Origin: Chlorobiota bacterium
GTDB lineage: Bacteria > Bacteroidota > Bacteroidia > Bacteroidales > VadinHA17
DNA: 64,000 nucleotides
Direction: 5' to 3'
Assembly (NCBI GenBank): GCA_013152085.1
Contig: JAADHC010000006.1
Coordinates: 2,372 to 66,371 of the forward strand
In this document: positions 1 to 64,000 of the stretch, in pieces
How the letters are laid out: each line of letters starts with the position of its first letter
Position numbering within the stretch: position 1 is the first letter of the stretch
The notes under the pieces: model-generated
The model's database searches: none
What the model was told of the DNA's origin: nothing
What the model saw: only the letters and a program-made list of their open reading frames with translations
Program-made: the position numbers and the translations under genes

Positions 1-16
1 GAAAAATTCAGTAACC

Positions 17-907
17 ATGAATAAAATATCATTCTTTTTAATATTATTGTTTATTCCGATACTTGGGTTTACACAGCAAATTCCGCTAAATACCCAATAC
101 ACTTACGATCTTTACCAGATCAATCCGGCGGCGGCCGGCAGTACAGACGGGATGCCGCTTTCCCTGTCGGTACGAAAACTCTGGCTGGGCATTGACGGCT
201 CGCCTTCGATACAAACCCTGAGTGGTCATATCCAGGTGGTTGACCGCATGGGTGTAGGGGCAAAAATTTATAATTTCAGTGAGGGTCCGCTGCGCAATAC
301 CGGCTTTGAAGGAACGTATGCCTATCATCTGCCGCTGGGTGAGGGCAGTACCAAACTGGCTTTTGGACTGACAGCTTCTTTCTTTCAATATAGTTTGGAT
401 AAAACCAAACTGGATGTCCAGGATCCCAATGATCCCGCCCTTCAGGGAGACAGTAAGAAAATGGTTCCTGATGCAACTTTCGGAACATTAATTTACAATG
501 AAAAATATTTTGCCGGGATCACGATTCAACAGCTTTTTCAGGGAAAGATAAACCTGGGAACCCAGGGAATTGCCGATCAGAAAAGAGTACGACACTATTT
601 TGTACACTGGGGTTATAACTTCGATATTAACGAGGATATTCGTTTACAACCCTCCGTACTATTCAAGTTTATTGAAGCTGGGGTGATTCAGGCCGATATC
701 AATACCCGGATGACTTACCGGAAAATGATCAATTTCGGGTTGTCGTACCGTACCGGAGATGCATTGAGTATCCAGCTGGGCTATCAGAATGATAACCTGC
801 TGTTCGGGTATGCTTACGACCTGGCTTTATCGGATATCCGCACGCAAACCAGTGGTTCACATGAAATCGTTTTTATATACAAACTTCCCAACTTCATTAA
901 AAAATAG
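17..907 (+). CDS. Type IX secretion system membrane protein, PorP/SprF family
   Basis: 296 aa. N-terminal signal peptide, then QQIPLNTQYTYDLYQINPAAAG, the typical PorP/SprF N-terminal signature. Beta-rich with an aromatic C-terminus. Confidence 0.85.
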   Translation: MNKISFFLILLFIPILGFTQQIPLNTQYTYDLYQINPAAAGSTDGMPLSLSVRKLWLGIDGSPSIQTLSGHIQVVDRMGVGAKIYNFSEGPLRNTGFEGTYAYHLPLGEGSTKLAFGLTASFFQYSLDKTKLDVQDPNDPALQGDSKKMVPDATFGTLIYNEKYFAGITIQQLFQGKINLGTQGIADQKRVRHYFVHWGYNFDINEDIRLQPSVLFKFIEAGVIQADINTRMTYRKMINFGLSYRTGDALSIQLGYQNDNLLFGYAYDLALSDIRTQTSGSHEIVFIYKLPNFIKK

Positions 908-1010
908 CCAGGGCATTTTTTTAATATTCAAGAAAACTCCCGGAAATTCTGCTTGCAGATATGGACAAGGTTATGTTACTTTATGATCGTTAATCACAAC
1001 GATCGAACCT

Positions 1011-2282
1011 ATGAATATTCTTGTCCTTGGCTCGGGAGGCCGTGAGCATGCCATTAGCTGGAAACTTTCTCAAAGTCCTGAGTGCGATAATCTTTTTATA
1101 GCTCCAGGAAATGCCGGAACGACTGAGCTGGGAACCAATGTGCCTGTAAACCCGAATGATTTCAACGCTATTGAAAAACTGATCATGGCAGAAGATATCG
1201 ACATGGTCGTTATCGGGCCGGAGGAACCGCTGGTAAGGGGAATTTATGAACATCTGAGAGCTGTAAATTCCTTTAGCGATCTGATGATTATAGGCCCCAC
1301 GCAAAGGGGAGCCATGCTCGAAGGAAGTAAAGTGTGGGCGAAAGATTTCATGCAGAAAAATAACATTCCGACGGCCCGGTATGGAAAATTCTCTGCCGGA
1401 CAAACCGATAAAGCGAAGAAGTTTCTGAAGACTCTTAACCCGCCATACGTTTTAAAAGCCGACGGGCTGGCTGCCGGGAAAGGGGTTTTAATATTAAAGG
1501 ATATAAATGAGGCCGTTTTCGCACTGGGAGAAATGTTTGGCGGGAAGTTTGGCGATGCAGGGAAAAATGTGGTCATTGAAGAATTCCTGGATGGTATCGA
1601 AGTTTCCGTATTTATCCTGACCGACGGTTCTTCTTATGTACTTTTTCCCGAAGCCAAGGATTATAAGCGTATCGGTGAAGGAGATACCGGCCTGAACACC
1701 GGTGGCATGGGCGCTGTATCGCCGGTGCCTTTTGCCACGCCTGAATTTATTGAGAAAGTGGAAGACCGGATCATCATCCCCACCTTACAGGGATTGTATA
1801 ACGGGGATATCGGTTATTGTGGTTTTCTCTATTTCGGACTTATGAATGTTAACGGGGATCCCTATGTGGTTGAATACAATGTACGCCTTGGCGATCCTGA
1901 AGCAGAAGTGGTTTTGCCCAGGGTAGAGAGCGACTTTGCAGCACTATTGGCTGCTGCAGCCCGGGGAACTTTGAGCAAAGAGTCTATGACCGTTAATCCG
2001 TCCACTGTAGTTACGGTAATGCTTGTCTCGGGGGGTTATCCTCAAGTATATCAAAAAGGAAAGGAAATTACCGTGGAACAGATTACAGGAGATGCATTGC
2101 TGTTTCATGCAGGAACAATAACGGATGGGAAAAAAGTGGTAACAAACGGTGGCCGTGTGCTTGCTGTCAGCGCTTACGGAAAAGACATGAATGATGCCCT
2201 CAAAAAAGCCTACCGGCAGGCGGAACATATCGCTTTCGACAGGAAATATTATCGCAAAGATATTGGTTTTGACTTAGCCTGA
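1011..2282 (+). CDS. purD: Phosphoribosylamine--glycine ligase
   Basis: 423 aa. Starts MNILVLGSGGREHAISWKL and carries the ATP-grasp core (KADGLAAGKGV, EEFLDGIE) and the C-terminal GGRVLAV motif. Confidence 0.95.
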   Translation: MNILVLGSGGREHAISWKLSQSPECDNLFIAPGNAGTTELGTNVPVNPNDFNAIEKLIMAEDIDMVVIGPEEPLVRGIYEHLRAVNSFSDLMIIGPTQRGAMLEGSKVWAKDFMQKNNIPTARYGKFSAGQTDKAKKFLKTLNPPYVLKADGLAAGKGVLILKDINEAVFALGEMFGGKFGDAGKNVVIEEFLDGIEVSVFILTDGSSYVLFPEAKDYKRIGEGDTGLNTGGMGAVSPVPFATPEFIEKVEDRIIIPTLQGLYNGDIGYCGFLYFGLMNVNGDPYVVEYNVRLGDPEAEVVLPRVESDFAALLAAAARGTLSKESMTVNPSTVVTVMLVSGGYPQVYQKGKEITVEQITGDALLFHAGTITDGKKVVTNGGRVLAVSAYGKDMNDALKKAYRQAEHIAFDRKYYRKDIGFDLA

Positions 2283-2283
2283 T

Positions 2284-3279
2284 ATGTTAAAATCTTTCCA
2301 GGGATACCAGCCTAAACAGGCCTTTTTGTCTTTGTTCACGGGAATCGTGCTTTGGCTTCCCGTATTTTTTTTCGATACCTCGAAAATCACTTTTTTTCAT
2401 ATTTCCCAATGCCCTGCTGAACAGATTTTCCGGTTTGCATCGTCTCTTCCGTTTATCCCGGTCCTGATTTTTTCCTTTCTATTCTGGCTGTTCATTGGCT
2501 ACTTGCTTATCTGGCTGAACCGAAAATATTTATTCCTGGAAACGCGTACTTTTTTCCCTCTGTTCCTGTCGTTGACCGTTATTCCACTGACGGGATTCCG
2601 TTTTCTGATCACAACCCAGGCATTAACACTTCCTTTTATTTTTCTGGCTGTCGATCGTATTTTTTCTTCTTACCGGAAAAACGGGGTTGATTTTTCATTT
2701 TATATGGCCGGGTTTTGGATCGGTATTGCATCCCTGATCTGGATACATGCTGCATATTTTCTGATCATCATATTTGTCGGGTTATTAATTTTCCGTCCGT
2801 TTTACATCAGGGAATGGCTGGTTTCCATACTGGGTGTTTTTACGCCATGGTACTTTTTCGGAGGGATTTACTTTCTGGTTAATCTCAATCTCAAAGGCTT
2901 TTTCATTATCCTGCAGAACAGTTATTATGATCTTCCTGTAATGGTTTCAGGGAATCTTTTCCTGCTTATTCCACTGTTCTACTTCGTAGTGCTCATCCTG
3001 ATGGCAAGTATCCGGATCCTGTTTGCCTATAACCTGCTGAAACTGAAAAACCGCAAAGCTTTTCAGGTTTTTTTCTGGATGGCCTGCCTGCTGGTAGCTT
3101 TCCTGCTTATTTACCGTGACAGTTATCTGTACTTCGGACCGGTAACCATGATCCCATTTATATACCTGATCTCCATATTTTTTATCTCCGGCAAAGCATC
3201 CTTTCTTAAAAGGATCATTTTTGATCTTTTGATTCTGGTCATCCTGGCATCATCAATCTACCGGATCATCATATCGTGA
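2284..3279 (+). CDS. Polytopic inner-membrane protein of unknown function
   Basis: 331 aa, very hydrophobic with about 9-10 predicted TM segments. Starts 2 nt after the purD stop. I recognise no catalytic motif. Confidence 0.6.
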   Translation: MLKSFQGYQPKQAFLSLFTGIVLWLPVFFFDTSKITFFHISQCPAEQIFRFASSLPFIPVLIFSFLFWLFIGYLLIWLNRKYLFLETRTFFPLFLSLTVIPLTGFRFLITTQALTLPFIFLAVDRIFSSYRKNGVDFSFYMAGFWIGIASLIWIHAAYFLIIIFVGLLIFRPFYIREWLVSILGVFTPWYFFGGIYFLVNLNLKGFFIILQNSYYDLPVMVSGNLFLLIPLFYFVVLILMASIRILFAYNLLKLKNRKAFQVFFWMACLLVAFLLIYRDSYLYFGPVTMIPFIYLISIFFISGKASFLKRIIFDLLILVILASSIYRIIIS

Positions 3280-3467
3280 TTACGTGGGTCCGATGTCAAT
3301 ATCAATGCGGTTTTCAGCCTGTCTTATTTAATATTTCAGGCTCAGATACACAGGGTATTGGAACGGCATGACCCGTGATAGGGTAGTGATATGCAAATAA
3401 TCTATTTTTGCCACTTCGTGGCATACTGCCAGATAAAAATGAAGTGTTGTGTTTTGAACAGGGGTGA

Positions 3468-3911
3468 CTACTTTTTCACGTAAGAGAGGATACCCACGGC
3501 CATACCCTCTTTGCCGTCTTTAAATGATATATACACGGTGTAAGGGCCGCTTTTAGTGCAATAGAAGTCTATGGATTTATAGACTTTTCCGGTCTTTGGA
3601 TTGTAGGTACTGGCAAGCATTCTTTTGGTATCATAAAGCTGGAGAATCCCTTCCCCTCTATACTGATCCGAACTACAGATCGTAAAGCGATAGTGGGTGT
3701 TTTTCAATAAAAGTATGGTGTTTTTCGCAATGGGCTGCCGGGTTCCGGGTTGTGCTTCAGGTAATTTAACCACATAATCCTTAAGGTAGGTTGCATCACT
3801 GCTTGCTTCATTAACACAGATACTCACAAGGCCCTCGTCACCCTGTGCAAATAAAGCCGGCGCAAGGAAAGATAATCCGAGGATAAACAAAAATGGCTTT
3901 AGTGATTTCAT
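3468..3911 (-). CDS. Secreted hypothetical protein (start moved to internal Met)
   Basis: The ORF-track start at 3977 precedes the signal peptide MKSLKPFLFILGLSFLAPALFAQ, which begins at 3911. Last gene of the minus-strand run 8022->3468. Confidence 0.55.
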   Translation of the reverse strand: MKSLKPFLFILGLSFLAPALFAQGDEGLVSICVNEASSDATYLKDYVVKLPEAQPGTRQPIAKNTILLLKNTHYRFTICSSDQYRGEGILQLYDTKRMLASTYNPKTGKVYKSIDFYCTKSGPYTVYISFKDGKEGMAVGILSYVKK

Positions 3912-3987
3912 AATTCTGCTATTAACCCAAACAAAATAAATAAAAAAAATGAACTCTTCAAATATTTCGTTGATCAATGCATCAATT

Positions 3988-4896
3988 TTATTGATGAAGC
4001 AATCGTTCTCTCAATTGGACGGTCTGCTGAATGATCTGTTGCAGCAGTTCGTCAGAATAACTGACCTTGCTTTCTTCATGCTGCACAACAACCAGTCTGC
4101 CGTCTTTCTCAACCGTTTCCGGTTCTCCCGGAATAATCGTAATCTCTACCTGGTCAAACAGTTGCTTTAGCTGATCAAGTTGGCCGGTAATTTTTTTAAC
4201 TTCCGGATTGGATTTATACCGGTCGAGGAGTACAAAAAGATCTTCCATTACAATTTTCTGTTCACCGATCCGCTCCTTTAGTTCTTCGTGGGGATACGAT
4301 TGTTGCACCTGTGTGGCCAGGTATATCCCTTCGATCCACAATCCGGTAATCACCAGTGCGCTGATCTCTCCGCGTTGCGATTTCCGCAGATAACGGTCGA
4401 TTTCGTTAAAACTATGAACAGCTATAAACATCAGGGAATCCAGATTTTCTTTATTTCCGGCAAGTCTTTTCAGGGTGTTATAATCAAAAAACTGTCCGAT
4501 CATCAGATTATCGGCAAGCCGTTTGATGTTGGAAATGTAATCGAGCAGGGCAGTATTCTGCCCATACATAGCCTGGTAACCAAGATCTGCGCCATAAATT
4601 CCAAGGCCATAGGCCTGTTGGATCTCCGTATTCATATTGTTAATATCTGAAGAAGATGCCAGATATGCATTTGAATAGGGTACGCCTAACATGTCCAGAA
4701 GTCCGGCAATTTCCACCGGAGAGGCGAGGTTATCAATAATGTCGGAGGTGACTTCTTCAGCCAATACAGCCGTGTTGGAGGCAGCCAGGGTATCGGGGAT
4801 CACAAATTCTTTGGCTTTCTTTTCACCTTTTTGCCCGCTACAACAGGAAAGCAGGACAATAAAGCCGATTCCGATTGAGAACAGTTTATATTTCAT
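3988..4896 (-). CDS. Lipoprotein of unknown function
   Basis: 302 aa. Lipobox LLSCCSG after the signal peptide, and the remainder looks helical. Directly downstream of the ABC gene on the same strand. Confidence 0.6.
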   Translation of the reverse strand: MKYKLFSIGIGFIVLLSCCSGQKGEKKAKEFVIPDTLAASNTAVLAEEVTSDIIDNLASPVEIAGLLDMLGVPYSNAYLASSSDINNMNTEIQQAYGLGIYGADLGYQAMYGQNTALLDYISNIKRLADNLMIGQFFDYNTLKRLAGNKENLDSLMFIAVHSFNEIDRYLRKSQRGEISALVITGLWIEGIYLATQVQQSYPHEELKERIGEQKIVMEDLFVLLDRYKSNPEVKKITGQLDQLKQLFDQVEITIIPGEPETVEKDGRLVVVQHEESKVSYSDELLQQIIQQTVQLRERLLHQ

Positions 4897-4965
4897 GGGA
4901 ACAGATTATTAAGAATGAAAATACTAAAATAATAAACTTTTCGGATAATGGCAATGAGATTATCA

Positions 4966-7900
4966 TTAATTACTCCGGAACATCCGCTCAGATAAATTAA
5001 TAACCCTGGCTAACAAATCAAAATAGAGAATTACATATGCCAAAAGGATCATAATCCATACAACGGAAATGTTATAAACATAGGTATCTATCTGTTTATG
5101 CCCGATTTTTTTTACGGGTGCATAGAAATGTGCACGTAACCCAAACCAATGGCCGGATTCCGGATCTTTATAAATCGGGTGGTATTTTTGGATGATCCTG
5201 TTTTCGTAAACCAGCATCCGGTTCCGTTCATAAACCTTCTGGACAATATCTGCCAGATGTTCATTATAATAATTATTCCGCAACCTTTTAAAAAGCTGTG
5301 GATTGGTCTGTAGCATGAACAGGATGGTCTTCTGCTTGTTCCTGTTGGCCGTAAGCAATTCATTATTGTAATATTCCCTGAGCCGGTCTAAATAATCGGA
5401 GATCATTAAAGCTGTTCCTCCCGAAAAGGTTTGATCTTCCAGCTGGCTGACTGCATCAAACCGGATAACCGGATTGAGAAGGTTTTCTTTCAGAATCTCA
5501 TTTCTGAGGATCTTCAGCGGAGCATCTTTTTGGACCGTTAAGGAGTCATTATTAAAAAGATAAACTACCCGGTTTAATGATTCGCAGAGCTTGGGAATAC
5601 GGTAAACCTTCTGAAAGTCTGCCTGACTCTCCTTCTTCTCATATTCATAAAAATATTTTTCAAACTTATTGTTTTTAAACTGGTGTACCATCAATGCCTC
5701 ATACGTCCACATCGTAGGCATCATTTCGGCAATAACCGGTACTTTATCCACACTGCTGACCTTTCTGTTCAGCTTATCAAAAGGAAACATAGCTCCGCTC
5801 AGCACCATCATCGGGATGATTAATAACGGAATTACAATATAAATGGTTATCACCGAGTTAAAAGCCGAGGATATTATTAATCCGAGAATGTTAGCACAGG
5901 CAGCGGTAGTAAACCATGCCAGCCAGTAAATAAAAAACATCCCTTTAATCCCTAAAACGAGGTTTCCGATAAGGATAAAAAGTGTGGCCTGGACGGCAGA
6001 AATAAAGAAAAGCACTGAAATTTTTGCCATGAGGTAGCTGCCACGGCTCAGATTCAGGAAACTTTCACGCTGTAAGATTTTTCTGTCTTTGAAAATCTCT
6101 TCGGCACTGATGGTAAGCCCGAGAAACAATCCGACGATAAGCGCCATAAAGATATAAACCGGAATATTTTCATTTTCCCTGAATATGTAAATATCCGACT
6201 CGGGATCTGCAATATACCTGATGATGTAAGTAAGGATGAATGCCAGAACCGGAGCCTCAAGCAGGTTCATCAGGACATACTGCTTATTGGAGATTTTGGA
6301 CAGGAAATCACGGGAAAGGTAAATTACATACTGAACGATTTTCCCCGGACGGAATAACATTACTTTGGGAATCTCTGTGATTTCCTTTTTTTCACTTTTA
6401 ATCCTGTATTCTTCAAAAAGCCTGGCCCACTTTCCCGGGGAAACCTTTCGCCTGCGGGTATATCGTCCGAATTCGTCAACCACCCGGGCATCCAGGATAT
6501 TAAATATCAGCTCCGGGTTAACATTCCCGCAAACCTGACATTCCCCCATATCGCTGTTGATCTGTGATTCTTTTTTCTTGAAATAGATAACCGATTCGAT
6601 GGGATTTCCGTAATAAACCAGATATCCGCCAACATCAAGGATCAGCACACTGTCAAAAAGCTTAAATATGTCTGATGAAGGCTGGTGGATGACCACAAAA
6701 ATTAGCTTGCCTTTCATGGTGAGTTCACGCAACAGGTCCATGACATTTTCAGAATCACGCGAGGACAAGCCTGATGTCGGTTCATCAACAAATAATACCG
6801 ATGGTTCCCGGATCAGTTCGAGGGCAATATTCAATCTTTTGCGTTGCCCGCCGCTGATGATGGTACGTTTGGGTGATCCCACCTTAAGATTTCGGATATG
6901 ATAAAGATCAAGTTCTTCCAGAAGATCATTTACCTTTCCCGTTATCTCATCATGGCTGAGGTCTTTAAAACAGAACCGGGCGTTAAAAAACAGGTTCTGA
7001 AAAACGGTTAACTCTTCGATCAGAAGATCATCCTGCGGAATATAACCGGTAACCCCGTCCAGTTTTTCCTTGTCACGGTAAATATCAAATCCGTTAATGG
7101 AAACACTTCCTGATGAAGGGGGTTGAAATCCGGAAAGCACATTTAGCAGGGTTGTTTTCCCGGCTCCGCTGATTCCCATAATACCAACCAGCTTCCCCTG
7201 TTCTTCTGAAAAGGAAACATTATTTAATCCGACGTTTCCGTTTGGGAAATGAAAAACGATCTCTTCTGCTTTAAAGATGAGGGGTTGAATGGTACCGGAA
7301 CCGAGCAGCCGGGAAATCACATCGCTGTAATATACCTGGAATCCATGAGGCAGGTGCAGGCTACTACCGGAAGCCAGCAAATAGATGTTCCCCGGATAAA
7401 CAGGCATCCCGTTAAGAAAAATATCCTCGATACAGGTATGCTTCATAAAGTACAGATCAGCGCTCTTAACCTGTAAAATGATAAGCTGTCCTGTGAAATG
7501 GTGCGGTTCCCATACTATGGCATTTTTAAGATTCAGGGAAGCCCCGGAAATAATCAGGATATTTGAAATGTCCGTTTCCTTTGCATTTTCACCGCGTACA
7601 AAGACTTCAATATCTTCGTATTCTTCAGGGGAAATATTAAACACCTCAGCAACCGTATTCACAATATTCATGCGTTGCGGGGTGAACTTCTTCTCGCTGT
7701 TCAGTAATTCGTAAAGCCTGACCAGAACAACGACCTTTTGCTTTTGGGTAAGGGTTTTGTTGATTTTCTTACAAATACCAAAGATCCGGACAGAATCTCT
7801 CACCGAAGGTGAAGCCTTACCCGGTTTTTTATCCGGAGCAACTTCAGAACCGATTCCGGCAAACTCTTTAAAAAGAGCAAGATATTCGCCGGCTGTTTCT

Positions 7901-8022
7901 TCATCAAGCTGTTGCAGTAAAAAAGCACGTACATATTCAATTTCTTTTTTCTGTACCCCCTCGTCCTGTTTTACAATAAGGGCAAACAACTGCATCAAAG
8001 CCTTCAGAATCTCTTCACTCAT
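4966..8022 (-). CDS. ABCG-type ABC transporter: TerB-like N-domain, ATPase and ABC-2 permease fused in one polypeptide
   Basis: 1018 aa. Walker A GISGAGKTT, signature SGGQRKRLNIA, Walker B LFVDEPTSGLS and H-loop VIHQPS, followed by about 6 TM helices. The N-terminal ~140 aa resembles TerB/DjlA-N. There is a beta-rich middle domain and a ~230-aa C-terminal extension with a final TM. Confidence 0.85.
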   Translation of the reverse strand: MSEEILKALMQLFALIVKQDEGVQKKEIEYVRAFLLQQLDEETAGEYLALFKEFAGIGSEVAPDKKPGKASPSVRDSVRIFGICKKINKTLTQKQKVVVLVRLYELLNSEKKFTPQRMNIVNTVAEVFNISPEEYEDIEVFVRGENAKETDISNILIISGASLNLKNAIVWEPHHFTGQLIILQVKSADLYFMKHTCIEDIFLNGMPVYPGNIYLLASGSSLHLPHGFQVYYSDVISRLLGSGTIQPLIFKAEEIVFHFPNGNVGLNNVSFSEEQGKLVGIMGISGAGKTTLLNVLSGFQPPSSGSVSINGFDIYRDKEKLDGVTGYIPQDDLLIEELTVFQNLFFNARFCFKDLSHDEITGKVNDLLEELDLYHIRNLKVGSPKRTIISGGQRKRLNIALELIREPSVLFVDEPTSGLSSRDSENVMDLLRELTMKGKLIFVVIHQPSSDIFKLFDSVLILDVGGYLVYYGNPIESVIYFKKKESQINSDMGECQVCGNVNPELIFNILDARVVDEFGRYTRRRKVSPGKWARLFEEYRIKSEKKEITEIPKVMLFRPGKIVQYVIYLSRDFLSKISNKQYVLMNLLEAPVLAFILTYIIRYIADPESDIYIFRENENIPVYIFMALIVGLFLGLTISAEEIFKDRKILQRESFLNLSRGSYLMAKISVLFFISAVQATLFILIGNLVLGIKGMFFIYWLAWFTTAACANILGLIISSAFNSVITIYIVIPLLIIPMMVLSGAMFPFDKLNRKVSSVDKVPVIAEMMPTMWTYEALMVHQFKNNKFEKYFYEYEKKESQADFQKVYRIPKLCESLNRVVYLFNNDSLTVQKDAPLKILRNEILKENLLNPVIRFDAVSQLEDQTFSGGTALMISDYLDRLREYYNNELLTANRNKQKTILFMLQTNPQLFKRLRNNYYNEHLADIVQKVYERNRMLVYENRIIQKYHPIYKDPESGHWFGLRAHFYAPVKKIGHKQIDTYVYNISVVWIMILLAYVILYFDLLARVINLSERMFRSN

Positions 8023-8146
8023 ATATTATTGATTTGTTGAAGTTGAGCTGTCATATCCTTTATTAAAACTGATACTAAGATAATGAAAATGTCATCTGCT
8101 CCGAAAATGTTATGGTCCATAAACAACAAAGGTATCATGATCAGAA

Positions 8147-9208
8147 TTATGGTTCATTCAGTAACACCCTGGTCAGTACAGGTTGATGATCACTGTTTTT
8201 AAATCCCAGGTCTTTCACAAAAACAGTATCCTTTTGAATTCCCGGAGAGAGGAGGGAAAAATCCAGAACGGTTGTTGCTGTCGTCTCGGGATTATAGGGT
8301 TTGACCAGTGACCGGTTCGTCGTATGATACGGATCATACGACCATGTCCAGTATGCAGGCATATAATCCGTGCTGATATTTTTCAATATAAAATTCTCAT
8401 ACCCTGAAGCCTTATTAAACTTTTTGTCATTATAACCGGGAGGATTCTGGTTCCAGTCACCGTCAACAATGACAAGATTTCCTTTTTCATGTTCCTGCAG
8501 GATGAATTTTTTCAGGTAGGTCATTTCCTCTTTTTTCAAACTGCCATCATCAAAAGCCGAATTGTGTGTGTCGATCATTAAAAGTTGCCGGTTATTCCCT
8601 AATGGAAAGTAAGCCACCAGGAAACATCTGTCGAGCATGAACAGGCGGGTAGGCCAGCCATATTGTCCCGGGAAATCCCTGCGTTCGACCAGGGATGGAT
8701 TATATTTCGAAAACATAACCAGACCGGAACGAACTTTACCCATCGGATTATTAAATGGCAGGGGAACGAAAAACACTTTGTAATTCAGTGCACTGAAGGA
8801 ATGATAATCAGGTAATACTTCTTTAAATTCATCCAGTTCATTTACATGATAGGTACGTTTACTATTAAAATCAACTTCCTGAAGGAGCATAAAATCCATC
8901 GTATCATTGGATTCCAGAAAATTGCTGATGGCGTTTATATTTTCCAGGGTTCTCTGACGTGAGGTGCGAACCTGTTTGCCCCCGTCGTAGAAAAAGTCCA
9001 TATCACTTCCCAGACCGGCATATCCGATATTCCAACCCAAAAATGACAATGCATGTTGATTGGTCAACGTATCCGGGTTTTCAGATTCATAAACCGTAAT
9101 GATTTCCGGAGGCCGGTAATCCAGTAAAGTTCCTAAAAGAAGCAACAGGATAAAAGCCAGAACAATGATGCCAATCAGATAAAGCAGAAATCGTAATACC
9201 TTTTTCAT
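8147..9208 (-). CDS. Endonuclease/exonuclease/phosphatase (EEP) family protein, membrane-anchored
   Basis: 353 aa. N-terminal TM segment, EEP-like motifs (LLQEVD, DTHNSAF, GDWN) and the terminal SDHQPV motif. Confidence 0.8.
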   Translation of the reverse strand: MKKVLRFLLYLIGIIVLAFILLLLLGTLLDYRPPEIITVYESENPDTLTNQHALSFLGWNIGYAGLGSDMDFFYDGGKQVRTSRQRTLENINAISNFLESNDTMDFMLLQEVDFNSKRTYHVNELDEFKEVLPDYHSFSALNYKVFFVPLPFNNPMGKVRSGLVMFSKYNPSLVERRDFPGQYGWPTRLFMLDRCFLVAYFPLGNNRQLLMIDTHNSAFDDGSLKKEEMTYLKKFILQEHEKGNLVIVDGDWNQNPPGYNDKKFNKASGYENFILKNISTDYMPAYWTWSYDPYHTTNRSLVKPYNPETTATTVLDFSLLSPGIQKDTVFVKDLGFKNSDHQPVLTRVLLNEP

Positions 9209-9378
9209 ACGTTTATATTTTTAATTTTTCAAATCGATTATATTTCATCCCTGCATTGTATTAAGAATCACATATAATCGGCCGGGATACATATCCGAAT
9301 CACCCTTATAAAGGTAAGCATTATCTTTTTACATGGAAAGGATCAAATCCGGCCGGAGACAATTATAAAAAAAATCTA

Positions 9379-9386
9379 TACCTTTG
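9379..9386 (+). promoter_or_regulatory. Candidate Bacteroidota -7 box (TACCTTTG) upstream of purQ
   Basis: Matches TAnnTTTG and lies 24 nt before the purQ ATG. No clear -33 TTTG at the expected spacing. Confidence 0.3.
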
Positions 9387-9409
9387 AACGGTATAAATGC
9401 TTTGCTGAT

Positions 9410-10123
9410 ATGAAGTTTGGCGTTGTTATATTTCCGGGTTCTAATTGTGATCAGGATACGGTTTATGTCCTGCGTGAGATTCTTGACCAGGAAGTTATTG
9501 AAATCTGGCATAAAGAAAAGAGTATCGTGGATGTGGATGTCGTTGTCCTGCCCGGGGGATTTTCCTATGGTGATTACCTTCGGTCAGGTGCCATAGCAAG
9601 ATTTTCGCCGGTTATGGATGAAGTAATCACTTTTGCCAAAAGAGGAGGATTTGTCCTCGGCATCTGTAACGGTTTCCAGACTTTGTGTGAAGCCGGGCTT
9701 CTCCCCGGAGCGTTGCTTCCAAACACAAACCAGAAGTTTATCTGCAAGAATGTATATATCGTTCCGGAAAACAACAAAACCCCTGTAACGGCGAAACTGG
9801 ATAAGAATGTTCCGTTGAAAATACCCATTGCCCACGGAGAAGGAAGATATTTTGCTCCGGATGAACAGCTGGCCCGGATGCGTCAAAACGGACAGATACT
9901 TTTCCGTTATTGCAACAGGGACGGGGAGATATCAGAACAACATAACCCAAACGGATCAATGGAGAATATTGCAGGCATCTGTAACGAAGAAAAAAATGTC
10001 TATGGGATGATGCCGCATCCTGAAAGAGCTGCCGACGATCTTTTAGGTAATACAGATGGCCGGCTTGTGCTTGAATCACTTATCCAAACGCTTGAGGAAA
10101 AGAAAATCAGCGTTTTTAATTAA
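9410..10123 (+). CDS. purQ: Phosphoribosylformylglycinamidine synthase, glutaminase subunit
   Basis: 237 aa. [17 protein letters not shown], catalytic GICNGFQ and HPER motifs. Confidence 0.93.
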
Positions 10124-10124
10124 A

Positions 10125-12218
10125 ATGCCACACATCCTTTTTCCTGCTGTACTTAGTTTCTTTCTGGCAACTTTCCCTTTACACACAAAGCCTGCCTATG
10201 AAAGACCCCAGGCTCCGCAGTTATCATTTTTTAAGTTTGATTCCATTGATATTCTACATTATACGATAAACCTGGACATCCCGGACATTTTATCCGGAAT
10301 GATATATGGCGTAACCGATGTGCAGCTGAATCCTCTGGCGGATTCTATCAAATCAGTTACGCTGGAGTTCCAGGGCCTTTATACCGATTCGGTATGGATA
10401 GACGAAGAACGGGTCAGATCTTTTTCTGCCCATGACAAATATCTGGATATTCATCTTTCCGAAGCCTTAATAAAGGGGACAACCAGCATACTTACGGTTT
10501 TTTATCATGGTAAACCTTTAAAGGATCCTCACTGGGGCGGGGTTTATTTTGTAAAAGGAACCGCGTATGTTATGGGGGTCTGTTTGTCTATGATTCCACA
10601 TTCTGCAGGAAGATTATGGTATCCGTGTATTGATGATTTCCGTGAAAAATCGTCTTACGATTATTTTATCACCGTTGCTGACAGTCTTATTGTTGCATGC
10701 CCGGGGGTGTTAAAAGAGATCATCCCTGCAAAACAGAAGGAAAAGACCTACCACTGGCAGATGGAACAACCCATTTCCACCTATTTATCGTCATTTGCCA
10801 TTTCGAATTATGCCGTTCTCAAAGATACTTTAGCGGGTTTAACCCACGATATTCCGGCCAGTTATTTTGTTCCCGGAAAAGATTCTTCCAAAGCAGTAAA
10901 AACTTTTTCCCATGTCCCTGTATATCTGAGAACCTTTGAATCCCTGTTCGGCCCTTATCAATGGGAGAAGATTGGTTACGCCGGCGTTCCTTTTCCTCAT
11001 GGAGCCATGGAACATGCAACATGTATTTTTATCCCTGATGCTGCTATTGACGGGACTCTCCATGCCGAAGATCTGCTTGTACATGAATTCGCCCATAGTT
11101 GGTTTGGGAATCTGGTAACCTGTGCCACAGATTCGGATATGTGGCTTAATGAGGGTTTTGCTTCCTATGCGGTGGCGCTTTATCATGAAGCTATAAACGG
11201 AAAATCAGCCTATAAAGATTATATCAGGCATCTTCACAGAAAGACTTTGCAGTTTACTCATATTGAAGATAATGGTTATTATTCTGTTGCGGGGATACCC
11301 TATTCGCTAACTTATGGCAGTACCGTTTATGATAAAGGTGCGGATATGATCCATAATTTAAGGTACTATCTGGGCGACCGCCTTTTCTTCGAATCCATGC
11401 AGCTATATTTGAAACAATTTGCCTTCGGTAATGCCTCAACTTCCGATCTTGAAAGTTTCCTGGCGGAAAAAACACATAAACCGATGGGGGATTTTTTTAA
11501 TACGTGGATTTATCTCCCCGGATTTCCGCATTACGCCATTTCAGGCGTTTCCATCGATTCGGTATACGGCGGGTTTATCTCCCACATCCGCATAAAACAA
11601 CGGCTTATAGGCCGGAACGATTTCAGTTACCATACGCCTCTCGAAATCTCACTGATGGATTCATTATGGGATACAGAAAATAATGAAATTATCCTGTCGG
11701 GAGAAGAAGAAACTTTTTCCATTTTCACCCCGTTTAAACCCGGTTTGATTCTGCTGGATAAAAACGAAAAAGTAAACGACGGAACCACCAAAGAATATAA
11801 AATCCTGCATAAACCAGGAAACTATGCTTTTGATGACTGTCTTTTTAATCTGGAAGTAAAGCAAATCAGCGATTCTGTTTTTTTCAGGGTGGTTCACCAT
11901 TGGATAGGTGCCGACACAACGAATGTGCCTGATGGGTTTACGGTTTCCCCGGATCGCTACTGGAGTATTGAAGGGATATTCCCCGGGGATTTTTATGCCA
12001 CGGGAAGCTTTGAATATAATTTCACCCATTCATTTCGTAATGGGTGGCTGGATACATCACTTCCTTACAGTGACAATAAAAAGCTCGTTCTTCTCTACCG
12101 GTCTTCGCCGGAAAGTCCCTGGAAGGAGATTCCGGATACGCTTTCAGGCAATTACCAGGAAGGACACATAGACGTTTCTCCTGTCCTGCCCGGCGATTAT
12201 TGTTTGTCCGTAAAATAA
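10125..12218 (+). CDS. M1-family (aminopeptidase N-like) zinc metallopeptidase, secreted
   Basis: HEFAHSWFGN (HExxH) followed by WLNEGFASY. The start is placed at MPHILFPAVLSFF (signal peptide) rather than the ORF-track start at 10056, which would overlap purQ by 68 nt. Confidence 0.85.
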   Translation: MPHILFPAVLSFFLATFPLHTKPAYERPQAPQLSFFKFDSIDILHYTINLDIPDILSGMIYGVTDVQLNPLADSIKSVTLEFQGLYTDSVWIDEERVRSFSAHDKYLDIHLSEALIKGTTSILTVFYHGKPLKDPHWGGVYFVKGTAYVMGVCLSMIPHSAGRLWYPCIDDFREKSSYDYFITVADSLIVACPGVLKEIIPAKQKEKTYHWQMEQPISTYLSSFAISNYAVLKDTLAGLTHDIPASYFVPGKDSSKAVKTFSHVPVYLRTFESLFGPYQWEKIGYAGVPFPHGAMEHATCIFIPDAAIDGTLHAEDLLVHEFAHSWFGNLVTCATDSDMWLNEGFASYAVALYHEAINGKSAYKDYIRHLHRKTLQFTHIEDNGYYSVAGIPYSLTYGSTVYDKGADMIHNLRYYLGDRLFFESMQLYLKQFAFGNASTSDLESFLAEKTHKPMGDFFNTWIYLPGFPHYAISGVSIDSVYGGFISHIRIKQRLIGRNDFSYHTPLEISLMDSLWDTENNEIILSGEEETFSIFTPFKPGLILLDKNEKVNDGTTKEYKILHKPGNYAFDDCLFNLEVKQISDSVFFRVVHHWIGADTTNVPDGFTVSPDRYWSIEGIFPGDFYATGSFEYNFTHSFRNGWLDTSLPYSDNKKLVLLYRSSPESPWKEIPDTLSGNYQEGHIDVSPVLPGDYCLSVK

Positions 12219-12240
12219 TCTTTTCTGGGAGCAAAAGATT
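12217..12240. terminator. Candidate bidirectional hairpin between convergent genes
   Basis: AATCTTTT-ctgggagc-AAAAGATT, an 8-bp AT-rich stem that starts in the M1 peptidase stop codon. The flanks are A-rich and T-rich, but there is no long U-run. Confidence 0.3.
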
Positions 12241-12252
12241 TTAACTATAGTG

Positions 12253-13872
12253 TCAATCTATTATAATGTGTTGATTTTTTGGATATTTTACCGAAAACGA
12301 AAGATTCAGCTTTTGTGTCTGTCCGGGGTTAAGATGAAGGTTCCAGGTACATTTACCATCAGCAGGATTGATCTTTGCCCCCGAAGATTCCAACGTTTCC
12401 ACTTCGATCTCCTTCCGTTTTGATACCGGGATCTGTTCTTCAACCAGGATGTTGATCCCTGTTTTCTTTCCATTCCTTATACTTATTTCCCATCCGTGTG
12501 TTTCCTTAATGCTGCTACCAAGCATCTGTTTCTGTGTAAAGTCCAACCGTTTCTTACGCTCAATGCTGATACTCCTGTCACGCCCCAGGGAAAGTTCGAG
12601 GGTATCTGATGTGTTCCGGACGTTCAGAAAAGCATCTCCAACATAGGTTCCCTGGAAAAACATGTGCATTTTCCCCGAAAGCAGGTTGTATTTTCCCCAG
12701 TCATGAACCAGGGCTACAAGGAAAGCATCACGGTCGAGTTTTGGGACGACATAATACCTGTAATCTACCGGCAGGGTGTATGTTGCCACCAAAACCCGCT
12801 GTTCCTGGTTATCAGAAGCTATGGTAAAAGGCGCCTCAATAGTAAATTGTACCGATGTCTGGGATTCTGATTGTTGTACAACCGGCGTTGATGCTTCTGG
12901 TATTGCTTCAGGAGCTTCGTATACATCACGTGCCAAAACAGATTTTCTGGAAATATTCACTCCTGCGATTTTACCTTGAAGGCCCTTGCTTACCGGTGAA
13001 GGATAATAAAAATCCAGGTACCATGGATAAAGTGTCGGCTTTGTACCTCCCAGAGACGGATTTCCTGTTGACAGTATCAGTTTCACATTTTCCCATTTTT
13101 CTCCGGTGTTTTGTTTGATAACGCCACGATATTGCATATTCATTGGTTTGGCAATGTCGGTTACCCTGATATCATATTCGGGATGCCACGAAGCCTGCGG
13201 TACATAATATTCCAGTGTGAAAAATGCCTGTTGTTCTTTCACGGAAGAAATGTCGGCAACAATCTCCATGACAGGTTTCTTTGCATTTGCCTTATAGGTT
13301 TGCAGTTGTTTTGTGATCTTTTTAATCTCCTCATCCAGCTTTTTCTGTTGTGATTTCAGGGTAATTCGTTTGTCGGCGATTTCAGAAAGGCGGGCAGTAT
13401 AGAAGTCCAGCGCTGCCTTCCATTCCGAAACCTGGAGGGTGGACTGGTCTCCACGGATCGATTGATTTGCTTTAAGCATGGACTCTTCGTCTTTGAGTAT
13501 CTTTAAAAGTGCAATATTTTTTTCCTTCTTCAGTTTCAGTCCGTCCAGTTTTTGGTTAAGTGCAACATATCCAGGATCTTTCTCCGGATGCTTTAAATAA
13601 TTGGTACGGTGTTTTACTGAAAGGATGGTAAAAGAACCTTTTCCTTGTAATTGAATGGTTTGGGGATTGATCCCCGCTGGAAGAGGAGAAAAAACAACCT
13701 GGCTGGCGCCGGCGGGAATCATAACCCCGGATTCGCGTATAACCTGTGCTCCCTGAAGGAAAACGGTTACCTCCCGGATACTGGATTTTACTGCTATTTC
13801 TTTTGCGGAAACCATTTCCGGCCAGGGATGCAACATGATTGCAGCCATAAAAAAGAATATCTTCCGTTTCAT
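12253..13872 (-). CDS. DUF4139/MuiA-like secreted protein
   Basis: 539 aa. Signal peptide, a central coiled-coil and a beta-rich C-terminal part. The overall architecture resembles the mucoidy-inhibitor-A/DUF4139 family. Assigned from memory of the family, not from a search. Confidence 0.6.
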   Translation of the reverse strand: MKRKIFFFMAAIMLHPWPEMVSAKEIAVKSSIREVTVFLQGAQVIRESGVMIPAGASQVVFSPLPAGINPQTIQLQGKGSFTILSVKHRTNYLKHPEKDPGYVALNQKLDGLKLKKEKNIALLKILKDEESMLKANQSIRGDQSTLQVSEWKAALDFYTARLSEIADKRITLKSQQKKLDEEIKKITKQLQTYKANAKKPVMEIVADISSVKEQQAFFTLEYYVPQASWHPEYDIRVTDIAKPMNMQYRGVIKQNTGEKWENVKLILSTGNPSLGGTKPTLYPWYLDFYYPSPVSKGLQGKIAGVNISRKSVLARDVYEAPEAIPEASTPVVQQSESQTSVQFTIEAPFTIASDNQEQRVLVATYTLPVDYRYYVVPKLDRDAFLVALVHDWGKYNLLSGKMHMFFQGTYVGDAFLNVRNTSDTLELSLGRDRSISIERKKRLDFTQKQMLGSSIKETHGWEISIRNGKKTGINILVEEQIPVSKRKEIEVETLESSGAKINPADGKCTWNLHLNPGQTQKLNLSFSVKYPKNQHIIID

Positions 13873-13941
13873 GATTTAATTGATTTTCAGGTTAAATGTT
13901 TCTCGAGCCTTCCAGGTAAAACTACAAAAAACAGGCCATTC

Positions 13942-14778
13942 TTAAGGGAAAACGACTTGTTCCCAGGAGAGATTTCCACCCGTTAATGAGAATAATAAAT
14001 AGCCATGTTCCCCTTTGTCAAGATCATGGGGATACATAGATCCTACTATAAAATGGTGAAGTCCGTTTAAGGTTTGATGCTGGAAAGTATGCAAATGGCC
14101 ACCGATATAAGTGTAAACATTATATTTATGGAGCAGCCATAGAAGTTTGTAACGTTCTTCAGCAGAGGGTAATCTCCAGATCGAAGGCACCAGATCGTCG
14201 TATAAAGGGTAGTGGGTAACAACGATTTTGTACTTTTCCTGGCTGTTCTTCAACGCTTTTTCAAGCCAGGAAAATTGTTCTTTTCCAACCGTACCTGTAG
14301 ATGTGTCCAGAAAGATAAGCCTCAGTAAACCGGATATTCCCACGCTAAAACACGACGGGCCAAAATAGTTTTTCCAGCTTTCCCAGCCATCCGTCTGGTA
14401 AAGATCATGATTCCCGATCGTTACATACCAGGGAATTTCCAGGTTCTGAAAATCAGTCCGGCAATTTTCATATTCTTCAGGAAGGCCGTTATCGGTCAGA
14501 TCTCCTGCGACTATGAAAAAATCTATCCCCTGCTGGTCAATATCATTTTTAAGCTTGTTGAATAAATGATCGTTTTTCTCTGTGATATGAATATCACTGA
14601 AAACAGCAAATTTCAATGATAAACTGTCTGCAAAACGGGTATTAAAAACAGGGGAAAGAAGATGACTTTCCAAAACCCGGGTACGAACACTTTCATGGAT
14701 AAAAAAGGCATTGATGTCCTTTTTGCAGGAAGTCAGGTTTAAAACAGCAAGAAATATAATGATCCACCGTTTACCCAT
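13942..14778 (-). CDS. Metallophosphoesterase lipoprotein
   Basis: 278 aa. Lipobox LTSC and calcineurin-like motifs FSDIH, GDLTDNG, GNHD and GGHLH. Confidence 0.8.
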   Translation of the reverse strand: MGKRWIIIFLAVLNLTSCKKDINAFFIHESVRTRVLESHLLSPVFNTRFADSLSLKFAVFSDIHITEKNDHLFNKLKNDIDQQGIDFFIVAGDLTDNGLPEEYENCRTDFQNLEIPWYVTIGNHDLYQTDGWESWKNYFGPSCFSVGISGLLRLIFLDTSTGTVGKEQFSWLEKALKNSQEKYKIVVTHYPLYDDLVPSIWRLPSAEERYKLLWLLHKYNVYTYIGGHLHTFQHQTLNGLHHFIVGSMYPHDLDKGEHGYLLFSLTGGNLSWEQVVFP

Positions 14779-14779
14779 G

Positions 14780-15574
14780 TTAAAAACGGATTTTTATTCC
14801 GGCATTCGCCTGAATTTCATTTATACTAAATACAAATCCTGAAATCCCTTTTACAGCAGAAATGAGCTGAAGTCTCAACTGTACTGCCGGACTTAAAGTA
14901 TAAGCCCCATCCAGTCCAAACATCCAATGATCAATGGTTCTGAAGTTCATAAAAAAATAATTGCCGGTTATGAAAGTCAGCATGTGTTGATTACGGTTCA
15001 TAAACTGCCAGGATAAGTTAAACAACGGAAAAAGCTCATCTGTTTCGTGGGTCCAGTCAAACGGGGAATGAACCTTTTGATCAGCGAAATCAGGTGAACG
15101 GTATCCCATCCCCGTATGAATACCTACCCGGCGGATTGCCGATACGTAAACCAGGGCAACAACTTGATTTTCACCGGTTGAATAATCCGGGTATTCCAGG
15201 TGGGCGGCGTCAACATGAAAAGTCATCCAGGGAAAAAGACCGGGAATGTTTTGTAACGAAAGGGCTACTGTTCCTAAACCCCTGTTTTCGTTTAAATGTA
15301 GCCGTATACCCAGGAAAAGGGTAAGCCGGTTGGGGAATGTATATGATGAAATATCCTGTAGTGAAATCCTGTTGGAGACTCCGGATTCGTATTGATAAAA
15401 AAAGGACGGGCTGGTCGTAAATCCGGTATCGGGATGTGTCTCTTCAGCAGAAAGAGATAAAATGGAGAAAAAAAATAAAAATAGGGATAAAACCACTTTG
15501 GAGGGAATCGGGAATAACCTGTCTGATAACCTGTCTGGAGGGGATTGATATTCTGACGGAACAAGCATAAACAT
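14780..15574 (-). CDS. Hypothetical outer-membrane beta-barrel-like protein
   Basis: 264 aa. Hydrophobic signal-like segment, alternating beta pattern and a C-terminal ...GIKIRF aromatic end. 1 nt upstream of the metallophosphoesterase gene. Confidence 0.5.
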   Translation of the reverse strand: MFMLVPSEYQSPPDRLSDRLFPIPSKVVLSLFLFFFSILSLSAEETHPDTGFTTSPSFFYQYESGVSNRISLQDISSYTFPNRLTLFLGIRLHLNENRGLGTVALSLQNIPGLFPWMTFHVDAAHLEYPDYSTGENQVVALVYVSAIRRVGIHTGMGYRSPDFADQKVHSPFDWTHETDELFPLFNLSWQFMNRNQHMLTFITGNYFFMNFRTIDHWMFGLDGAYTLSPAVQLRLQLISAVKGISGFVFSINEIQANAGIKIRF

Positions 15575-15754
15575 ATTTTAATGGCATATATTTTATAGTT
15601 CAAAGATAGGATTTAATGGAAAGCCACGAATTCACAAATTTCAGGTTAATTTTTTTTTTACCACGGCGTTTCCGGTTCTGGCAAAATTGGTCATAGGAAA
15701 AGGTTGAAGTATAACAAACCCGGTAGTAAAGGATGTTTTAACAGAAACAGACCG

Positions 15755-15849
15755 GAATACTACCGGCCATCTTTTTCTGATTCAATAATATATACCGTAA
15801 CAGGAGGTTTCACGGTTTATCTAATTGTGTGGAGGCTAGGGGAGTCGAA
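15755..15849 (-). repeat. Direct repeat copy A (tRNA-Ala 3' 20 nt + 16-nt spacer + first 59 nt of GIY-YIG gene)
   Basis: 94/95 nt identical to 16124..16218 at an offset of 369 nt. The single difference is t15761 versus c16130. Confidence 0.95.
15760..15813 (-). pseudogene. Truncated 5' fragment of a GIY-YIG nuclease gene
   Basis: Encodes (GTG)MKPPVTVYIIESEKDGR, then TAG. The intact copy has TGG (Trp) at that codon. Similarity to the intact gene ends a few nt later. Confidence 0.7.
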
Positions 15850-15912
15850 TGCATGCCGCCCTGCGGGCGAGCACACTCGAATCTGTCAGATGACAGATTC
15901 GGTGCCCCTGAC
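15830..15912 (-). pseudogene. tRNA-Ala 3' fragment (variable loop/T-stem ... acceptor 3' end) interrupted by a 55-nt insertion
   Basis: On the minus strand the order is GTCAGGGG, then 55 nt, then TTCGACTCCCCTAGCCTCCA. The flanks match positions ~46-53 and 54-73 of the adjacent tRNA-Ala. Confidence 0.7.
15850..15904 (-). other. 55-nt hairpin-rich insertion at the T-stem/T-loop junction
   Basis: Minus strand CACCGAATCTGTCATCTGACAGATTCGAGTGTGCTCGCCCGCAGGGCGGCATGCA. It has a 10-bp GAATCTGTCA/TGACAGATTC stem, a CGAG-TGTG-CTCG stem and a CGCCC-GCA-GGGCG stem. Confidence 0.8.
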
Positions 15913-16182
15913 ATCTGTAAAAACAAATTTTTCTTTTTGAATATACTCCAGGATTCTTGCTCTGGATTTCAAATTTTTAATTCTGCGTTCACACCTTAAA
16001 GCTTCTGTACGGGTTATAAATTTCTTAGATGCAAATAAATGCCAGGGAGTAAACTTTTTGGTATACGTTGAATAACCCCGGTTGTGTTCATGAATTCGTT
16101 TATCGGGGTGCATGGACTGGCCCGAATACCACCGGCCATCTTTTTCTGATTCAATAATATATACCGTAACAGGAGGTTTCAC
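15886..16182 (-). CDS. Small GIY-YIG nuclease family protein (UPF0213/COG2827-like)
   Basis: 98 aa with a GTG start 16 nt after the tRNA-Ala 3' end. GIY-YIG core VYIIESEKDGRWYSGQS...KRIHEHNRG...PW...RTEALRCERRIK. The last ~9 codons and the stop lie in the tRNA fragment and hairpin. Confidence 0.85.
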   Translation of the reverse strand: MKPPVTVYIIESEKDGRWYSGQSMHPDKRIHEHNRGYSTYTKKFTPWHLFASKKFITRTEALRCERRIKNLKSRARILEYIQKEKFVFTDVRGTESVI

Positions 16183-16218
16183 GGTTTATCTAATTGTGTG
16201 GAGGCTAGGGGAGTCGAA
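16124..16218 (-). repeat. Direct repeat copy B
   Basis: See copy A. Covers the 3' 20 nt of the intact tRNA-Ala, the spacer and the GIY-YIG 5' end. Confidence 0.95.
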
Positions 16219-16274
16219 AACCCCTGACCTTTTGGCTGCCAGCCAAACGCTCTAGCCAACTGAGCTAAGCCCCC
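16199..16274 (-). tRNA. tRNA-Ala (anticodon GGC) with an atypical 9-nt T-loop
   Basis: Hand-folded sequence GGGGGCT TA GCTC AGTTGGCTA GAGC G TTTGG CTGGCAG CCAAA AGGTC AGGGG TTTTCGACT CCCCT AGCCTCC A. It has the G3:U70 Ala identity pair and no encoded CCA. The T-loop has two extra T residues relative to the canonical 7 nt. Confidence 0.8.
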
Positions 16275-16311
16275 AAAATAAAGAAAGAACATTCCAAAAT
16301 AGCCTGCACTA

Positions 16312-16430
16312 CAAACGCTCTAGCCAATCCCGAAACGGTTGAAATCTTTGATTTCATGACCGTTTCGAGGACTCTCGATTTGCCGGCGGAATCGAAGATT
16401 CCGGGCAAACCGGAGCTGAGCTAAGCCCCC
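16312..16430 (-). pseudogene. tRNA-Ala 5' fragment (positions 1-31) interrupted by an 88-nt insertion in the D-loop
   Basis: On the minus strand the order is GGGGGCTTAGCTCAG, then 88 nt, then TTGGCTAGAGCGTTTG. It then diverges, with no anticodon loop, T-arm or 3' acceptor. It shares the ATTTT 5' flank with the intact gene. Confidence 0.75.
16328..16415 (-). other. 88-nt double-hairpin insertion between tRNA positions 15 and 16
   Basis: Hairpin 1 is TTTGCC-CGGAATC-ttc-GATTCCG-(cc)-GGCAAA. Hairpin 2 is CGAAACGGT-ca-TGAAATC-aaa-GATTTCA-ACCGTTTCG. It also contains TCGAGAGTCCTCG, similar to TCGAGTGTGCTCG in the 55-nt insertion. Confidence 0.8.
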
Positions 16431-16640
16431 AAAATCCTTAAAGAACCGCTTTAGGAAAGGCAAAAATAATGATTTTTCGGTTTTGCAAGAAAAAAGCCGT
16501 GGAAATAATCAAATTGGTTTAATTTTTGCATTAAAATTATGTGTAAAAGTTATGCAGCAATAACCTATTAATGAAAAAAAAATTCAGATGTTTGTTTTTG
16601 CTGTGAGATTTAATAATTTTATAGCCTAAAATTTTGAACA

Positions 16641-17324
16641 ATGGAACTAAAAAAATCGGACAAAGCAAACCTCGAGAAGCGTACTTCCATCTTTCTTGAG
16701 ATTGGACTGGTTGTTTCCATATCACTGGTTCTTATTGCTTTCGAATGGACCAGCTCTGGATACAAGACCAATGAATATGACACGGGAGGATCCGAGCAGG
16801 CTGAAGAAGAAATCGTCCCCATTACCCGCCAGGAAAAGCCGAAACCCAAACCTCCCGAACCTCCCAAGGTTACTGAAATACTGAATATTGTACAGAATGA
16901 CGTAACCCTTGATGATGAACTTCAGCTTTCAGATCTTGAAGCAGACATCAATACCGAGGTACAGGAAATTAATTATGATGTTCAGGATGAAGAAGATACC
17001 GGTGGTGAGATTTTCTTTATTGTTGAGGATATGCCTACGTTCCAGGGTGGAGACGTTAACAAATTCCGCGCATGGGTAGCCAATCATCTTCAATATCCTG
17101 AAATTGCTGCTGAAAATGGTATCAGCGGAAGGGTTTTTGTAAGATTTGTTGTTGAACCCGACGGTCGTGTTGATAAGGTAGAGGTTATTCGTGGTGTTGA
17201 TCCGGCATTGGATGCCGAAGCAGTACGGGTTGTGAAATCCTCACCCAAATGGTCTCCCGGGAAACAGCGTGGGAAACCCGTACGTGTAGCTTATACCTTC
17301 CCTATTGTTTTCGTTTTACAGTAA
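16641..17324 (+). CDS. TonB family energy transducer
   Basis: 227 aa. N-terminal TM anchor, a Pro/Lys/Glu-rich spacer (KPKPKPPEPPK) and a TonB C-terminal domain (P.YPE.A...GI.G.V.V.F.V..DG.V). Confidence 0.85.
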   Translation: MELKKSDKANLEKRTSIFLEIGLVVSISLVLIAFEWTSSGYKTNEYDTGGSEQAEEEIVPITRQEKPKPKPPEPPKVTEILNIVQNDVTLDDELQLSDLEADINTEVQEINYDVQDEEDTGGEIFFIVEDMPTFQGGDVNKFRAWVANHLQYPEIAAENGISGRVFVRFVVEPDGRVDKVEVIRGVDPALDAEAVRVVKSSPKWSPGKQRGKPVRVAYTFPIVFVLQ

Positions 17325-17338
17325 TAAACAAATAGTTC

Positions 17339-17368
17339 AAAACCCTGGCCTCCCGTCAGGGTTTTTTG
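17339..17368 (+). terminator. Rho-independent terminator after the TonB gene
   Basis: AAAACCCTG-gcctcccgt-CAGGGTTTT followed by TTTG, 15 nt after the stop codon. Confidence 0.8.
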
Positions 17369-17420
17369 TTTATTGTTCCAAAATGATTAATTTTCCTTGT
17401 TCAACCAAATAATCTTATTG

Positions 17421-17481
17421 TGAAACGAACATGAACTGAGCGAAGCGATCTCATGAATAAAATGAATAAAATTTTAAACGT
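17421..17481 (+). promoter_or_regulatory. Conserved leader element, copy A (immediately upstream of lipoprotein gene 17482)
   Basis: Counting 64 aligned nt through the ATG, 57 are identical to the reverse complement of 63919..63979. The element ends at the start codon in both copies and begins TGAAACGAAC. Confidence 0.7.
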
Positions 17482-18651
17482 ATGAAAAGAGTACTTTACA
17501 TTTTCCTTTCACTGGTTATTCTTTCTTCCTGCGGAGGGTCTAAAAAACAATTGCAAAAAGGAAATTATGATATTGCCATTAATAAAGCCGTTAAGAAGTT
17601 GATGCGTAATCCCGATAGTTCCGACGACATTATGGTATTGGAAAGATCATATAAACTTGCCAATGAACAGGACCTGGAACAGATCAAATTCCTGAAAATG
17701 GAAGGGAAACCGGATAATTGGGATGCTATTCTTAATCATTATATGAATCTTAAAAACCGGCAGACAAAAGTACGTCCGGTCCTTCCGCTCAAACTGGGGA
17801 ATCGTACGGTAAATTTTGATTATGTGGATTATGATTCCGAGATCATTCAGGCCAAACACAAGGCAGCTGAGTACTTTTTTGCCCACGGCCAGAAACTCAT
17901 GAATAATGGCGATAAGGATTCTTACAGGCAAGCCTATTATGAATTCAGTAAGGTGAAAGACTATTGGGGGGATTATGAGAATATTGATAAGTTACTTAGT
18001 CTTTCGCGCTATTATGGGATGAGCCGTGTAATCGTAGCCATAGAGAATAATACCCAGTTAAAGTTATCCCCGCAGTTTCAGGACGAACTGCTGGCCATCG
18101 ATCCGGCAAACCTGAACACCGAATGGGTTGAATATTACACCAGACACCTGGATGACAGTGTAAATTATGACTATCAGGTCAATATCAGCCTGAATGTTAT
18201 TGCCGTTTCTCCCGATATGGTTTCGGAGAAAGATACGATTGAGAAAAAGCGTATAGAAAACGGCTTTGAATATGCCCTGGATCAAAATGGCAATGTTATG
18301 AAGGATACCGCCGGCAATGATATTAAGATCAAGAAGTACAAAGATATTACTTGCTCACTGGTCAAAACGATCCAGCAAAAAGATGTCACTATCCAGGGGA
18401 ATGTCGAGATATATTCGCTTTCACCCATGAAATTGCTGAAAAAGGATCCCATTGGTGCCAATAGTCATTTTGAACATTTCTCGGCACGTGCCATTGGAGA
18501 TGTCGATGCTCTTTCTGCAGAATCCCGCCAGATGATCAATGCCAAGAAGGTTCCGTTTCCTTCGGATGTGGAAATGATAATGCGTTGCAGTGAAAACCTG
18601 AAACAGGCGATTCGTGGAATACTCATGCAAAACAGGAGATTTATTTATTAG
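17482..18651 (+). CDS. Lipoprotein of unknown function
   Basis: 389 aa. Lipobox LSSCGG. I recognise no catalytic motifs. Confidence 0.6.
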   Translation: MKRVLYIFLSLVILSSCGGSKKQLQKGNYDIAINKAVKKLMRNPDSSDDIMVLERSYKLANEQDLEQIKFLKMEGKPDNWDAILNHYMNLKNRQTKVRPVLPLKLGNRTVNFDYVDYDSEIIQAKHKAAEYFFAHGQKLMNNGDKDSYRQAYYEFSKVKDYWGDYENIDKLLSLSRYYGMSRVIVAIENNTQLKLSPQFQDELLAIDPANLNTEWVEYYTRHLDDSVNYDYQVNISLNVIAVSPDMVSEKDTIEKKRIENGFEYALDQNGNVMKDTAGNDIKIKKYKDITCSLVKTIQQKDVTIQGNVEIYSLSPMKLLKKDPIGANSHFEHFSARAIGDVDALSAESRQMINAKKVPFPSDVEMIMRCSENLKQAIRGILMQNRRFIY

Positions 18652-18700
18652 TTTTATAGCATGTTTTTGAGGAAACTTTCATCCTCCCGGTCGAAAGAAG

Positions 18701-19891
18701 ATGAGTGAGCCAGAAAGTACCCGGGTTGAAAAAGCTGTACTCGTTGCAGTACAGGACCCTTTGCATCGTAATGAAGAAATCATTGATTATCTGGTTGAAC
18801 TGGCATTTCTTGCCACAACAGCAGGATGTAACCCGGTAAAACAATTTATCCAGAAAATAAACAAACCCAATCCACGCACCTTTATCGGCAGCGGAAAACT
18901 GGAGGAAATTAAACATTTTATCCGGGGTCATGCCGTAGATCTGGTTATTTTTGATGATGAACTTTCTCCCGCACAAGTGAGGAATATTGAACGGTTTCTG
19001 GATTGTCGTGTCCTGGACAGGGCAAACCTGATTCTGGATATCTTCGCTTCACGGGCCAAAACCGCACAGGCAAAAGCACAGGTCGAACTGGCACAATATG
19101 AGTATCTCCTGCCGCGGCTTGCCGGCCTCTGGACGCACCTGGAACGACAGCGCGGAGGGATTGGACTTCGCGGCCCGGGAGAACGGGAAATCGAAACCGA
19201 CCGGCGTATTGTCCGGGAAAGAATCTCCCGGCTGAAAAAAGAACTCTCCAGAATCGACAAACGGATGTCCCTGCAAAGAAAAAACAGGGGGAAACTTGTC
19301 CGGGTGGTGTTGATCGGTTATACCAATGTCGGGAAATCGACCCTGATGAATACTATTGGAAAGTCGGATGTCCTGGAGGAAAATAAACTTTTTGCCACCC
19401 TGGATACCACCGTACGCAAGGTCGTTATTAAAAACCTGACTTTTCTGTTATCGGATACGGTAGGGTTTATTCGAAAGCTCCCGCACCATCTTGTTGAGTC
19501 TTTCAAATCTACGCTAGATGAAGTGAGAGAAGCAGATTTATTGTTGCATGTTGTGGACATCTCACATCCCGGATTCGAAGAACAGATCCGTATTGTCAAT
19601 GAAACCCTGCATGATTTGGGTGCCGGTCGCAAACCGGTCATCCTGGTATTTAACAAAACAGATGCTTATTCTTTCCAGCCCAAAGACCCGGATGATCTGA
19701 CTCCTGTGCTGCCCGAAAACCTTACCCTGGACAACCTGAAAGATACCTGGATGAACAAGGATACATCCTTTCCTGTGGTGTTTATTTCGGCGCGTAAAAA
19801 ATGGAACTTAATGGAATTGAAAAAAATCCTGTATGAAAAGGTACGGGAGATCCATGTTAAACGATATCCGTACAACGATTTCTTATACTAA
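18701..19891 (+). CDS. hflX: GTPase HflX
   Basis: 396 aa. HflX N-domain, G1 GYTNVGKST, G3 DTVGF and G4 NKTD. Confidence 0.92.
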   Translation: MSEPESTRVEKAVLVAVQDPLHRNEEIIDYLVELAFLATTAGCNPVKQFIQKINKPNPRTFIGSGKLEEIKHFIRGHAVDLVIFDDELSPAQVRNIERFLDCRVLDRANLILDIFASRAKTAQAKAQVELAQYEYLLPRLAGLWTHLERQRGGIGLRGPGEREIETDRRIVRERISRLKKELSRIDKRMSLQRKNRGKLVRVVLIGYTNVGKSTLMNTIGKSDVLEENKLFATLDTTVRKVVIKNLTFLLSDTVGFIRKLPHHLVESFKSTLDEVREADLLLHVVDISHPGFEEQIRIVNETLHDLGAGRKPVILVFNKTDAYSFQPKDPDDLTPVLPENLTLDNLKDTWMNKDTSFPVVFISARKKWNLMELKKILYEKVREIHVKRYPYNDFLY

Positions 19892-20872
19892 ACCACGATG
19901 AACCAGATACTCGGCAATCTGAATTGTATTGGTGGCTGCTCCTTTTCTCAGATTATCTGCAACGATCCATAGATTAATCCCTTTTTTTCGGGAGTTATCC
20001 TTTCGTATCCGGCCGACAAAAACATCATCTTTGTCTTTTACGTTGAGTGGCATGGGATAAATATTATGTTTGGGATCGTCAAAAACCCGAACCCCGGGCG
20101 TATTGTTCAGCAGAAGTATTATGTCCTCCAACTCAAATCTTGAACGCAGATGGATATTCACCGATTCGGAGTGCCCTCCGGTAACAGGCACGCGTACAGC
20201 TGTTGCGGTAATCTTTAAGGACGGTTCGTCTAAAATCTTACGCGTTTCCAATACCAGCTTCATCTCTTCCCTGGTATAACCGTTATCGAGGAAAACATCA
20301 CAATGTGGCAGACAATTCATGTCTATGGGATGGGGATAAACCTGTGTTACGGCAATGCCTTTTCTTTCCCCGTATAATTGATCCATAGCCGCTTTCCCCG
20401 TCCCCGTAACTGACTGATATGTGGAAACTATGATACGTTTGATACCAAATTTACGGTGTAACGGAGCAAGAACCATGACCATCTGGATGGTGGAGCAATT
20501 CGGGTTGGCAATGATTTTTTCATGGCCGGTAAGGATATTTCCGTTAATCTCGGGAACAACCAGAGGGATATCCGGATCCATTCTCCATGCACTCGAGTTA
20601 TCAATCACAAAACAGCCGGTATCGGCAAATTTTGGTGCCATTTCACGTGACAATTTTCCACCGGCCGAAAAGAGTGCAATATCAGGTTTTCTTTTAATGG
20701 CAATATCAGGAGTCGCTATCGTATAATCTTGGTTCCTGAAACTTATGGTTTTTCCTGCCGATTTTTCAGATGCAACCGGGATCAGTTCATCCAGTGGGAA
20801 ACCCCTTTCTTCAAGGACTCGTAACATGGTTCTGCCAACAAGCCCTGTAACTCCGACAACTGCAACTTTCAT
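19883..20872 (-). CDS. asd: Aspartate-semialdehyde dehydrogenase
   Basis: 329 aa. MKVAVVGVTGLVG Rossmann start, active-site NPNCSTI and a C-terminal DNLRKGAA motif. Confidence 0.93.
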   Translation of the reverse strand: MKVAVVGVTGLVGRTMLRVLEERGFPLDELIPVASEKSAGKTISFRNQDYTIATPDIAIKRKPDIALFSAGGKLSREMAPKFADTGCFVIDNSSAWRMDPDIPLVVPEINGNILTGHEKIIANPNCSTIQMVMVLAPLHRKFGIKRIIVSTYQSVTGTGKAAMDQLYGERKGIAVTQVYPHPIDMNCLPHCDVFLDNGYTREEMKLVLETRKILDEPSLKITATAVRVPVTGGHSESVNIHLRSRFELEDIILLLNNTPGVRVFDDPKHNIYPMPLNVKDKDDVFVGRIRKDNSRKKGINLWIVADNLRKGAATNTIQIAEYLVHRGLV

Positions 20873-20958
20873 TCTTTAATTTTTTTTCTTAACTTACCTC
20901 AACCTTTCTGTTGGAAATCAGAAAACTGTTGGTACAAAAATAACTGTTTTTTATAACC

Positions 20959-23604
20959 ATGTGGCGCTGGTGGTTTATTTTAGTGCTTGTGCCGGCTACT
21001 CTGGCAAGAGGACAGATCACGGAAGATTTTGAAAGCGGGTTGGGCGGTTACTGGACACAGAGTATTCCGGGGCACTGGGGGGTGTCTGATATCCGTCCGG
21101 TGCATGGTCTCTTCTCCCTGCACCATCAGTATGATAATCCTTCTTCCGGACACGATCAGATTTCCATTCCTCTGGCCGGATTATCCTGGAACAGCGACAG
21201 CATTGTCTGGACATTTTATATCAGGTATGAATATATGCCTTCTTCAGTCAATAACTGGTCTGTTTTTCTCACTTCCGACCGGGATGCCGGCGGGATGTAT
21301 CCGCAAGCCGAGCCGGAAGCGTTTGTTGCCGGTGTAAATCTTAAAGGATCTGACGACCTGCTGAAACTCTGGAAACTTCACAACGGAACAACGGAGACAA
21401 TCATTACAACCTCACTAAACTGGCAGGAAACAGTAGGCAGCAACCCTTGTGGAGTTCGTGTAGTGAGAAAAAAAGACGGAACATGGATAATAAGGATCAA
21501 TGAAACTGCCGACGGTTTGTCATGGACCGTTGCCGGAACCGGTAACCATCTGCAAATCATGCCAGATTCTTTTTTTGGAATTTTCTATAAATATTCTTCC
21601 CAGCAGGACCGGAAATTCTGGTTTGATGATCTTACCATCGAAGGGAATTTTATTCCTGATACTACCTCACCTTCCGTAGACCTTTATCGTATCCCTGTTC
21701 CTACACAGATTGCTCTTTCATTTAACGAAGCTGTGAAGGTAAATGGAACGGATTCTTCCGTGATTTTCCGCCTGTCGCCCGGGAACATAACGGCAAAAAA
21801 CTTTACGGCTGTTTCTGCTGACAGTATCATGATCACATTTTCAGACAGTATGCAACCTGACACGGATTATCAGCTTCATATCACTCAGATTACTGATTTG
21901 GCAGGGAACTTTTTAAAAGATAGTATCATAAATATCATATTTCATCCTGTCCGCCCTTTTGACGTAGTGATTAATGAAATTATGGCTGACCCTGTTCCTT
22001 CGACAGGTTTACCGGAAGCCGAATACCTGGAGCTGTTTAACCGGACGGACTACCGGATTTGGATGGATCACTGGACGTTGTCTTTGGATAATAAGCGCAT
22101 TTCCCTGCCGCTATGCTACCTGGATCCCGGATCGTATCAGATTATCTGTAGTATGGATGATGCGGCTTTACTTTCTTCGTATGGACATATTCTGGTCCTG
22201 CCGGGTATGACATCTCTTAAGAATGAAGGGATGTCTGTCACCCTCAGAAATAAATCCTCGGCTGTGATCCATCATATCACTTATTCATCCCGGTGGTACG
22301 GGGATAAAACCAAATCCGGAGGTGGCTGGTCACTTGAACAGATCGATCCCTCATACCCCTGTCCAAGAGCCGAGAACTGGACCGCCTGTTCAAAATATCC
22401 GGGAGGGACACCGGGGCAGCAAAATTCCGTGTTCGCTGAAAATCCTGATATTACCCAACCGCTCCTGGCAAATATTTTTTTGGTCAATGATACAGTATTA
22501 CATCTCCGGTTTGACGAATCTTATGATACCGTTTTTGCAGCTTCACCTGAACATTATAGTGTAGATCATTCCGTTGGCCACCCTGCGTGTGTCATCCTTT
22601 ATGGCCCGGAGTATGGCTCTCTCGACCTGGTTTTCCGTTATCCTTTTGACAAGATGACCGTTTATAATCTTACTATAGATAATGCATTTACGGACTGTTC
22701 GGGAAATTCTCTCCGGGCCCCAACGTCCTTTTCGTTTTCTGCTACCGTTCCTGTCGATAGTTTTGGTCTTGTTATTAATGAGATTCTTTTTAATCCATAT
22801 CCGGATGGGGCCGATTATGTTGAAATATACAACCGTTCACAGGATATAGTTGATCTGAGTTCACTTTTATTAACGGGAAAGTCTGCAGAGACAGGTTTCC
22901 CCGTGGATATTCGCAGGATCACTACAGAACCGAGGATGCTTTTCCCCGGACATTTCATTTTGTTAACCTCTGATCCGGAAAATGTACAATCACATTATTT
23001 CACAGCTGATCCTGCTGTTTTTCTGGAGATGCCGGAACTACCTGCCATGCCCGACAAAGAAGGTGATATTCTCCTCCTGGATACTGCAGGACAAGTTATT
23101 GATGCGCTCCATTACCATGAGAATATGCATTTCCCGCTTATTGCTGATCCCGAAGGGGTTGCACTGGAGAGAATCCGCTACGATGCTCCTTCTGCCGATC
23201 CTTTCAACTGGCATTCCGCTTCTTCGGAATCGGGGTATGGTACCCCCGGTTTGCCCAATTCTCAGACAGGCGATGATATTACGAAGACCAACCCTGTCTT
23301 TACAGAACCTGAAATATTCTCACCCGACAATGACGGATATCATGATTATTTAACCATTCATTATCATTTTCCAAAGTCCGGGAATGTAGGGCGTGTTCTT
23401 GTTTTTAACGCCCGGGGACAATTGGTCAGAACCTTGCGTAATAATCATCTGCTGGATCGCGAAGGGATGATCACCTGGAATGGCCTGGATGATTATGGTA
23501 AAAAACCTGTCATGGGAATCTACCTGATCTATTTTGAGGTTTTTTCTCTGGATGGCAAGGTCAGCAGTTATAAAAGGACTTGTGTCCTGGCCGGAAAGCG
23601 ATAG
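20959..23604 (+). CDS. Large secreted protein with two lamin-tail (LTD) domains and a C-terminal T9SS-type sorting domain
   Basis: 881 aa with a signal peptide. The VINEI(M/L)..P......EY(L/V)E(L/I)(F/Y)NR LTD signature occurs twice. The C-terminal ~90 aa (FSPDNDGYHD...YKRTCVLA) resembles gliding-motility/CHU_C-type sorting domains. Confidence 0.7.
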   Translation: MWRWWFILVLVPATLARGQITEDFESGLGGYWTQSIPGHWGVSDIRPVHGLFSLHHQYDNPSSGHDQISIPLAGLSWNSDSIVWTFYIRYEYMPSSVNNWSVFLTSDRDAGGMYPQAEPEAFVAGVNLKGSDDLLKLWKLHNGTTETIITTSLNWQETVGSNPCGVRVVRKKDGTWIIRINETADGLSWTVAGTGNHLQIMPDSFFGIFYKYSSQQDRKFWFDDLTIEGNFIPDTTSPSVDLYRIPVPTQIALSFNEAVKVNGTDSSVIFRLSPGNITAKNFTAVSADSIMITFSDSMQPDTDYQLHITQITDLAGNFLKDSIINIIFHPVRPFDVVINEIMADPVPSTGLPEAEYLELFNRTDYRIWMDHWTLSLDNKRISLPLCYLDPGSYQIICSMDDAALLSSYGHILVLPGMTSLKNEGMSVTLRNKSSAVIHHITYSSRWYGDKTKSGGGWSLEQIDPSYPCPRAENWTACSKYPGGTPGQQNSVFAENPDITQPLLANIFLVNDTVLHLRFDESYDTVFAASPEHYSVDHSVGHPACVILYGPEYGSLDLVFRYPFDKMTVYNLTIDNAFTDCSGNSLRAPTSFSFSATVPVDSFGLVINEILFNPYPDGADYVEIYNRSQDIVDLSSLLLTGKSAETGFPVDIRRITTEPRMLFPGHFILLTSDPENVQSHYFTADPAVFLEMPELPAMPDKEGDILLLDTAGQVIDALHYHENMHFPLIADPEGVALERIRYDAPSADPFNWHSASSESGYGTPGLPNSQTGDDITKTNPVFTEPEIFSPDNDGYHDYLTIHYHFPKSGNVGRVLVFNARGQLVRTLRNNHLLDREGMITWNGLDDYGKKPVMGIYLIYFEVFSLDGKVSSYKRTCVLAGKR

Positions 23605-23808
23605 TTATTTTAAGCCCCTGACAATAAAATTCAGTCAGAAATCGTGCATAAAATCCTCTTAAAGAAAGTTCTCACTCCATATTTCAGGGCGGGGGAAACC
23701 GTTTCTTTTAATGTAATAAGTTTCAATCCCTGCGCTGAAGCCCGGGACCAGTGATTTCTTATTATACATTACCTTAATAAAAGGTGTCATAAAAATTAGA
23801 GTATGATC

Positions 23809-23842
23809 ATTTATCTACGTAGATATATCTACGTAGATAAAT
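23809..23842. repeat. Perfect 34-bp palindrome (two TCTACGTAGA half-palindromes separated by TATA)
   Basis: ATTTATCTACGTAGATATATCTACGTAGATAAAT equals its own reverse complement. It lies in a 394-nt ORF-poor gap between convergent genes. Confidence 0.95.
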
Positions 23843-23998
23843 TGTTCTTCATCCTTTCCGATATTCGCCGGAAATCAAAGTATTGCAAGCAGTTAGCCAT
23901 ATTCAAAAAGAGATCACATTATAAAATTATTCAAGGAACGGACTCTGCGTGTCGTTGAATTTCACCATTTTTCAGTAAATTCATAAATCGAATGCAGG

Positions 23999-24475
23999 TT
24001 AAAAGAGAGAAATATCTTTGCTGTTTATATAACCGGTATCTTCAAGCAGGGGTTCCGTATAGCTTGCCGTAACAGCCAGCTGGTCGCATCGTTCATTCCA
24101 CGGATTGTCATTGTGGCCTTTGATCCATATAAACCGGACATGATGTTTCCTGTAAATCACCAAAAAACGTTTCCACAGGTCCGGGTTTTTTTTCTTTTTG
24201 AATCCCTTTTTTTCCCAGTTGAAGACCCATCCTTTTTCTACCGCATCTGCCACATACCGGGAATCGGTGTAGAGGGTGACATTACTGGGGACAATTTTCA
24301 GCCTTTCCAGGGCGATGATCACGGCGAATAATTCCATACGATTGTTTGTGGTAAGCCGGTAACCCGCACTGAGTTCTTTACGGTGTTTTCCACTCATCAT
24401 AACGATACCGTATCCTCCCGGTCCGGGATTTCCGCGTGCTGCCCCATCGGTATATATGGTGATATCAGGGGGCAT
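23999..24475 (-). CDS. rnhA: Ribonuclease HI
   Basis: Start placed at MPPDITIYTDGAARGNPGPGGYG (158 aa). Motifs TNNRMEL, YTDS and GHNDNPWNERCDQLA. The longer ORF-track start at 24613 overlaps the MarC gene. Confidence 0.9.
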   Translation of the reverse strand: MPPDITIYTDGAARGNPGPGGYGIVMMSGKHRKELSAGYRLTTNNRMELFAVIIALERLKIVPSNVTLYTDSRYVADAVEKGWVFNWEKKGFKKKKNPDLWKRFLVIYRKHHVRFIWIKGHNDNPWNERCDQLAVTASYTEPLLEDTGYINSKDISLF

Positions 24476-25046
24476 TGGGAATTTGTATACCGGTATTACT
24501 GATGAATAGGCGGATCGCAATGGCCAGCAGGATAATGCCGAAAGCTTTTTGAAGGATATACAGTCCCGTTTTACCAAGTATCCTTTCAAAAAATCGGGTA
24601 GCCTTGAGTACAAAGTAAACTATGATCATATTCAGCAGCAGTGCAATGGCAATATTCATGGTATGGAATTCCGCTTTCAGGGATAACAGGGTTGTGATCG
24701 AACCGGCCCCGGCAATCAAAGGAAAGGCGATCGGGACAATGGAACCGCCTCCCTCCGGGTCATGTCGGAAGAACTGGATTCCCAGTACCATTTCCAGGCC
24801 CAGGAAAAGCAGGATGAATGATCCGGCAATAGCAAAAGAGGAGATATCCACACCGAAAAAACGGAGCAGGGGTTTCCCGATCAGCAGAAAGGCCAGCATA
24901 ATAGCGAAGGCTACCAGTGTGGCTTTTTCCGACTCGATTTCCCCGGTCTTACTTTTGATATCGATAATAATCGGTATCGAGCCGGTTATGTCGATTACGG
25001 CAAACAAAACCATAAAAGAGGCAAATATCTCCCTGTAATCAATCAT
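24465..25046 (-). CDS. MarC family (UPF0056) integral membrane protein
   Basis: Start placed at MIDYREIFASF (193 aa). Six hydrophobic segments. Overlaps the rnhA start by 11 nt, so the two are probably co-transcribed. Confidence 0.8.
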   Translation of the reverse strand: MIDYREIFASFMVLFAVIDITGSIPIIIDIKSKTGEIESEKATLVAFAIMLAFLLIGKPLLRFFGVDISSFAIAGSFILLFLGLEMVLGIQFFRHDPEGGGSIVPIAFPLIAGAGSITTLLSLKAEFHTMNIAIALLLNMIIVYFVLKATRFFERILGKTGLYILQKAFGIILLAIAIRLFISNTGIQIPNAP

Positions 25047-25088
25047 GGTTCGAATTTTAGGCAAAAGTACACAGCCTTTCCGAGGATA

Positions 25089-25126
25089 CAAAAAATAAGG
25101 AACCCCAGGTAAGAGGTTCCCTTATT
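25089..25126 (-). terminator. Rho-independent terminator after the S46 peptidase gene
   Basis: The minus strand has an 11-bp stem with one bulge (plus-strand arms 25094-25104 AATAAGGAACC and 25115-25126 GGTTCCCTTATT) and a 10-nt loop, followed by TTTTTG. Confidence 0.7.
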
Positions 25127-25147
25127 GTATTTTATAAAAAAATGAGA

Positions 25148-27295
25148 TTATTCAACCAGTGTCATTTCATCGACAATATGTTTAGCTCCGGCAAATTTGT
25201 CCATAATGAAAAGGACATAACGGATATCTACGGCAATACATTTTTGCAGTTTAGGTTCGAAGGTGATATCCCCGCTCATGGCTTCCCAGTTTCCATCAAA
25301 AGCCAACCCGAGGAGTTCGCCGTTGCCATTGATTACCGGAGATCCCGAATTTCCACCGGTAATATCATTGTTGGTTGTAAAACATACATGCATTACCCCG
25401 TTTTCTCCATACCGTCCAAAGTCTTTATCTTTATAAAGTTCCTTGAGCTTGTCCGGAACAATGAACTCATAATTGTTCGGATCTTCTTTTTCCATAACCC
25501 CTTTGAGGGTGGTAAAATATTTATAATGTACCGCATCTTTGGGATCATATCCACCCACCGTACCATAGGTTAACCGCATGGAAAAATTTGCATCCGGATA
25601 GAAAACCTTATCTGGCTGCATTTCCATTAGCCCGGCCATGTACAGGCGATGACCTTTATCCAGATCCTGGTCAAAACGGGCTTCCATCCGGGATAGGGCA
25701 TAGTACTGTCCGATAATGGATTGGGCGGCAACATAGGCAGGATCTTTTTGCAGAGTTTTCAGTTTCGGGTTTGCCAGAAAAGCATTGTAACGGTTCTGGT
25801 CGGTAAAAATGGATTTATCGAACATATGGTCGACATACTTATCAACATTGTTTTTATATTTCTTAGATATGGTTACAAATACATCTGGCTGCATATCGGG
25901 CTGGACGTGCTGAGAAAACAATTTAAACATCGCTTTCACCGCTTTCCGGTCTGTCGGCGGATTATAATCCTTGTAAAAACGTTCTGCAGAAGATTTTGCA
26001 TTTTCCACTGCTTTGGTAATTTTTTCCTGGTCACCGCTTTCGAGTGCACTCTCAAGACGGCCCTGGTGAAATGCGAAGCTCACAATTTCGCTACCCCGAA
26101 TCAGGGCTTCAACGATATATTGCTTTGTGTAGGTATAAGTAGCCCTGCCTTCGATGGCCTTTTTTATAAGATCCAAAGCTTCACCGTATTTCTGCTGACG
26201 TTGCGGATCGGCAGCAACCCAGGTGCGGAATTGATTTTCCATAGCTTTTTTCAAATCTTTAATTTTCAGCCTTTTCAATCCCTGGCTCTGGCCGATGGAA
26301 AATTTCCAGTAATTGCTGGAACCGGAATACTTGGATGCATATTGTATTCTGACTTTCTCACTGGCCATCATGTCTTTCCAGAGGATATCCTGCCGGGTTC
26401 CACGGATGAGAATTCTGTTAGGATGGGTAATTTTCAGCAATTCGTCAATTTCATATGAGGTCATGTATCGTTGAGTCCCTCCCGGATAGCCCAGAACCAT
26501 GGTAAAATCGTTTGGATGAACCCCTTTCAGGGAAACGGGTAGATAATGTTTTGGTTTGAGCGGAACATTTTCGGGATCATACTCTGCCGGAGTTCCGTCC
26601 GGGGCCATATAGACACGAAAAACACTAAAATCTCCTGTATGTCTCGGCCACATCCAGTTATCCGTGTCCCCGCCGAATTTGCCAATAGATGATGGGGGAG
26701 TTCCGACAAAGCGAACATCTTTAAAAATTTCATATACCAACAGGTAATAAGCGTTCCCGGCAAAGAAAGAACGGACGGAAGCTTCGTAGTTTGTGCTATC
26801 CGTAGCTTTTTTTTCCAGTTCCCTGCTGATTTCTTCTACTTTCTGGTCACGTTCTTCTTCGGTCAGCGTATCGCTGAGTTGCGGAAGGATCTGATCCGAT
26901 ACATCTTCGATACGGACAAGGAAAGTTACCGATAACCCCGGATTGGGCAGTTCGTCTTCTTTGGTTTTTGCCCAATACCCATCTTCAAGATAATTGTGCC
27001 CGGTAGTACTGTGCGACTGGATGCTGCTAAAACCGCAATGGTGGTTGGTAAGGAGCAGGCCCCGGTCTGAAACAATTTCACCTGTACAACCTCCGCCAAA
27101 GATGACGATGGCATCTTTAAGACTGGAATGATTTGCGCTGTAGATATCTTCAGCTGATAGTTTTAACCCCATCCGGGTCATGGTCCCGATATTCAGTTTT
27201 TCCAGCAACGGGAGCAACCACATGCCTTCATCGGCTTTAAGTATCGGAGCAATGGCAAACAATAGTCCGATAAAGAGAGATAAATGCTTTTTCAT
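25148..27295 (-). CDS. S46 family dipeptidyl-peptidase (DPP7/DPP11-like)
   Basis: 715 aa. The mature N-terminus has ADEGMWL. Also TNHHC (His), and a catalytic Ser in GGNSGSPV near the C-terminus. Confidence 0.9.
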   Translation of the reverse strand: MKKHLSLFIGLLFAIAPILKADEGMWLLPLLEKLNIGTMTRMGLKLSAEDIYSANHSSLKDAIVIFGGGCTGEIVSDRGLLLTNHHCGFSSIQSHSTTGHNYLEDGYWAKTKEDELPNPGLSVTFLVRIEDVSDQILPQLSDTLTEEERDQKVEEISRELEKKATDSTNYEASVRSFFAGNAYYLLVYEIFKDVRFVGTPPSSIGKFGGDTDNWMWPRHTGDFSVFRVYMAPDGTPAEYDPENVPLKPKHYLPVSLKGVHPNDFTMVLGYPGGTQRYMTSYEIDELLKITHPNRILIRGTRQDILWKDMMASEKVRIQYASKYSGSSNYWKFSIGQSQGLKRLKIKDLKKAMENQFRTWVAADPQRQQKYGEALDLIKKAIEGRATYTYTKQYIVEALIRGSEIVSFAFHQGRLESALESGDQEKITKAVENAKSSAERFYKDYNPPTDRKAVKAMFKLFSQHVQPDMQPDVFVTISKKYKNNVDKYVDHMFDKSIFTDQNRYNAFLANPKLKTLQKDPAYVAAQSIIGQYYALSRMEARFDQDLDKGHRLYMAGLMEMQPDKVFYPDANFSMRLTYGTVGGYDPKDAVHYKYFTTLKGVMEKEDPNNYEFIVPDKLKELYKDKDFGRYGENGVMHVCFTTNNDITGGNSGSPVINGNGELLGLAFDGNWEAMSGDITFEPKLQKCIAVDIRYVLFIMDKFAGAKHIVDEMTLVE

Positions 27296-27376
27296 ATGGA
27301 TTTGATTTTGTTGAAAAAATAGATTGAATATTTATACAAAGCAAAGATAAACGGATTATTTACATCACAAACTGTT

Positions 27377-28003
27377 TTAAAACCGGCTTTCGGAAAAAGG
27401 CAAGGGTAGCTGTTCATCAAGTAGTTTGAAAGATTTCCGGTGATAAGGAGAGACGCCGTATTTCCGGATTCCTTCACGATGCTGTCGTGTAGGATATCCT
27501 TTGTTTTTGTTCCATGCATACAATGGGAATTCGTAATGAATCTCTTCCATCAGATGGTCACGATGTGTCTTGGCCAGTACCGATGCGGCGGCAATGGCAG
27601 CATATTTACCATCCCCACCCACGATACAGGTGTGCGGGATGTTCCGGTATGCGTTAAAAAACTTACCGTCAACGAGCAGGCTGGCGGGAAGTATACTCAG
27701 ATTTTCTACAGCCCTGTGCATAGCCAGGTAAGTAGCTCCGGCAATATTGTACAGATCGATTTCCGCAGGTGTTGCAGTGCCGATCCCCCAGGCCAGGGCG
27801 GTTTTGATGATTTCGTTACGTGCCGTTTCCCGGTGCTTGGGCGACATCTTTTTTGAGTCGTCGAGAAAGGGGATGTTTACCGTGTCAGGAAGGATTACGG
27901 CTGCTGCAACGACCGGTCCGGCAAGGCATCCCCGGCCGGCTTCATCTATTCCTGCTTCGGGCCGGTTCCCGGAATATTTGATTTTAAGCGGAGTCATCAT
28001 CAA
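27377..28003 (-). CDS. rnhB: Ribonuclease HII
   Basis: 208 aa. GIDEAGRGCLAGPVV and DDSK motifs. Confidence 0.92.
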   Translation of the reverse strand: MMMTPLKIKYSGNRPEAGIDEAGRGCLAGPVVAAAVILPDTVNIPFLDDSKKMSPKHRETARNEIIKTALAWGIGTATPAEIDLYNIAGATYLAMHRAVENLSILPASLLVDGKFFNAYRNIPHTCIVGGDGKYAAIAAASVLAKTHRDHLMEEIHYEFPLYAWNKNKGYPTRQHREGIRKYGVSPYHRKSFKLLDEQLPLPFSESRF

Positions 28004-29127
28004 TGGCCGGATAATTGTTTTGTAAGTACATTCCAGACAGATTCAGCAGTACTGTCCCAGTTGAATTGTGCAACACGTTCCTGCCCGCGTGAAATGAGGT
28101 TCCTGCGGAGTGAGGCATTATCTATAATCTTTGTGAGGTTTTTTGCTATGCCGGAAACTGAAAACGGATCGGTGAGAAGGACTGCTTCACCTGCAATTTC
28201 GGGAAGTGCGGTAACGTTTCCGCAAACTACCGGCACATGACATGCCATGGCTTCGAGTAAAGGAAGGCCGAATCCTTCGAAATAAGAAACCAGTACAAGT
28301 GTTTCCGCCGCTGCAGTGATCCTTCTCAGATGTTCCGCTTCTATATAACCTGTAAAGATTACCTCGTGCCTGAATTTCATCCTGTGCCATTGATGGTAAA
28401 TATCACGGATCCCGGAGATTTTTCCACCGGCCAGGATCAGTTTAAAATCGGGGTGATCTTTCCTGAAAAGGTCAAAAGCCTGCAACAGGCGGGAGATATT
28501 TTTACGGGGCAGCAAGGACCCGGTATGGAGAATATAGGGAGACCCTCCGGTATTTTCCGAACGGATACGTTTCTTATCTTCTTCGGAAAGAGGTTGAAAC
28601 TTCTCATTTACTCCGTTGTAGACTACGTGGATCTTTTCGGGATCAACCTGATATTGTTTAACGATGTCGTCTTTGGAGAAACGGCTTACGGTAATGATTT
28701 CTTTTGCTTCTGTTGCAAACGTTTTAAAATAGTGCCTGTAATAATACCGGACGGCAGGAGGAAGGTCTTTGGGGTAATGCTCGAAATTCAGATCGTGAAT
28801 AACGGAGACAACGGGTATGGAATGCTTCAGCGGGATAAAACCGTCGGGTGAAAAGAAAACATCGGGTTTTATTTTATTTAAAACCCGTGGTATGGAATGC
28901 TGAAACCAGACATACCACAGGAACGGATGACGTGCAGGCGGATAAACAACACAAGGGTGGATATTATCCGAGAAGATAAAACGGCGGTTAAAAGGACGGT
29001 CGAAAAGAAAGTAAAAGGTATGTTCAGGATGTGCCGTAGTGATCCGTTTTAATGTTTCATAGGTAAACCATCCTATCCCATCCAGCCGGCCGGGAAGCAG
29101 AAAACGGGTATTTACAGCAATTCTCAC
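28000..29127 (-). CDS. Glycosyltransferase, GT4/GT1 (GT-B fold) family
   Basis: 375 aa. C-terminal EGFGLPLLEAMACHVPVV (E-X7-E region). 4-nt overlap with rnhB. Confidence 0.85.
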   Translation of the reverse strand: MRIAVNTRFLLPGRLDGIGWFTYETLKRITTAHPEHTFYFLFDRPFNRRFIFSDNIHPCVVYPPARHPFLWYVWFQHSIPRVLNKIKPDVFFSPDGFIPLKHSIPVVSVIHDLNFEHYPKDLPPAVRYYYRHYFKTFATEAKEIITVSRFSKDDIVKQYQVDPEKIHVVYNGVNEKFQPLSEEDKKRIRSENTGGSPYILHTGSLLPRKNISRLLQAFDLFRKDHPDFKLILAGGKISGIRDIYHQWHRMKFRHEVIFTGYIEAEHLRRITAAAETLVLVSYFEGFGLPLLEAMACHVPVVCGNVTALPEIAGEAVLLTDPFSVSGIAKNLTKIIDNASLRRNLISRGQERVAQFNWDSTAESVWNVLTKQLSGH

Positions 29128-29190
29128 GGGATTTATGATGGTGTTTGGCTGGCTTTATTACATTTGTAAATGTAAACCAAATTCTGAAGA

Positions 29191-30636
29191 TTGAAAAGGA
29201 AGTTTTTTTCGAATCTCCTCTTGCTGCTGTTTCTCAATGCACTGGTAAAACCCTTCTGGATTTTCGGCATTGACCGGACGGTACAAAATACTGTTGGTGC
29301 TGACGCATACGGATTTTACTTTTCCCTGTTCAGTTTTTCAATGCTTTTGAATATCCTGCTGGATGCCGGTATCACCAATTACAATAATCGTACGATTTCC
29401 AGACATCCGGGCAGGATCTCAGAATATTTCTCCCTGCTTCTACCGATAAAGGTTTTGCTGGCAATGGTTTATACGGTCGTCTCATTATCGGTTGCCCTGG
29501 TCATCGGGTATTCGCATGAGCAGCTTCATTTATTATGGTTTCTGATCCTGAACCAGTTTCTGGCTTCCCTGATCCTCTACTTCAGGTCGAACATTACCGG
29601 GATTCACATGTTTAAAACCGATAGTGTTCTGTCTGTTCTTGACCGGTTTATCATGATCATCCTGATCGGGTTGGCTTTATGGAGCAATGTTTTTCATCTT
29701 GAATTCAACATCTCCTGGTATGTCTATTTGCAAAGCATTGCTTATGGATTGACAGCCATTACCGGCTATTTCCTTGTTCGCATAAATACGGTTTTTTTCC
29801 GGCCGCGGTTTGATCCGCTAAAAACCCTGAGAATCTTAAAAGACACACTGCCATTTGCCTTGCTGACATTACTTTCCGCATTATACTACCGGGTTGATTC
29901 GGTTATGATCGAGCGGATGCTACCCGACGGGAAAGAACAGGCCGGGATTTATGCCCAGGCTTTTCGAATCCTGGATGCCTTTACCATGTACGGATACCTT
30001 TTCGGAGTTATCCTGCTTCCGTTGTTTTCAAGAATGATCAAGGAAAAGAAGCCTATAACGGAGCTTGTCCGTTTTGCTTTTCTTCTGCTGATGGTTCCGG
30101 TCATCAGCCTGAGTATTGTTTCGATCATTTACCGTCAGCCGCTTATGGAACTGTTATATCACAGTCATACGGATATTTCGTCCGTCATCTTTGCCATCCT
30201 GATGGGTGCCTTTATTTTTGTTTCGGGGATCTATCTTTTTGGTGTATTGCTAACAGCTTACGGGGATTTACGAACACTGAACATCCTGGCAGCAACGGGG
30301 TTTGTTATCAATATCGGGTTGAATGGCTTATTGATACCGCATTTCGGGGCTATCGGCTCGGCTTGGGCCAGCCTGGTAACCACCGCCGGTGTTACGATCG
30401 GGCAGATCATTTTTGTCAGCAGGCGGCTTGAGATTCCGGTATTGCAAATGATCCCTCCGAAAATATTTCTGTTTACGGCACTGATTATTCCTGCAGGACT
30501 GGTGTGTATCAGAATCCCGATAAGTTTTTATGCTTCTTTCGGGGTTGTGATGGGTATTGCGGTGGTTCTGGCTTTCCTGTTACGACTCTTCCCGCTTAAA
30601 CAAATGATAAGCATTATGGGAAGTTCGGAGGAGTAG
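29191..30636 (+). CDS. Wzx-like oligosaccharide flippase / polysaccharide biosynthesis protein
   Basis: 481 aa with a TTG start. About 12-14 TM segments and MOP-superfamily-like topology. Divergent from the GT gene. Confidence 0.75.
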   Translation: MKRKFFSNLLLLLFLNALVKPFWIFGIDRTVQNTVGADAYGFYFSLFSFSMLLNILLDAGITNYNNRTISRHPGRISEYFSLLLPIKVLLAMVYTVVSLSVALVIGYSHEQLHLLWFLILNQFLASLILYFRSNITGIHMFKTDSVLSVLDRFIMIILIGLALWSNVFHLEFNISWYVYLQSIAYGLTAITGYFLVRINTVFFRPRFDPLKTLRILKDTLPFALLTLLSALYYRVDSVMIERMLPDGKEQAGIYAQAFRILDAFTMYGYLFGVILLPLFSRMIKEKKPITELVRFAFLLLMVPVISLSIVSIIYRQPLMELLYHSHTDISSVIFAILMGAFIFVSGIYLFGVLLTAYGDLRTLNILAATGFVINIGLNGLLIPHFGAIGSAWASLVTTAGVTIGQIIFVSRRLEIPVLQMIPPKIFLFTALIIPAGLVCIRIPISFYASFGVVMGIAVVLAFLLRLFPLKQMISIMGSSEE

Positions 30637-30644
30637 GATATATT

Positions 30645-31130
30645 CTATAAAAGACAAACCTTTAACCAGTGATAAACAGCTGTATATATTCCCGGGCCAA
30701 AACTTTCGCGCGGACCGGCAATATTAAGGATACGGATGTTGTTTTCATTCAGCCATCGGGTGAATAAAGCTTTACTGACTTTTGACGGTTCCGGTAAATT
30801 AATTCCAAGCAATGGTTTGCCATATCTGAGGGTTTCTCTGCGGGTCAGGGTTGTCCCTTTGTCTTCAGCGCCGTTGAAAGTAAAAAGTAAAGTTCCGTCT
30901 GAAAAGGTTATGTTTTTTCTTGTACGGACGGCATAATCCCGGGATGAAGTTTCCTGCAACGGATACCTGTCCGGGATGTGGCCATCCTCGGCACATCTGC
31001 CGGCAGGGCACCATCCGCCGCAAGGGAAATGAAAATCAAGGGCAAAGTCGAGGGCTGCACGATCGGCACCGGTTTGCCCGCCTGAGATGATGGTAATTTG
31101 TATTACGTCAGGACTCATCTTTCGAATCAA
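30645..31130 (-). CDS. YpsA/'putative molybdenum carrier' SLOG-superfamily protein
   Basis: 161 aa. The ISGGQTGADRAALDFAL Rossmann-like glycine-rich loop is typical of the MoCo_carrier/YpsA clade. Confidence 0.7.
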   Translation of the reverse strand: MIRKMSPDVIQITIISGGQTGADRAALDFALDFHFPCGGWCPAGRCAEDGHIPDRYPLQETSSRDYAVRTRKNITFSDGTLLFTFNGAEDKGTTLTRRETLRYGKPLLGINLPEPSKVSKALFTRWLNENNIRILNIAGPRESFGPGIYTAVYHWLKVCLL

Positions 31131-31557
31131 TATCCTGTTTTGATGAATGGATTAAGGCGGATCGCCAGAAAAAATATCCGGCAATACTTCCCAGGAGTGA
31201 GCCTGAGATATTTGAAACCGCATCGAACGGGTTAAAGGTCCGTCCGGGGATCAGTTTTTGATGAAATTCATCTCCGGTCCCGATGATTATTCCGATGGCC
31301 ATCATCATAATAACAATGTAAATTAAAGAGAAAGTTTCCTTCTTATGCCACCAGCTAATACCCAGAAAAACCAGAATGAAATATTCCCCGAGATGAAAAA
31401 AGTAGTCTGTTCTGATCTTAAAATAGGGAGTGGTAATATCCGGATCGGGCAAGGAGGGAATGGAGGATACCGACAGGATAAGCAACAGGAAAATGATAAA
31501 AAGGTTTCTGTAATATCCTGTACTACGGGTGACAAAATATGTTTTGACGGCTGACAT
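31108..31557 (-). CDS. VanZ family membrane protein
   Basis: 149 aa, 4 TM segments. GDEFHQKLIPGR...D...N..G motif. Confidence 0.75.
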   Translation of the reverse strand: MSAVKTYFVTRSTGYYRNLFIIFLLLILSVSSIPSLPDPDITTPYFKIRTDYFFHLGEYFILVFLGISWWHKKETFSLIYIVIMMMAIGIIIGTGDEFHQKLIPGRTFNPFDAVSNISGSLLGSIAGYFFWRSALIHSSKQDIDSKDES

Positions 31558-31589
31558 TTCCGGTGAAAAAAAGAAGTGTCAATATTAAA

Positions 31590-31618
31590 GAAAAAAACGG
31601 AAAGATATTCCCGGTTTC
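31590..31618 (-). terminator. Weak candidate terminator after lipoprotein gene 31658..32734
   Basis: The minus strand has an AAAC(C)GG...CCGTTT stem with one bulge, followed by a T-run. Confidence 0.35.
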
Positions 31619-31657
31619 TTCTTTTTTTCAATCAAGATTGTTTTGATGTTATTTATT

Positions 31658-32734
31658 TTAGTTGTATAAGATATTCGTCCAGTGCATATAATCGCCCGCA
31701 CTGTCATTCCAGATTCCGCCCCAGTCACCATTTGATGGTGTTGTCATGGTCCCGTCACCATTGGTATCTCCACCATGGTTATCATCTTTATACGAGGTAA
31801 AAAAGACACCGGCGGCATTATAATTCAGTAGATTGCCGGGACCATTCGAAAGAATAAGATAACTTCCCGTTTTAAATTTGAGAATTACATTTTGTGCCAG
31901 CCGGAGGACAGCTCCGGACTCAATATACCAGTCATTATCATCAATAATAAAAGGCACCTCGGTTTCAAGCCAGCTGAGAGCTGTAGTAACTTCATTTCCG
32001 GTATAAGCAAAGATACCGTTATAGGTATTGGTTTCGCTCTGGTTATCCGGGTTGTGAAAAATGTTTGAATCGTCGATATTAAATGCGGTATTGATAGAAA
32101 GGGGTCGTACATTATCATAAAAAACATTATTCTGTACAATACTTCCGGCTAAGGCATCACTCATATCCAGGGCTCCGTACCAACCGGTAGCATCATCCCC
32201 GTTGTTATGGGCGAAAACGCAGTTCTTCACGGTTACGGTCCCGTCATAAACCGTTAGTGTCGCAGAGTAGGTACTATTACCACCATAATAAAAATGACAA
32301 TATTCAAATTTCGAACCATTCAGTCCGTTTGTATTGATCTCACCCCAGTCTTTCCGGGCAGGTGTTGTAGCTGTTCCGTCTCCGTTTGTATCACCGCCAT
32401 GGTCATCATCTTTATAAGAAGTGAAAATAATCGGTGCGGCGGATGTTCCGACCGCTACGATGGTCCCGGATCCACCAAGTGTCAGGTCCGGGCCGTCGCC
32501 GGGGTGAAACTTTATGACCGTACCCGGTTGAATGGAGAGCGTGTTATTCACATAAAAATCATAAGTCTTGATCACATAAACGGAATCTTTATCCCACTGT
32601 GTTACGGCATTGATATCGTGTGTTACAAAAACAATGTTTGATTTGTTTTGCGGAGGTGTCTCTTCGTCCTTTTTGCAAGAGAAGAAACTGACTATAAGGA
32701 GTGCCAGTAAAGTAATTCTAATTGTGGTTTTCAT
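31658..32734 (-). CDS. Lipoprotein with internally duplicated beta-helix-like domain and DTNGDG motifs
   Basis: 358 aa with lipobox FFSCKKD. The segment FTSYKDD(D/N)HGGDTNGDGT(A/M)TTP...DWG occurs twice, at aa ~103-132 and ~311-341. Confidence 0.65.
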   Translation of the reverse strand: MKTTIRITLLALLIVSFFSCKKDEETPPQNKSNIVFVTHDINAVTQWDKDSVYVIKTYDFYVNNTLSIQPGTVIKFHPGDGPDLTLGGSGTIVAVGTSAAPIIFTSYKDDDHGGDTNGDGTATTPARKDWGEINTNGLNGSKFEYCHFYYGGNSTYSATLTVYDGTVTVKNCVFAHNNGDDATGWYGALDMSDALAGSIVQNNVFYDNVRPLSINTAFNIDDSNIFHNPDNQSETNTYNGIFAYTGNEVTTALSWLETEVPFIIDDNDWYIESGAVLRLAQNVILKFKTGSYLILSNGPGNLLNYNAAGVFFTSYKDDNHGGDTNGDGTMTTPSNGDWGGIWNDSAGDYMHWTNILYN

Positions 32735-32916
32735 TGTATATCGGGTTTAGGATAAAACGTTTAATGAACAATTAATAATTTCATAACTATGAGTATTTTA
32801 ACGAAAATTAGAATTATTTGTTTCTTTGCACGCTATTTTTCCCGGGGGATGCAGAGTTTCGTTTTTTTTTATAATAAAAAGAGATCGGAATCGTTTTTAA
32901 AGCGCATTTTTTTGAT

Positions 32917-32924
32917 TAATTTGG
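32917..32924 (+). promoter_or_regulatory. Candidate -7 box (TAATTTGG) upstream of the glycogen gene run
   Basis: Matches TAnnTTTG and lies 22 nt before the ATG at 32946. No well-spaced -33 TTTG. Confidence 0.3.
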
Positions 32925-32945
32925 AACAATGCAAAATATGGGGAT

Positions 32946-34919
32946 ATGTACTATCTGAAATTTGATAAGAACCAGTTAATAAACCTTCAGTATTCACTGG
33001 ATAAAGAGATTCTGCGTTCGAACAGGGCAGGGTCCTATGCTTCGTTTACAATAGTCGGATGTAATACCCGGAAATATCACGGTTTGCTGGTCATTCCGGT
33101 GAAATCATTTGGTGGGGCGCTTCATGTATTGTTATCCTCTCTGGATAAAGCGGTCATACAACACGACAAGGAATTCAGATTCGGTATCCATAAATATACC
33201 GGGGACCTTTACGAGCCGGGGGGTCACAAGTATATCCGTGATTTTCATGCAGACATTATCCCCGTTACCATTTACAGGGTGGGTGGCGCTATCCTTCAGG
33301 AAGAAACACTGCTGGTAGAGCGGCGTGAGCAAATCCTTGTAAAATATACGTTGCTGGATGCCCATTCGGAAACTTTCTTAAGGTTTAAACCATTTCTGGC
33401 TTTCCGGAATATTCACGGACTTACCAAAGCGAACATGGATGCAGAAACCCGTGTGCAACATATTGAAAACGGGGTTAAGATACGAATGTATCCGGGTTTC
33501 CCGTATTTGAATATGCAGTTTAACAAACCGGCAGATTTTGTTCCCGTACCTCATTGGTATTATAACATTGAATACCTGCGGGAACAGGAGCGCGGTTACG
33601 ATTATCAGGAAGACCTGTTTGTTCCGGGATACTTTGAAATCCCGATAAAGAAAGGGGAAAGCATCATCTTTTCCGGTTCTGCCGAAGAGGTTAATTCCTC
33701 ATCCTTTAAAAGAATATTTCATTATGAGTTGTCAAAACGGACACCTCGGAACACTTTCCGGAACTGTCTTATCAATTCGGCACAGCAGTTTATTAAACAT
33801 CATAATGGCAAGACTGAAATTATTGCCGGATTTCCTTGGTTTGGCACCTGGGGAAGGGATACTTTTATTTCTCTACCCGGCCTTACACTGGCATTGGGAG
33901 ATGTAAAAACATTTAAATCCGTCATGCGTACGGAGATGTTCAAAATGAAAAACGGGCTTTTCCCAAATATCGGCTCGGAAGCTGATTATGTCTATAACTC
34001 GGTGGATGCGCCGTTGTGGTTTGTCTGGGATGTTCAACAGTATATTTCTTATACAGGAGATGAATTTGGGGCGTGGAAGATGTATGGAAAAGCATTAAAA
34101 CAAATCCTCCGGGCATTCCGGCAGGGAACGGCTTATAATATCCGGGTGGATGATAAAGGCCTGGTTTATGCAGGGGATAGAGAACATGCCCTTACATGGA
34201 TGGATGCCATTACCGCAGAGGGCCCTGTGACGCCGAGGAACGGTTATGCAGTGGAAATTAATGCATTATGGTACAATGCCGTTAAATTCATCCTGGAACT
34301 GGCCGAAAAAAATAGTGATAAGAAGTTTTTGCAGTCATGGTCGATTGACCCTGAACTTATCCGGTCACGGTTTGAAGAGATGTTCTGGAGTGATGAAAAG
34401 GAATATCTGGCTGATTACCATGACGGTGATCAGGCGGACTGGAGCATGCGGCCGAACCAGGCTATTGCTGTTTCCGTTCCGTTTTCTCCCCTGACGGATG
34501 ATATGCAAAAATCGGTTCTGCAAAAAGTGGAAAAGGAGTTGCTCACCCGGCGGGGATTGCGTACGCTTTCACCTAAGAATCCGGACTATAAAGGGGTCTA
34601 TTTTGGCAATCAGGAAACACGTGACAAAGCATATCATCAGGGAACCGTCTGGCCCTGGCTTCTGGGGCCCTATTGCGAAGGGATGTTAAAAATCTTTGGA
34701 ATTGCAGCTTTAGATGAAGTGAAAAAACTGGTGTGGGGATTTGAAGAGGTGATGAATCAGCACGGGGTGGGTTCTATATCTGAGATTTATGATGGCGATC
34801 CGCCGTATACGGCACGGGGTGCCATTTCACAGGCATGGAGTGTGGCTGAAATATTACGATTAATGGATTTAATCGAAAAAACAGAAAAGAAAAACAGTTT
34901 AGGGTATGCCACGAAGTAA
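32946..34919 (+). CDS. Glycogen debranching enzyme, amylo-alpha-1,6-glucosidase (GH133-like)
   Basis: 657 aa. GDE N-terminal domain plus an (alpha/alpha)6 C-domain (GFPWFGTWGRD, AYHQGTVWPWL, ISEIYDGD). Confidence 0.85.
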   Translation: MYYLKFDKNQLINLQYSLDKEILRSNRAGSYASFTIVGCNTRKYHGLLVIPVKSFGGALHVLLSSLDKAVIQHDKEFRFGIHKYTGDLYEPGGHKYIRDFHADIIPVTIYRVGGAILQEETLLVERREQILVKYTLLDAHSETFLRFKPFLAFRNIHGLTKANMDAETRVQHIENGVKIRMYPGFPYLNMQFNKPADFVPVPHWYYNIEYLREQERGYDYQEDLFVPGYFEIPIKKGESIIFSGSAEEVNSSSFKRIFHYELSKRTPRNTFRNCLINSAQQFIKHHNGKTEIIAGFPWFGTWGRDTFISLPGLTLALGDVKTFKSVMRTEMFKMKNGLFPNIGSEADYVYNSVDAPLWFVWDVQQYISYTGDEFGAWKMYGKALKQILRAFRQGTAYNIRVDDKGLVYAGDREHALTWMDAITAEGPVTPRNGYAVEINALWYNAVKFILELAEKNSDKKFLQSWSIDPELIRSRFEEMFWSDEKEYLADYHDGDQADWSMRPNQAIAVSVPFSPLTDDMQKSVLQKVEKELLTRRGLRTLSPKNPDYKGVYFGNQETRDKAYHQGTVWPWLLGPYCEGMLKIFGIAALDEVKKLVWGFEEVMNQHGVGSISEIYDGDPPYTARGAISQAWSVAEILRLMDLIEKTEKKNSLGYATK

Positions 34920-34931
34920 AAAATATCCGGC

Positions 34932-36221
34932 ATGAAGGTTTTAATGTTTGGTTGGGAATTTCCTCCTCACATATCCGGGGGATTAGGGACTGCCAGTTAT
35001 GGCCTTACCCGGGGTATGTACACGATAGGGGGGATTGATATTCTGTTTGTGGTACCTAAAGCTTATGGTGATGAAGACCAAAATATTGCCCGTGTGATCG
35101 GGGCTGGGGATGTTATTGTCAAACAGCATCTTTATACTTTCTCCAAGCTTAATAAACAAATGAATTATTTCCAGGTAGAGAGTAAGGTGGTGCCATATGT
35201 TGATCCCGAAGATTTCTGGAAGCTGAAAAAGAAAGAAGTGAGTGCAGACCGGTGGTATGTCCAGACCGATGAACAAGGGAAAATAAAATTCAGCGGGAAA
35301 TACGGGGCTGACCTCCTGGAGGAAATCCGTAAGTATGCCCTGGTGGCTTCAGTGATCGCCCGGGAGAATGAATTTGATGTCATCCATGCTCATGACTGGC
35401 TGGCTTACCCGGCAGGTATTGCAGCCAAAGCCGTTTCGGGGAAACCGCTGGTAATTCATGTTCATGCTACGGATTTTGACCGCAGCCGGGGAAATGTTAA
35501 CCCGGAAGTTTATGCTATTGAAAAGCAGGGGATGGATGTGGCGGATAAGATTATTGCCGTCAGCAATCTTACCAGGAATATTATTATTGAGAAGTACCGG
35601 ATACCTCAGGAAAAAGTCATTACCGTACACAATGCTGTAGATCCTGTTACCACAGATCAACGGAACTTTGAAAAGGGGCAGCTTGGTGATAAGATTGTTA
35701 CATTTTTAGGCAGAATTACGATGCAGAAAGGTCCCGAATATTTTGTTGAAGCTGCCTCGCGGGTTTTGCAGCGTATGGACCAGGTGCGGTTTGTCATGGC
35801 AGGTAGCGGGGATATGATGCAGAAAATGATTGCACTGGCGGCTGCCAAAGGTATTATGAACCGGTTCCATTTTACCGGATTTCTGAAAGGTGATGAAGTT
35901 TACCGGATGCTGCATCTTAGTGATGTTTATGTCATGCCTTCTGTTTCGGAACCTTTTGGGATTTCCCCTCTTGAAGCATTGCAGTCAAGTGTGCCGGTCA
36001 TCATTTCTCACCAGTCAGGAGTTGCGGAAATCCTTACACATGCCCTGAAAATAAACTTCTGGGATATTGATGCCATGTCTGATTCAATTTATGCGCTGCT
36101 GAATTACCCGGCACTGACAAAAATGTTTACCAAATATGGCAAGGAAGAAGTAAACCGTTTGAAATGGGAAAATGCAGCGCAAAAAGTCAGGGAAATATAC
36201 CTGTCCCTTGTGTCAAACTAA
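34932..36221 (+). CDS. GT4-type glycosyltransferase (putative alpha-glucan synthase)
   Basis: 429 aa. N-terminal FPPHISGGLGTA and C-terminal SEPFGISPLEALQSSVPVI. Confidence 0.8.
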   Translation: MKVLMFGWEFPPHISGGLGTASYGLTRGMYTIGGIDILFVVPKAYGDEDQNIARVIGAGDVIVKQHLYTFSKLNKQMNYFQVESKVVPYVDPEDFWKLKKKEVSADRWYVQTDEQGKIKFSGKYGADLLEEIRKYALVASVIARENEFDVIHAHDWLAYPAGIAAKAVSGKPLVIHVHATDFDRSRGNVNPEVYAIEKQGMDVADKIIAVSNLTRNIIIEKYRIPQEKVITVHNAVDPVTTDQRNFEKGQLGDKIVTFLGRITMQKGPEYFVEAASRVLQRMDQVRFVMAGSGDMMQKMIALAAAKGIMNRFHFTGFLKGDEVYRMLHLSDVYVMPSVSEPFGISPLEALQSSVPVIISHQSGVAEILTHALKINFWDIDAMSDSIYALLNYPALTKMFTKYGKEEVNRLKWENAAQKVREIYLSLVSN

Positions 36222-36231
36222 ATGTTAAGCC

Positions 36232-37638
36232 ATGAGAAATCTTTGTCTCTATTTTCAGATTCATCAACCTTTTCGCCTGAGGAGGTACCGTTTTTTTGAT
36301 ATTTGGAATAATCATTATTATTACGATGATTATTTAAATGAAAGTATTATGCAACGGGTATCGGCACGTTCATATCTTCCCACAAACCGGATACTCCATG
36401 AATTACTCAAGGAATCCGGAAATGGATTTAAATTAACCATTTCGATTTCGGGGTTGGCTATTGATCAGTTCAGGCGCTATGCTCCTGAAGTCCTTGAATC
36501 TTTTCAGGAACTTGCCGCACTGCCGGGTGTTGAGTTTTTATCAGAAACTTATGCCCATTCTCTGGCCTCGCTGGGGCATACCGACGAATTCATCCGCCAG
36601 GTAAAAGCACACGAACAGGTTATGGACGAAGTTTTTAACGTAAAACCGCAGGTTTTCAGAAATACGGAGCTGATTTACTCAGATGAAATCGGTGCGGTTA
36701 TTTCAGGAATGGGATACAAAGGGATGATCACTGAAGGAGCCAAACATATCCTGGGATGGAAAAGCCCTGATTTTCTTTATTGTAACAGCATAAACCCGCG
36801 ACTGAAAGTGTTGCTGAAAAATTTTAAGCTTTCGGATGATATTGCTTTCCGTTTTTCAAACAAAGGGTGGGTAGAATGGCCGCTTACTGCCGAAAAATAT
36901 GCCGGCTGGTTACAGAACCTGCCGGAAAAGGAAGAGGTTGTAGGGATTTTTATGGATTATGAGACCTTTGGGGAACACCAGTGGGAAGAAACCGGTATTT
37001 TTGATTTTCTGAAAGCTTTTCCGGGAGCGGTTCGCCAGGAAACCGATTTCCAGTTCTCGACCCCTTCGGAGATTATGCAAAAGTTGCAGCCGGTATCGGA
37101 AATCTCAGTACCGTGGCCTATTTCATGGGCAGATAAAGAGAAGGACCTTTCAGCCTGGCTGGGAAATGAACTTCAGGACGAAGCCTTTAAGAAGCTATAT
37201 GGACTGGAGGAAAAAGTAACCGGAATAGATGATCCTGATATTCAACGTGACTGGAATTATCTGCAGGCCAGTGATCATTTTTATTACATGTGTACCAAGT
37301 TTTTTTCCGACGGAGAAGTACATTCTTATTTTAATCCTTATGATTCTCCTTATGATGCATTCATCAATTATATGAATGTGTTAAGTGATTTTGAACTCAG
37401 GGTAAAAAGTCTCGTTACAGAACCTGCTCCGGATAGCGAAACTGTAAAGCTTACCAAAGTGTTAAAGGAAAAAGAGGAACTTATTGCGAAATATGAAAAA
37501 GAGCTGAAACGTACACGTATGGCCCTTGCCCGGACAAAAAAAAGAGGCACTGCAACCTCTTCACAAAGTATCACAAGAACAACGAAAAAAAATGTTTCCG
37601 GAAAATCCCCCGGAAAGAAAAAAACCTCATCGAAGTAA
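36232..37638 (+). CDS. GH57 family glycoside hydrolase (alpha-amylase/4-alpha-glucanotransferase-like) with coiled-coil and basic tail
   Basis: 468 aa. Starts ...YFQIHQPFRLRRY (GH57 region I) and has the DYETFGEH catalytic region. The C-terminal ~70 aa is Lys/Ser/Thr-rich. Confidence 0.85.
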   Translation: MRNLCLYFQIHQPFRLRRYRFFDIWNNHYYYDDYLNESIMQRVSARSYLPTNRILHELLKESGNGFKLTISISGLAIDQFRRYAPEVLESFQELAALPGVEFLSETYAHSLASLGHTDEFIRQVKAHEQVMDEVFNVKPQVFRNTELIYSDEIGAVISGMGYKGMITEGAKHILGWKSPDFLYCNSINPRLKVLLKNFKLSDDIAFRFSNKGWVEWPLTAEKYAGWLQNLPEKEEVVGIFMDYETFGEHQWEETGIFDFLKAFPGAVRQETDFQFSTPSEIMQKLQPVSEISVPWPISWADKEKDLSAWLGNELQDEAFKKLYGLEEKVTGIDDPDIQRDWNYLQASDHFYYMCTKFFSDGEVHSYFNPYDSPYDAFINYMNVLSDFELRVKSLVTEPAPDSETVKLTKVLKEKEELIAKYEKELKRTRMALARTKKRGTATSSQSITRTTKKNVSGKSPGKKKTSSK

Positions 37639-37728
37639 TTACCTTTGCCGTTTAATAATTTATTCATGTCTGATGGGAAAATACCGGAAATAAGATCCCA
37701 TTATCAATAAAAATATGAAAGGAAAAGA

Positions 37729-40700
37729 ATGAAACCGAATGCATTATTTGAGGTTAGCTGGGAAGTATGCAACAAAGTGGGGGGAATATATACGGTTTTG
37801 TCTACAAAAGTTCCGTCAATGGTCAGCCGGTTTGGTGAACGGTTTTTTCTTATCGGACCGGATGTTGTAAAAGATAATGGGGATCATCATGAGTTTATTC
37901 AGGATGATCAGCTCTACCGGTTATGGAAAGAACAGGCGATCAGTGAAGGGTTGGAGGTCAGGGTTGGCAGGTGGAACATCAAAGGAAAGCCGGTAGTGAT
38001 CCTTATCGATTTTTACCATTTTATTAATCAGAAAGATGAGATCTTTAAGAGGTTCTGGGAACTTTATCAGCTGGATTCCCTTTCGGGCCAGTGGGATTAT
38101 ATTGAACCTGCACTGTTCGGATATGCTGCCGGCCGGGTGATTGAAAGTTTTGCCAATTTTAACCTGGGAACCCGGGACCGGATTATGGCACAGTTTCATG
38201 AATGGATGACCGGAGCCGGGGTGCTTTATCTACGGGATTCAGCTCCACATATCGCAACAGCATTTACCACGCATGCTACGGCATTGGGACGGGCTATTGC
38301 CGGGAATAACCGTCCCCTGTACAGGGAGATGGAACAATATAATCCGCTGCAGGTAGCCCGTGAGTTTAACATTATTGCCAAACTGTCTCTCGAATCCAAA
38401 GCAGCCCGGCAGGCAGATGTGTTTACCACCGTGAGTGATATAACGGCCAGGGAATGTGCCCACTTTCTTGAAAAAGAGGTGGACGTGGTAACTCCAAATG
38501 GGTTCGATGATTCTTTTCTCCCTGTAGCAGATGCGTTTGACGGGAAAAGACAAAAGGCCCGGGAAGTTATGCTAAAAGTTGCCGGGGCTCTTTACAATAA
38601 GGAATATCCCGGTGATACTTTTTTAATGGGTATCAGCGGAAGATATGAATTTCATAATAAGGGGATCGATTTATTTATAAAAACCCTGAAAGTCTTCCGT
38701 GATAAGGAAATTTCGCGTCAGGTCATTGCTTTTATTCTGATCCCTGCCGACCATTCGGGGCCACGGCCGGAACTGCTTAAAAGTCTTGAAACCAATGAAC
38801 ATATTGATTCAGATAACCATTTCATAACGCATGGATTGCACTATTTTGAACACGATGCCATGGTCAGGATGATTAAGGATCTTGGTCTGGACCAACCCCG
38901 GGATGGCAATCCCGGTATTGTGCTGGTTCCGTGTTATCTGAATGGCGATGACGGGATTTTTAATCTTGCTTATTATGATTTGCTTATCGGCCTCGACCTG
39001 ACTGTTTTTCCTTCTTATTATGAACCGTGGGGTTATACGCCGCTGGAAAGCCTGGCATTTCATGTTCCGACAATGACAACTACTCTTGCAGGTTTCGGAC
39101 TATGGGTGAAAGAACATTTTGAAATCAGGCATAAAGGGATCGTTGTTCTTGAACGCACTGATGATAATGACGCGGAAATGATTCAGCAAATATTAGTTGA
39201 GATCATCCATTTTCTGGAAATGAGTTCCGAAGATATTTTTAAGGCCAGGGAGGAAGCTTTTGCTATTGCGCAGACAGCCAAATGGGAAAAACTCGCACAA
39301 TACTATATGGATGCCTATAACCTGGCATTACCAAAAGTGAGTGACCGTTTCGGGAGCATGCGTTTAACACAGACCGGACCTACTCCTTTTGTTCCGGTAA
39401 AAAAGAGAATAAATAATCCGCAATGGAAGTCTCTCTTTGTGGAATCCCGCCTGCCGGAAAGGCTTCTTCCGCTCGAAGAGCTTGCCTTGAATATCTGGTG
39501 GTCATGGAATGAAGAGGCTGAACAACTCTGGAAATCCATAGACCCGGAATTGTGGGCAGCATCCGGGTATAATCCTGTTTTGTTATTAAAGAGAACTGAT
39601 TATACCAAACTTCTGAAACTCACCCAGAAGAAAGAATTTCTGGATAAAATGGACCGGGTGCTGGAGACCTTCCACGCTTATCTTTCTGAGGTTCCAAAGC
39701 AGCATGAGCCTCTGGTTGCCTATTTTAGTATGGAGTTTGGACTTCTGGAAACACTGAAGATTTATTCCGGGGGCTTGGGGATACTGGCCGGCGATTACCT
39801 GAAGGAAGCGTCGGATGAAAACAGGAAGATGGTTGGCATTGGTTTATTATACCGGTATGGGTATTTTAAACAATTACTAAGTGTAAACGGAGATCAGCAG
39901 GAAGTATATGAGGCGGAGCAGTTTTCCGACCTGCCTGCAAGGCTTGTAAAGGATGATGAAGGGAATCTGCTACGTGTAAAAGTGGCTTTTCCGGGGCGTG
40001 ATGTGATCCTGCGAATATGGGAGGTCAGGGTCGGAAAGATTTCCTTGTATCTGATGGATACGGACCATGAGGAAAATCAGGAGCGCGATCGCCGGATCAC
40101 TTATCATCTGTATGGCGGGGACAGTGAAAATCGCCTGAAACAGGAACTTGTTCTGGGAATAGGTGGTGTGCGTGCATTACAGGCACTGAATATTGTTCCT
40201 GACATTTTTCACAGTAACGAAGGCCACTCGGCTTTTATTGGTATTGAGCGCATCAACAAATTGATTCAGGAAGATCATCTTTCGTTCGCGGAAGCCCGCG
40301 AAGTGGTCAGGGGAACGTCGCTTTTTACCACGCATACCCCTGTGCCTGCAGGTCATGATGTGTTTGACGAACCGCTTCTCAGAACGTATATTGCCCATTA
40401 TCCCGAAAGGTTAAAAATTGCCTGGGATGAGTTGATGAACCTCGGGCGTAAGGCTACGGGGGATAATCCTGCGAAGTTCAATATGAGTTTTCTGGCTGCC
40501 AATCTTTCCGGTGGTTTAAACGGGGTGAGTAAATTGCACGGTGATGTAAGCAAGGTGATATTTAAAGATCTCTGGCCGGCATTTTTGAAGGAAGAATTAC
40601 ATATCGGCTATGTTACCAATGGGGTACATTACAGTACCTGGGCATCTGCATATTGGAAAGACTATCTGAAGCAAACCTTTGGTACCGGTAAAAAAGCGGT

Positions 40701-41952
40701 AACTCCCTGTATGGAAACGTGGAAACGTGTGAAAGATATCCCGGATAAGGATTTGTGGAACATTCGCCACAGTGCAAAAAAAGCACTGTTCGAACATATC
40801 CGTGAGCGGTATGCCAAAAACGGTATACGCCGTTTTGAATCACCGAAAAAAATGATGGAGATCAGCCAGAATCTCAGAGAAGATATTCTTACGATTGGAT
40901 TTGCACGCCGGTTTGCTACGTATAAACGTGGCGGACTGATTTTCAGGGATGTTGAGCGCCTGAAGAAGATTGTTACAAATGTAAAAAGGCCGGTGCAGTT
41001 TATTTTTGCCGGTAAAGCACATCCAAATGACGGTGGAGGAAAACAGCTGATCAGGACTATTTATGCATTTTCACGCGATCCGGAATTTCAGGGACGGATA
41101 CTTTTTCTCGAAAATTATGATATAGAACTTGCCAAGAAAATGGTACAGGGTGTGGATATCTGGCTGAATACACCCACGCGTCCGCTGGAAGCCTCAGGAA
41201 CCAGCGGTGAAAAAGCCGTAATGAACGGCACACTTCATTTCAGTATTCTTGACGGATGGTGGGTTGAAGGATACAAACCGGGCACAGGCTGGGCATTGCC
41301 CCTTGAAAAAACCTATAAGAATCAGGATTACCAGGATGAACTGGATGCAGAAATGATTTACAATCTGCTCGAGTCTGAGATCATTCCGCTTTTTTACAAG
41401 AGGAATAAAGAAGGAATCCCTGTTGAATGGTTGAAGTTTATTCGGAAGAACCTTATGGATGTGGCTCCCGGATTTACCATGCAACGCATGATGCATGATT
41501 ATTATGAAAAATATTATACTCCCTTGTTTGATCGGGGGAAAAAGCTGAAAAAGAATCATTTCAGGGATGCCCGCATGCTGGCATTGTGGAAATACAAAAT
41601 GTTTACCATGATTGATGACATCGAGGTTATCAGTGTTGATTTTGAAACCGGCAGTAAACAGAATTACCTGATCGGGGAGAAATATACCGGGCATGTTGTT
41701 CTGGACCTGAAAGAATTATTACCGGAATGGTTAACACTTGAACTGGTGGTAACCGACAAGAACAGTGAGGGAGAAACAGTCCTCGTACATAAACAGGCAT
41801 TTGAGATTGAGAAGACTGAAGGTAACAGGGTATCGTACAAAATCATGATCACCCCGACCATCCCCGGTTATTTTTATTATAGTCTGAGATTAGTGCCTAC
41901 ACATCCGTTGTTACCCGGACGAAAGGATATCAATCTTTCCAGGTGGCTCTGA
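37729..41952 (+). CDS. Fusion protein: GT3 (eukaryote-type) glycogen synthase + GT35 alpha-glucan phosphorylase
   Basis: 1407 aa. The N-terminal LFEVSWEVCNKVGGIYTVLSTK is the GT3 glycogen-synthase signature. From about aa 590 come YFSMEFGL, YSGGLGILAGDYLKEASD and EASGTSGEKAVMNG, the last being the PLP-Lys motif of alpha-glucan phosphorylases. Confidence 0.9.
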   Translation: MKPNALFEVSWEVCNKVGGIYTVLSTKVPSMVSRFGERFFLIGPDVVKDNGDHHEFIQDDQLYRLWKEQAISEGLEVRVGRWNIKGKPVVILIDFYHFINQKDEIFKRFWELYQLDSLSGQWDYIEPALFGYAAGRVIESFANFNLGTRDRIMAQFHEWMTGAGVLYLRDSAPHIATAFTTHATALGRAIAGNNRPLYREMEQYNPLQVAREFNIIAKLSLESKAARQADVFTTVSDITARECAHFLEKEVDVVTPNGFDDSFLPVADAFDGKRQKAREVMLKVAGALYNKEYPGDTFLMGISGRYEFHNKGIDLFIKTLKVFRDKEISRQVIAFILIPADHSGPRPELLKSLETNEHIDSDNHFITHGLHYFEHDAMVRMIKDLGLDQPRDGNPGIVLVPCYLNGDDGIFNLAYYDLLIGLDLTVFPSYYEPWGYTPLESLAFHVPTMTTTLAGFGLWVKEHFEIRHKGIVVLERTDDNDAEMIQQILVEIIHFLEMSSEDIFKAREEAFAIAQTAKWEKLAQYYMDAYNLALPKVSDRFGSMRLTQTGPTPFVPVKKRINNPQWKSLFVESRLPERLLPLEELALNIWWSWNEEAEQLWKSIDPELWAASGYNPVLLLKRTDYTKLLKLTQKKEFLDKMDRVLETFHAYLSEVPKQHEPLVAYFSMEFGLLETLKIYSGGLGILAGDYLKEASDENRKMVGIGLLYRYGYFKQLLSVNGDQQEVYEAEQFSDLPARLVKDDEGNLLRVKVAFPGRDVILRIWEVRVGKISLYLMDTDHEENQERDRRITYHLYGGDSENRLKQELVLGIGGVRALQALNIVPDIFHSNEGHSAFIGIERINKLIQEDHLSFAEAREVVRGTSLFTTHTPVPAGHDVFDEPLLRTYIAHYPERLKIAWDELMNLGRKATGDNPAKFNMSFLAANLSGGLNGVSKLHGDVSKVIFKDLWPAFLKEELHIGYVTNGVHYSTWASAYWKDYLKQTFGTGKKAVTPCMETWKRVKDIPDKDLWNIRHSAKKALFEHIRERYAKNGIRRFESPKKMMEISQNLREDILTIGFARRFATYKRGGLIFRDVERLKKIVTNVKRPVQFIFAGKAHPNDGGGKQLIRTIYAFSRDPEFQGRILFLENYDIELAKKMVQGVDIWLNTPTRPLEASGTSGEKAVMNGTLHFSILDGWWVEGYKPGTGWALPLEKTYKNQDYQDELDAEMIYNLLESEIIPLFYKRNKEGIPVEWLKFIRKNLMDVAPGFTMQRMMHDYYEKYYTPLFDRGKKLKKNHFRDARMLALWKYKMFTMIDDIEVISVDFETGSKQNYLIGEKYTGHVVLDLKELLPEWLTLELVVTDKNSEGETVLVHKQAFEIEKTEGNRVSYKIMITPTIPGYFYYSLRLVPTHPLLPGRKDINLSRWL

Positions 41953-43950
41953 TTAGCATGTTGTAATCCTTTGCAATACCAGGCCGGTTCTGGACGGAAC
42001 ATATAATTTCAATACGGATGTACCATGAGTGTCTGTAACAGTCTGGTAGGTCAGTTCCGTGTCTATCCTGTCGAAACCACCATAAAGGGTGTTGTCGGTA
42101 TTCAATTTAATGATATATTTTCCTCCCGGTACAAATAAGCCGTAATCTGTATAAGAACGGACGGGGCTGAAGTTGAAGACAAAGAGCCAGTTTTTCCGCC
42201 TGAAAGCAAGTACCTGGTCTGTTTCGTGAGAAACAACCAATTCGGGGAACGGCGTCTTATAAACGGATGATTCTTTGAGCAGCGTGACCATGTCGCGGTC
42301 GAAAAGCAGCAGATCTCCATATCGTAAATCTGGATTGTCGGCAAGCGACCACTGTCTTCGGGCATATTTGAATGACCAGTTATTGCCTTCGCGTGGAAAG
42401 TCGATCCATTCGGGATGGCCGAATTCATTTCCCATAAAATTAAGGTATCCCCCGCCTGCCGTAGCAGCAGTTACCAGCCGGATCATTTTATGCAGAGCCA
42501 TACCACGGTCTATCACGAGATTCTCGTCACTACGCTGCATGTGGAAATACATTTCTTTGTCCATTAACCTGAAAGCGATGGTTTTGTCCCCGACCAGCGC
42601 CTGGTCATGTGATTCGGTATATCCGATCGTTTGTTCATCACTGCGGTGGTTGCTCAGCTCATAATAGATGGTCGAAACATTCCATTCCTCGTCCGCCTTC
42701 TCTTTAATGGTTTTGATCCAGAAATCGGGAGTACCCATGGCAAGACGGTAATCAAAACCATAACCGCCACCGGTAAAAGGAGTAGCCAGTCCGGGCATAC
42801 CGCTCATTTCTTCGGCAATGGAAAGGGCCGTTGGTTTAATCTGATGGATCAGTTCGTTGGCAAGTTTAAGGTAAACAATGGCATCTTCATCCTGGTTACC
42901 GTCATAGTAATCGTTATAAGATGTAAAATCCCTGGAGAGGCCGTGATCGAGGTAAAGCATTGAAGTGATTCCGTCGAATCTGAAACCGTCAAAATGGAAA
43001 GTGTCCAGCCAGTATTTGCAGTTAGAGAGGAGAAAATGAACTATTTCGGGTTTACTATAGTTGAAACAGTACGAATCCCATGCAGGATGTTCGCCCATGG
43101 GCCCGTCGTGAAAATACTGGTAACGTGTTCCATCAAAAAGTCCCAGGCCTTCATTTACATTTTTTACCGCATGGGAATGGACAATATCCATGATCACAGC
43201 GATGTCCATGGCATGGGCCTGGTCAATCAGCTCTTTCAAATCATCAGGGGTTCCGAAGCGCGATGAAACGGCAAAAAAGCTGGAAACATGATATCCGAAA
43301 GATCCGTAAAAAGGATGTTCCTGGATGGCCATTAACTGGAGCGTGTTGTAACCAAGCGTTTTTATTCTGGGTAATATATTTTCGCGAAATTCCCGGAAGG
43401 TTGATACTTTTTCCGCTTCACTGCTCATGCCAATATGGGCTTCATAAATCAGGGGGGCTTCATCCGGCCTGTTAAATTTCGGCACTTTCCACCGGTAAGC
43501 TTTTGCCGGTTGCCACACCTGAGCGCTAAACAATTTGGTCTTTTCATCCTGCACTACACGTGAGGCGTAAGCAGGGATTCGTTCTCCGGAACCACCGTCC
43601 CACTGTACCAAAAGTTTGTAGAGTTGGCCGTGTTTTACTTTTCCGGACGGCAGTATGGCTTCCCAAATACCGTTACCGGCAGGGGATAAACGGAATTGAT
43701 TATCCTGTTTCCATCCGGTCATATCTCCGACAATGCTGATACCCGTCGCATTGGGAGCCCATTCCCTGATGATCCATTTCCCTTTTTCAAAATGCAGTCC
43801 GAAAAAAAGATGACCGTTGGCAAAGTCTACAGGATCTTTACCTGCAAGGATCTGTTCCCTGCGATAAAGAAAATATTCTTTTCGCCGCAAAATGGCGTTT
43901 GTAAACGGTTCCAGCCAGGGATCATGAATAAGATAATCCGGTAATTTCAT
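41953..43950 (-). CDS. 1,4-alpha-glucan branching enzyme, GH13 (eukaryote-like subfamily)
   Basis: 665 aa. DIVHSHA, GFDGFRFDGITSM, AEEMSGMPG and ESHDQ conserved regions. Its stop abuts the stop of the fusion gene. Confidence 0.9.
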   Translation of the reverse strand: MKLPDYLIHDPWLEPFTNAILRRKEYFLYRREQILAGKDPVDFANGHLFFGLHFEKGKWIIREWAPNATGISIVGDMTGWKQDNQFRLSPAGNGIWEAILPSGKVKHGQLYKLLVQWDGGSGERIPAYASRVVQDEKTKLFSAQVWQPAKAYRWKVPKFNRPDEAPLIYEAHIGMSSEAEKVSTFREFRENILPRIKTLGYNTLQLMAIQEHPFYGSFGYHVSSFFAVSSRFGTPDDLKELIDQAHAMDIAVIMDIVHSHAVKNVNEGLGLFDGTRYQYFHDGPMGEHPAWDSYCFNYSKPEIVHFLLSNCKYWLDTFHFDGFRFDGITSMLYLDHGLSRDFTSYNDYYDGNQDEDAIVYLKLANELIHQIKPTALSIAEEMSGMPGLATPFTGGGYGFDYRLAMGTPDFWIKTIKEKADEEWNVSTIYYELSNHRSDEQTIGYTESHDQALVGDKTIAFRLMDKEMYFHMQRSDENLVIDRGMALHKMIRLVTAATAGGGYLNFMGNEFGHPEWIDFPREGNNWSFKYARRQWSLADNPDLRYGDLLLFDRDMVTLLKESSVYKTPFPELVVSHETDQVLAFRRKNWLFVFNFSPVRSYTDYGLFVPGGKYIIKLNTDNTLYGGFDRIDTELTYQTVTDTHGTSVLKLYVPSRTGLVLQRITTC

Positions 43951-44076
43951 TGTAATTCGTTTAACGATGAAGATACAAAAATATCCGCAAGTTGCGGATC
44001 AGATCCGTTGAAACACGGGCATTTTCGGCATAATAACCGGTTTTGATTCTTTTTTCGGTGTTTTCAGTGCTTTTCT

Positions 44077-44084
44077 TAATTTTG
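44077..44084 (+). promoter_or_regulatory. Candidate -7 box (TAATTTTG) upstream of ribF
   Basis: Perfect TAnnTTTG, 10 nt before the TTG at 44094 and 25 nt before the GTG at 44109. Confidence 0.35.
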
Positions 44085-44093
44085 TAGTTCTTT

Positions 44094-45056
44094 TTGAGCC
44101 AAAGGATCGTGATCACTGTTTATCATAGCATCGAAGAATTCTCGGAACCTGACCCGATGATCACCATGGGTGTTTTTGATGGCGTGCATACGGGACACCG
44201 GTTTATGCTTCAGGTATTGCAGGAAAAAGCAAAAGAAAACGGTTGGACCCCGCTGGTGATAACTTTTTGGCCTCATCCGAGAATTGTACTGAACGGGAGT
44301 TCAGAAAAGCTTAAATACCTTACCACGTTGCATGAGAAGTTGCAACTGATGGAAAAGCAGGGTATTGAGCATGTCCTGGTGTTGCCATTTGATGAGACCG
44401 TTCGCAATCTGACTGCCTGCGATTTTGTTATAAACCTGTTGGCCGGCCGTCTGAAAGCCAAAGGGCTGTTGATGGGCTTTAACCATCACTTCGGGAAAAA
44501 CCGCAAAGGGGATTATGAAACGATCCGGAAGTGTACCCGAAATCTGAATTTCCATGTCGAAAGACTCGAAGCGGTAAAAAAAGGAGAACACCAGGTTAGC
44601 TCCACAATGATACGTGATCTTCTATGGTCAGGCGAAATTGAACAGGCGGAAAAATTGCTTGGCTACAGGTATTTTATCACCGGGATGATTGTCAGCGGAA
44701 ACAAACTGGGACGCAATCTTGGATTTCCGACAGCGAACGTACAACCTTTTGATGAGCACAAACTTCTGCCCCGTGACGGGGTGTATGTCGCCAAAGCCAT
44801 AATTTCCGGAAGACCGTTTTACGGAATGCTGAATGTCGGTATCCGGCCCACATTGAAAGATACGTTAGTGAAAAAAACGGTTGAGATACACCTGTTTGAC
44901 TTTCATGGTGATATTTACGGGCAGGATGTCAGGGTCTCATTCCTTAAACGAATCAGGGATGAACTTACATTTGAAAATATTGATGTGTTAAGAAACCAGT
45001 TAAAAAAGGACCGGGCGATCTCTTTGCAATGGTTAAATGACCGGAATTTATACTAA
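44094..45056 (+). CDS. ribF: Bifunctional riboflavin kinase / FMN adenylyltransferase
   Basis: 320 aa. GVFDGVHTGH, the FAD-synthetase domain, then the kinase domain (GFPTAN, ...EIHLFDF). The start is non-ATG and uncertain (TTG at 44094 or GTG at 44109). Confidence 0.9.
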   Translation: MSQRIVITVYHSIEEFSEPDPMITMGVFDGVHTGHRFMLQVLQEKAKENGWTPLVITFWPHPRIVLNGSSEKLKYLTTLHEKLQLMEKQGIEHVLVLPFDETVRNLTACDFVINLLAGRLKAKGLLMGFNHHFGKNRKGDYETIRKCTRNLNFHVERLEAVKKGEHQVSSTMIRDLLWSGEIEQAEKLLGYRYFITGMIVSGNKLGRNLGFPTANVQPFDEHKLLPRDGVYVAKAIISGRPFYGMLNVGIRPTLKDTLVKKTVEIHLFDFHGDIYGQDVRVSFLKRIRDELTFENIDVLRNQLKKDRAISLQWLNDRNLY

Positions 45057-45092
45057 TTTTGTAATCCTTAATAAATTAATCAATCAATTATA

Positions 45093-46517
45093 ATGAATAC
45101 AACAGATACCATGGTAAGTACATTGCCTTATAAAGTTAAAGATATCGGGCTGGCGGATTTTGGCAGGAAAGAAATTGAACTGGCTGAAAAAGAGATGCCG
45201 GGGCTTATGTCGATTCGCAGGAAGTATGCCGCTGAAAAACCGCTCAAAGGTGCCAGAATAACCGGTTCGTTGCATATGACTATCCAGACGGCTGTGCTCA
45301 TTGAAACGCTGACCGAACTTGGTGCAGAGGTCCGGTGGGCCAGTTGTAACATTTTTTCGACTCAGGACCATGCAGCGGCAGCCATTGCCGCCGAAGGGAT
45401 TCCGGTTTTTGCATGGAAAGGTGAAACCCTTGAAGAATACTGGTGGAGTACATCGCAGGCGCTTTCGTTTCCCGGAGGTAAAGGCCCTAACCTGGTGGTG
45501 GATGACGGTGGTGATGCAACCTTGCTGATCCATAAAGGATATATGATTGAAGAAAATCCGGAATTATTGAATAAAAAAACCGCCAGTCAGGAAGAGGCGG
45601 TTGTTCTGGAAACTCTTAAAAAAATATACGGGGAGGATCCCACAAAATGGCATCGCCTGGTGGCAGCATTGAAAGGCGTTTCGGAAGAGACCACCACGGG
45701 AGTGCATCGCCTTTATCAAATGAAGGAACGGGACGAACTGCTTGTCCCGGCCATCAATGTCAATGATTCGGTAACCAAGTCGAAGTTTGACAATCTGTAT
45801 GGTTGCCGTGAATCTCTGGCTGATGGCATTAAACGTGCTACCGATATCATGCTGGCCGGGAAAGTGGTGGTGGTTTGTGGCTATGGAGACGTCGGAAAAG
45901 GATCGGCCAAATCAATGAGATCATACGGTGCCCGGGTGATTGTTACCGAAATTGATCCTATCTGTGCTTTACAGGCGGCCATGGAAGGGTTTGAAGTAAA
46001 AACCGTAGAGGAAGCTCTGGATATTGGAAATATCTTTGTAACGGCTACCGGTAACAGGGACATTATTACCATAGATCATATGACCCGTATGAAAGATCAG
46101 GCTATCGTTTGCAATATCGGACATTTTGATAATGAGATCCAGGTTGAACAACTGGAAAATTATCCCGGTATCCGGAAAATAAATATCAAACCACAGGTAG
46201 ATCAGTATGTCTTCCCCGACGGACATTCCATTTTATTACTTGCCGAGGGACGTTTGGTAAACCTGGGTTGTGCCACCGGCCATCCCTCGTTTGTAATGAG
46301 TAATTCGTTCTCGAACCAAACCCTTGCACAGATTGAGTTGTGGCAAAATGATATGAAAATTGATGTTTACCGGCTTCCCAAGCACCTGGATGAAGAAGTG
46401 GCACGGCTACACCTGGAGCAGTTGGGCGTTCATCTGACCACCCTGACCAAAGCGCAGTCGGATTATATTGGCGTACCGCAGAAAGGACCTTTCAAACCGG
46501 ATCATTACCGGTATTAA
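45093..46517 (+). CDS. ahcY: Adenosylhomocysteinase
   Basis: 474 aa. [27 protein letters not shown], the [11 protein letters not shown] site and a C-terminal FKPDHYRY. Confidence 0.95.
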
Positions 46518-46535
46518 CCCTGTTCCCAATCACTT

Positions 46536-47039
46536 TTACCGGTGATAAACATGAAGGGATGTCCCTGACAAACCAGTCTTGTACATCTTTAACGGATAAG
46601 TGCCGGGGCCTTTATCGGTGGGATAGCCATAGGAGGGAAGTACATATTCCGTATGACATTTGGGACATTCGGCGGTTACATCACCGGCATTATCTATGGC
46701 GACGGCCTGATTCAGTTCTTCTTCGAACGGACAGGTGCGGTCAAAAGCATAAAATTCATCTTCGGAAGCGCGGTAAATCAGAATACCGTGGTTATCATAG
46801 CCAAGACTGATAATACCCAGCGTTTGGGCCGAAATCATGATGGTATTGCCTACAACGTTCAGATCAATGTATTGCGGATTGTTCAGATCAATGGTAAAAT
46901 CAATAAAAGTATCGGGAATAACATCACTGTTGTTCTTTTTACAGCCTGGAAAAATTGCCGGGAATAATACCAAAAAAATGATTATTTTTGATAAAATTCG
47001 TATTTTATATCCGGACATAAGTTTTATCTGATTCGTCAT
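46536..47039 (-). CDS. Lipoprotein of unknown function (Cys-containing C-terminal half)
   Basis: 167 aa with lipobox FPGC. An alternative start MSGYK lies at 47018. Contains DRTCP...ECPKCH motifs, a possible small metal-binding fold. Confidence 0.55.
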   Translation of the reverse strand: MTNQIKLMSGYKIRILSKIIIFLVLFPAIFPGCKKNNSDVIPDTFIDFTIDLNNPQYIDLNVVGNTIMISAQTLGIISLGYDNHGILIYRASEDEFYAFDRTCPFEEELNQAVAIDNAGDVTAECPKCHTEYVLPSYGYPTDKGPGTYPLKMYKTGLSGTSLHVYHR

Positions 47040-47376
47040 GACAAAACTAACGAAAAAAATTCTCGGTCGATTGAGTTTGTTGCTTTTCCTTATTACAGTA
47101 CCCTTATGGATTGAAGCTCAGAAACCGTCGCGTAAAGTTTCCAAAGCCCAGAAAAAAGCAGAAAAGGTTGATGATCAGCAGAAAAAGGCATATCAGGCAG
47201 CCCGGAAGAAAGAGGTGAAAAGACGCTTTAACATGCAGACACCCGAAGTGAAAGCACGTATGAAGCAGACACGTAAAGAGGCAAACGGTTATAACAAAGT
47301 CAAAAAGGATCCCTTTTTTGACAGGTTCTTTCAAAAGAAAAAACATAAAAAACGGAAAAAAGGAAAAAAACGTTAA
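47038..47376 (+). CDS. Secreted, extremely basic (Lys/Arg-rich) small protein
   Basis: 112 aa. Signal peptide, then Lys/Arg-rich low-complexity sequence ending KKKHKKRKKGKKR. Confidence 0.5.
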   Translation: MTKLTKKILGRLSLLLFLITVPLWIEAQKPSRKVSKAQKKAEKVDDQQKKAYQAARKKEVKRRFNMQTPEVKARMKQTRKEANGYNKVKKDPFFDRFFQKKKHKKRKKGKKR

Positions 47377-47379
47377 ATC

Positions 47380-47895
47380 ATGGATAATTTTATAAGCACA
47401 CTCCTGTATATTATACTACTCATTGCTATCGTATTGGTAGGCGGGATATCGAAGCGGAAGAAAAAACCGGTACCCATGAGTGGAGGAGGGACACAAAAAC
47501 CAACGTCATCCGGCTCTCCGGTACTTGATGCCATTCTTAAGGGCACGGGACTTACCGATGTTCTGATGGAAAAGGATCCCGACTTTCCGGATCAGGAAAA
47601 CAGGTTCGATGAACCTGAATCCGAACCGGTTATTGATGAAAAGGATGAGGAGGATGAACAGCCGTGGCTCACCGGTGAAGAGGGTGTTCCTGTTTTTAAT
47701 CAGCAGCGTGAACAAGCCGTGTCAGAAATCACTTTGGATGAAAGCCTTACGCAAAACATTTATGCTCATGATCATGAGAAAGCATGGCTTGAAAGCGTTT
47801 CCCGACCCCCTGGCTATCTAAATGAATTGTTAAAGGACTTTGATGCCCGTAAAGCCATTATCTATGCTGAGATCATGAATACGAAATATTTTTAG
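47380..47895 (+). CDS. Single-pass membrane protein with acidic cytoplasmic/extracytoplasmic region
   Basis: 171 aa. N-terminal TM, then an Asp/Glu-rich segment. Starts 4 nt after the preceding gene. Confidence 0.5.
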   Translation: MDNFISTLLYIILLIAIVLVGGISKRKKKPVPMSGGGTQKPTSSGSPVLDAILKGTGLTDVLMEKDPDFPDQENRFDEPESEPVIDEKDEEDEQPWLTGEEGVPVFNQQREQAVSEITLDESLTQNIYAHDHEKAWLESVSRPPGYLNELLKDFDARKAIIYAEIMNTKYF

Positions 47896-48016
47896 ATTTG
47901 TAAAAAAAAACGTAACTTTACACACTCAAAAAACATCGGAAGCGTATAAAATCTAAAGAGTTCCACCATTTCGGGATTCTTTTTATTTTTCATTAAAAAG
48001 CGTACATAAAGAAATT

Positions 48017-48490
48017 ATGAGTGGAGTTTCATACATTACCGAGGGAGGGTTACGCAAGCTGCGGGAAGAGTTGGACCACCTTACGCGTGTGGAGCGGCCT
48101 GCTATTTCACGGCAGATTGCCGAGGCACGGGAAAAGGGAGATCTGTCGGAGAATGCCGAATATGTTGCAGCCAAGGAAGCCCAGGGGATGCTGGAGATGA
48201 AAATTGCCAGATTGGAGGAAATCATCCTCAGTTCAAGGGTTATTGACGAATCAAGAATTGATACTACAAGTGTCCAGATCCTCAATAAAGTGAAAATCAA
48301 AAATATAAATACGGGGCAGGTGATGGAATATACCCTGGTATCAGAAACCGAAGCCGACCTGAAAAGTGGCAAACTCTCCGTTAAAACACCTATCGGGAAA
48401 GCCCTTATTGGTAAAAAAGTGGGCGATAAAGCTGAAGCACAGGTCCCCAACGGGAATATTGCATTTGAGATACTCGATATTTCAAAATAA
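48017..48490 (+). CDS. greA: Transcription elongation factor GreA
   Basis: 157 aa. ...AREKGDLSENAEYVAAKEAQ coiled-coil finger plus the C-terminal FKBP-like domain. Confidence 0.95.
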   Translation: MSGVSYITEGGLRKLREELDHLTRVERPAISRQIAEAREKGDLSENAEYVAAKEAQGMLEMKIARLEEIILSSRVIDESRIDTTSVQILNKVKIKNINTGQVMEYTLVSETEADLKSGKLSVKTPIGKALIGKKVGDKAEAQVPNGNIAFEILDISK

Positions 48491-48501
48491 ATACCCATGC
48501 C

Positions 48502-48897
48502 ATGAGTACGATCTTTAGCAAAATTGCCAAAGGAGAGATTCCTTCGTATAAAATTTACGAGGATGATCACTACTATGCTTTTCTGGATATTAATCCGCTG
48601 GCCAAAGGACATACGCTGGTGATTCCCCGGCAGGAAACCGATTATTTATTTGATCTGGAAGATGACCTGCTGGCCGGAATGATGGTGTTTGCCAAAAAGA
48701 TTGCCCTGGCTATTGAAAAAACGGTTTCCTGCAAACGGATCGGGGTTGCAGTCCTGGGGCTTGAAGTTCCGCATGCCCATATTCACCTGATTCCGATAAA
48801 CAGCGAGGCAGACATCAGCTTTTCCAATCCGAAACTGAAGTTGTCTCCTGTGGAGTTTGAAGAAATTGCCGCCGGAATCCGTAAACATCTTTCCTGA
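48502..48897 (+). CDS. HIT family (histidine triad) protein
   Basis: 131 aa. IFSKIAKGEIPSYKIYEDD start and HAHIHLIP triad. Confidence 0.9.
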   Translation: MSTIFSKIAKGEIPSYKIYEDDHYYAFLDINPLAKGHTLVIPRQETDYLFDLEDDLLAGMMVFAKKIALAIEKTVSCKRIGVAVLGLEVPHAHIHLIPINSEADISFSNPKLKLSPVEFEEIAAGIRKHLS

Positions 48898-48982
48898 ATG
48901 TTTTATTCCGGTATTCAGGAATTAACGAATTGTAATATGTATTATAATACATAATTATATAGTTGCGTGCCGATATACCGGA

Positions 48983-49534
48983 TTATTCGGAGACCCTTCC
49001 CTTATTTTTCTGAATAAAATCTTTCCAGCTTTTAAAGGAAGATGGGATATTCAGGTTTTGATTCTGGTAGTAATGACACAGGGCGGCAGCAAGGGCATCG
49101 CTGGCATCTAACTGTGGCGGCATTTCACGGATATTCAGTAAGGACATCAACATGGCTGCGACCTGTTCCTTTGAGGCATTTCCTTTCCCGGTAATGGCCA
49201 GTTTTATTTTTCTGGGGGCATACTCAAAGATAGGGATATCACGATGCAGGGCTGCAGCGATGGCGGCGCCCTGAGCGCGACCCAGTTTCAGCATCGATTG
49301 CACGTTTTTTCCGTAGAAAGGTGCTTCAATAGCCAGTTCGTCAGGATGATAGGATTCGATCAGTGAAAGTGACCGGTCGAAAATACGTTTGAGTTTAAGG
49401 AAATGGGTTGATTCTTTTCTCAGGTCAATAACGCCTATCGAGAGCACCTGCAAATGGTTATCCCTCGCTTCCAGGACGCCATAACCGGTAAATGTTGTTC
49501 CGGGATCAATCCCCAATATGATTCTCTCTTCCAA
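48983..49534 (-). CDS. ruvC: Crossover junction endodeoxyribonuclease RuvC
   Basis: 183 aa. ILGIDPGTTFTGYGV, EAPFYGKNVQS and DASDALAAALCH motifs. Confidence 0.93.
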   Translation of the reverse strand: MEERIILGIDPGTTFTGYGVLEARDNHLQVLSIGVIDLRKESTHFLKLKRIFDRSLSLIESYHPDELAIEAPFYGKNVQSMLKLGRAQGAAIAAALHRDIPIFEYAPRKIKLAITGKGNASKEQVAAMLMSLLNIREMPPQLDASDALAAALCHYYQNQNLNIPSSFKSWKDFIQKNKGRVSE

Positions 49535-49545
49535 ATCAGTCAGAT

Positions 49546-50820
49546 TTATAAAGCTCCGATTTCCAGCCGCAGGCCGGTATAATACGGAACCGGCATATTT
49601 GGCATTACCGCTTTTTTAAATGCAGGGAAAGTTCCGTTTTCAATATAATAGATCGCATCCGATAAGCGGTCTTCCCTTCTGTCACTGAAATCATATTTCA
49701 GTCCGTCAGCTACAATATCATCGGCGGGCAATCCGTCATAATAATCACTTTCCCCGTCAGCATTGACCATTCTGAAACTTACCGGGACAAAGGCGTAATT
49801 ATTATAGAGCCAGGTATGCATACCAACGGGTTTTCCATAGGTATTATCTCCGATTAATACTTCATTCATATAAGGTTTTAAACCGCTGATCAGTGATTCA
49901 CTGGCGGAAGCGCTGCCCCTGCTGGTAAGGAAAATGACCGAATTCAGTGAAAGGGCATAAGGTTCATTGGTAAAATTCAGATTTACATCGTACTGGGACA
50001 TTTTATAAGTATGACTGAATTTAATAAATATCCGGCCTGTATTGGAAGAACCTGCGATCAGTGAGGCCAGTTTGTTTGCCACATCAAGATCACCGCCACC
50101 ATTATATCGCAGGTCAACAATCAGACGGTCGGCATCTACAGATTTAAAAAAGGAAAAAGCGCTGTCCAGTTCTGCAATGGCAGGTTCGACAAATGTCTGA
50201 AAAACCAGGTGTCCCACAGTGTGTCCTGCTACATGCAACGTGTCTGCAACCAGGACTGCATTCATTGAAACCGTATCTTTTATAACGGTCAGTTCCGTTT
50301 GTACAGTGTCGGGTTTGATAAAAGTAAACGTCCGGGAGAGGCCGGCAACATCTTCACCCATCAACGGAGAGAGATTGGTAAAGGGTTGGAGCGGCGTACC
50401 GTTAACAGCGGTAATTTGCCACCCGCGGCGTACACCTTTGGTATAAAGCTCGGAGTCTTTAAAAACAAAAGCGATGTAGATGTTCCCGCTTTCATCATAA
50501 CTATAACCAAATCCGAATCCCACATATTCGCCGGCTTTGAAATAGCTTTGAAATGCCTGAACGGTAGTAATAAAACTCCATTTATCGAGAGGTTTATAAC
50601 GCAGGGCTTCGAGCAATTCTTCCGGAGAATGATAATCATTCAGATTTACATCCGGCATCTTGTCATACCATAGGTACCAGTCTTTCATGATATTGTAAAA
50701 TTCATCCCTGGCTTTTTCAGCTTCGGTCGGTTCGGGTGCCGGATTGTTCTTTTTACACGAAGCAAAAACCACTGTAAGGATGATAAGTAACAAAATGTTC
50801 AAAAGTTTCCGGTTACGCAT
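49546..50820 (-). CDS. S41 family peptidase lipoprotein
   Basis: Start placed at MRNRKLLNILL (424 aa) with lipobox FASC. DLRYNGGGD and SRGSASASE (Ser nucleophile region). Confidence 0.8.
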   Translation of the reverse strand: MRNRKLLNILLLIILTVVFASCKKNNPAPEPTEAEKARDEFYNIMKDWYLWYDKMPDVNLNDYHSPEELLEALRYKPLDKWSFITTVQAFQSYFKAGEYVGFGFGYSYDESGNIYIAFVFKDSELYTKGVRRGWQITAVNGTPLQPFTNLSPLMGEDVAGLSRTFTFIKPDTVQTELTVIKDTVSMNAVLVADTLHVAGHTVGHLVFQTFVEPAIAELDSAFSFFKSVDADRLIVDLRYNGGGDLDVANKLASLIAGSSNTGRIFIKFSHTYKMSQYDVNLNFTNEPYALSLNSVIFLTSRGSASASESLISGLKPYMNEVLIGDNTYGKPVGMHTWLYNNYAFVPVSFRMVNADGESDYYDGLPADDIVADGLKYDFSDRREDRLSDAIYYIENGTFPAFKKAVMPNMPVPYYTGLRLEIGAL

Positions 50821-51712
50821 TGTTTTTCTTTTTAGAAATAAATGAAACATTTTGAATAAAAATGCCGGTAAGAATCAGCAATAATCCTGCCAGTGTGGTT
50901 ATATAGATTTTTTCACCTGCAAAGTAATGAAGAAAAACCAGAGAAAGAAATGGTGCAAGGAATACCAGGTTGCTTACAGAAGCAGTAGTTGTGGCATGGC
51001 GGAGCGCTTTAAGCCAGAAAAAGAAAGTAAATCCCATTTCAAAAAAGCCGGTATAAATCCCGGCGGCAAATCCCTGCCACGGGGGTATTTTCATTCGATT
51101 TAAGATCAACATATAGATAAAAATGTATATCAGGGCAAACAGGAAGTTGGTCAATAATTTAATTTCTTCCTGCCGGGGATCACGGATATTGGCAATCCAG
51201 AAAAACGACCAGATCACCGAGCTTCCGGTAGCCAGGATAATGCCCAGTGTATCCGATTTTTCAGGATGAAAAAAGCTGCCCTGCGAAGCAATCCAAACGA
51301 CACCCAGAAAACTGACCAGCAGGGCCAATATATTTCTTATCCGGATTTTTTGTTTCAGGAACGGCGCTGCAAGGAAAACCAGGACAATGGGCCAGATCAT
51401 ATTCAGCGGTTGGGCAACTTGTCCGGGAAGCCGCTTGTAGGCACCAAAAAGTATCAGGTAATACAGAAAAGGATTTAACAGGCCAAGAAGTGCCGACGAC
51501 AAAAGTGAGGTATGGGATTGTGCCAATAACAGCTTTAGCTTCCCGTTTATGATGATAATGAAAAGGAGCGCAATAACTGATCCGGTAGTTGCCCAAAACA
51601 GCAGTTCTGCCGGGGAAACATATCGAAGGCCTAGCTTAAACACAGTGGCTACCGTTGACCAGAAGAAAACGGCGGCCATAGCGTAAACATATGAGACCTT
51701 TTGGGTTTTCAT
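50813..51712 (-). CDS. DMT superfamily (EamA-like) transporter
   Basis: Start placed at MKTQKVSYVYAMA (299 aa). Ten hydrophobic segments forming two EamA-like halves. Confidence 0.8.
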   Translation of the reverse strand: MKTQKVSYVYAMAAVFFWSTVATVFKLGLRYVSPAELLFWATTGSVIALLFIIIINGKLKLLLAQSHTSLLSSALLGLLNPFLYYLILFGAYKRLPGQVAQPLNMIWPIVLVFLAAPFLKQKIRIRNILALLVSFLGVVWIASQGSFFHPEKSDTLGIILATGSSVIWSFFWIANIRDPRQEEIKLLTNFLFALIYIFIYMLILNRMKIPPWQGFAAGIYTGFFEMGFTFFFWLKALRHATTTASVSNLVFLAPFLSLVFLHYFAGEKIYITTLAGLLLILTGIFIQNVSFISKKKNNA

Positions 51713-52035
51713 GCCGGGGATATAGATACAATATGTCAAAGTAACGGAATATCATTGAAAAATATTTACCCGGAGGTATTATATATTGCTCCTGTAAATA
51801 GATAAAACGGGGATTCCGTTTCTTTTGTTAAAACTACTTATGCTATTCCGGGCGGATGGAGTATTCCTGTTGTAAACGGCCGGGATACGCTTCGGGCCAT
51901 CCGTATTCAGGGATTCGGAATTTCGGATGATCCCGGAACACCGGCATTGCCGGTACAGAACGATTTGGTAATTATCCCGTTGTATTTCCTGCGGATCTTT
52001 ATTACAGTTGTTTTGATGGTGCGGCGAAAGATCAA

Positions 52036-53310
52036 TCAGTCGATGATAGCAAACCCGGTATATGGAATCAATACTTCCGGGATTCGAATTCCTTTTTCCG
52101 TCTGTTTGTTTTCCAAAAGCGCAGCAATAATCCTGGGGAGTGCCAGCGCACTGCCGTTAAGTGTATGGGCAAGTCGGGTTTTTCTGGAATTATTGTCACG
52201 GAAACGTAATTTCAGGCGGTTGGCCTGGTAGGATCCGAAGTTCGAGACTGAGCTTACCTCCAGCCATTTTTTCTGAGCTGCGGCAAATACCTCAAAATCA
52301 TAGGTTAGGGCAGAGGTGAAAGAAATATCCCCTCCGCAGAGCTTTACAATCCGGTAGGGCAGTTCGAGTTTGCGGACGAGGGATTCAACATGGTTGATCA
52401 TTTCCTCCAGTGCAGCATAAGAGTTTTCAGGTTTTTCTATGCGGACAATTTCCACCTTGTCAAACTGGTGAACGCGGTTGAGTCCGCGGACGTCTTTGCC
52501 ATACGATCCGGCTTCGCGCCTGAAACAGGGCGTATATGCCGTTGCCTTTACCGGAAGTTTGGTTTCCTCCAGGATTTGATCACGATAGAGATTGGTTACG
52601 GGAACCTCGGCAGTGGGGATCAGGTAAAAATTCTCTGAAGGGATAGTATACATCTGTCCCTCCTTGTCAGGGAGCTGGCCGGTAGCATAGGCAGAAGCCT
52701 CATTAACCATCAAAGGAGGAATGATTTCGTAATATCCGGCTTTTTCGGCTTCATCCAAAAAGAAAGTAATCAATGCACGTACCAGACGTGCTCCTTTACC
52801 CATGAACACCGGGAACCCGGCCCCGGTCAGGGTGTTTCCCAGCTCAAAATCCAGAATCCCGTAACGGGTACCCAGCTCCCAGTGTGGAAGGGAATTCCCA
52901 TGCAGGGAAGGAAGATCTCCGCCCCTGCGTATTTCCCGGTTGTCTTCGGCCCCTTTTCCCTCCGGAACATCGGGATGCGGAACATTCGGGATCCGGATCA
53001 GCAGATCATGAATTTTATCTTCGGTTTCCAGCAGTTCCTGCTGAAGTTGTTTAATCTCATCTTTTAATGTTCCGACCTGCCTCCGTCCAGCTTCGGCTTC
53101 ATCTTTTTTCCCGGTCCGGAACAGCCTGCCGATTTCTTTGGATGTTTTATTCAACAGGGACAGTTTCCCGTCATTTTCAGTCTGTATGCTGCGACGATAT
53201 TGATCGAGTTCGAGAATTTCGTTAATCAGGGTTTCAGCATCGAAGTTTTTAATTTTCAGCCGTTCAACCGCTTCGTTTTTATGATTTCTCAGATATTGCA
53301 GTGTAAGCAT
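52036..53310 (-). CDS. serS: Serine--tRNA ligase
   Basis: Start placed at MLTLQYLRNHKNE (424 aa). N-terminal coiled-coil arm and class II motifs (TAEVPV, CFRREAGS, GSALALPR). The ORF-track start at 53436 overlaps rpmA and passes through its terminator. Confidence 0.93.
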   Translation of the reverse strand: MLTLQYLRNHKNEAVERLKIKNFDAETLINEILELDQYRRSIQTENDGKLSLLNKTSKEIGRLFRTGKKDEAEAGRRQVGTLKDEIKQLQQELLETEDKIHDLLIRIPNVPHPDVPEGKGAEDNREIRRGGDLPSLHGNSLPHWELGTRYGILDFELGNTLTGAGFPVFMGKGARLVRALITFFLDEAEKAGYYEIIPPLMVNEASAYATGQLPDKEGQMYTIPSENFYLIPTAEVPVTNLYRDQILEETKLPVKATAYTPCFRREAGSYGKDVRGLNRVHQFDKVEIVRIEKPENSYAALEEMINHVESLVRKLELPYRIVKLCGGDISFTSALTYDFEVFAAAQKKWLEVSSVSNFGSYQANRLKLRFRDNNSRKTRLAHTLNGSALALPRIIAALLENKQTEKGIRIPEVLIPYTGFAIID

Positions 53311-53353
53311 GGGGGTAAGGGTTATTTTTTGATGTAAACCGGCAGGAAAAGAT

Positions 53354-53399
53354 AAAAAAAATCCTGAAACTTTTGCTCTTCGGAGCCAAGAATCAGGAT
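53354..53399 (-). terminator. Rho-independent terminator after rpmA
   Basis: The minus strand has ATCCTGA...(GCTC-cgaa-GAGC)...TCAGGAT followed by TTTTTTT. Confidence 0.8.
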
Positions 53400-53419
53400 C
53401 AACGATGCGATAGAAGACG

Positions 53420-53686
53420 TTATTTTGATTCCTCAACCGGCTTCACCGATACATAGGACCTATGGTCTTTTTTCTTTTTGAATACGATAAAACCATCGGT
53501 TAAGGCAAATAACGTATGATCTTTACCGATGCCGACATTCAGACCGGGATGATGACGAGTACCTCTTTGTCTGATAATAATATTTCCGGCTTTGGCAAAT
53601 TGTCCGCCAAAAAGTTTGACTCCGAGTCTTTTGCTTTCCGATTCACGTCCGTTTCTTGAACTTCCGGCTCCTTTCTTGTGTGCCAT
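53420..53686 (-). CDS. rpmA: 50S ribosomal protein L27
   Basis: 88 aa. Starts [24 protein letters not shown]. Confidence 0.97.
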
Positions 53687-53710
53687 GGCGTAAACGTTTT
53701 ATGATGAATA

Positions 53711-54331
53711 TTATGATTCTTTTGTTTTCTTTTTAGCGGTGGTTTTTGTTCCCGGTTTTTCAGCTTTCACCTCTTTTTTTTCTTTACCGGCTGTTGTTTT
53801 TGTTCCGGCAGGTTTTGTCTTTACCGTAGTGGTTTTTGTTGTGGCAGGTTTGGCTGTAGTTTTCGTTTTGGTTCCTCCTTTAGCCTCAGTTTCTTTGGAA
53901 GGTTTAGCAGAGGTTGTTTTGGGTTTCTGTGCGGCAGCAGTCTTTTTTACCGTGGAGGTCGTGGCTGCAGTGGCTTTCTTTTCAGCAGATTCGGTGACTT
54001 TCTCTTTGGCAGCAGCCACTTTTTCCTCTATGGTGTTGATGACAATCTCAGTGAAATACTGCCGATGACCATTCAATACCTGATATCCTTTTCTTCTTTT
54101 CTTTTTGAAAACCTTTACTTTATCCCCTTTCAGGTGAGATAAAACCGTTGCAGAAACCCTGGCATTACTGATCAACGGCGTGCCGATTTTCACCTTGCCT
54201 TCATTGTCAATGAGCAGAACTTTATCAAGGAATATTTTATTCCCTTCTTTTTCGTCCAGCCGGTGAACAAAAAGCTTCGAATCTTTTTCAACCTTAAATT
54301 GCTGTCCTGCAACCTCTACAATAGCAAACAT
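53711..54331 (-). CDS. rplU: 50S ribosomal protein L21 with ~100-aa Lys/Thr/Ala-rich C-terminal extension
   Basis: Start placed at MFAIVEVAGQQFKVEK (206 aa). The canonical L21 fold ends at about aa 104. The remainder is a low-complexity basic tail. Confidence 0.9.
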   Translation of the reverse strand: MFAIVEVAGQQFKVEKDSKLFVHRLDEKEGNKIFLDKVLLIDNEGKVKIGTPLISNARVSATVLSHLKGDKVKVFKKKRRKGYQVLNGHRQYFTEIVINTIEEKVAAAKEKVTESAEKKATAATTSTVKKTAAAQKPKTTSAKPSKETEAKGGTKTKTTAKPATTKTTTVKTKPAGTKTTAGKEKKEVKAEKPGTKTTAKKKTKES

Positions 54332-54365
54332 CCTGTTGTGATTTAATGTTTTATAAAACGGACTG

Positions 54366-54395
54366 CAAAAATATAAATTTTCATTGACATACAAA
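54366..54395 (-). promoter_or_regulatory. Candidate Bacteroidota promoter for rplU-rpmA (-33 TTTG / -7 TATTTTTG)
   Basis: The minus strand has TTTG, an 18-nt spacer, then TATTTTTG, ending 35 nt before the rplU ATG. Confidence 0.45.
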
Positions 54396-54510
54396 CATTT
54401 TGGTGATTATTTTACTCATACGATTCGTCTGTAGTAAAAATTTAAGTAATTGGCGATTCCTGCAGTAAGGAGTTTGATCCGGGAATGTTTTACAAAACGG
54501 AAAAATCTCT

Positions 54511-54539
54511 TTTGCATCCTGCCGAAATGTGTATATTTG
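54511..54539 (+). promoter_or_regulatory. Candidate promoter for the bifunctional nuclease gene (-33 TTTG / -7 TATATTTG)
   Basis: TTTG, a 17-nt spacer, then TATATTTG, ending 38 nt before the ATG at 54577. Confidence 0.4.
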
Positions 54540-54576
54540 TATTCATACAAAGAGACGAAACCTCTTTTTTACTGAT

Positions 54577-55188
54577 ATGGCGAAAATTAGGCTAAATGTT
54601 CTCGGAATTTCATACAGTCAGACCCAATCGGGAGCTTATGCACTTGTACTGACCGAGGAAGAAGGAGACAGGCGGATACCGATCATTATCGGTGGATTTG
54701 AGGCTCAGGCCATCGCGATACAACTGGAAGGGTTACAACCACCGAGACCATTGACGCATGATCTGTTTCACAATTTTGCTAAGGCTTTTAACATCAAGCT
54801 TTTGGAGGTTACCATCCATAAGCTGGAGGAGGGCGTTTTTTACAGTAAGTTACTCTGTGACAACGGGGGAAAGCAGCTGGTAATCGATGCAAGGACTTCT
54901 GATGCCATTGCCCTGGCTTTACGTTTTAAATGCCCGATTTACACTACAGAGGAAATTATGGCAAAGGCGGGGATTATACTTGATCTGGAAGAGGCAGAAG
55001 AAGAGTTGGATAGCATTATTGATGAAAATGTTGAGCATCCCGGACCTGCCGAAGCAAATCCTTATAAAGAAATGACTTTACGCGAACTTAAAGAATTGTT
55101 AAGCCAGTCAATACGTACCGAGAATTATGAAAAAGCCTCACAGATCAGGGATGAGATCAAACGGAGGGAACAGCAGAGTAAAAAATAA
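54577..55188 (+). CDS. Bifunctional nuclease family protein (DUF151) with C-terminal UVR motif
   Basis: Start placed at MAKIRLNVLGISYSQ (203 aa). RIPIIIGGFEAQAIA...RPLTHDL core and a C-terminal YEKASQIRDEI UVR-like helix. Confidence 0.85.
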   Translation: MAKIRLNVLGISYSQTQSGAYALVLTEEEGDRRIPIIIGGFEAQAIAIQLEGLQPPRPLTHDLFHNFAKAFNIKLLEVTIHKLEEGVFYSKLLCDNGGKQLVIDARTSDAIALALRFKCPIYTTEEIMAKAGIILDLEEAEEELDSIIDENVEHPGPAEANPYKEMTLRELKELLSQSIRTENYEKASQIRDEIKRREQQSKK

Positions 55189-56704
55189 TCATCTGCGTTC
55201 TGTAATCATAAGCTTTGTCTTTATTTTATTTTTAAACCCCGGAACAGCCTTCGCCGGCATACAGGTTCCTGTTGCCGATACCGTTACCGCTGTTTCGGAT
55301 ACCGGATCTGCCATCCGGCAGGATAATATCGTACCCGCTGAAAATGAAACCCCGTCCGGATTGGTTGAAGGAAGCAGTAACCAGGTTGTTCCCGTTGATA
55401 TGGGTGGCGGATTTTCCCTGGTAACGCTTTTGCGGGGATTATTGGGTATGGTTGTGCTGATCTTTATTACCTGGCTTTTCAGCACCAACCGGAAAGCCGT
55501 ATCCTGGCGGGTTGTCATCACAGGTTTGATTATCCAGGTTTCTCTGGCTGTTGGTATCTTGTACGTCCCGTTTATCCGTGTTTCCTTTGAGTTTGTCGGG
55601 AAGATTTTTGTAAAAATCCTCGATTTTACCGGTGCCGGCAGTGAATTCCTTTTTGGAAGTCTGGTGGATCCGTCCAAGTTCGGAAGCATTTTTGCTTTTC
55701 AGATTTTACCTACCATTATATTCTTTTCGGCCCTGACGTCACTTCTTTTTTATTGGGGGGTTATCCAGATTATTGTTTACGGATTGGCATGGTTGCTGAC
55801 CAAAGCGCTGCAACTTTCCGGAGCGGAAAGCCTGTCGGTAGCCGGGAATATTTTTCTGGGACAGACGGAGTCACCATTAATGATTAAGGAATATATTCCT
55901 TTTATGAATAAATCGGAGATTTTGCTTGTAATGATCGGTGGGATGGCCACCCTGGCCGGCGGAGTACTGGCGGCCTATATCGGATTCCTCGGCGGGGCGG
56001 ATCCGGCCCAGCGGCTTATTTTTGCGAAACATCTGTTGGCTGCATCCGTAATGGCTGCCCCCGGTGCGGTCATTGTTTCAAAAATCCTGGTACCTCAAAC
56101 CGAATCTGTCAATACCGATGTTGAAATTACTAAGGAAAAAGTCGGTTCAAATGTACTGGATGCCATATCTAACGGGACTATTCAGGGGTTAAAACTGGCT
56201 GCCAATGTTGCTGCCATGCTCCTTGTTTTTCTCGCTTTTATCGCCATGATCAATTATATCCTGCTAAAGTTCGGGCAGTGGAGCTCTGTAAACCAGTGGG
56301 TTGAACATGTTACGCATGCCCGTTATCATGCATTATCCCTGCAGTTTTTGCTGGGCTATCTGCTCTCTCCTCTGATGTGGCTTATCGGTGTGGCTAAACA
56401 AGACATTACCCTGGTCGGGCAGTTGCTGGGTGAAAAAATTATTATGACCGAATTTATCGGGTATATCAGCCTGGCACATCTTAAGGAAGCCGGTGCATTT
56501 TTTTCACCCAAGTCGATTATCATGGCGACCTATATGTTGTGTGGTTTTGCCAATTTTGCTTCGATTGGCATTCAAATCGGAGGCATCGGATCACTGGCCC
56601 CCACGAAGCGGTCCCTGCTTGCACGTTACGGGATGCGTGCCCTGCTGGGCGGAACGATTGCTTCCCTGCTTTCAGCCACAATTATCGGAATGATCCTGGG
56701 TTAA
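55127..56704 (+). CDS. NupC/CNT family nucleoside transporter (start uncertain)
   Basis: The conserved CNT core runs from ...LLRGLLGMVVLIFITWLFS to the C-terminus. The longest ORF start overlaps the upstream gene by 62 nt. The alternative ATG at 55400 gives a typical ~434-aa protein. Confidence 0.8.
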   Translation: MKKPHRSGMRSNGGNSRVKNNHLRSVIISFVFILFLNPGTAFAGIQVPVADTVTAVSDTGSAIRQDNIVPAENETPSGLVEGSSNQVVPVDMGGGFSLVTLLRGLLGMVVLIFITWLFSTNRKAVSWRVVITGLIIQVSLAVGILYVPFIRVSFEFVGKIFVKILDFTGAGSEFLFGSLVDPSKFGSIFAFQILPTIIFFSALTSLLFYWGVIQIIVYGLAWLLTKALQLSGAESLSVAGNIFLGQTESPLMIKEYIPFMNKSEILLVMIGGMATLAGGVLAAYIGFLGGADPAQRLIFAKHLLAASVMAAPGAVIVSKILVPQTESVNTDVEITKEKVGSNVLDAISNGTIQGLKLAANVAAMLLVFLAFIAMINYILLKFGQWSSVNQWVEHVTHARYHALSLQFLLGYLLSPLMWLIGVAKQDITLVGQLLGEKIIMTEFIGYISLAHLKEAGAFFSPKSIIMATYMLCGFANFASIGIQIGGIGSLAPTKRSLLARYGMRALLGGTIASLLSATIIGMILG

Positions 56705-56743
56705 TGAGAAAAAACATACCGGGGAAATTAAAAGTTTAAACGT

Positions 56744-57628
56744 ATGAAACTGGCGAATATTCTTCTTGATGGTGCGGAAGTTGCTGTAATCATTGAGGGG
56801 AATCGAAGTTTTCCTCTTTCCAGGGTAAACCATTTCCGGAATACCGGTTTTCCGGAACATGTAATATCATTGATCCGTGAGGATAAATTGATTGGTTTAT
56901 CGGAATGGTTCCGTTCACAGGTCGAATCCCGGGATTTTATACGGGAATGTTCGCTGAAAACAGGATCATTAACATTTTTGCCTCCGTTTTATTCTCCGGA
57001 AAAGATCTGGGGTATCGGATTGAACTATGCCGGGCATGCCCTGGATCTAAAAGCGAAACAACCGGACCGGTACCCTGCCGGTTTTAATAAGCCGCCTACG
57101 ACCATCATTGGCCATAACGAAACGATTATTGTCCCGGAATTATCAGGCCGCACTACTGCCGAAGCTGAGTTAGGCATCATCATTGGCAGGGAAGCCAGAA
57201 ATATCAAACCTGAAAAATGGAAACAATATGTTGCCGGTTTTGTTCCGGTGATTGATGTGACTTCACTGGATATCCTGAAACTGAATCCACGCTATCTGTC
57301 CCTTTCAAAAAGTTTTGATACTTTTTTTAGTTTCGGCCCCGTTATGATTACACCGGAGGAATTTGAAGATATTGGTAAACTAAAGGTGGCTACCTGGCAT
57401 AACGGTGAGGAGATTGCTTCAAACACGGTGGATCACATGAGATTCTCCCCGGCTTTCCTGGTTGGTTTTATGTCACGGATTTTTACCATGAAACCGGGAG
57501 ATATCATTTCTACAGGTACTCCGGGTGCGGCAGAAATTAAGGATGGCGATATTGTCGAAGCGAAAATTTCCGGATTTCCCGTTTTAAAGAATGATATAAA
57601 AAGCGTTTATCATGGATCTGAAACTTAA
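56744..57628 (+). CDS. Fumarylacetoacetate hydrolase (FAH) family protein
   Basis: 294 aa. GLNYAGH, ELGIIIG and C-terminal GDIISTGTPGA motifs. Confidence 0.85.
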   Translation: MKLANILLDGAEVAVIIEGNRSFPLSRVNHFRNTGFPEHVISLIREDKLIGLSEWFRSQVESRDFIRECSLKTGSLTFLPPFYSPEKIWGIGLNYAGHALDLKAKQPDRYPAGFNKPPTTIIGHNETIIVPELSGRTTAEAELGIIIGREARNIKPEKWKQYVAGFVPVIDVTSLDILKLNPRYLSLSKSFDTFFSFGPVMITPEEFEDIGKLKVATWHNGEEIASNTVDHMRFSPAFLVGFMSRIFTMKPGDIISTGTPGAAEIKDGDIVEAKISGFPVLKNDIKSVYHGSET

Positions 57629-58400
57629 GAATAAGAAATTGCTGGTTACCGGTGGCAGTGCGGGCATTGGTTTTGCCTGTGCAGAAGCATTGGCAGCCGA
57701 GGGTGCTGAAGTGCTGATCAGCAGCCGTTCTGCGGAAAAGCTGAAAAGGGCTGCGCGTCGGTTGTCCGGGATGAAAGGGAAGGTTCGTACTCATGTTATG
57801 GATTCGGCCAAAGAGACAGATATTCTTGCTGTAGCAGAATGGATTGAGGAGAACTGGGGTGCCCCGGATGGTGTTATCCTGAATACGGGCGGGCCGCCGG
57901 TTACAGGAGTACTCGATCCGGATGACAAGTTATGGCAGGAAGCTTTTGAGAATCATTTTCTTTTTCCGGTACGGTTGCTACGTCGCATGGTCCCGCTTAT
58001 GAAAGCACGGGCATACGGACGGATTCTCGCTATTGCCTCTTCGGGGGTAAAACAACCGATTCCGCATCTGGTTTTATCCAATACGATGCGGTCGGCGCTG
58101 ATTGCTTTTCTGAAAACACTTTCCCTGGATATTGCCTGTATCAACATCATGATCAATGCCATCCTGCCCGGCGCTATTGAAACGGACCGTCTCCTTGACA
58201 ATATCGGGAAAACGGCGACCCGCCAGGGGAAATCGGTTGAAGAGATTAAATCTTTGCATGAATCCGGCATCCCTGCGGGGAGGTTTGGTACACCGGATGA
58301 AATCGCCGGGCTCGCGGCTTTTCTGTTATCACCTGAAAACCGTTATATAACCGGGCAGTGGATAGCCGTAGACGGCGGAGCCATGAAATCAACCTATTAA
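57612..58400 (+). CDS. SDR family oxidoreductase
   Basis: 262 aa. TGGSAGIG cofactor loop and NAILPG. 17-nt overlap with the FAH gene. Confidence 0.85.
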   Translation: MDLKLKNKKLLVTGGSAGIGFACAEALAAEGAEVLISSRSAEKLKRAARRLSGMKGKVRTHVMDSAKETDILAVAEWIEENWGAPDGVILNTGGPPVTGVLDPDDKLWQEAFENHFLFPVRLLRRMVPLMKARAYGRILAIASSGVKQPIPHLVLSNTMRSALIAFLKTLSLDIACINIMINAILPGAIETDRLLDNIGKTATRQGKSVEEIKSLHESGIPAGRFGTPDEIAGLAAFLLSPENRYITGQWIAVDGGAMKSTY

Positions 58401-58438
58401 TCTGTTATCTCTGGAAGTACTTTTCAAAATAAATCAAA

Positions 58439-59566
58439 ATGAGTAAAAAGAAAATTGTTGTTTTGGGAACCGGGATGGTTGGAAGTGCCATTGCTATTGA
58501 TCTGAACCTTGATTTTGACGTTACGGCAGTGGATATAAATAAAAATGCGCTGGAAGCACTACAGCAAAAGCACGGAATTAAAACCGTTCAGACAGATCTG
58601 TCGGTTTCCCGGAATGTAGTGGCCGTGATCCGGGACCAGGATCTTGTCATTGGTGCCGTTCCCGGGTTTATGGGGTATCAAACGGTCAGAAATGTGATCC
58701 GTACGGGGAAAAATATGGTTGATATTTCTTTTTTCCCGCAGGATCCGTTCCGGTTGCATGACGAAGCTCTTTCACAGGATGTCACGGTGGTGGTGGATTG
58801 TGGCGTTGCCCCGGGAATGAGTAATATCTTTCTTGGCTATTATGACGGGGTGATGGAAGTGAAAAGTTACCGCTGTTTGGTGGGGGGCCTTCCAAAGGTC
58901 AGGGAGTGGCCCTTTGAATATAAAGCTGTTTTTTCACCTATGGATGTTATCGAAGAATATGTCCGGCCGGCAAGATTTATCGAACATTCCGGTGAAGTGG
59001 TCCGGCCTGCCCTTTCGGATGCCGAGCTGGTGAATTTCCCCGGTATCGGAACACTCGAAGCCTGGAATTCGGATGGATTGCGGACTTTACTTAAAACCAT
59101 CAAAATTCCAAACATGATCGAGAAAACCCTGCGTTATCCCGGAACCATTGATTATCTGAAAATGCTGCGGGAAAGCGGGTTCTTCTCTTATGATGAAATA
59201 GATGTGAATGGGAAAAAAATACGGCCGATTGATTTAACAGCCCGCCTGCTCTTCGATCAGTGGAAACTGAATCCCGGAGAAGAGGATTTTACCGTTATGC
59301 GTGTGGAAATTGCCGGGAATAATAAAAGAGGTGAAGCGAAGTTGCTCATCTATGACATGTTTGATCAGTATGACCGGAAATCGGAAACTACTTCGATGGC
59401 CCGTACTACAGGATATACCTGTACGGCCATAGCCAGACTGATGCTTGACGGAAAAATTGAAGAAAGAGGCATTGTTCCGCCTGAATATGCCGGAAGGAAC
59501 GAAGAAAATTTTAACTTTATCCTTTCCGGTCTTGCAGAACGTGGTATTGAATACAAACTGAGATGA
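58439..59566 (+). CDS. Saccharopine dehydrogenase-like NAD(P)-binding protein
   Basis: 375 aa. KIVVLGTGMVGSAIA Rossmann start and a Sacchrp_dh C-domain-like remainder. Confidence 0.75.
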   Translation: MSKKKIVVLGTGMVGSAIAIDLNLDFDVTAVDINKNALEALQQKHGIKTVQTDLSVSRNVVAVIRDQDLVIGAVPGFMGYQTVRNVIRTGKNMVDISFFPQDPFRLHDEALSQDVTVVVDCGVAPGMSNIFLGYYDGVMEVKSYRCLVGGLPKVREWPFEYKAVFSPMDVIEEYVRPARFIEHSGEVVRPALSDAELVNFPGIGTLEAWNSDGLRTLLKTIKIPNMIEKTLRYPGTIDYLKMLRESGFFSYDEIDVNGKKIRPIDLTARLLFDQWKLNPGEEDFTVMRVEIAGNNKRGEAKLLIYDMFDQYDRKSETTSMARTTGYTCTAIARLMLDGKIEERGIVPPEYAGRNEENFNFILSGLAERGIEYKLR

Positions 59567-59594
59567 TCATTAAACCATAATATAACGTTTAACC

Positions 59595-61544
59595 ATGAAA
59601 AAGTTTTTCATCCTCCTTTCTTCACTGTTGATACTTACTCCTGCAGGTTTTGCAAAAGATTATCGCATCCTGTCACCGGATAATCAGCTAAAACTTATAA
59701 TCTATACCGGAAATAATATTCATTTTGAAGTTTACCGGGCAGGACAGTATGTTGCCGGCGCCGGGAATATTTTTTTAAAAATTAAGAATAAAAACATTAT
59801 CGGAGAACATGTGGTCGTGGAAAAAACCGTGAAGGCTGAACAGCAGGAAGTGCTTCATCCGGTTGTCCCGGTAAAAAGCAGCAGGATTGAAAACCATTAC
59901 CGTGAACTGACCCTGGTTTGCAAAGGCAATTACAAACTTGTGTTCCGTATTTATAATGATGGTGTTGCCTACCGGTTTCAGACTTCTTTTCCCGATTCTG
60001 TTATTGTTGAGGAGGAAGGGATCCATTATCTGTTTCCCGGGCATACAAAATCATTTTATCCCAGGGAAGAAAGTTTCTTCTCGCATAATGAGCGGGAATA
60101 TATCCACCTGGATGTAACCGATATTCAACCGGGGGATATTGCCAGCCTTCCGGCATTGTTTGTTTCTGAAAACGGACCGCGTATCCTGCTTACGGAGTCT
60201 GATCTGGATGATTATCCGGGAATGTGGCTTGACGGTACCGGTACCCGTGGGATTAAAGGTGTTTTCCCGCACTATCCGCTAAAAGTCAGGCAAACCGGTG
60301 ACCGGAATGTCGAACCGGTTGAACGGGCAGCGTATCTTGCAAAGACAAATGGTACAAGAAAGTATCCCTGGCGTGTGATGATCATCGTCCCTGAGGATAA
60401 AGACCTGCTGGCCAGCCAGATGGTTTATAAGCTGGCTGCTCCGCTGAAACTGAAAAATACGGATTGGATCAAACCGGGGAAAGTGGCCTGGGACTGGTGG
60501 AACGCATTGAATGTTTACAAGGTGAATTTCACTTCGGGGGTAAATACGAAAACCTATAAATATTTCATTGATTTTGCTTCGAGCCAGGGCATTGAATATA
60601 TCATTCTGGATGAAGGATGGTACAAGCTTGGAAACCTGATGGATATCAATCCCGATGTGGATTTGGAGGAAATTGTACGATACGGTAAGGAGAAAAATGT
60701 TGGTATCATATTATGGGTTGTCTGGAAAACGCTTTACGACCAGATGGAGGAGGCCCTGAACCGGTTTGAAGCGTTGGGGATCAAGGGGATCAAGGTAGAT
60801 TTTATGCAGCGGGATGACCAATGGATGGTCAACTATTACCGGAAAGTGGCAAAGGAAGCTGCCCGGCGGCATTTATTGGTTGATTTTCACGGGGCATATA
60901 AACCTTCCGGTCTCCGGCGTGAATATCCCAATGTAATCACACGCGAAGGGGTTCGTGGTTTGGAATGGAACAAATGGTCGGATGTGATCACACCCGCACA
61001 TAACGTGACACTCCCTTTTACACGGATGGTTGCCGGCCCGATGGATTATACACCGGGAGCCATGCGGAATGCACAGAAAGTAAACTTCCATGCTTCTTTC
61101 AGCCGTCCGATGAGCCAGGGTACCCGTGTACACCAGCTGGCGATGTATGTTGTTTTTGAAAGTCCTTTGCAAATGCTCGCCGATAATCCGTCCAATTATC
61201 TGAGAGAACCGGAATGCCTTTCGTTTCTGGCCGAGGTTCCTGTAACATGGGATGAGACAATACCTCTGGCGGGAAAAGTGGGCGAGTATGTAGTTACGGC
61301 CCGTCGTAAGGAAAATACCTGGTATATCGGCGGGATGAGCAATGAACAACCCAGGCAGGTAAAAATTGATCTGGGTTTCCTTCCGCCGGGGCGTTATGAC
61401 CTGAGGTTTTATAAAGACGGTGTGAATGCCGGCCGTTTTGCCGAAGATTTTGCTACCGGCGGTACCACTGTCCGCTCCGGGGACCAGATAACCCTGAAGA
61501 TGGCTCCCGGCGGCGGTTGGGTTGGCATACTTCTCAAACAGTAA
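59595..61544 (+). CDS. GH97 family glycoside hydrolase (alpha-glucosidase/alpha-galactosidase-like)
   Basis: 649 aa with a signal peptide. The layout is typical of GH97: N-terminal beta-sandwich, (beta/alpha)8 core (ILDEGW, GIKVDFM, TREGVRG) and a C-terminal beta domain. Confidence 0.85.
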   Translation: MKKFFILLSSLLILTPAGFAKDYRILSPDNQLKLIIYTGNNIHFEVYRAGQYVAGAGNIFLKIKNKNIIGEHVVVEKTVKAEQQEVLHPVVPVKSSRIENHYRELTLVCKGNYKLVFRIYNDGVAYRFQTSFPDSVIVEEEGIHYLFPGHTKSFYPREESFFSHNEREYIHLDVTDIQPGDIASLPALFVSENGPRILLTESDLDDYPGMWLDGTGTRGIKGVFPHYPLKVRQTGDRNVEPVERAAYLAKTNGTRKYPWRVMIIVPEDKDLLASQMVYKLAAPLKLKNTDWIKPGKVAWDWWNALNVYKVNFTSGVNTKTYKYFIDFASSQGIEYIILDEGWYKLGNLMDINPDVDLEEIVRYGKEKNVGIILWVVWKTLYDQMEEALNRFEALGIKGIKVDFMQRDDQWMVNYYRKVAKEAARRHLLVDFHGAYKPSGLRREYPNVITREGVRGLEWNKWSDVITPAHNVTLPFTRMVAGPMDYTPGAMRNAQKVNFHASFSRPMSQGTRVHQLAMYVVFESPLQMLADNPSNYLREPECLSFLAEVPVTWDETIPLAGKVGEYVVTARRKENTWYIGGMSNEQPRQVKIDLGFLPPGRYDLRFYKDGVNAGRFAEDFATGGTTVRSGDQITLKMAPGGGWVGILLKQ

Positions 61545-61550
61545 TAAGAA

Positions 61551-62873
61551 ATGTCCAGGATTATTATTTTCATAGGAATTACCGTAATCTGTATCAATGC
61601 CGGTCTTGATTCGTTCGCCCAGGGTTTTGATCCGAGAGTTACGGAAGCACAGCGGTTTTTAGATAATCTTGTCAAAGAAGATTACCCTCTTGCCGTACAA
61701 CCTTTTGATTCTGTCCTTACTGCACGGATGCCTGCGGAAACCTTACGGCAGGTTTGGGAAGCATTGCAAAAGCAGGTGGGCAGGTATATCGGAAACGGAA
61801 AATACCGTACAGAATCCAGGCCTCCCTATTTCGCCGTTTACCTGACCTGCAGGTTTGAGCGTACGACCCTGGATATGAAGGTGGTGTTTAATCCGGAAGA
61901 TGAAATTGCCGGATTGTTTTTTATGCCGGCCAAAGAACAAAACTGGAAAATGCCTTCTTATGCCGACACATCCCGGTTTACAGAACAACCCGTTGAAATT
62001 GTAACCGATACTTTCCGTCTGAAGGGCATATTAACCCTTCCTGTTGGTAAGTCGTCGTTTCCGGTGGTTGTCCTGGTTCACGGTTCCGGTCCCGAAGATA
62101 TGGATGAAACCGTCTTGTCAAACAAAGTATTCAAGGATATTGCCTGGGGTTTGTCTTCAAGGGGTATCGGCGTACTAAGGTATAATAAACGTACGTTTAC
62201 CTATGGTTCGCTCATGGATCCTGAAAAAGTAACGGTTGAAGATGTGGTAATCGAAGATGCTGTTTCAGCGATAAGGGCAGCCGTGAAAAGAAAAGATGCC
62301 GGTGGCGTATATCTGCTGGGTCATTCTTTGGGAGGATATCTTGCCCCGCAGATTGCGAAACAGGCGGATGGTCTGAAAGGCGTTATTCTTTTAGCTGCCA
62401 ACGCCAGGCCTCTCGAAGAGCTTATCATGGAACAGGTCAGGTACCTTCTTGGCCTGGACGGTTACTCTTCACAGGATAGTGCGGAAATTGCGGTACTGGC
62501 AAAGCAGGTGAGCCTCGTTAAAAGCAGGGCATTGTCAGATACGGCATCTCCATCTTCCCTGCCACTGGGTATTCCGGCATCCTATTGGCTATCCTTACGG
62601 TATTATGATCCTGTACAGACCGCGGTTCAGCTTCAGATACCCATACTTGTTTTGCAGGGAGAGCGGGATTACCAGGTGACCATGACCGATTTTTCTCTTT
62701 GGAAAAAAGGATTGACAGGAATAGATAATGCCCGGTTTACTTCTTTTCCGCAGTTAAACCATTTGTTTATGAAGGGACAGGGGAAAAGTATCCCGGATGA
62801 TTATTATAAGCGGGGACATGTCTCTGCGGATGTAATTAACCGGATTGCGGAATGGATCATGACCGGGCAATGA
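61551..62873 (+). CDS. Secreted alpha/beta hydrolase with N-terminal DUF3887-like domain
   Basis: 440 aa. HGSGP oxyanion region and nucleophile elbow GHSLGG. Confidence 0.8.
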   Translation: MSRIIIFIGITVICINAGLDSFAQGFDPRVTEAQRFLDNLVKEDYPLAVQPFDSVLTARMPAETLRQVWEALQKQVGRYIGNGKYRTESRPPYFAVYLTCRFERTTLDMKVVFNPEDEIAGLFFMPAKEQNWKMPSYADTSRFTEQPVEIVTDTFRLKGILTLPVGKSSFPVVVLVHGSGPEDMDETVLSNKVFKDIAWGLSSRGIGVLRYNKRTFTYGSLMDPEKVTVEDVVIEDAVSAIRAAVKRKDAGGVYLLGHSLGGYLAPQIAKQADGLKGVILLAANARPLEELIMEQVRYLLGLDGYSSQDSAEIAVLAKQVSLVKSRALSDTASPSSLPLGIPASYWLSLRYYDPVQTAVQLQIPILVLQGERDYQVTMTDFSLWKKGLTGIDNARFTSFPQLNHLFMKGQGKSIPDDYYKRGHVSADVINRIAEWIMTGQ

Positions 62874-63021
62874 GTTCTCTTTTCACCTGTTTCATACCGG
62901 AATTATAAGTTAATGTGAATTACATATCCGGAGTTAATATTCTGAAACGAACATGAAATTTAATTTCGCAAGAAATAAATAATTGTTTATCAGGAGATTG
63001 TCTTTTTGGATTCATCTTGTT

Positions 63022-63918
63022 TCAGATCAGGATATTTTCTTTCCAGCCCAGTTTTACCAGGTCAATTCTTCCCAAATCGGCAGTCCCCAGGTGATATCGC
63101 TGGTCAGCTAACAGTATGTGTTTCGGCGGAGGATTGATCGGGATATCTTCTTTGAAAAATTCCCTTCTTTTTGTACGGATCAGCTCTGCTCCGACAGCAT
63201 CAACGGCTACCGGGTCAAATCCCACAAGCAGTCCGTTATAATTCCAGACATATTTCCGGTTAAAATGGTGCGGGCCGACACCATAGAAAAGCGGTGTCAG
63301 TACTACCAGGATATTCAGCCTGGTTTTTCCTTTTACCTGCGGAAATTCCCATAATGTGGCCAGGTCGGCGCAGGAATCGGGATGAAAAGAGGGTTTGTTG
63401 TCCGAGAAGGTAATATAATTCTTTATGAGTGTTCCCAATCCTGCCCAGGCATGTGTCCTCAGCGGACATGTATTGATCAAAGCAGTGGCTTTTTGAAAAA
63501 CCGGGTCGGTAAGAACCCCCCTGTCATTGATGCTTATATTTCCGTTTTTCACTCCTGTTTCCTGTACGCGGCGCTTAATGGCCGACTCAAGTCCGGGAGG
63601 TGTGGAAAGCCGGTTCCATACATTGGATTTTATCCCTACGATATCCCCGGGTTGAATGATCCGGGACCAGGCTTTCCCGGTGGTTGATTCACCGGTAAGA
63701 GACGCTACGGCCCGGTCAAGCATATCCTGCAGAATGTCTGCATTTATTTTTCCTTTGTTACCGACAACATCTTTATGGCGGATCAGGACAACCTTTGTAC
63801 TTTTGTTTTCCGTGCCAAATGCATGTACCGGCAAGTTCATAAGCAATGTTCCCCCGGCGGCGGCAATGGCTGATTTCTTGATCAGGGAACGACGCGTAAT
63901 GGTTTCTTGTTTTTTCAT
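63022..63918 (-). CDS. DUF362 domain protein with twin-arginine (Tat) signal
   Basis: 298 aa. TRRSLIKKSAIAAAGG Tat-like N-terminus and a DUF362-like body. Confidence 0.7.
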   Translation of the reverse strand: MKKQETITRRSLIKKSAIAAAGGTLLMNLPVHAFGTENKSTKVVLIRHKDVVGNKGKINADILQDMLDRAVASLTGESTTGKAWSRIIQPGDIVGIKSNVWNRLSTPPGLESAIKRRVQETGVKNGNISINDRGVLTDPVFQKATALINTCPLRTHAWAGLGTLIKNYITFSDNKPSFHPDSCADLATLWEFPQVKGKTRLNILVVLTPLFYGVGPHHFNRKYVWNYNGLLVGFDPVAVDAVGAELIRTKRREFFKEDIPINPPPKHILLADQRYHLGTADLGRIDLVKLGWKENILI

Positions 63919-63979
63919 ATGCTTAAAATATTATTCATTTTATTCATAAGACCGCTTCGCTCGGTTCGTGTTCGTTTCA
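63919..63979 (-). promoter_or_regulatory. Conserved leader element, copy B (immediately upstream of the DUF362 gene)
   Basis: Its reverse complement aligns base-for-base with 17421..17481, with identical spacing to the ATG. Confidence 0.7.
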
Positions 63980-64000
63980 TGGTTGTTGTTGAAAATTACG

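Follow-up and report, generated by a model that had tools for sequence, protein, structure and literature searches.

The locus lies on the minus strand at positions 15752..16446 of the window, as we call the whole 64-kb stretch of DNA that was analyzed, and is a little wider than the 15755-16430 initially given. Read along the minus strand, it is composed of the following features:

16431..16446, minus strand: upstream copy of the tRNA leader (GTTCTTTAAGGATTTT), part of the 31-nt direct repeat D2 (87% identity)
16416..16430, minus strand: tRNA-Ala fragment, nt 1-15 (GGGGGCTTAGCTCAG), identical to the intact tRNA
16328..16415, minus strand: type I palindromic two-hairpin module, 88 nt (DNA fold; covariance model R1)
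16312..16327, minus strand: tRNA-Ala fragment, nt 16-31 (TTGGCTAGAGCGTTTG), 16/16 against the intact tRNA (repeat D4)
16275..16311, minus strand: 21-nt junction and second leader copy (16290..16275)
16199..16274, minus strand: intact tRNA-Ala(GGC) (ARAGORN; Rfam tRNA, 57.9 bits)
16183..16198, minus strand: 16-nt spacer from the tRNA to the nuclease gene (CACAATTAGATAAACC), without terminator hairpin
15886..16182, minus strand: GIY-YIG nuclease gene, 98 aa, GTG start (Pfam PF01541, 9e-13)
15905..15912, minus strand: tRNA fragment, nt 46-53 (GTCAGGGG), 5' strand of the T-stem, overlapping the end of the nuclease ORF
15850..15904, minus strand: type II palindromic two-hairpin module, 55 nt (DNA fold), at tRNA position 53|54
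15830..15849, minus strand: tRNA fragment, nt 54-76 (TTCGACTCCCCTAGCCTCCA), start of the 98-nt direct repeat
15752..15829, minus strand: second copy of the spacer and of the first 17 nuclease codons, closed by TAG (96/98 identity)

The initial annotation had placed a near-complete tRNA-Ala(GGC) here, followed after 16 nt by a gene for a 98-aa GIY-YIG nuclease, and both were recovered: ARAGORN called the tRNA at 16274..16199, and the ORF at 16182..15886 matches PF01541. The tRNA has the G3:U70 pair. Its deviation is an extra TT (16220-16219) at the T-stem/T-loop border, position 53|54, which gives a 9-nt T-loop and is missing from all 18 related tRNA-Ala genes compared. This is the same position as the site of the type II module in the 3' fragment.

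Upstream of the intact tRNA, the 16-nt leader is found a second time (16446..16431 in addition to 16290..16275). The upstream copy is located where the tRNA of relatives begins, about 210 nt from a divergent TonB gene. The tRNA 5' fragment described initially is present (nt 1-15 and nt 16-31) but is not contiguous, as an 88-nt palindrome (16415..16328) lies within it. With the module taken out, the junction matches at 20 of 20 positions, and the copy stops at nt 31 (16312).

On the downstream side, the tRNA 3' fragment is likewise present, but a 55-nt palindrome (15904..15850) interrupts it where T-stem and T-loop meet. The last 9 codons of the nuclease ORF extend into this fragment and the type II module; overlap of the tRNA fragment with the end of the ORF is also seen in loci L083, L084, and L150. 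The stump of a second GIY-YIG copy was as first described, with the same spacer and 17 codons closed by a TGG to TAG change (15762..15760), and similarity stops at 15752. For the direct repeat, the reported period of 369 was correct, but the length of 95 nt (94/95 identical) had to be extended to 98 nt (96/98 identical, 16218..16121 versus 15849..15752). The repeat begins precisely at the first T-loop base, and its 36-nt core occurs twice versus 0.00 occurrences expected by chance.

The GIY-YIG protein

The 98-aa protein is a member of the GIY-YIG superfamily, as judged by the Pfam match, the conserved residues, and the fold. Residues Y8, Y19, G21, R29, H33, N34, and E65 fall in invariant or near-invariant columns of a 51-sequence alignment, and the AlphaFold model (pLDDT 92.8) has an alpha/beta fold matching GIY-YIG structures. 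In a profile search of the PDB, the UPF0213 proteins BH0048 (1zg2, 1.8e-18) and EF2693 (1ywl, 2.2e-14) were followed by SLX1 (1.6e-8 to 7e-7), while I-TevI reached just 4.8e-3. Foldseek similarly returned UPF0213 and Slx1 as best matches (E 2e-4 to 8e-3, TM 0.53-0.71), with UvrC and I-TevI at E values of 0.7-3.6. The nuclease is therefore a member of the Slx1/UPF0213 (YhbQ-like) clade and not SegB/I-TevI-like. Its nuclease core is that of Slx1 and UPF0213, including the conserved Tyr, Arg, His, and Glu residues.

The protein consists of a single domain (residues 6-74 or more) and has no C-terminal DNA-binding region of the Seg/I-TevI type, a point that counts against the homing reading proposed below. 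Its homologues, collected by a full HMMER search, are mostly 80-100 aa long; a word-index protein search with the nuclease returned only the protein itself, and no NCBIfam family matched it. Slx1 is a structure-specific endonuclease that cuts branched and stem-loop DNA, and the hairpin-forming modules of the locus would thus fit as possible substrates. Unlike the nuclease of the window, Slx1 is a repair enzyme with a partner (Slx4) and a RING/PHD domain and is not a mobile gene. For UPF0213 proteins, neither tRNA linkage nor selfish behavior is reported in the searchable literature. A phage origin was discarded, the PHROG match being negligible and the module pattern having zero matches in viral contigs.

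Linkage to tRNA genes and occupancy in relatives

The initial annotation had read the small GIY-YIG gene as a possible selfish cassette that accompanies tRNA-Ala genes or homes beside them, which should be visible as linkage of its paralogues to tRNA genes and as presence/absence at orthologous tRNA-Ala loci. Both association and polymorphism strongly support the core of this proposal for tRNA genes in general. Nine family members were chosen solely by profile rank and contig size, and all nine had a tRNA gene on the same strand, 0-463 nt away, as well as flanking partial tRNA copies with hairpins at D- or T-loop positions. The interruptions in the partial copies are palindromes of 16-119 nt, and hairpins of this kind were present at every nuclease locus examined. 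Tandem arrays, with units of 290-430 bp, were found at L081, L083, L084, L086, L087, L150, L152, and L213; in these arrays, the tRNA copy at the edge alone is intact and the inner copies bear modules. In an unbiased set of 150 family representatives, 27 of the 56 long N-terminal extensions proved to be translated tRNA genes, versus 2.1 in shuffles.

The placement of the nuclease gene is regular. In all cases it has the same strand as the tRNA, with tRNA-derived sequence immediately adjoining it, and the cassette boundaries coincide with fixed tRNA positions. The tRNA-linked homologues span several phyla and at least nine tRNA species, and nuclease clades track both the tRNA type and the side, the five Ala-3' members forming one clade and the five Pro-5' members another. 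At most loci, however, the intact tRNA next to the nuclease gene has no such protection as the TT change, which is present in this window only; this counts against homing.

A genome scan with the neighboring TonB gene was used to find orthologous loci. In the close relatives L001 and L003, the tRNA has the TonB, p264, and Metallophos neighbors of the window and is followed by a terminator in place of the 16-nt spacer, and there is no nuclease gene. L082 and L083 represent the filled site, with a GIY-YIG protein 65-67% identical to that of the window and the same right end, and L009 carries a truncated nuclease copy. The otherwise conserved locus displays the presence/absence polymorphism expected of free-standing GIY-YIG homing endonucleases of the Seg/I-TevI type. 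Between the window and L082, TonB identity (76%) and GIY-YIG identity (65-67%) are not far apart, and the patchy spread among relatives could also be explained by ancestral presence followed by losses.

Taken alone, the window does not distinguish a selfish cassette from an ordinary local tandem duplication that is decaying at a tRNA locus prone to recombination, with the GIY-YIG protein as a housekeeping repair nuclease; UPF0213/YhbQ-type proteins are indeed widespread and poorly characterized. The wider data disfavor this reading and make it very unlikely in our view: each of the nine independent homologues is linked to a tRNA gene, with different phyla and at least nine tRNA species represented, the site is empty in close relatives, truncated copies exist, and unrelated loci share the hairpin design and the tRNA positions at which it occurs. 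The corresponding idea that the nuclease gene lies here by chance, or for a cellular function related to tRNA, seems to us equally hard to credit.

The empty sites also bear on whether the locus is the remnant of an integrase-borne island, its tRNA fragments being att duplications, or an artifact of metagenomic assembly. Duplicated tRNA 3' ends are a classic mark of integrative elements that target tRNA genes, and the contig is of metagenomic origin. There is no integrase among the neighbors, however; the flanks are syntenic with the empty-site relatives, the extra DNA amounts to just about 0.5 kb, the repeat reaches into the nuclease gene, and 5' as well as 3' tRNA fragments are present. As to an artifact, the same architecture occurs in many independent assemblies, NCBI genomes included, and the repeats (at most 98 nt) are below the typical read length. 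Either explanation is extremely improbable. The locus shares with tRNA-targeting integrative elements that the tRNA is kept intact by a supplied or duplicated part and that partial copies mark the boundary. In contrast to such elements, which are defined by a tyrosine or serine integrase with att repeats, the cassette has no integrase, forms units of 290-430 bp and tandem arrays, uses both tRNA halves, and carries hairpin modules inside the duplicated piece.

Palindromic modules in D- and T-loops

The palindromic modules are the most distinctive part of the locus and were absent from the initial annotation. The type I module (16415..16328) has a DNA fold of -30.2 kcal/mol (z = -8.25) and interrupts the D-loop after tRNA nt 15 without target duplication. 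R1, a covariance model of the type I family that was defined in this analysis, matches it with 83.4 bits (E = 5e-16) and has no other match in the window. The type I design consists of two adjacent hairpins, NNN-CG..CG-A-N'N'N' and NNN-T-CG..CG-N'N'N', and is supported by covariation: pairing holds in 96.2% of the cells of the family alignment, double changes are seen in 19 of 28 pairs, and the observed score was reached in none of 500 shuffles. G-U pairs occur in only 8 of 1045 stem cells. This Watson-Crick-only covariation, together with an orientation that is not fixed, points to a hairpin at the DNA level. A four-way structure, in which outer TCCCGAAA would pair with TTTCGGGA, was rejected because asymmetric modules (TGC..GCA then TCC..GGA) covary inside each hairpin and not across the two.

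The type II module (15904..15850; DNA fold z = -5.61) has the same bracket design, and both types share a 3-bp clamp, a 1-nt bulge, and a CG step. L083 and L150 have homologous modules with compensatory changes, again at tRNA position 53|54. R1 did not detect the type II module, so that its membership in the type I family, unconfirmed by the model, is based on the shared design and the L083 and L150 homologues.

At 38 junctions, in silico removal of the module restored contiguous tRNA sequence without target duplication. Rfam searches of the window locus and seven related loci returned tRNA only, besides chance-level or below-threshold hits off the modules, and no curated covariance model matched a known RNA family or ribozyme, including group I introns. 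An intron-like reading, which implies a complete interrupted tRNA with no intact copy nearby, was also dropped: most interrupted copies are truncated, and an intact copy adjoins the interrupted ones in most loci with enough flanking sequence. Group I introns with homing endonucleases in bacterial tRNA genes do resemble the locus in combining a selfish nuclease with interruption of a tRNA gene. However, they are ribozymes of at least 200 nt in the anticodon loop, whereas the family described here has 16-119-nt palindromes in the D- or T-loop, its interrupted copies are partial and non-functional, and the nuclease gene is outside the interruption.

At least 120 module sites were found in metagenomes, most of them without a nuclease gene. 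Only about 10% of the modules have a nuclease gene within 700 nt, many lie away from tRNAs, and some are nested within the loops of other modules; the module may therefore have a life of its own. By BLAST and covariance model, the window contains no further copies, and we rejected the view that the modules are a dispersed repeat in this genome. Within about 0.9 Mb of related loci, modules occur at the tRNA-Ala locus only.

These properties suggest an alternative in which the modules, similarly to REP/BIME sequences, are the primary mobile elements and the GIY-YIG protein is the structure-specific nuclease that mobilizes them, as an analogue of RAYT. The D- and T-loops of tRNA genes would then be favored hairpin-loop landing sites, with the duplications and arrays arising as by-products of repair. 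The numerous and sometimes nested sites without nuclease gene, the precise insertion without target duplication, the DNA-level hairpin, the presence of hairpins at every nuclease locus examined, and the Slx1-like fold are all consistent with such a process. On its own, however, it gives no account of why the nuclease gene always lies between overlapping tRNA pieces and on the tRNA strand, nor of why nuclease clades track the tRNA type, and the restriction of modules to the tRNA-Ala locus in the related loci also argues against it. To our knowledge, GIY-YIG enzymes do not act as transposases. We consider mobile modules driven by this nuclease to be unlikely and hold the same reserved opinion of tRNA loops as mere landing sites.

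The resemblance to REP/BIME and REPINs is in any case an analogy only. Like the modules, these are short palindromes with a conserved stem base, inverted doublets, and structure at the DNA level, and REP/BIME sequences also flank their associated nuclease gene and are far more numerous than it. Their enzyme, however, is an HUH Y1 RAYT transposase, whereas the sole gene associated with the modules encodes a GIY-YIG protein without a Y1 domain. REPs furthermore carry GTAG/CGTC tags, and precise splitting of tRNA genes, as seen with the modules, is not reported for them.

Proposed homing through tRNA homology

The initial annotation knew of no established mobile unit of this kind, but a precedent exists in SegB, albeit from another GIY-YIG clade. 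SegB of phages T4 and T6 is a free-standing GIY-YIG homing endonuclease of the phage tRNA gene cluster; it cuts inside tRNA genes at the motif RAWTSGAAC, the complement of the T-loop sequence GTTCSAWTY, leaves 2-nt staggered ends, drives recombination-dependent tandem amplification of tRNA genes and segB, and is associated with many tRNA isotypes (PMC2330249; PMC13096335). As in the window, a GIY-YIG nuclease gene thus lies beside tRNA genes. The differences are that SegB is a phage-borne protein of the I-TevI/Seg clade with an added DNA-binding region, while the element in the window is chromosomal and its Slx1/UPF0213-like protein has the catalytic domain only. Furthermore, palindromic modules and module-split tRNA copies are not described for SegB. 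Searches of the literature on GIY-YIG/tRNA/Bacteroidetes, REP or MITE links, UPF0213/YhbQ, and the module sequence yielded nothing relevant beyond SegB, and we found no published description of a tRNA-linked mini-nuclease with a hairpin-module design.

The best reading of our data, by analogy with phage SegB, would be nuclease-driven homing by tRNA homology. We consider it rather probable that a selfish cassette colonized the resident tRNA-Ala(GGC) gene, its nuclease driving homing and amplification through tRNA homology, where cleavage and mobility are what we infer. The cassette would have two components: a minimal single-domain GIY-YIG gene of the Slx1/UPF0213 type on the tRNA strand, and a duplicated tRNA piece whose D-loop or T-loop is precisely split by a palindromic two-hairpin DNA module. 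Since the nuclease gene is on the same strand as the tRNA and no terminator intervenes, the tRNA promoter probably drives its transcription. The nuclease would cut a tRNA gene either at the D-loop or where T-stem and T-loop meet, and the break would be mended by homologous recombination from a colonized copy. The nuclease gene is flanked by the intact tRNA and, at its other end, by the partial copy; these could serve as the homology arms, so that nuclease gene and module would be copied in. In the partial copy, the module would sit at the exact position of the break and would destroy the target there.

When repair aligns the repeated tRNA pieces out of register, tandem arrays as well as deletions would result. 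In the window, the outcome would be one full unit, a downstream 17-codon stump, and an upstream hairpin-split 5' relic, and the TT at 53|54 of the intact tRNA may be read as a footprint. Of the three tRNA-GIY-YIG units fused by deletions that were originally proposed, the data show only the 1.3 downstream units. The upstream fragment is a 5' duplicate split by hairpins, and such duplicates are common at other sites without a nuclease gene.

A different reading assigns the specificity of this minimal nuclease to RNA: the module-bearing partial tRNA copy would be transcribed into a guide or handle RNA that directs the nuclease to the matching tRNA gene, and homing would be RNA-guided. The nuclease gene is indeed always on the tRNA strand and abuts tRNA-derived sequence, the protein is without a DNA-binding domain, specificity appears tied to the adjacent tRNA, and every array unit retains a module-bearing copy. 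However, the stems are nearly free of G-U pairs (8/1045 cells), which favors DNA over RNA structure, the modules have no fixed orientation with respect to the tRNA and often occur where there is no nuclease gene and away from tRNAs, 85-98 aa is very small for a ribonucleoprotein nuclease, and no Rfam family matched. We therefore judge RNA-guided homing improbable. The more general notion that the adjacent module-bearing tRNA copy confers specificity, either as a guide or handle RNA or with a cloverleaf or hairpin DNA structure as the signal, strikes us as similarly doubtful. If true, it would define a new class of programmable nuclease, nucleic-acid- or structure-guided and with a GIY-YIG fold of about 90 aa, and it could be retargeted by exchanging the tRNA piece at its flank.

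Under the reading that we prefer, homing by tRNA homology, SegB would have a widespread chromosomal counterpart: tRNA genes of Bacteroidota, KSB1, Parcubacteria, and other phyla would be exploited by a selfish nuclease from the Slx1/UPF0213 clade. The long-uncharacterized UPF0213/YhbQ-like mini-nucleases would thereby gain a possible biological role and a tie to abundant, undescribed palindromic DNA modules precisely inserted in tRNA D- and T-loops. This reading also raises the question of how a nuclease of about 90 aa, having no DNA-binding domain, achieves placement specific for a tRNA type; with 290-430 bp, the units are small enough for experimental reconstitution. Such cassettes would account for pseudo-tRNA fragments, for tandem arrays adjacent to tRNA genes and contig breaks at such repeats, and, in the annotation of metagenomes, for wrongly called ORFs that run through tRNA genes.

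The cassette locus and its orthologous sites

The initial annotation had described an eroded array of three units, each made of a tRNA-Ala and a GIY-YIG nuclease gene. The elements on which it was based, namely the tRNA, the GIY-YIG open reading frame (ORF), the spacer, the direct repeat, the tRNA fragments and a second nuclease copy ended by TAG, were all recovered. This is supported by the direct repeat, which has a period of 369, is identical at 96/98 positions, begins precisely with the first base of the T-loop and has a core for which 0.00 chance occurrences are expected. That description had overlooked two hairpin inserts, the restoration of tRNA nucleotides (nt) 1-31 and a TT insertion.

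Features of the cassette locus (window 16446..15752), listed 5' to 3'
5'-most part, minus: leader copy 1, 16 nt
After leader copy 1, minus: tRNA-Ala nt 1-15
16415..16328, minus: 88-nt insert, between tRNA nt 1-15 and nt 16-31
After the 88-nt insert, minus: tRNA-Ala nt 16-31
Before the intact tRNA, minus: 21-nt junction and leader copy 2
16274..16199, minus: intact tRNA-Ala(GGC) (ARAGORN; Rfam 57.9 bits)
Between intact tRNA and nuclease ORF, minus: 16-nt spacer
16182..15886, minus: GIY-YIG ORF, 98 aa
Before the 55-nt insert, minus: GTCAGGGG, tRNA nt 46-53
15904..15850, minus: 55-nt insert, between tRNA nt 46-53 and nt 54-76
3' of the 55-nt insert, minus: tRNA nt 54-76
Last part, minus: second copy of the spacer (same sequence), then a second nuclease copy of 17 codons, ended by TAG

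The 88-nt (type I) and 55-nt (type II) inserts, hereafter called modules, share one design: two adjacent hairpins, each with a 3-bp clamp, a 1-nt bulge and a CG step. Their DNA-fold z-scores are -8.3 and -5.6, respectively. Once the 88-nt insert is taken out, tRNA nt 1-31 are exactly restored. The intact tRNA carries two additional T at the 53/54 border, which is the position of the 55-nt insert in the partial copy, and this extra TT was present in 0 of the 18 related tRNA-Ala genes compared. Close to the 5' end of a 264-aa ORF without a known function (minus strand, 14780..15574; no Pfam match; only ~41% identical in the closest relatives), a 12-nt stretch (ATAACCTGTCTG) is exactly duplicated in tandem at window positions 15514-15537.

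Using the divergent TonB gene as a query, we retrieved 80 Bacteroidales loci, and tRNA-Ala(GGC) was located upstream of TonB in 37 of the 60 scanned. A profile search detected a GIY-YIG gene at the TonB/tRNA-Ala site in the window and in L009 only, the latter gene being truncated after 48 codons. In the closest relatives, L001 and L003 (TonB 81-82% identical, same genes as the window on both flanks), the tRNA is followed by a terminator hairpin without a nuclease gene, and the sites are ~0.4-0.5 kb shorter than in the window. L001 and L003 are empty sites. L082/L083, in which TonB is 76% identical to that of the window and the tRNA identical to that of L003, harbors a nuclease gene 65-67% identical to the window copy. 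Its right end is as in the window (GTCAGGGG, a two-hairpin insert and the tRNA 3' end), and the unit then repeats.

We also observed two tandem TonB-like paralogues beside tRNA-Ala in L001 (5181-5864 and 6001-6681) and L003 (6001-6687 and 6818-7501), 78-82% identical to the single TonB of the window. L004, L006, L008 and L009 have a single hairpin ~50-110 nt upstream of tRNA-Ala, flanked by D-stem-like sequence (GCTC / CTCGAAAATCA..TGATTTTCGGGA / CTAGAGCG), and L006 has a decayed full module (469-555) 52 nt downstream of the tRNA, without a nuclease gene.

A family of small nucleases beside tRNA genes

A word-index search gave no close relatives of the 98-aa protein. The full HMMER search returned 2213 relatives at E<=1e-3, most of them 80-100 aa long and none above 52% identity, and a later profile search identified P0155, 67% identical to the window nuclease. 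The catalytic Tyr, Tyr, Arg, His/Asn and Glu are conserved in the family. The best PDB profile matches were UPF0213 proteins (1zg2 at 1.8e-18; 1ywl), followed by SLX1 (about 1e-8), and I-TevI reached just 5e-3. The confident structure model (pLDDT 92.8) matched UPF0213 and Slx1 (TM 0.53-0.71) and neither UvrC nor I-TevI; NCBIfam has no family for this nuclease. By profiles and model, the protein is a minimal Slx1-type nuclease domain without a DNA-binding domain. A large share of family members lie on very short contigs (0.4-2 kb), consistent with repeated units breaking metagenome assemblies, and gene callers often extended the nuclease ORFs through adjoining tRNA genes.

Nine members were fetched by protein-search rank, eight of which also needed a usable contig (P0003, P0155, P0156, P0154, P0152, P0170, P0174, P0200 and P0210). 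All nine had a same-strand tRNA (Ala, His, Pro, Asn, Met or Gln), overlapping to 463 nt off and within 200 nt in eight. The tRNA-linked members belong to Bacteroidales, KSB1, Parcubacteria and other lineages. Across 1.75 Mb of loci, 24/24 nuclease domains with a tRNA in the locus were on the same strand as the tRNA, 20 of them within 400 nt. Furthermore, N-terminal extensions of at least 12 aa were found in 56 of 150 unbiased representatives, and 27 of these contained translated-tRNA peptides, compared to 2.1 in shuffles; in 14 more, C-terminal tails corresponded to translated tRNA 5' ends (e.g. RGVAQPG). P0002, P0142 and P0151 are read-through tandem units. In a neighbour-joining tree, the nucleases cluster by tRNA type and side, five Ala-3' members forming one clade and five Pro-5' members another, and in L169 a single tRNA-Pro is flanked on either side by one nuclease of each kind. 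Near a Parcubacteria nuclease-tRNA-Gln cassette (~0.75 kb), L212:1316-1435 matched LOOT RNA in Rfam at 36.5 bits, below the gathering threshold of 46.4.

The nuclease gene of every locus has an intact tRNA on one side and an overlapping, hairpin-bearing partial copy of the same tRNA on the other. The 3'-type order is intact tRNA, nuclease gene, tRNA nt ~46-53, module and nt 54-76 (e.g. window, L083, L084 and L150), and the 5'-type order is tRNA nt 1-~20, module, nt ~21-33, nuclease gene and intact tRNA (e.g. L086, L116, L146, L152, L169, L211 and L213). Units are 290-430 bp long and often tandem. Only the tRNA at the edge is intact, which indicates that amplification acts on the nuclease gene together with the tRNA piece that carries the module. 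L150 closely parallels the window: its intact tRNA-Ala(GGC) is followed by a nuclease gene, a near-full tRNA copy (type I module after nt 19, type II at 53/54) and, last, a truncated nuclease gene. Counterparts of the window's upstream relic (nt 1-15, module, nt 16-31) that lack any nuclease gene are present in L011, L013 and many metagenomic loci, so that the proposed derivation from three former units is not demonstrated for this part.

Other rearranged tRNA copies were seen. L213:1751-2235 contains six tandem 81-nt pseudo-tRNA-Pro units between the nuclease gene and an intact tRNA-Pro(GGG), each with its 17-nt anticodon arm swapped for a 17-nt hairpin (TCCCGCCTGAAGCGGGA); similar arm replacements occur in L210 and L169. 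In L121 (~160-240, minus strand), a GC-rich palindrome distinct from the modules (CCTGCCTGACTGACTGCCGCAGCAGGCAGGCAGG), present as two direct copies, splits the T-loop of a partial tRNA-Phe copy beside the nuclease gene, and a type I module lies further downstream, ahead of the terminator.

Proposed homing via tRNA homology and the SegB precedent

The closest tested system is SegB, a GIY-YIG homing endonuclease of T4/T6 phages. SegB is statistically linked to tRNAs, cuts inside tRNA genes with 2-nt staggered ends, has a motif (RAWTSGAAC) complementary to the T-loop sequence and drives the tandem amplification of tRNA plus segB in a recombination-dependent manner (PMC2330249; PMC13096335). By analogy, we propose nuclease-driven homing via tRNA homology as the probable, though by no means assured, explanation. 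The nuclease would break tRNA genes at the D-loop or T-loop border, and repair would copy the cassette from a filled locus, in which the intact tRNA and its partial copy would serve as homology arms. The module would mark and disrupt the break site within the partial copy, and misaligned repair would yield arrays and stumps, and perhaps the TT footprint as well. That the nuclease is guided by the adjoining tRNA-derived sequence seems very unlikely to us.

A selfish GIY-YIG gene exploiting tRNA genes is a known kind of system. We found no description in the open literature of tRNA-linked UPF0213/Slx1-type nucleases or of the palindromic module. The protein clade, its spread (chromosomal and phylum-wide), the tRNA copies split by modules and the module family appear to be new.

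The palindromic module family

In the type I consensus (TCC-CGAAA..TTTCG-A-GGA, then TCC-T-CGAAA..TTTCG-GGA), reverse-complementing the first hairpin gives the second. A 21-base module pattern matched at least 120 times in metagenome contigs and not once in viral ones. We extracted 144 distinct sequences, which correspond to 106 physical modules because quasi-symmetric modules are read on both strands. In a 38-sequence alignment, 96.2% of the cells are paired, and double changes occur in 19 of 28 pairs; double-change cells numbered 196, compared to 53 +/- 6 in shuffles (0/500 reaching 196), and the covariation collapsed in slid controls. One-sided (G-U) changes are near-absent (8/1045 cells) and the orientation of the module relative to the tRNA is variable, which suggests a DNA-level palindrome. 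At 38 junctions, module removal gives back a contiguous tRNA, with target duplication absent; insertion sites fall at nt 10-21 and 53-61.

R1, a covariance model built from type I modules, returned a single type I module from the window, at 83.4 bits, and missed the type II insert. The putative kinship of type II to type I rests on the shared design and on homologues in L083 and L150 that occupy the same position in the tRNA and carry compensatory changes.

A nuclease gene is present within 700 nt of only ~10% of modules, and many modules lie amid short heptamer-like repeats. The main rival explanation makes the modules the mobile elements and the nuclease the enzyme that mobilises them. It is in our view rather improbable, and we favor homing of the nuclease gene via tRNA homology.

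Some modules are nested in one another's loops. In L101, L157, L183 and L189, a mini hairpin, TCCCGAA(A/G)(C/G)TTCGGGA, sits in the first-hairpin loop of a full module, and such nesting suggests hairpin loops in general as the insertion target. In the metagenomic loci L097, L106, L107, L113, L166, L177 and L178, type I modules lie outside tRNA sequence, within imperfect heptamer-like tandem repeats (e.g. CAGTCTC/CAGTCTT and AACCATT/AACGATT), each locus having its own repeat on both flanks.
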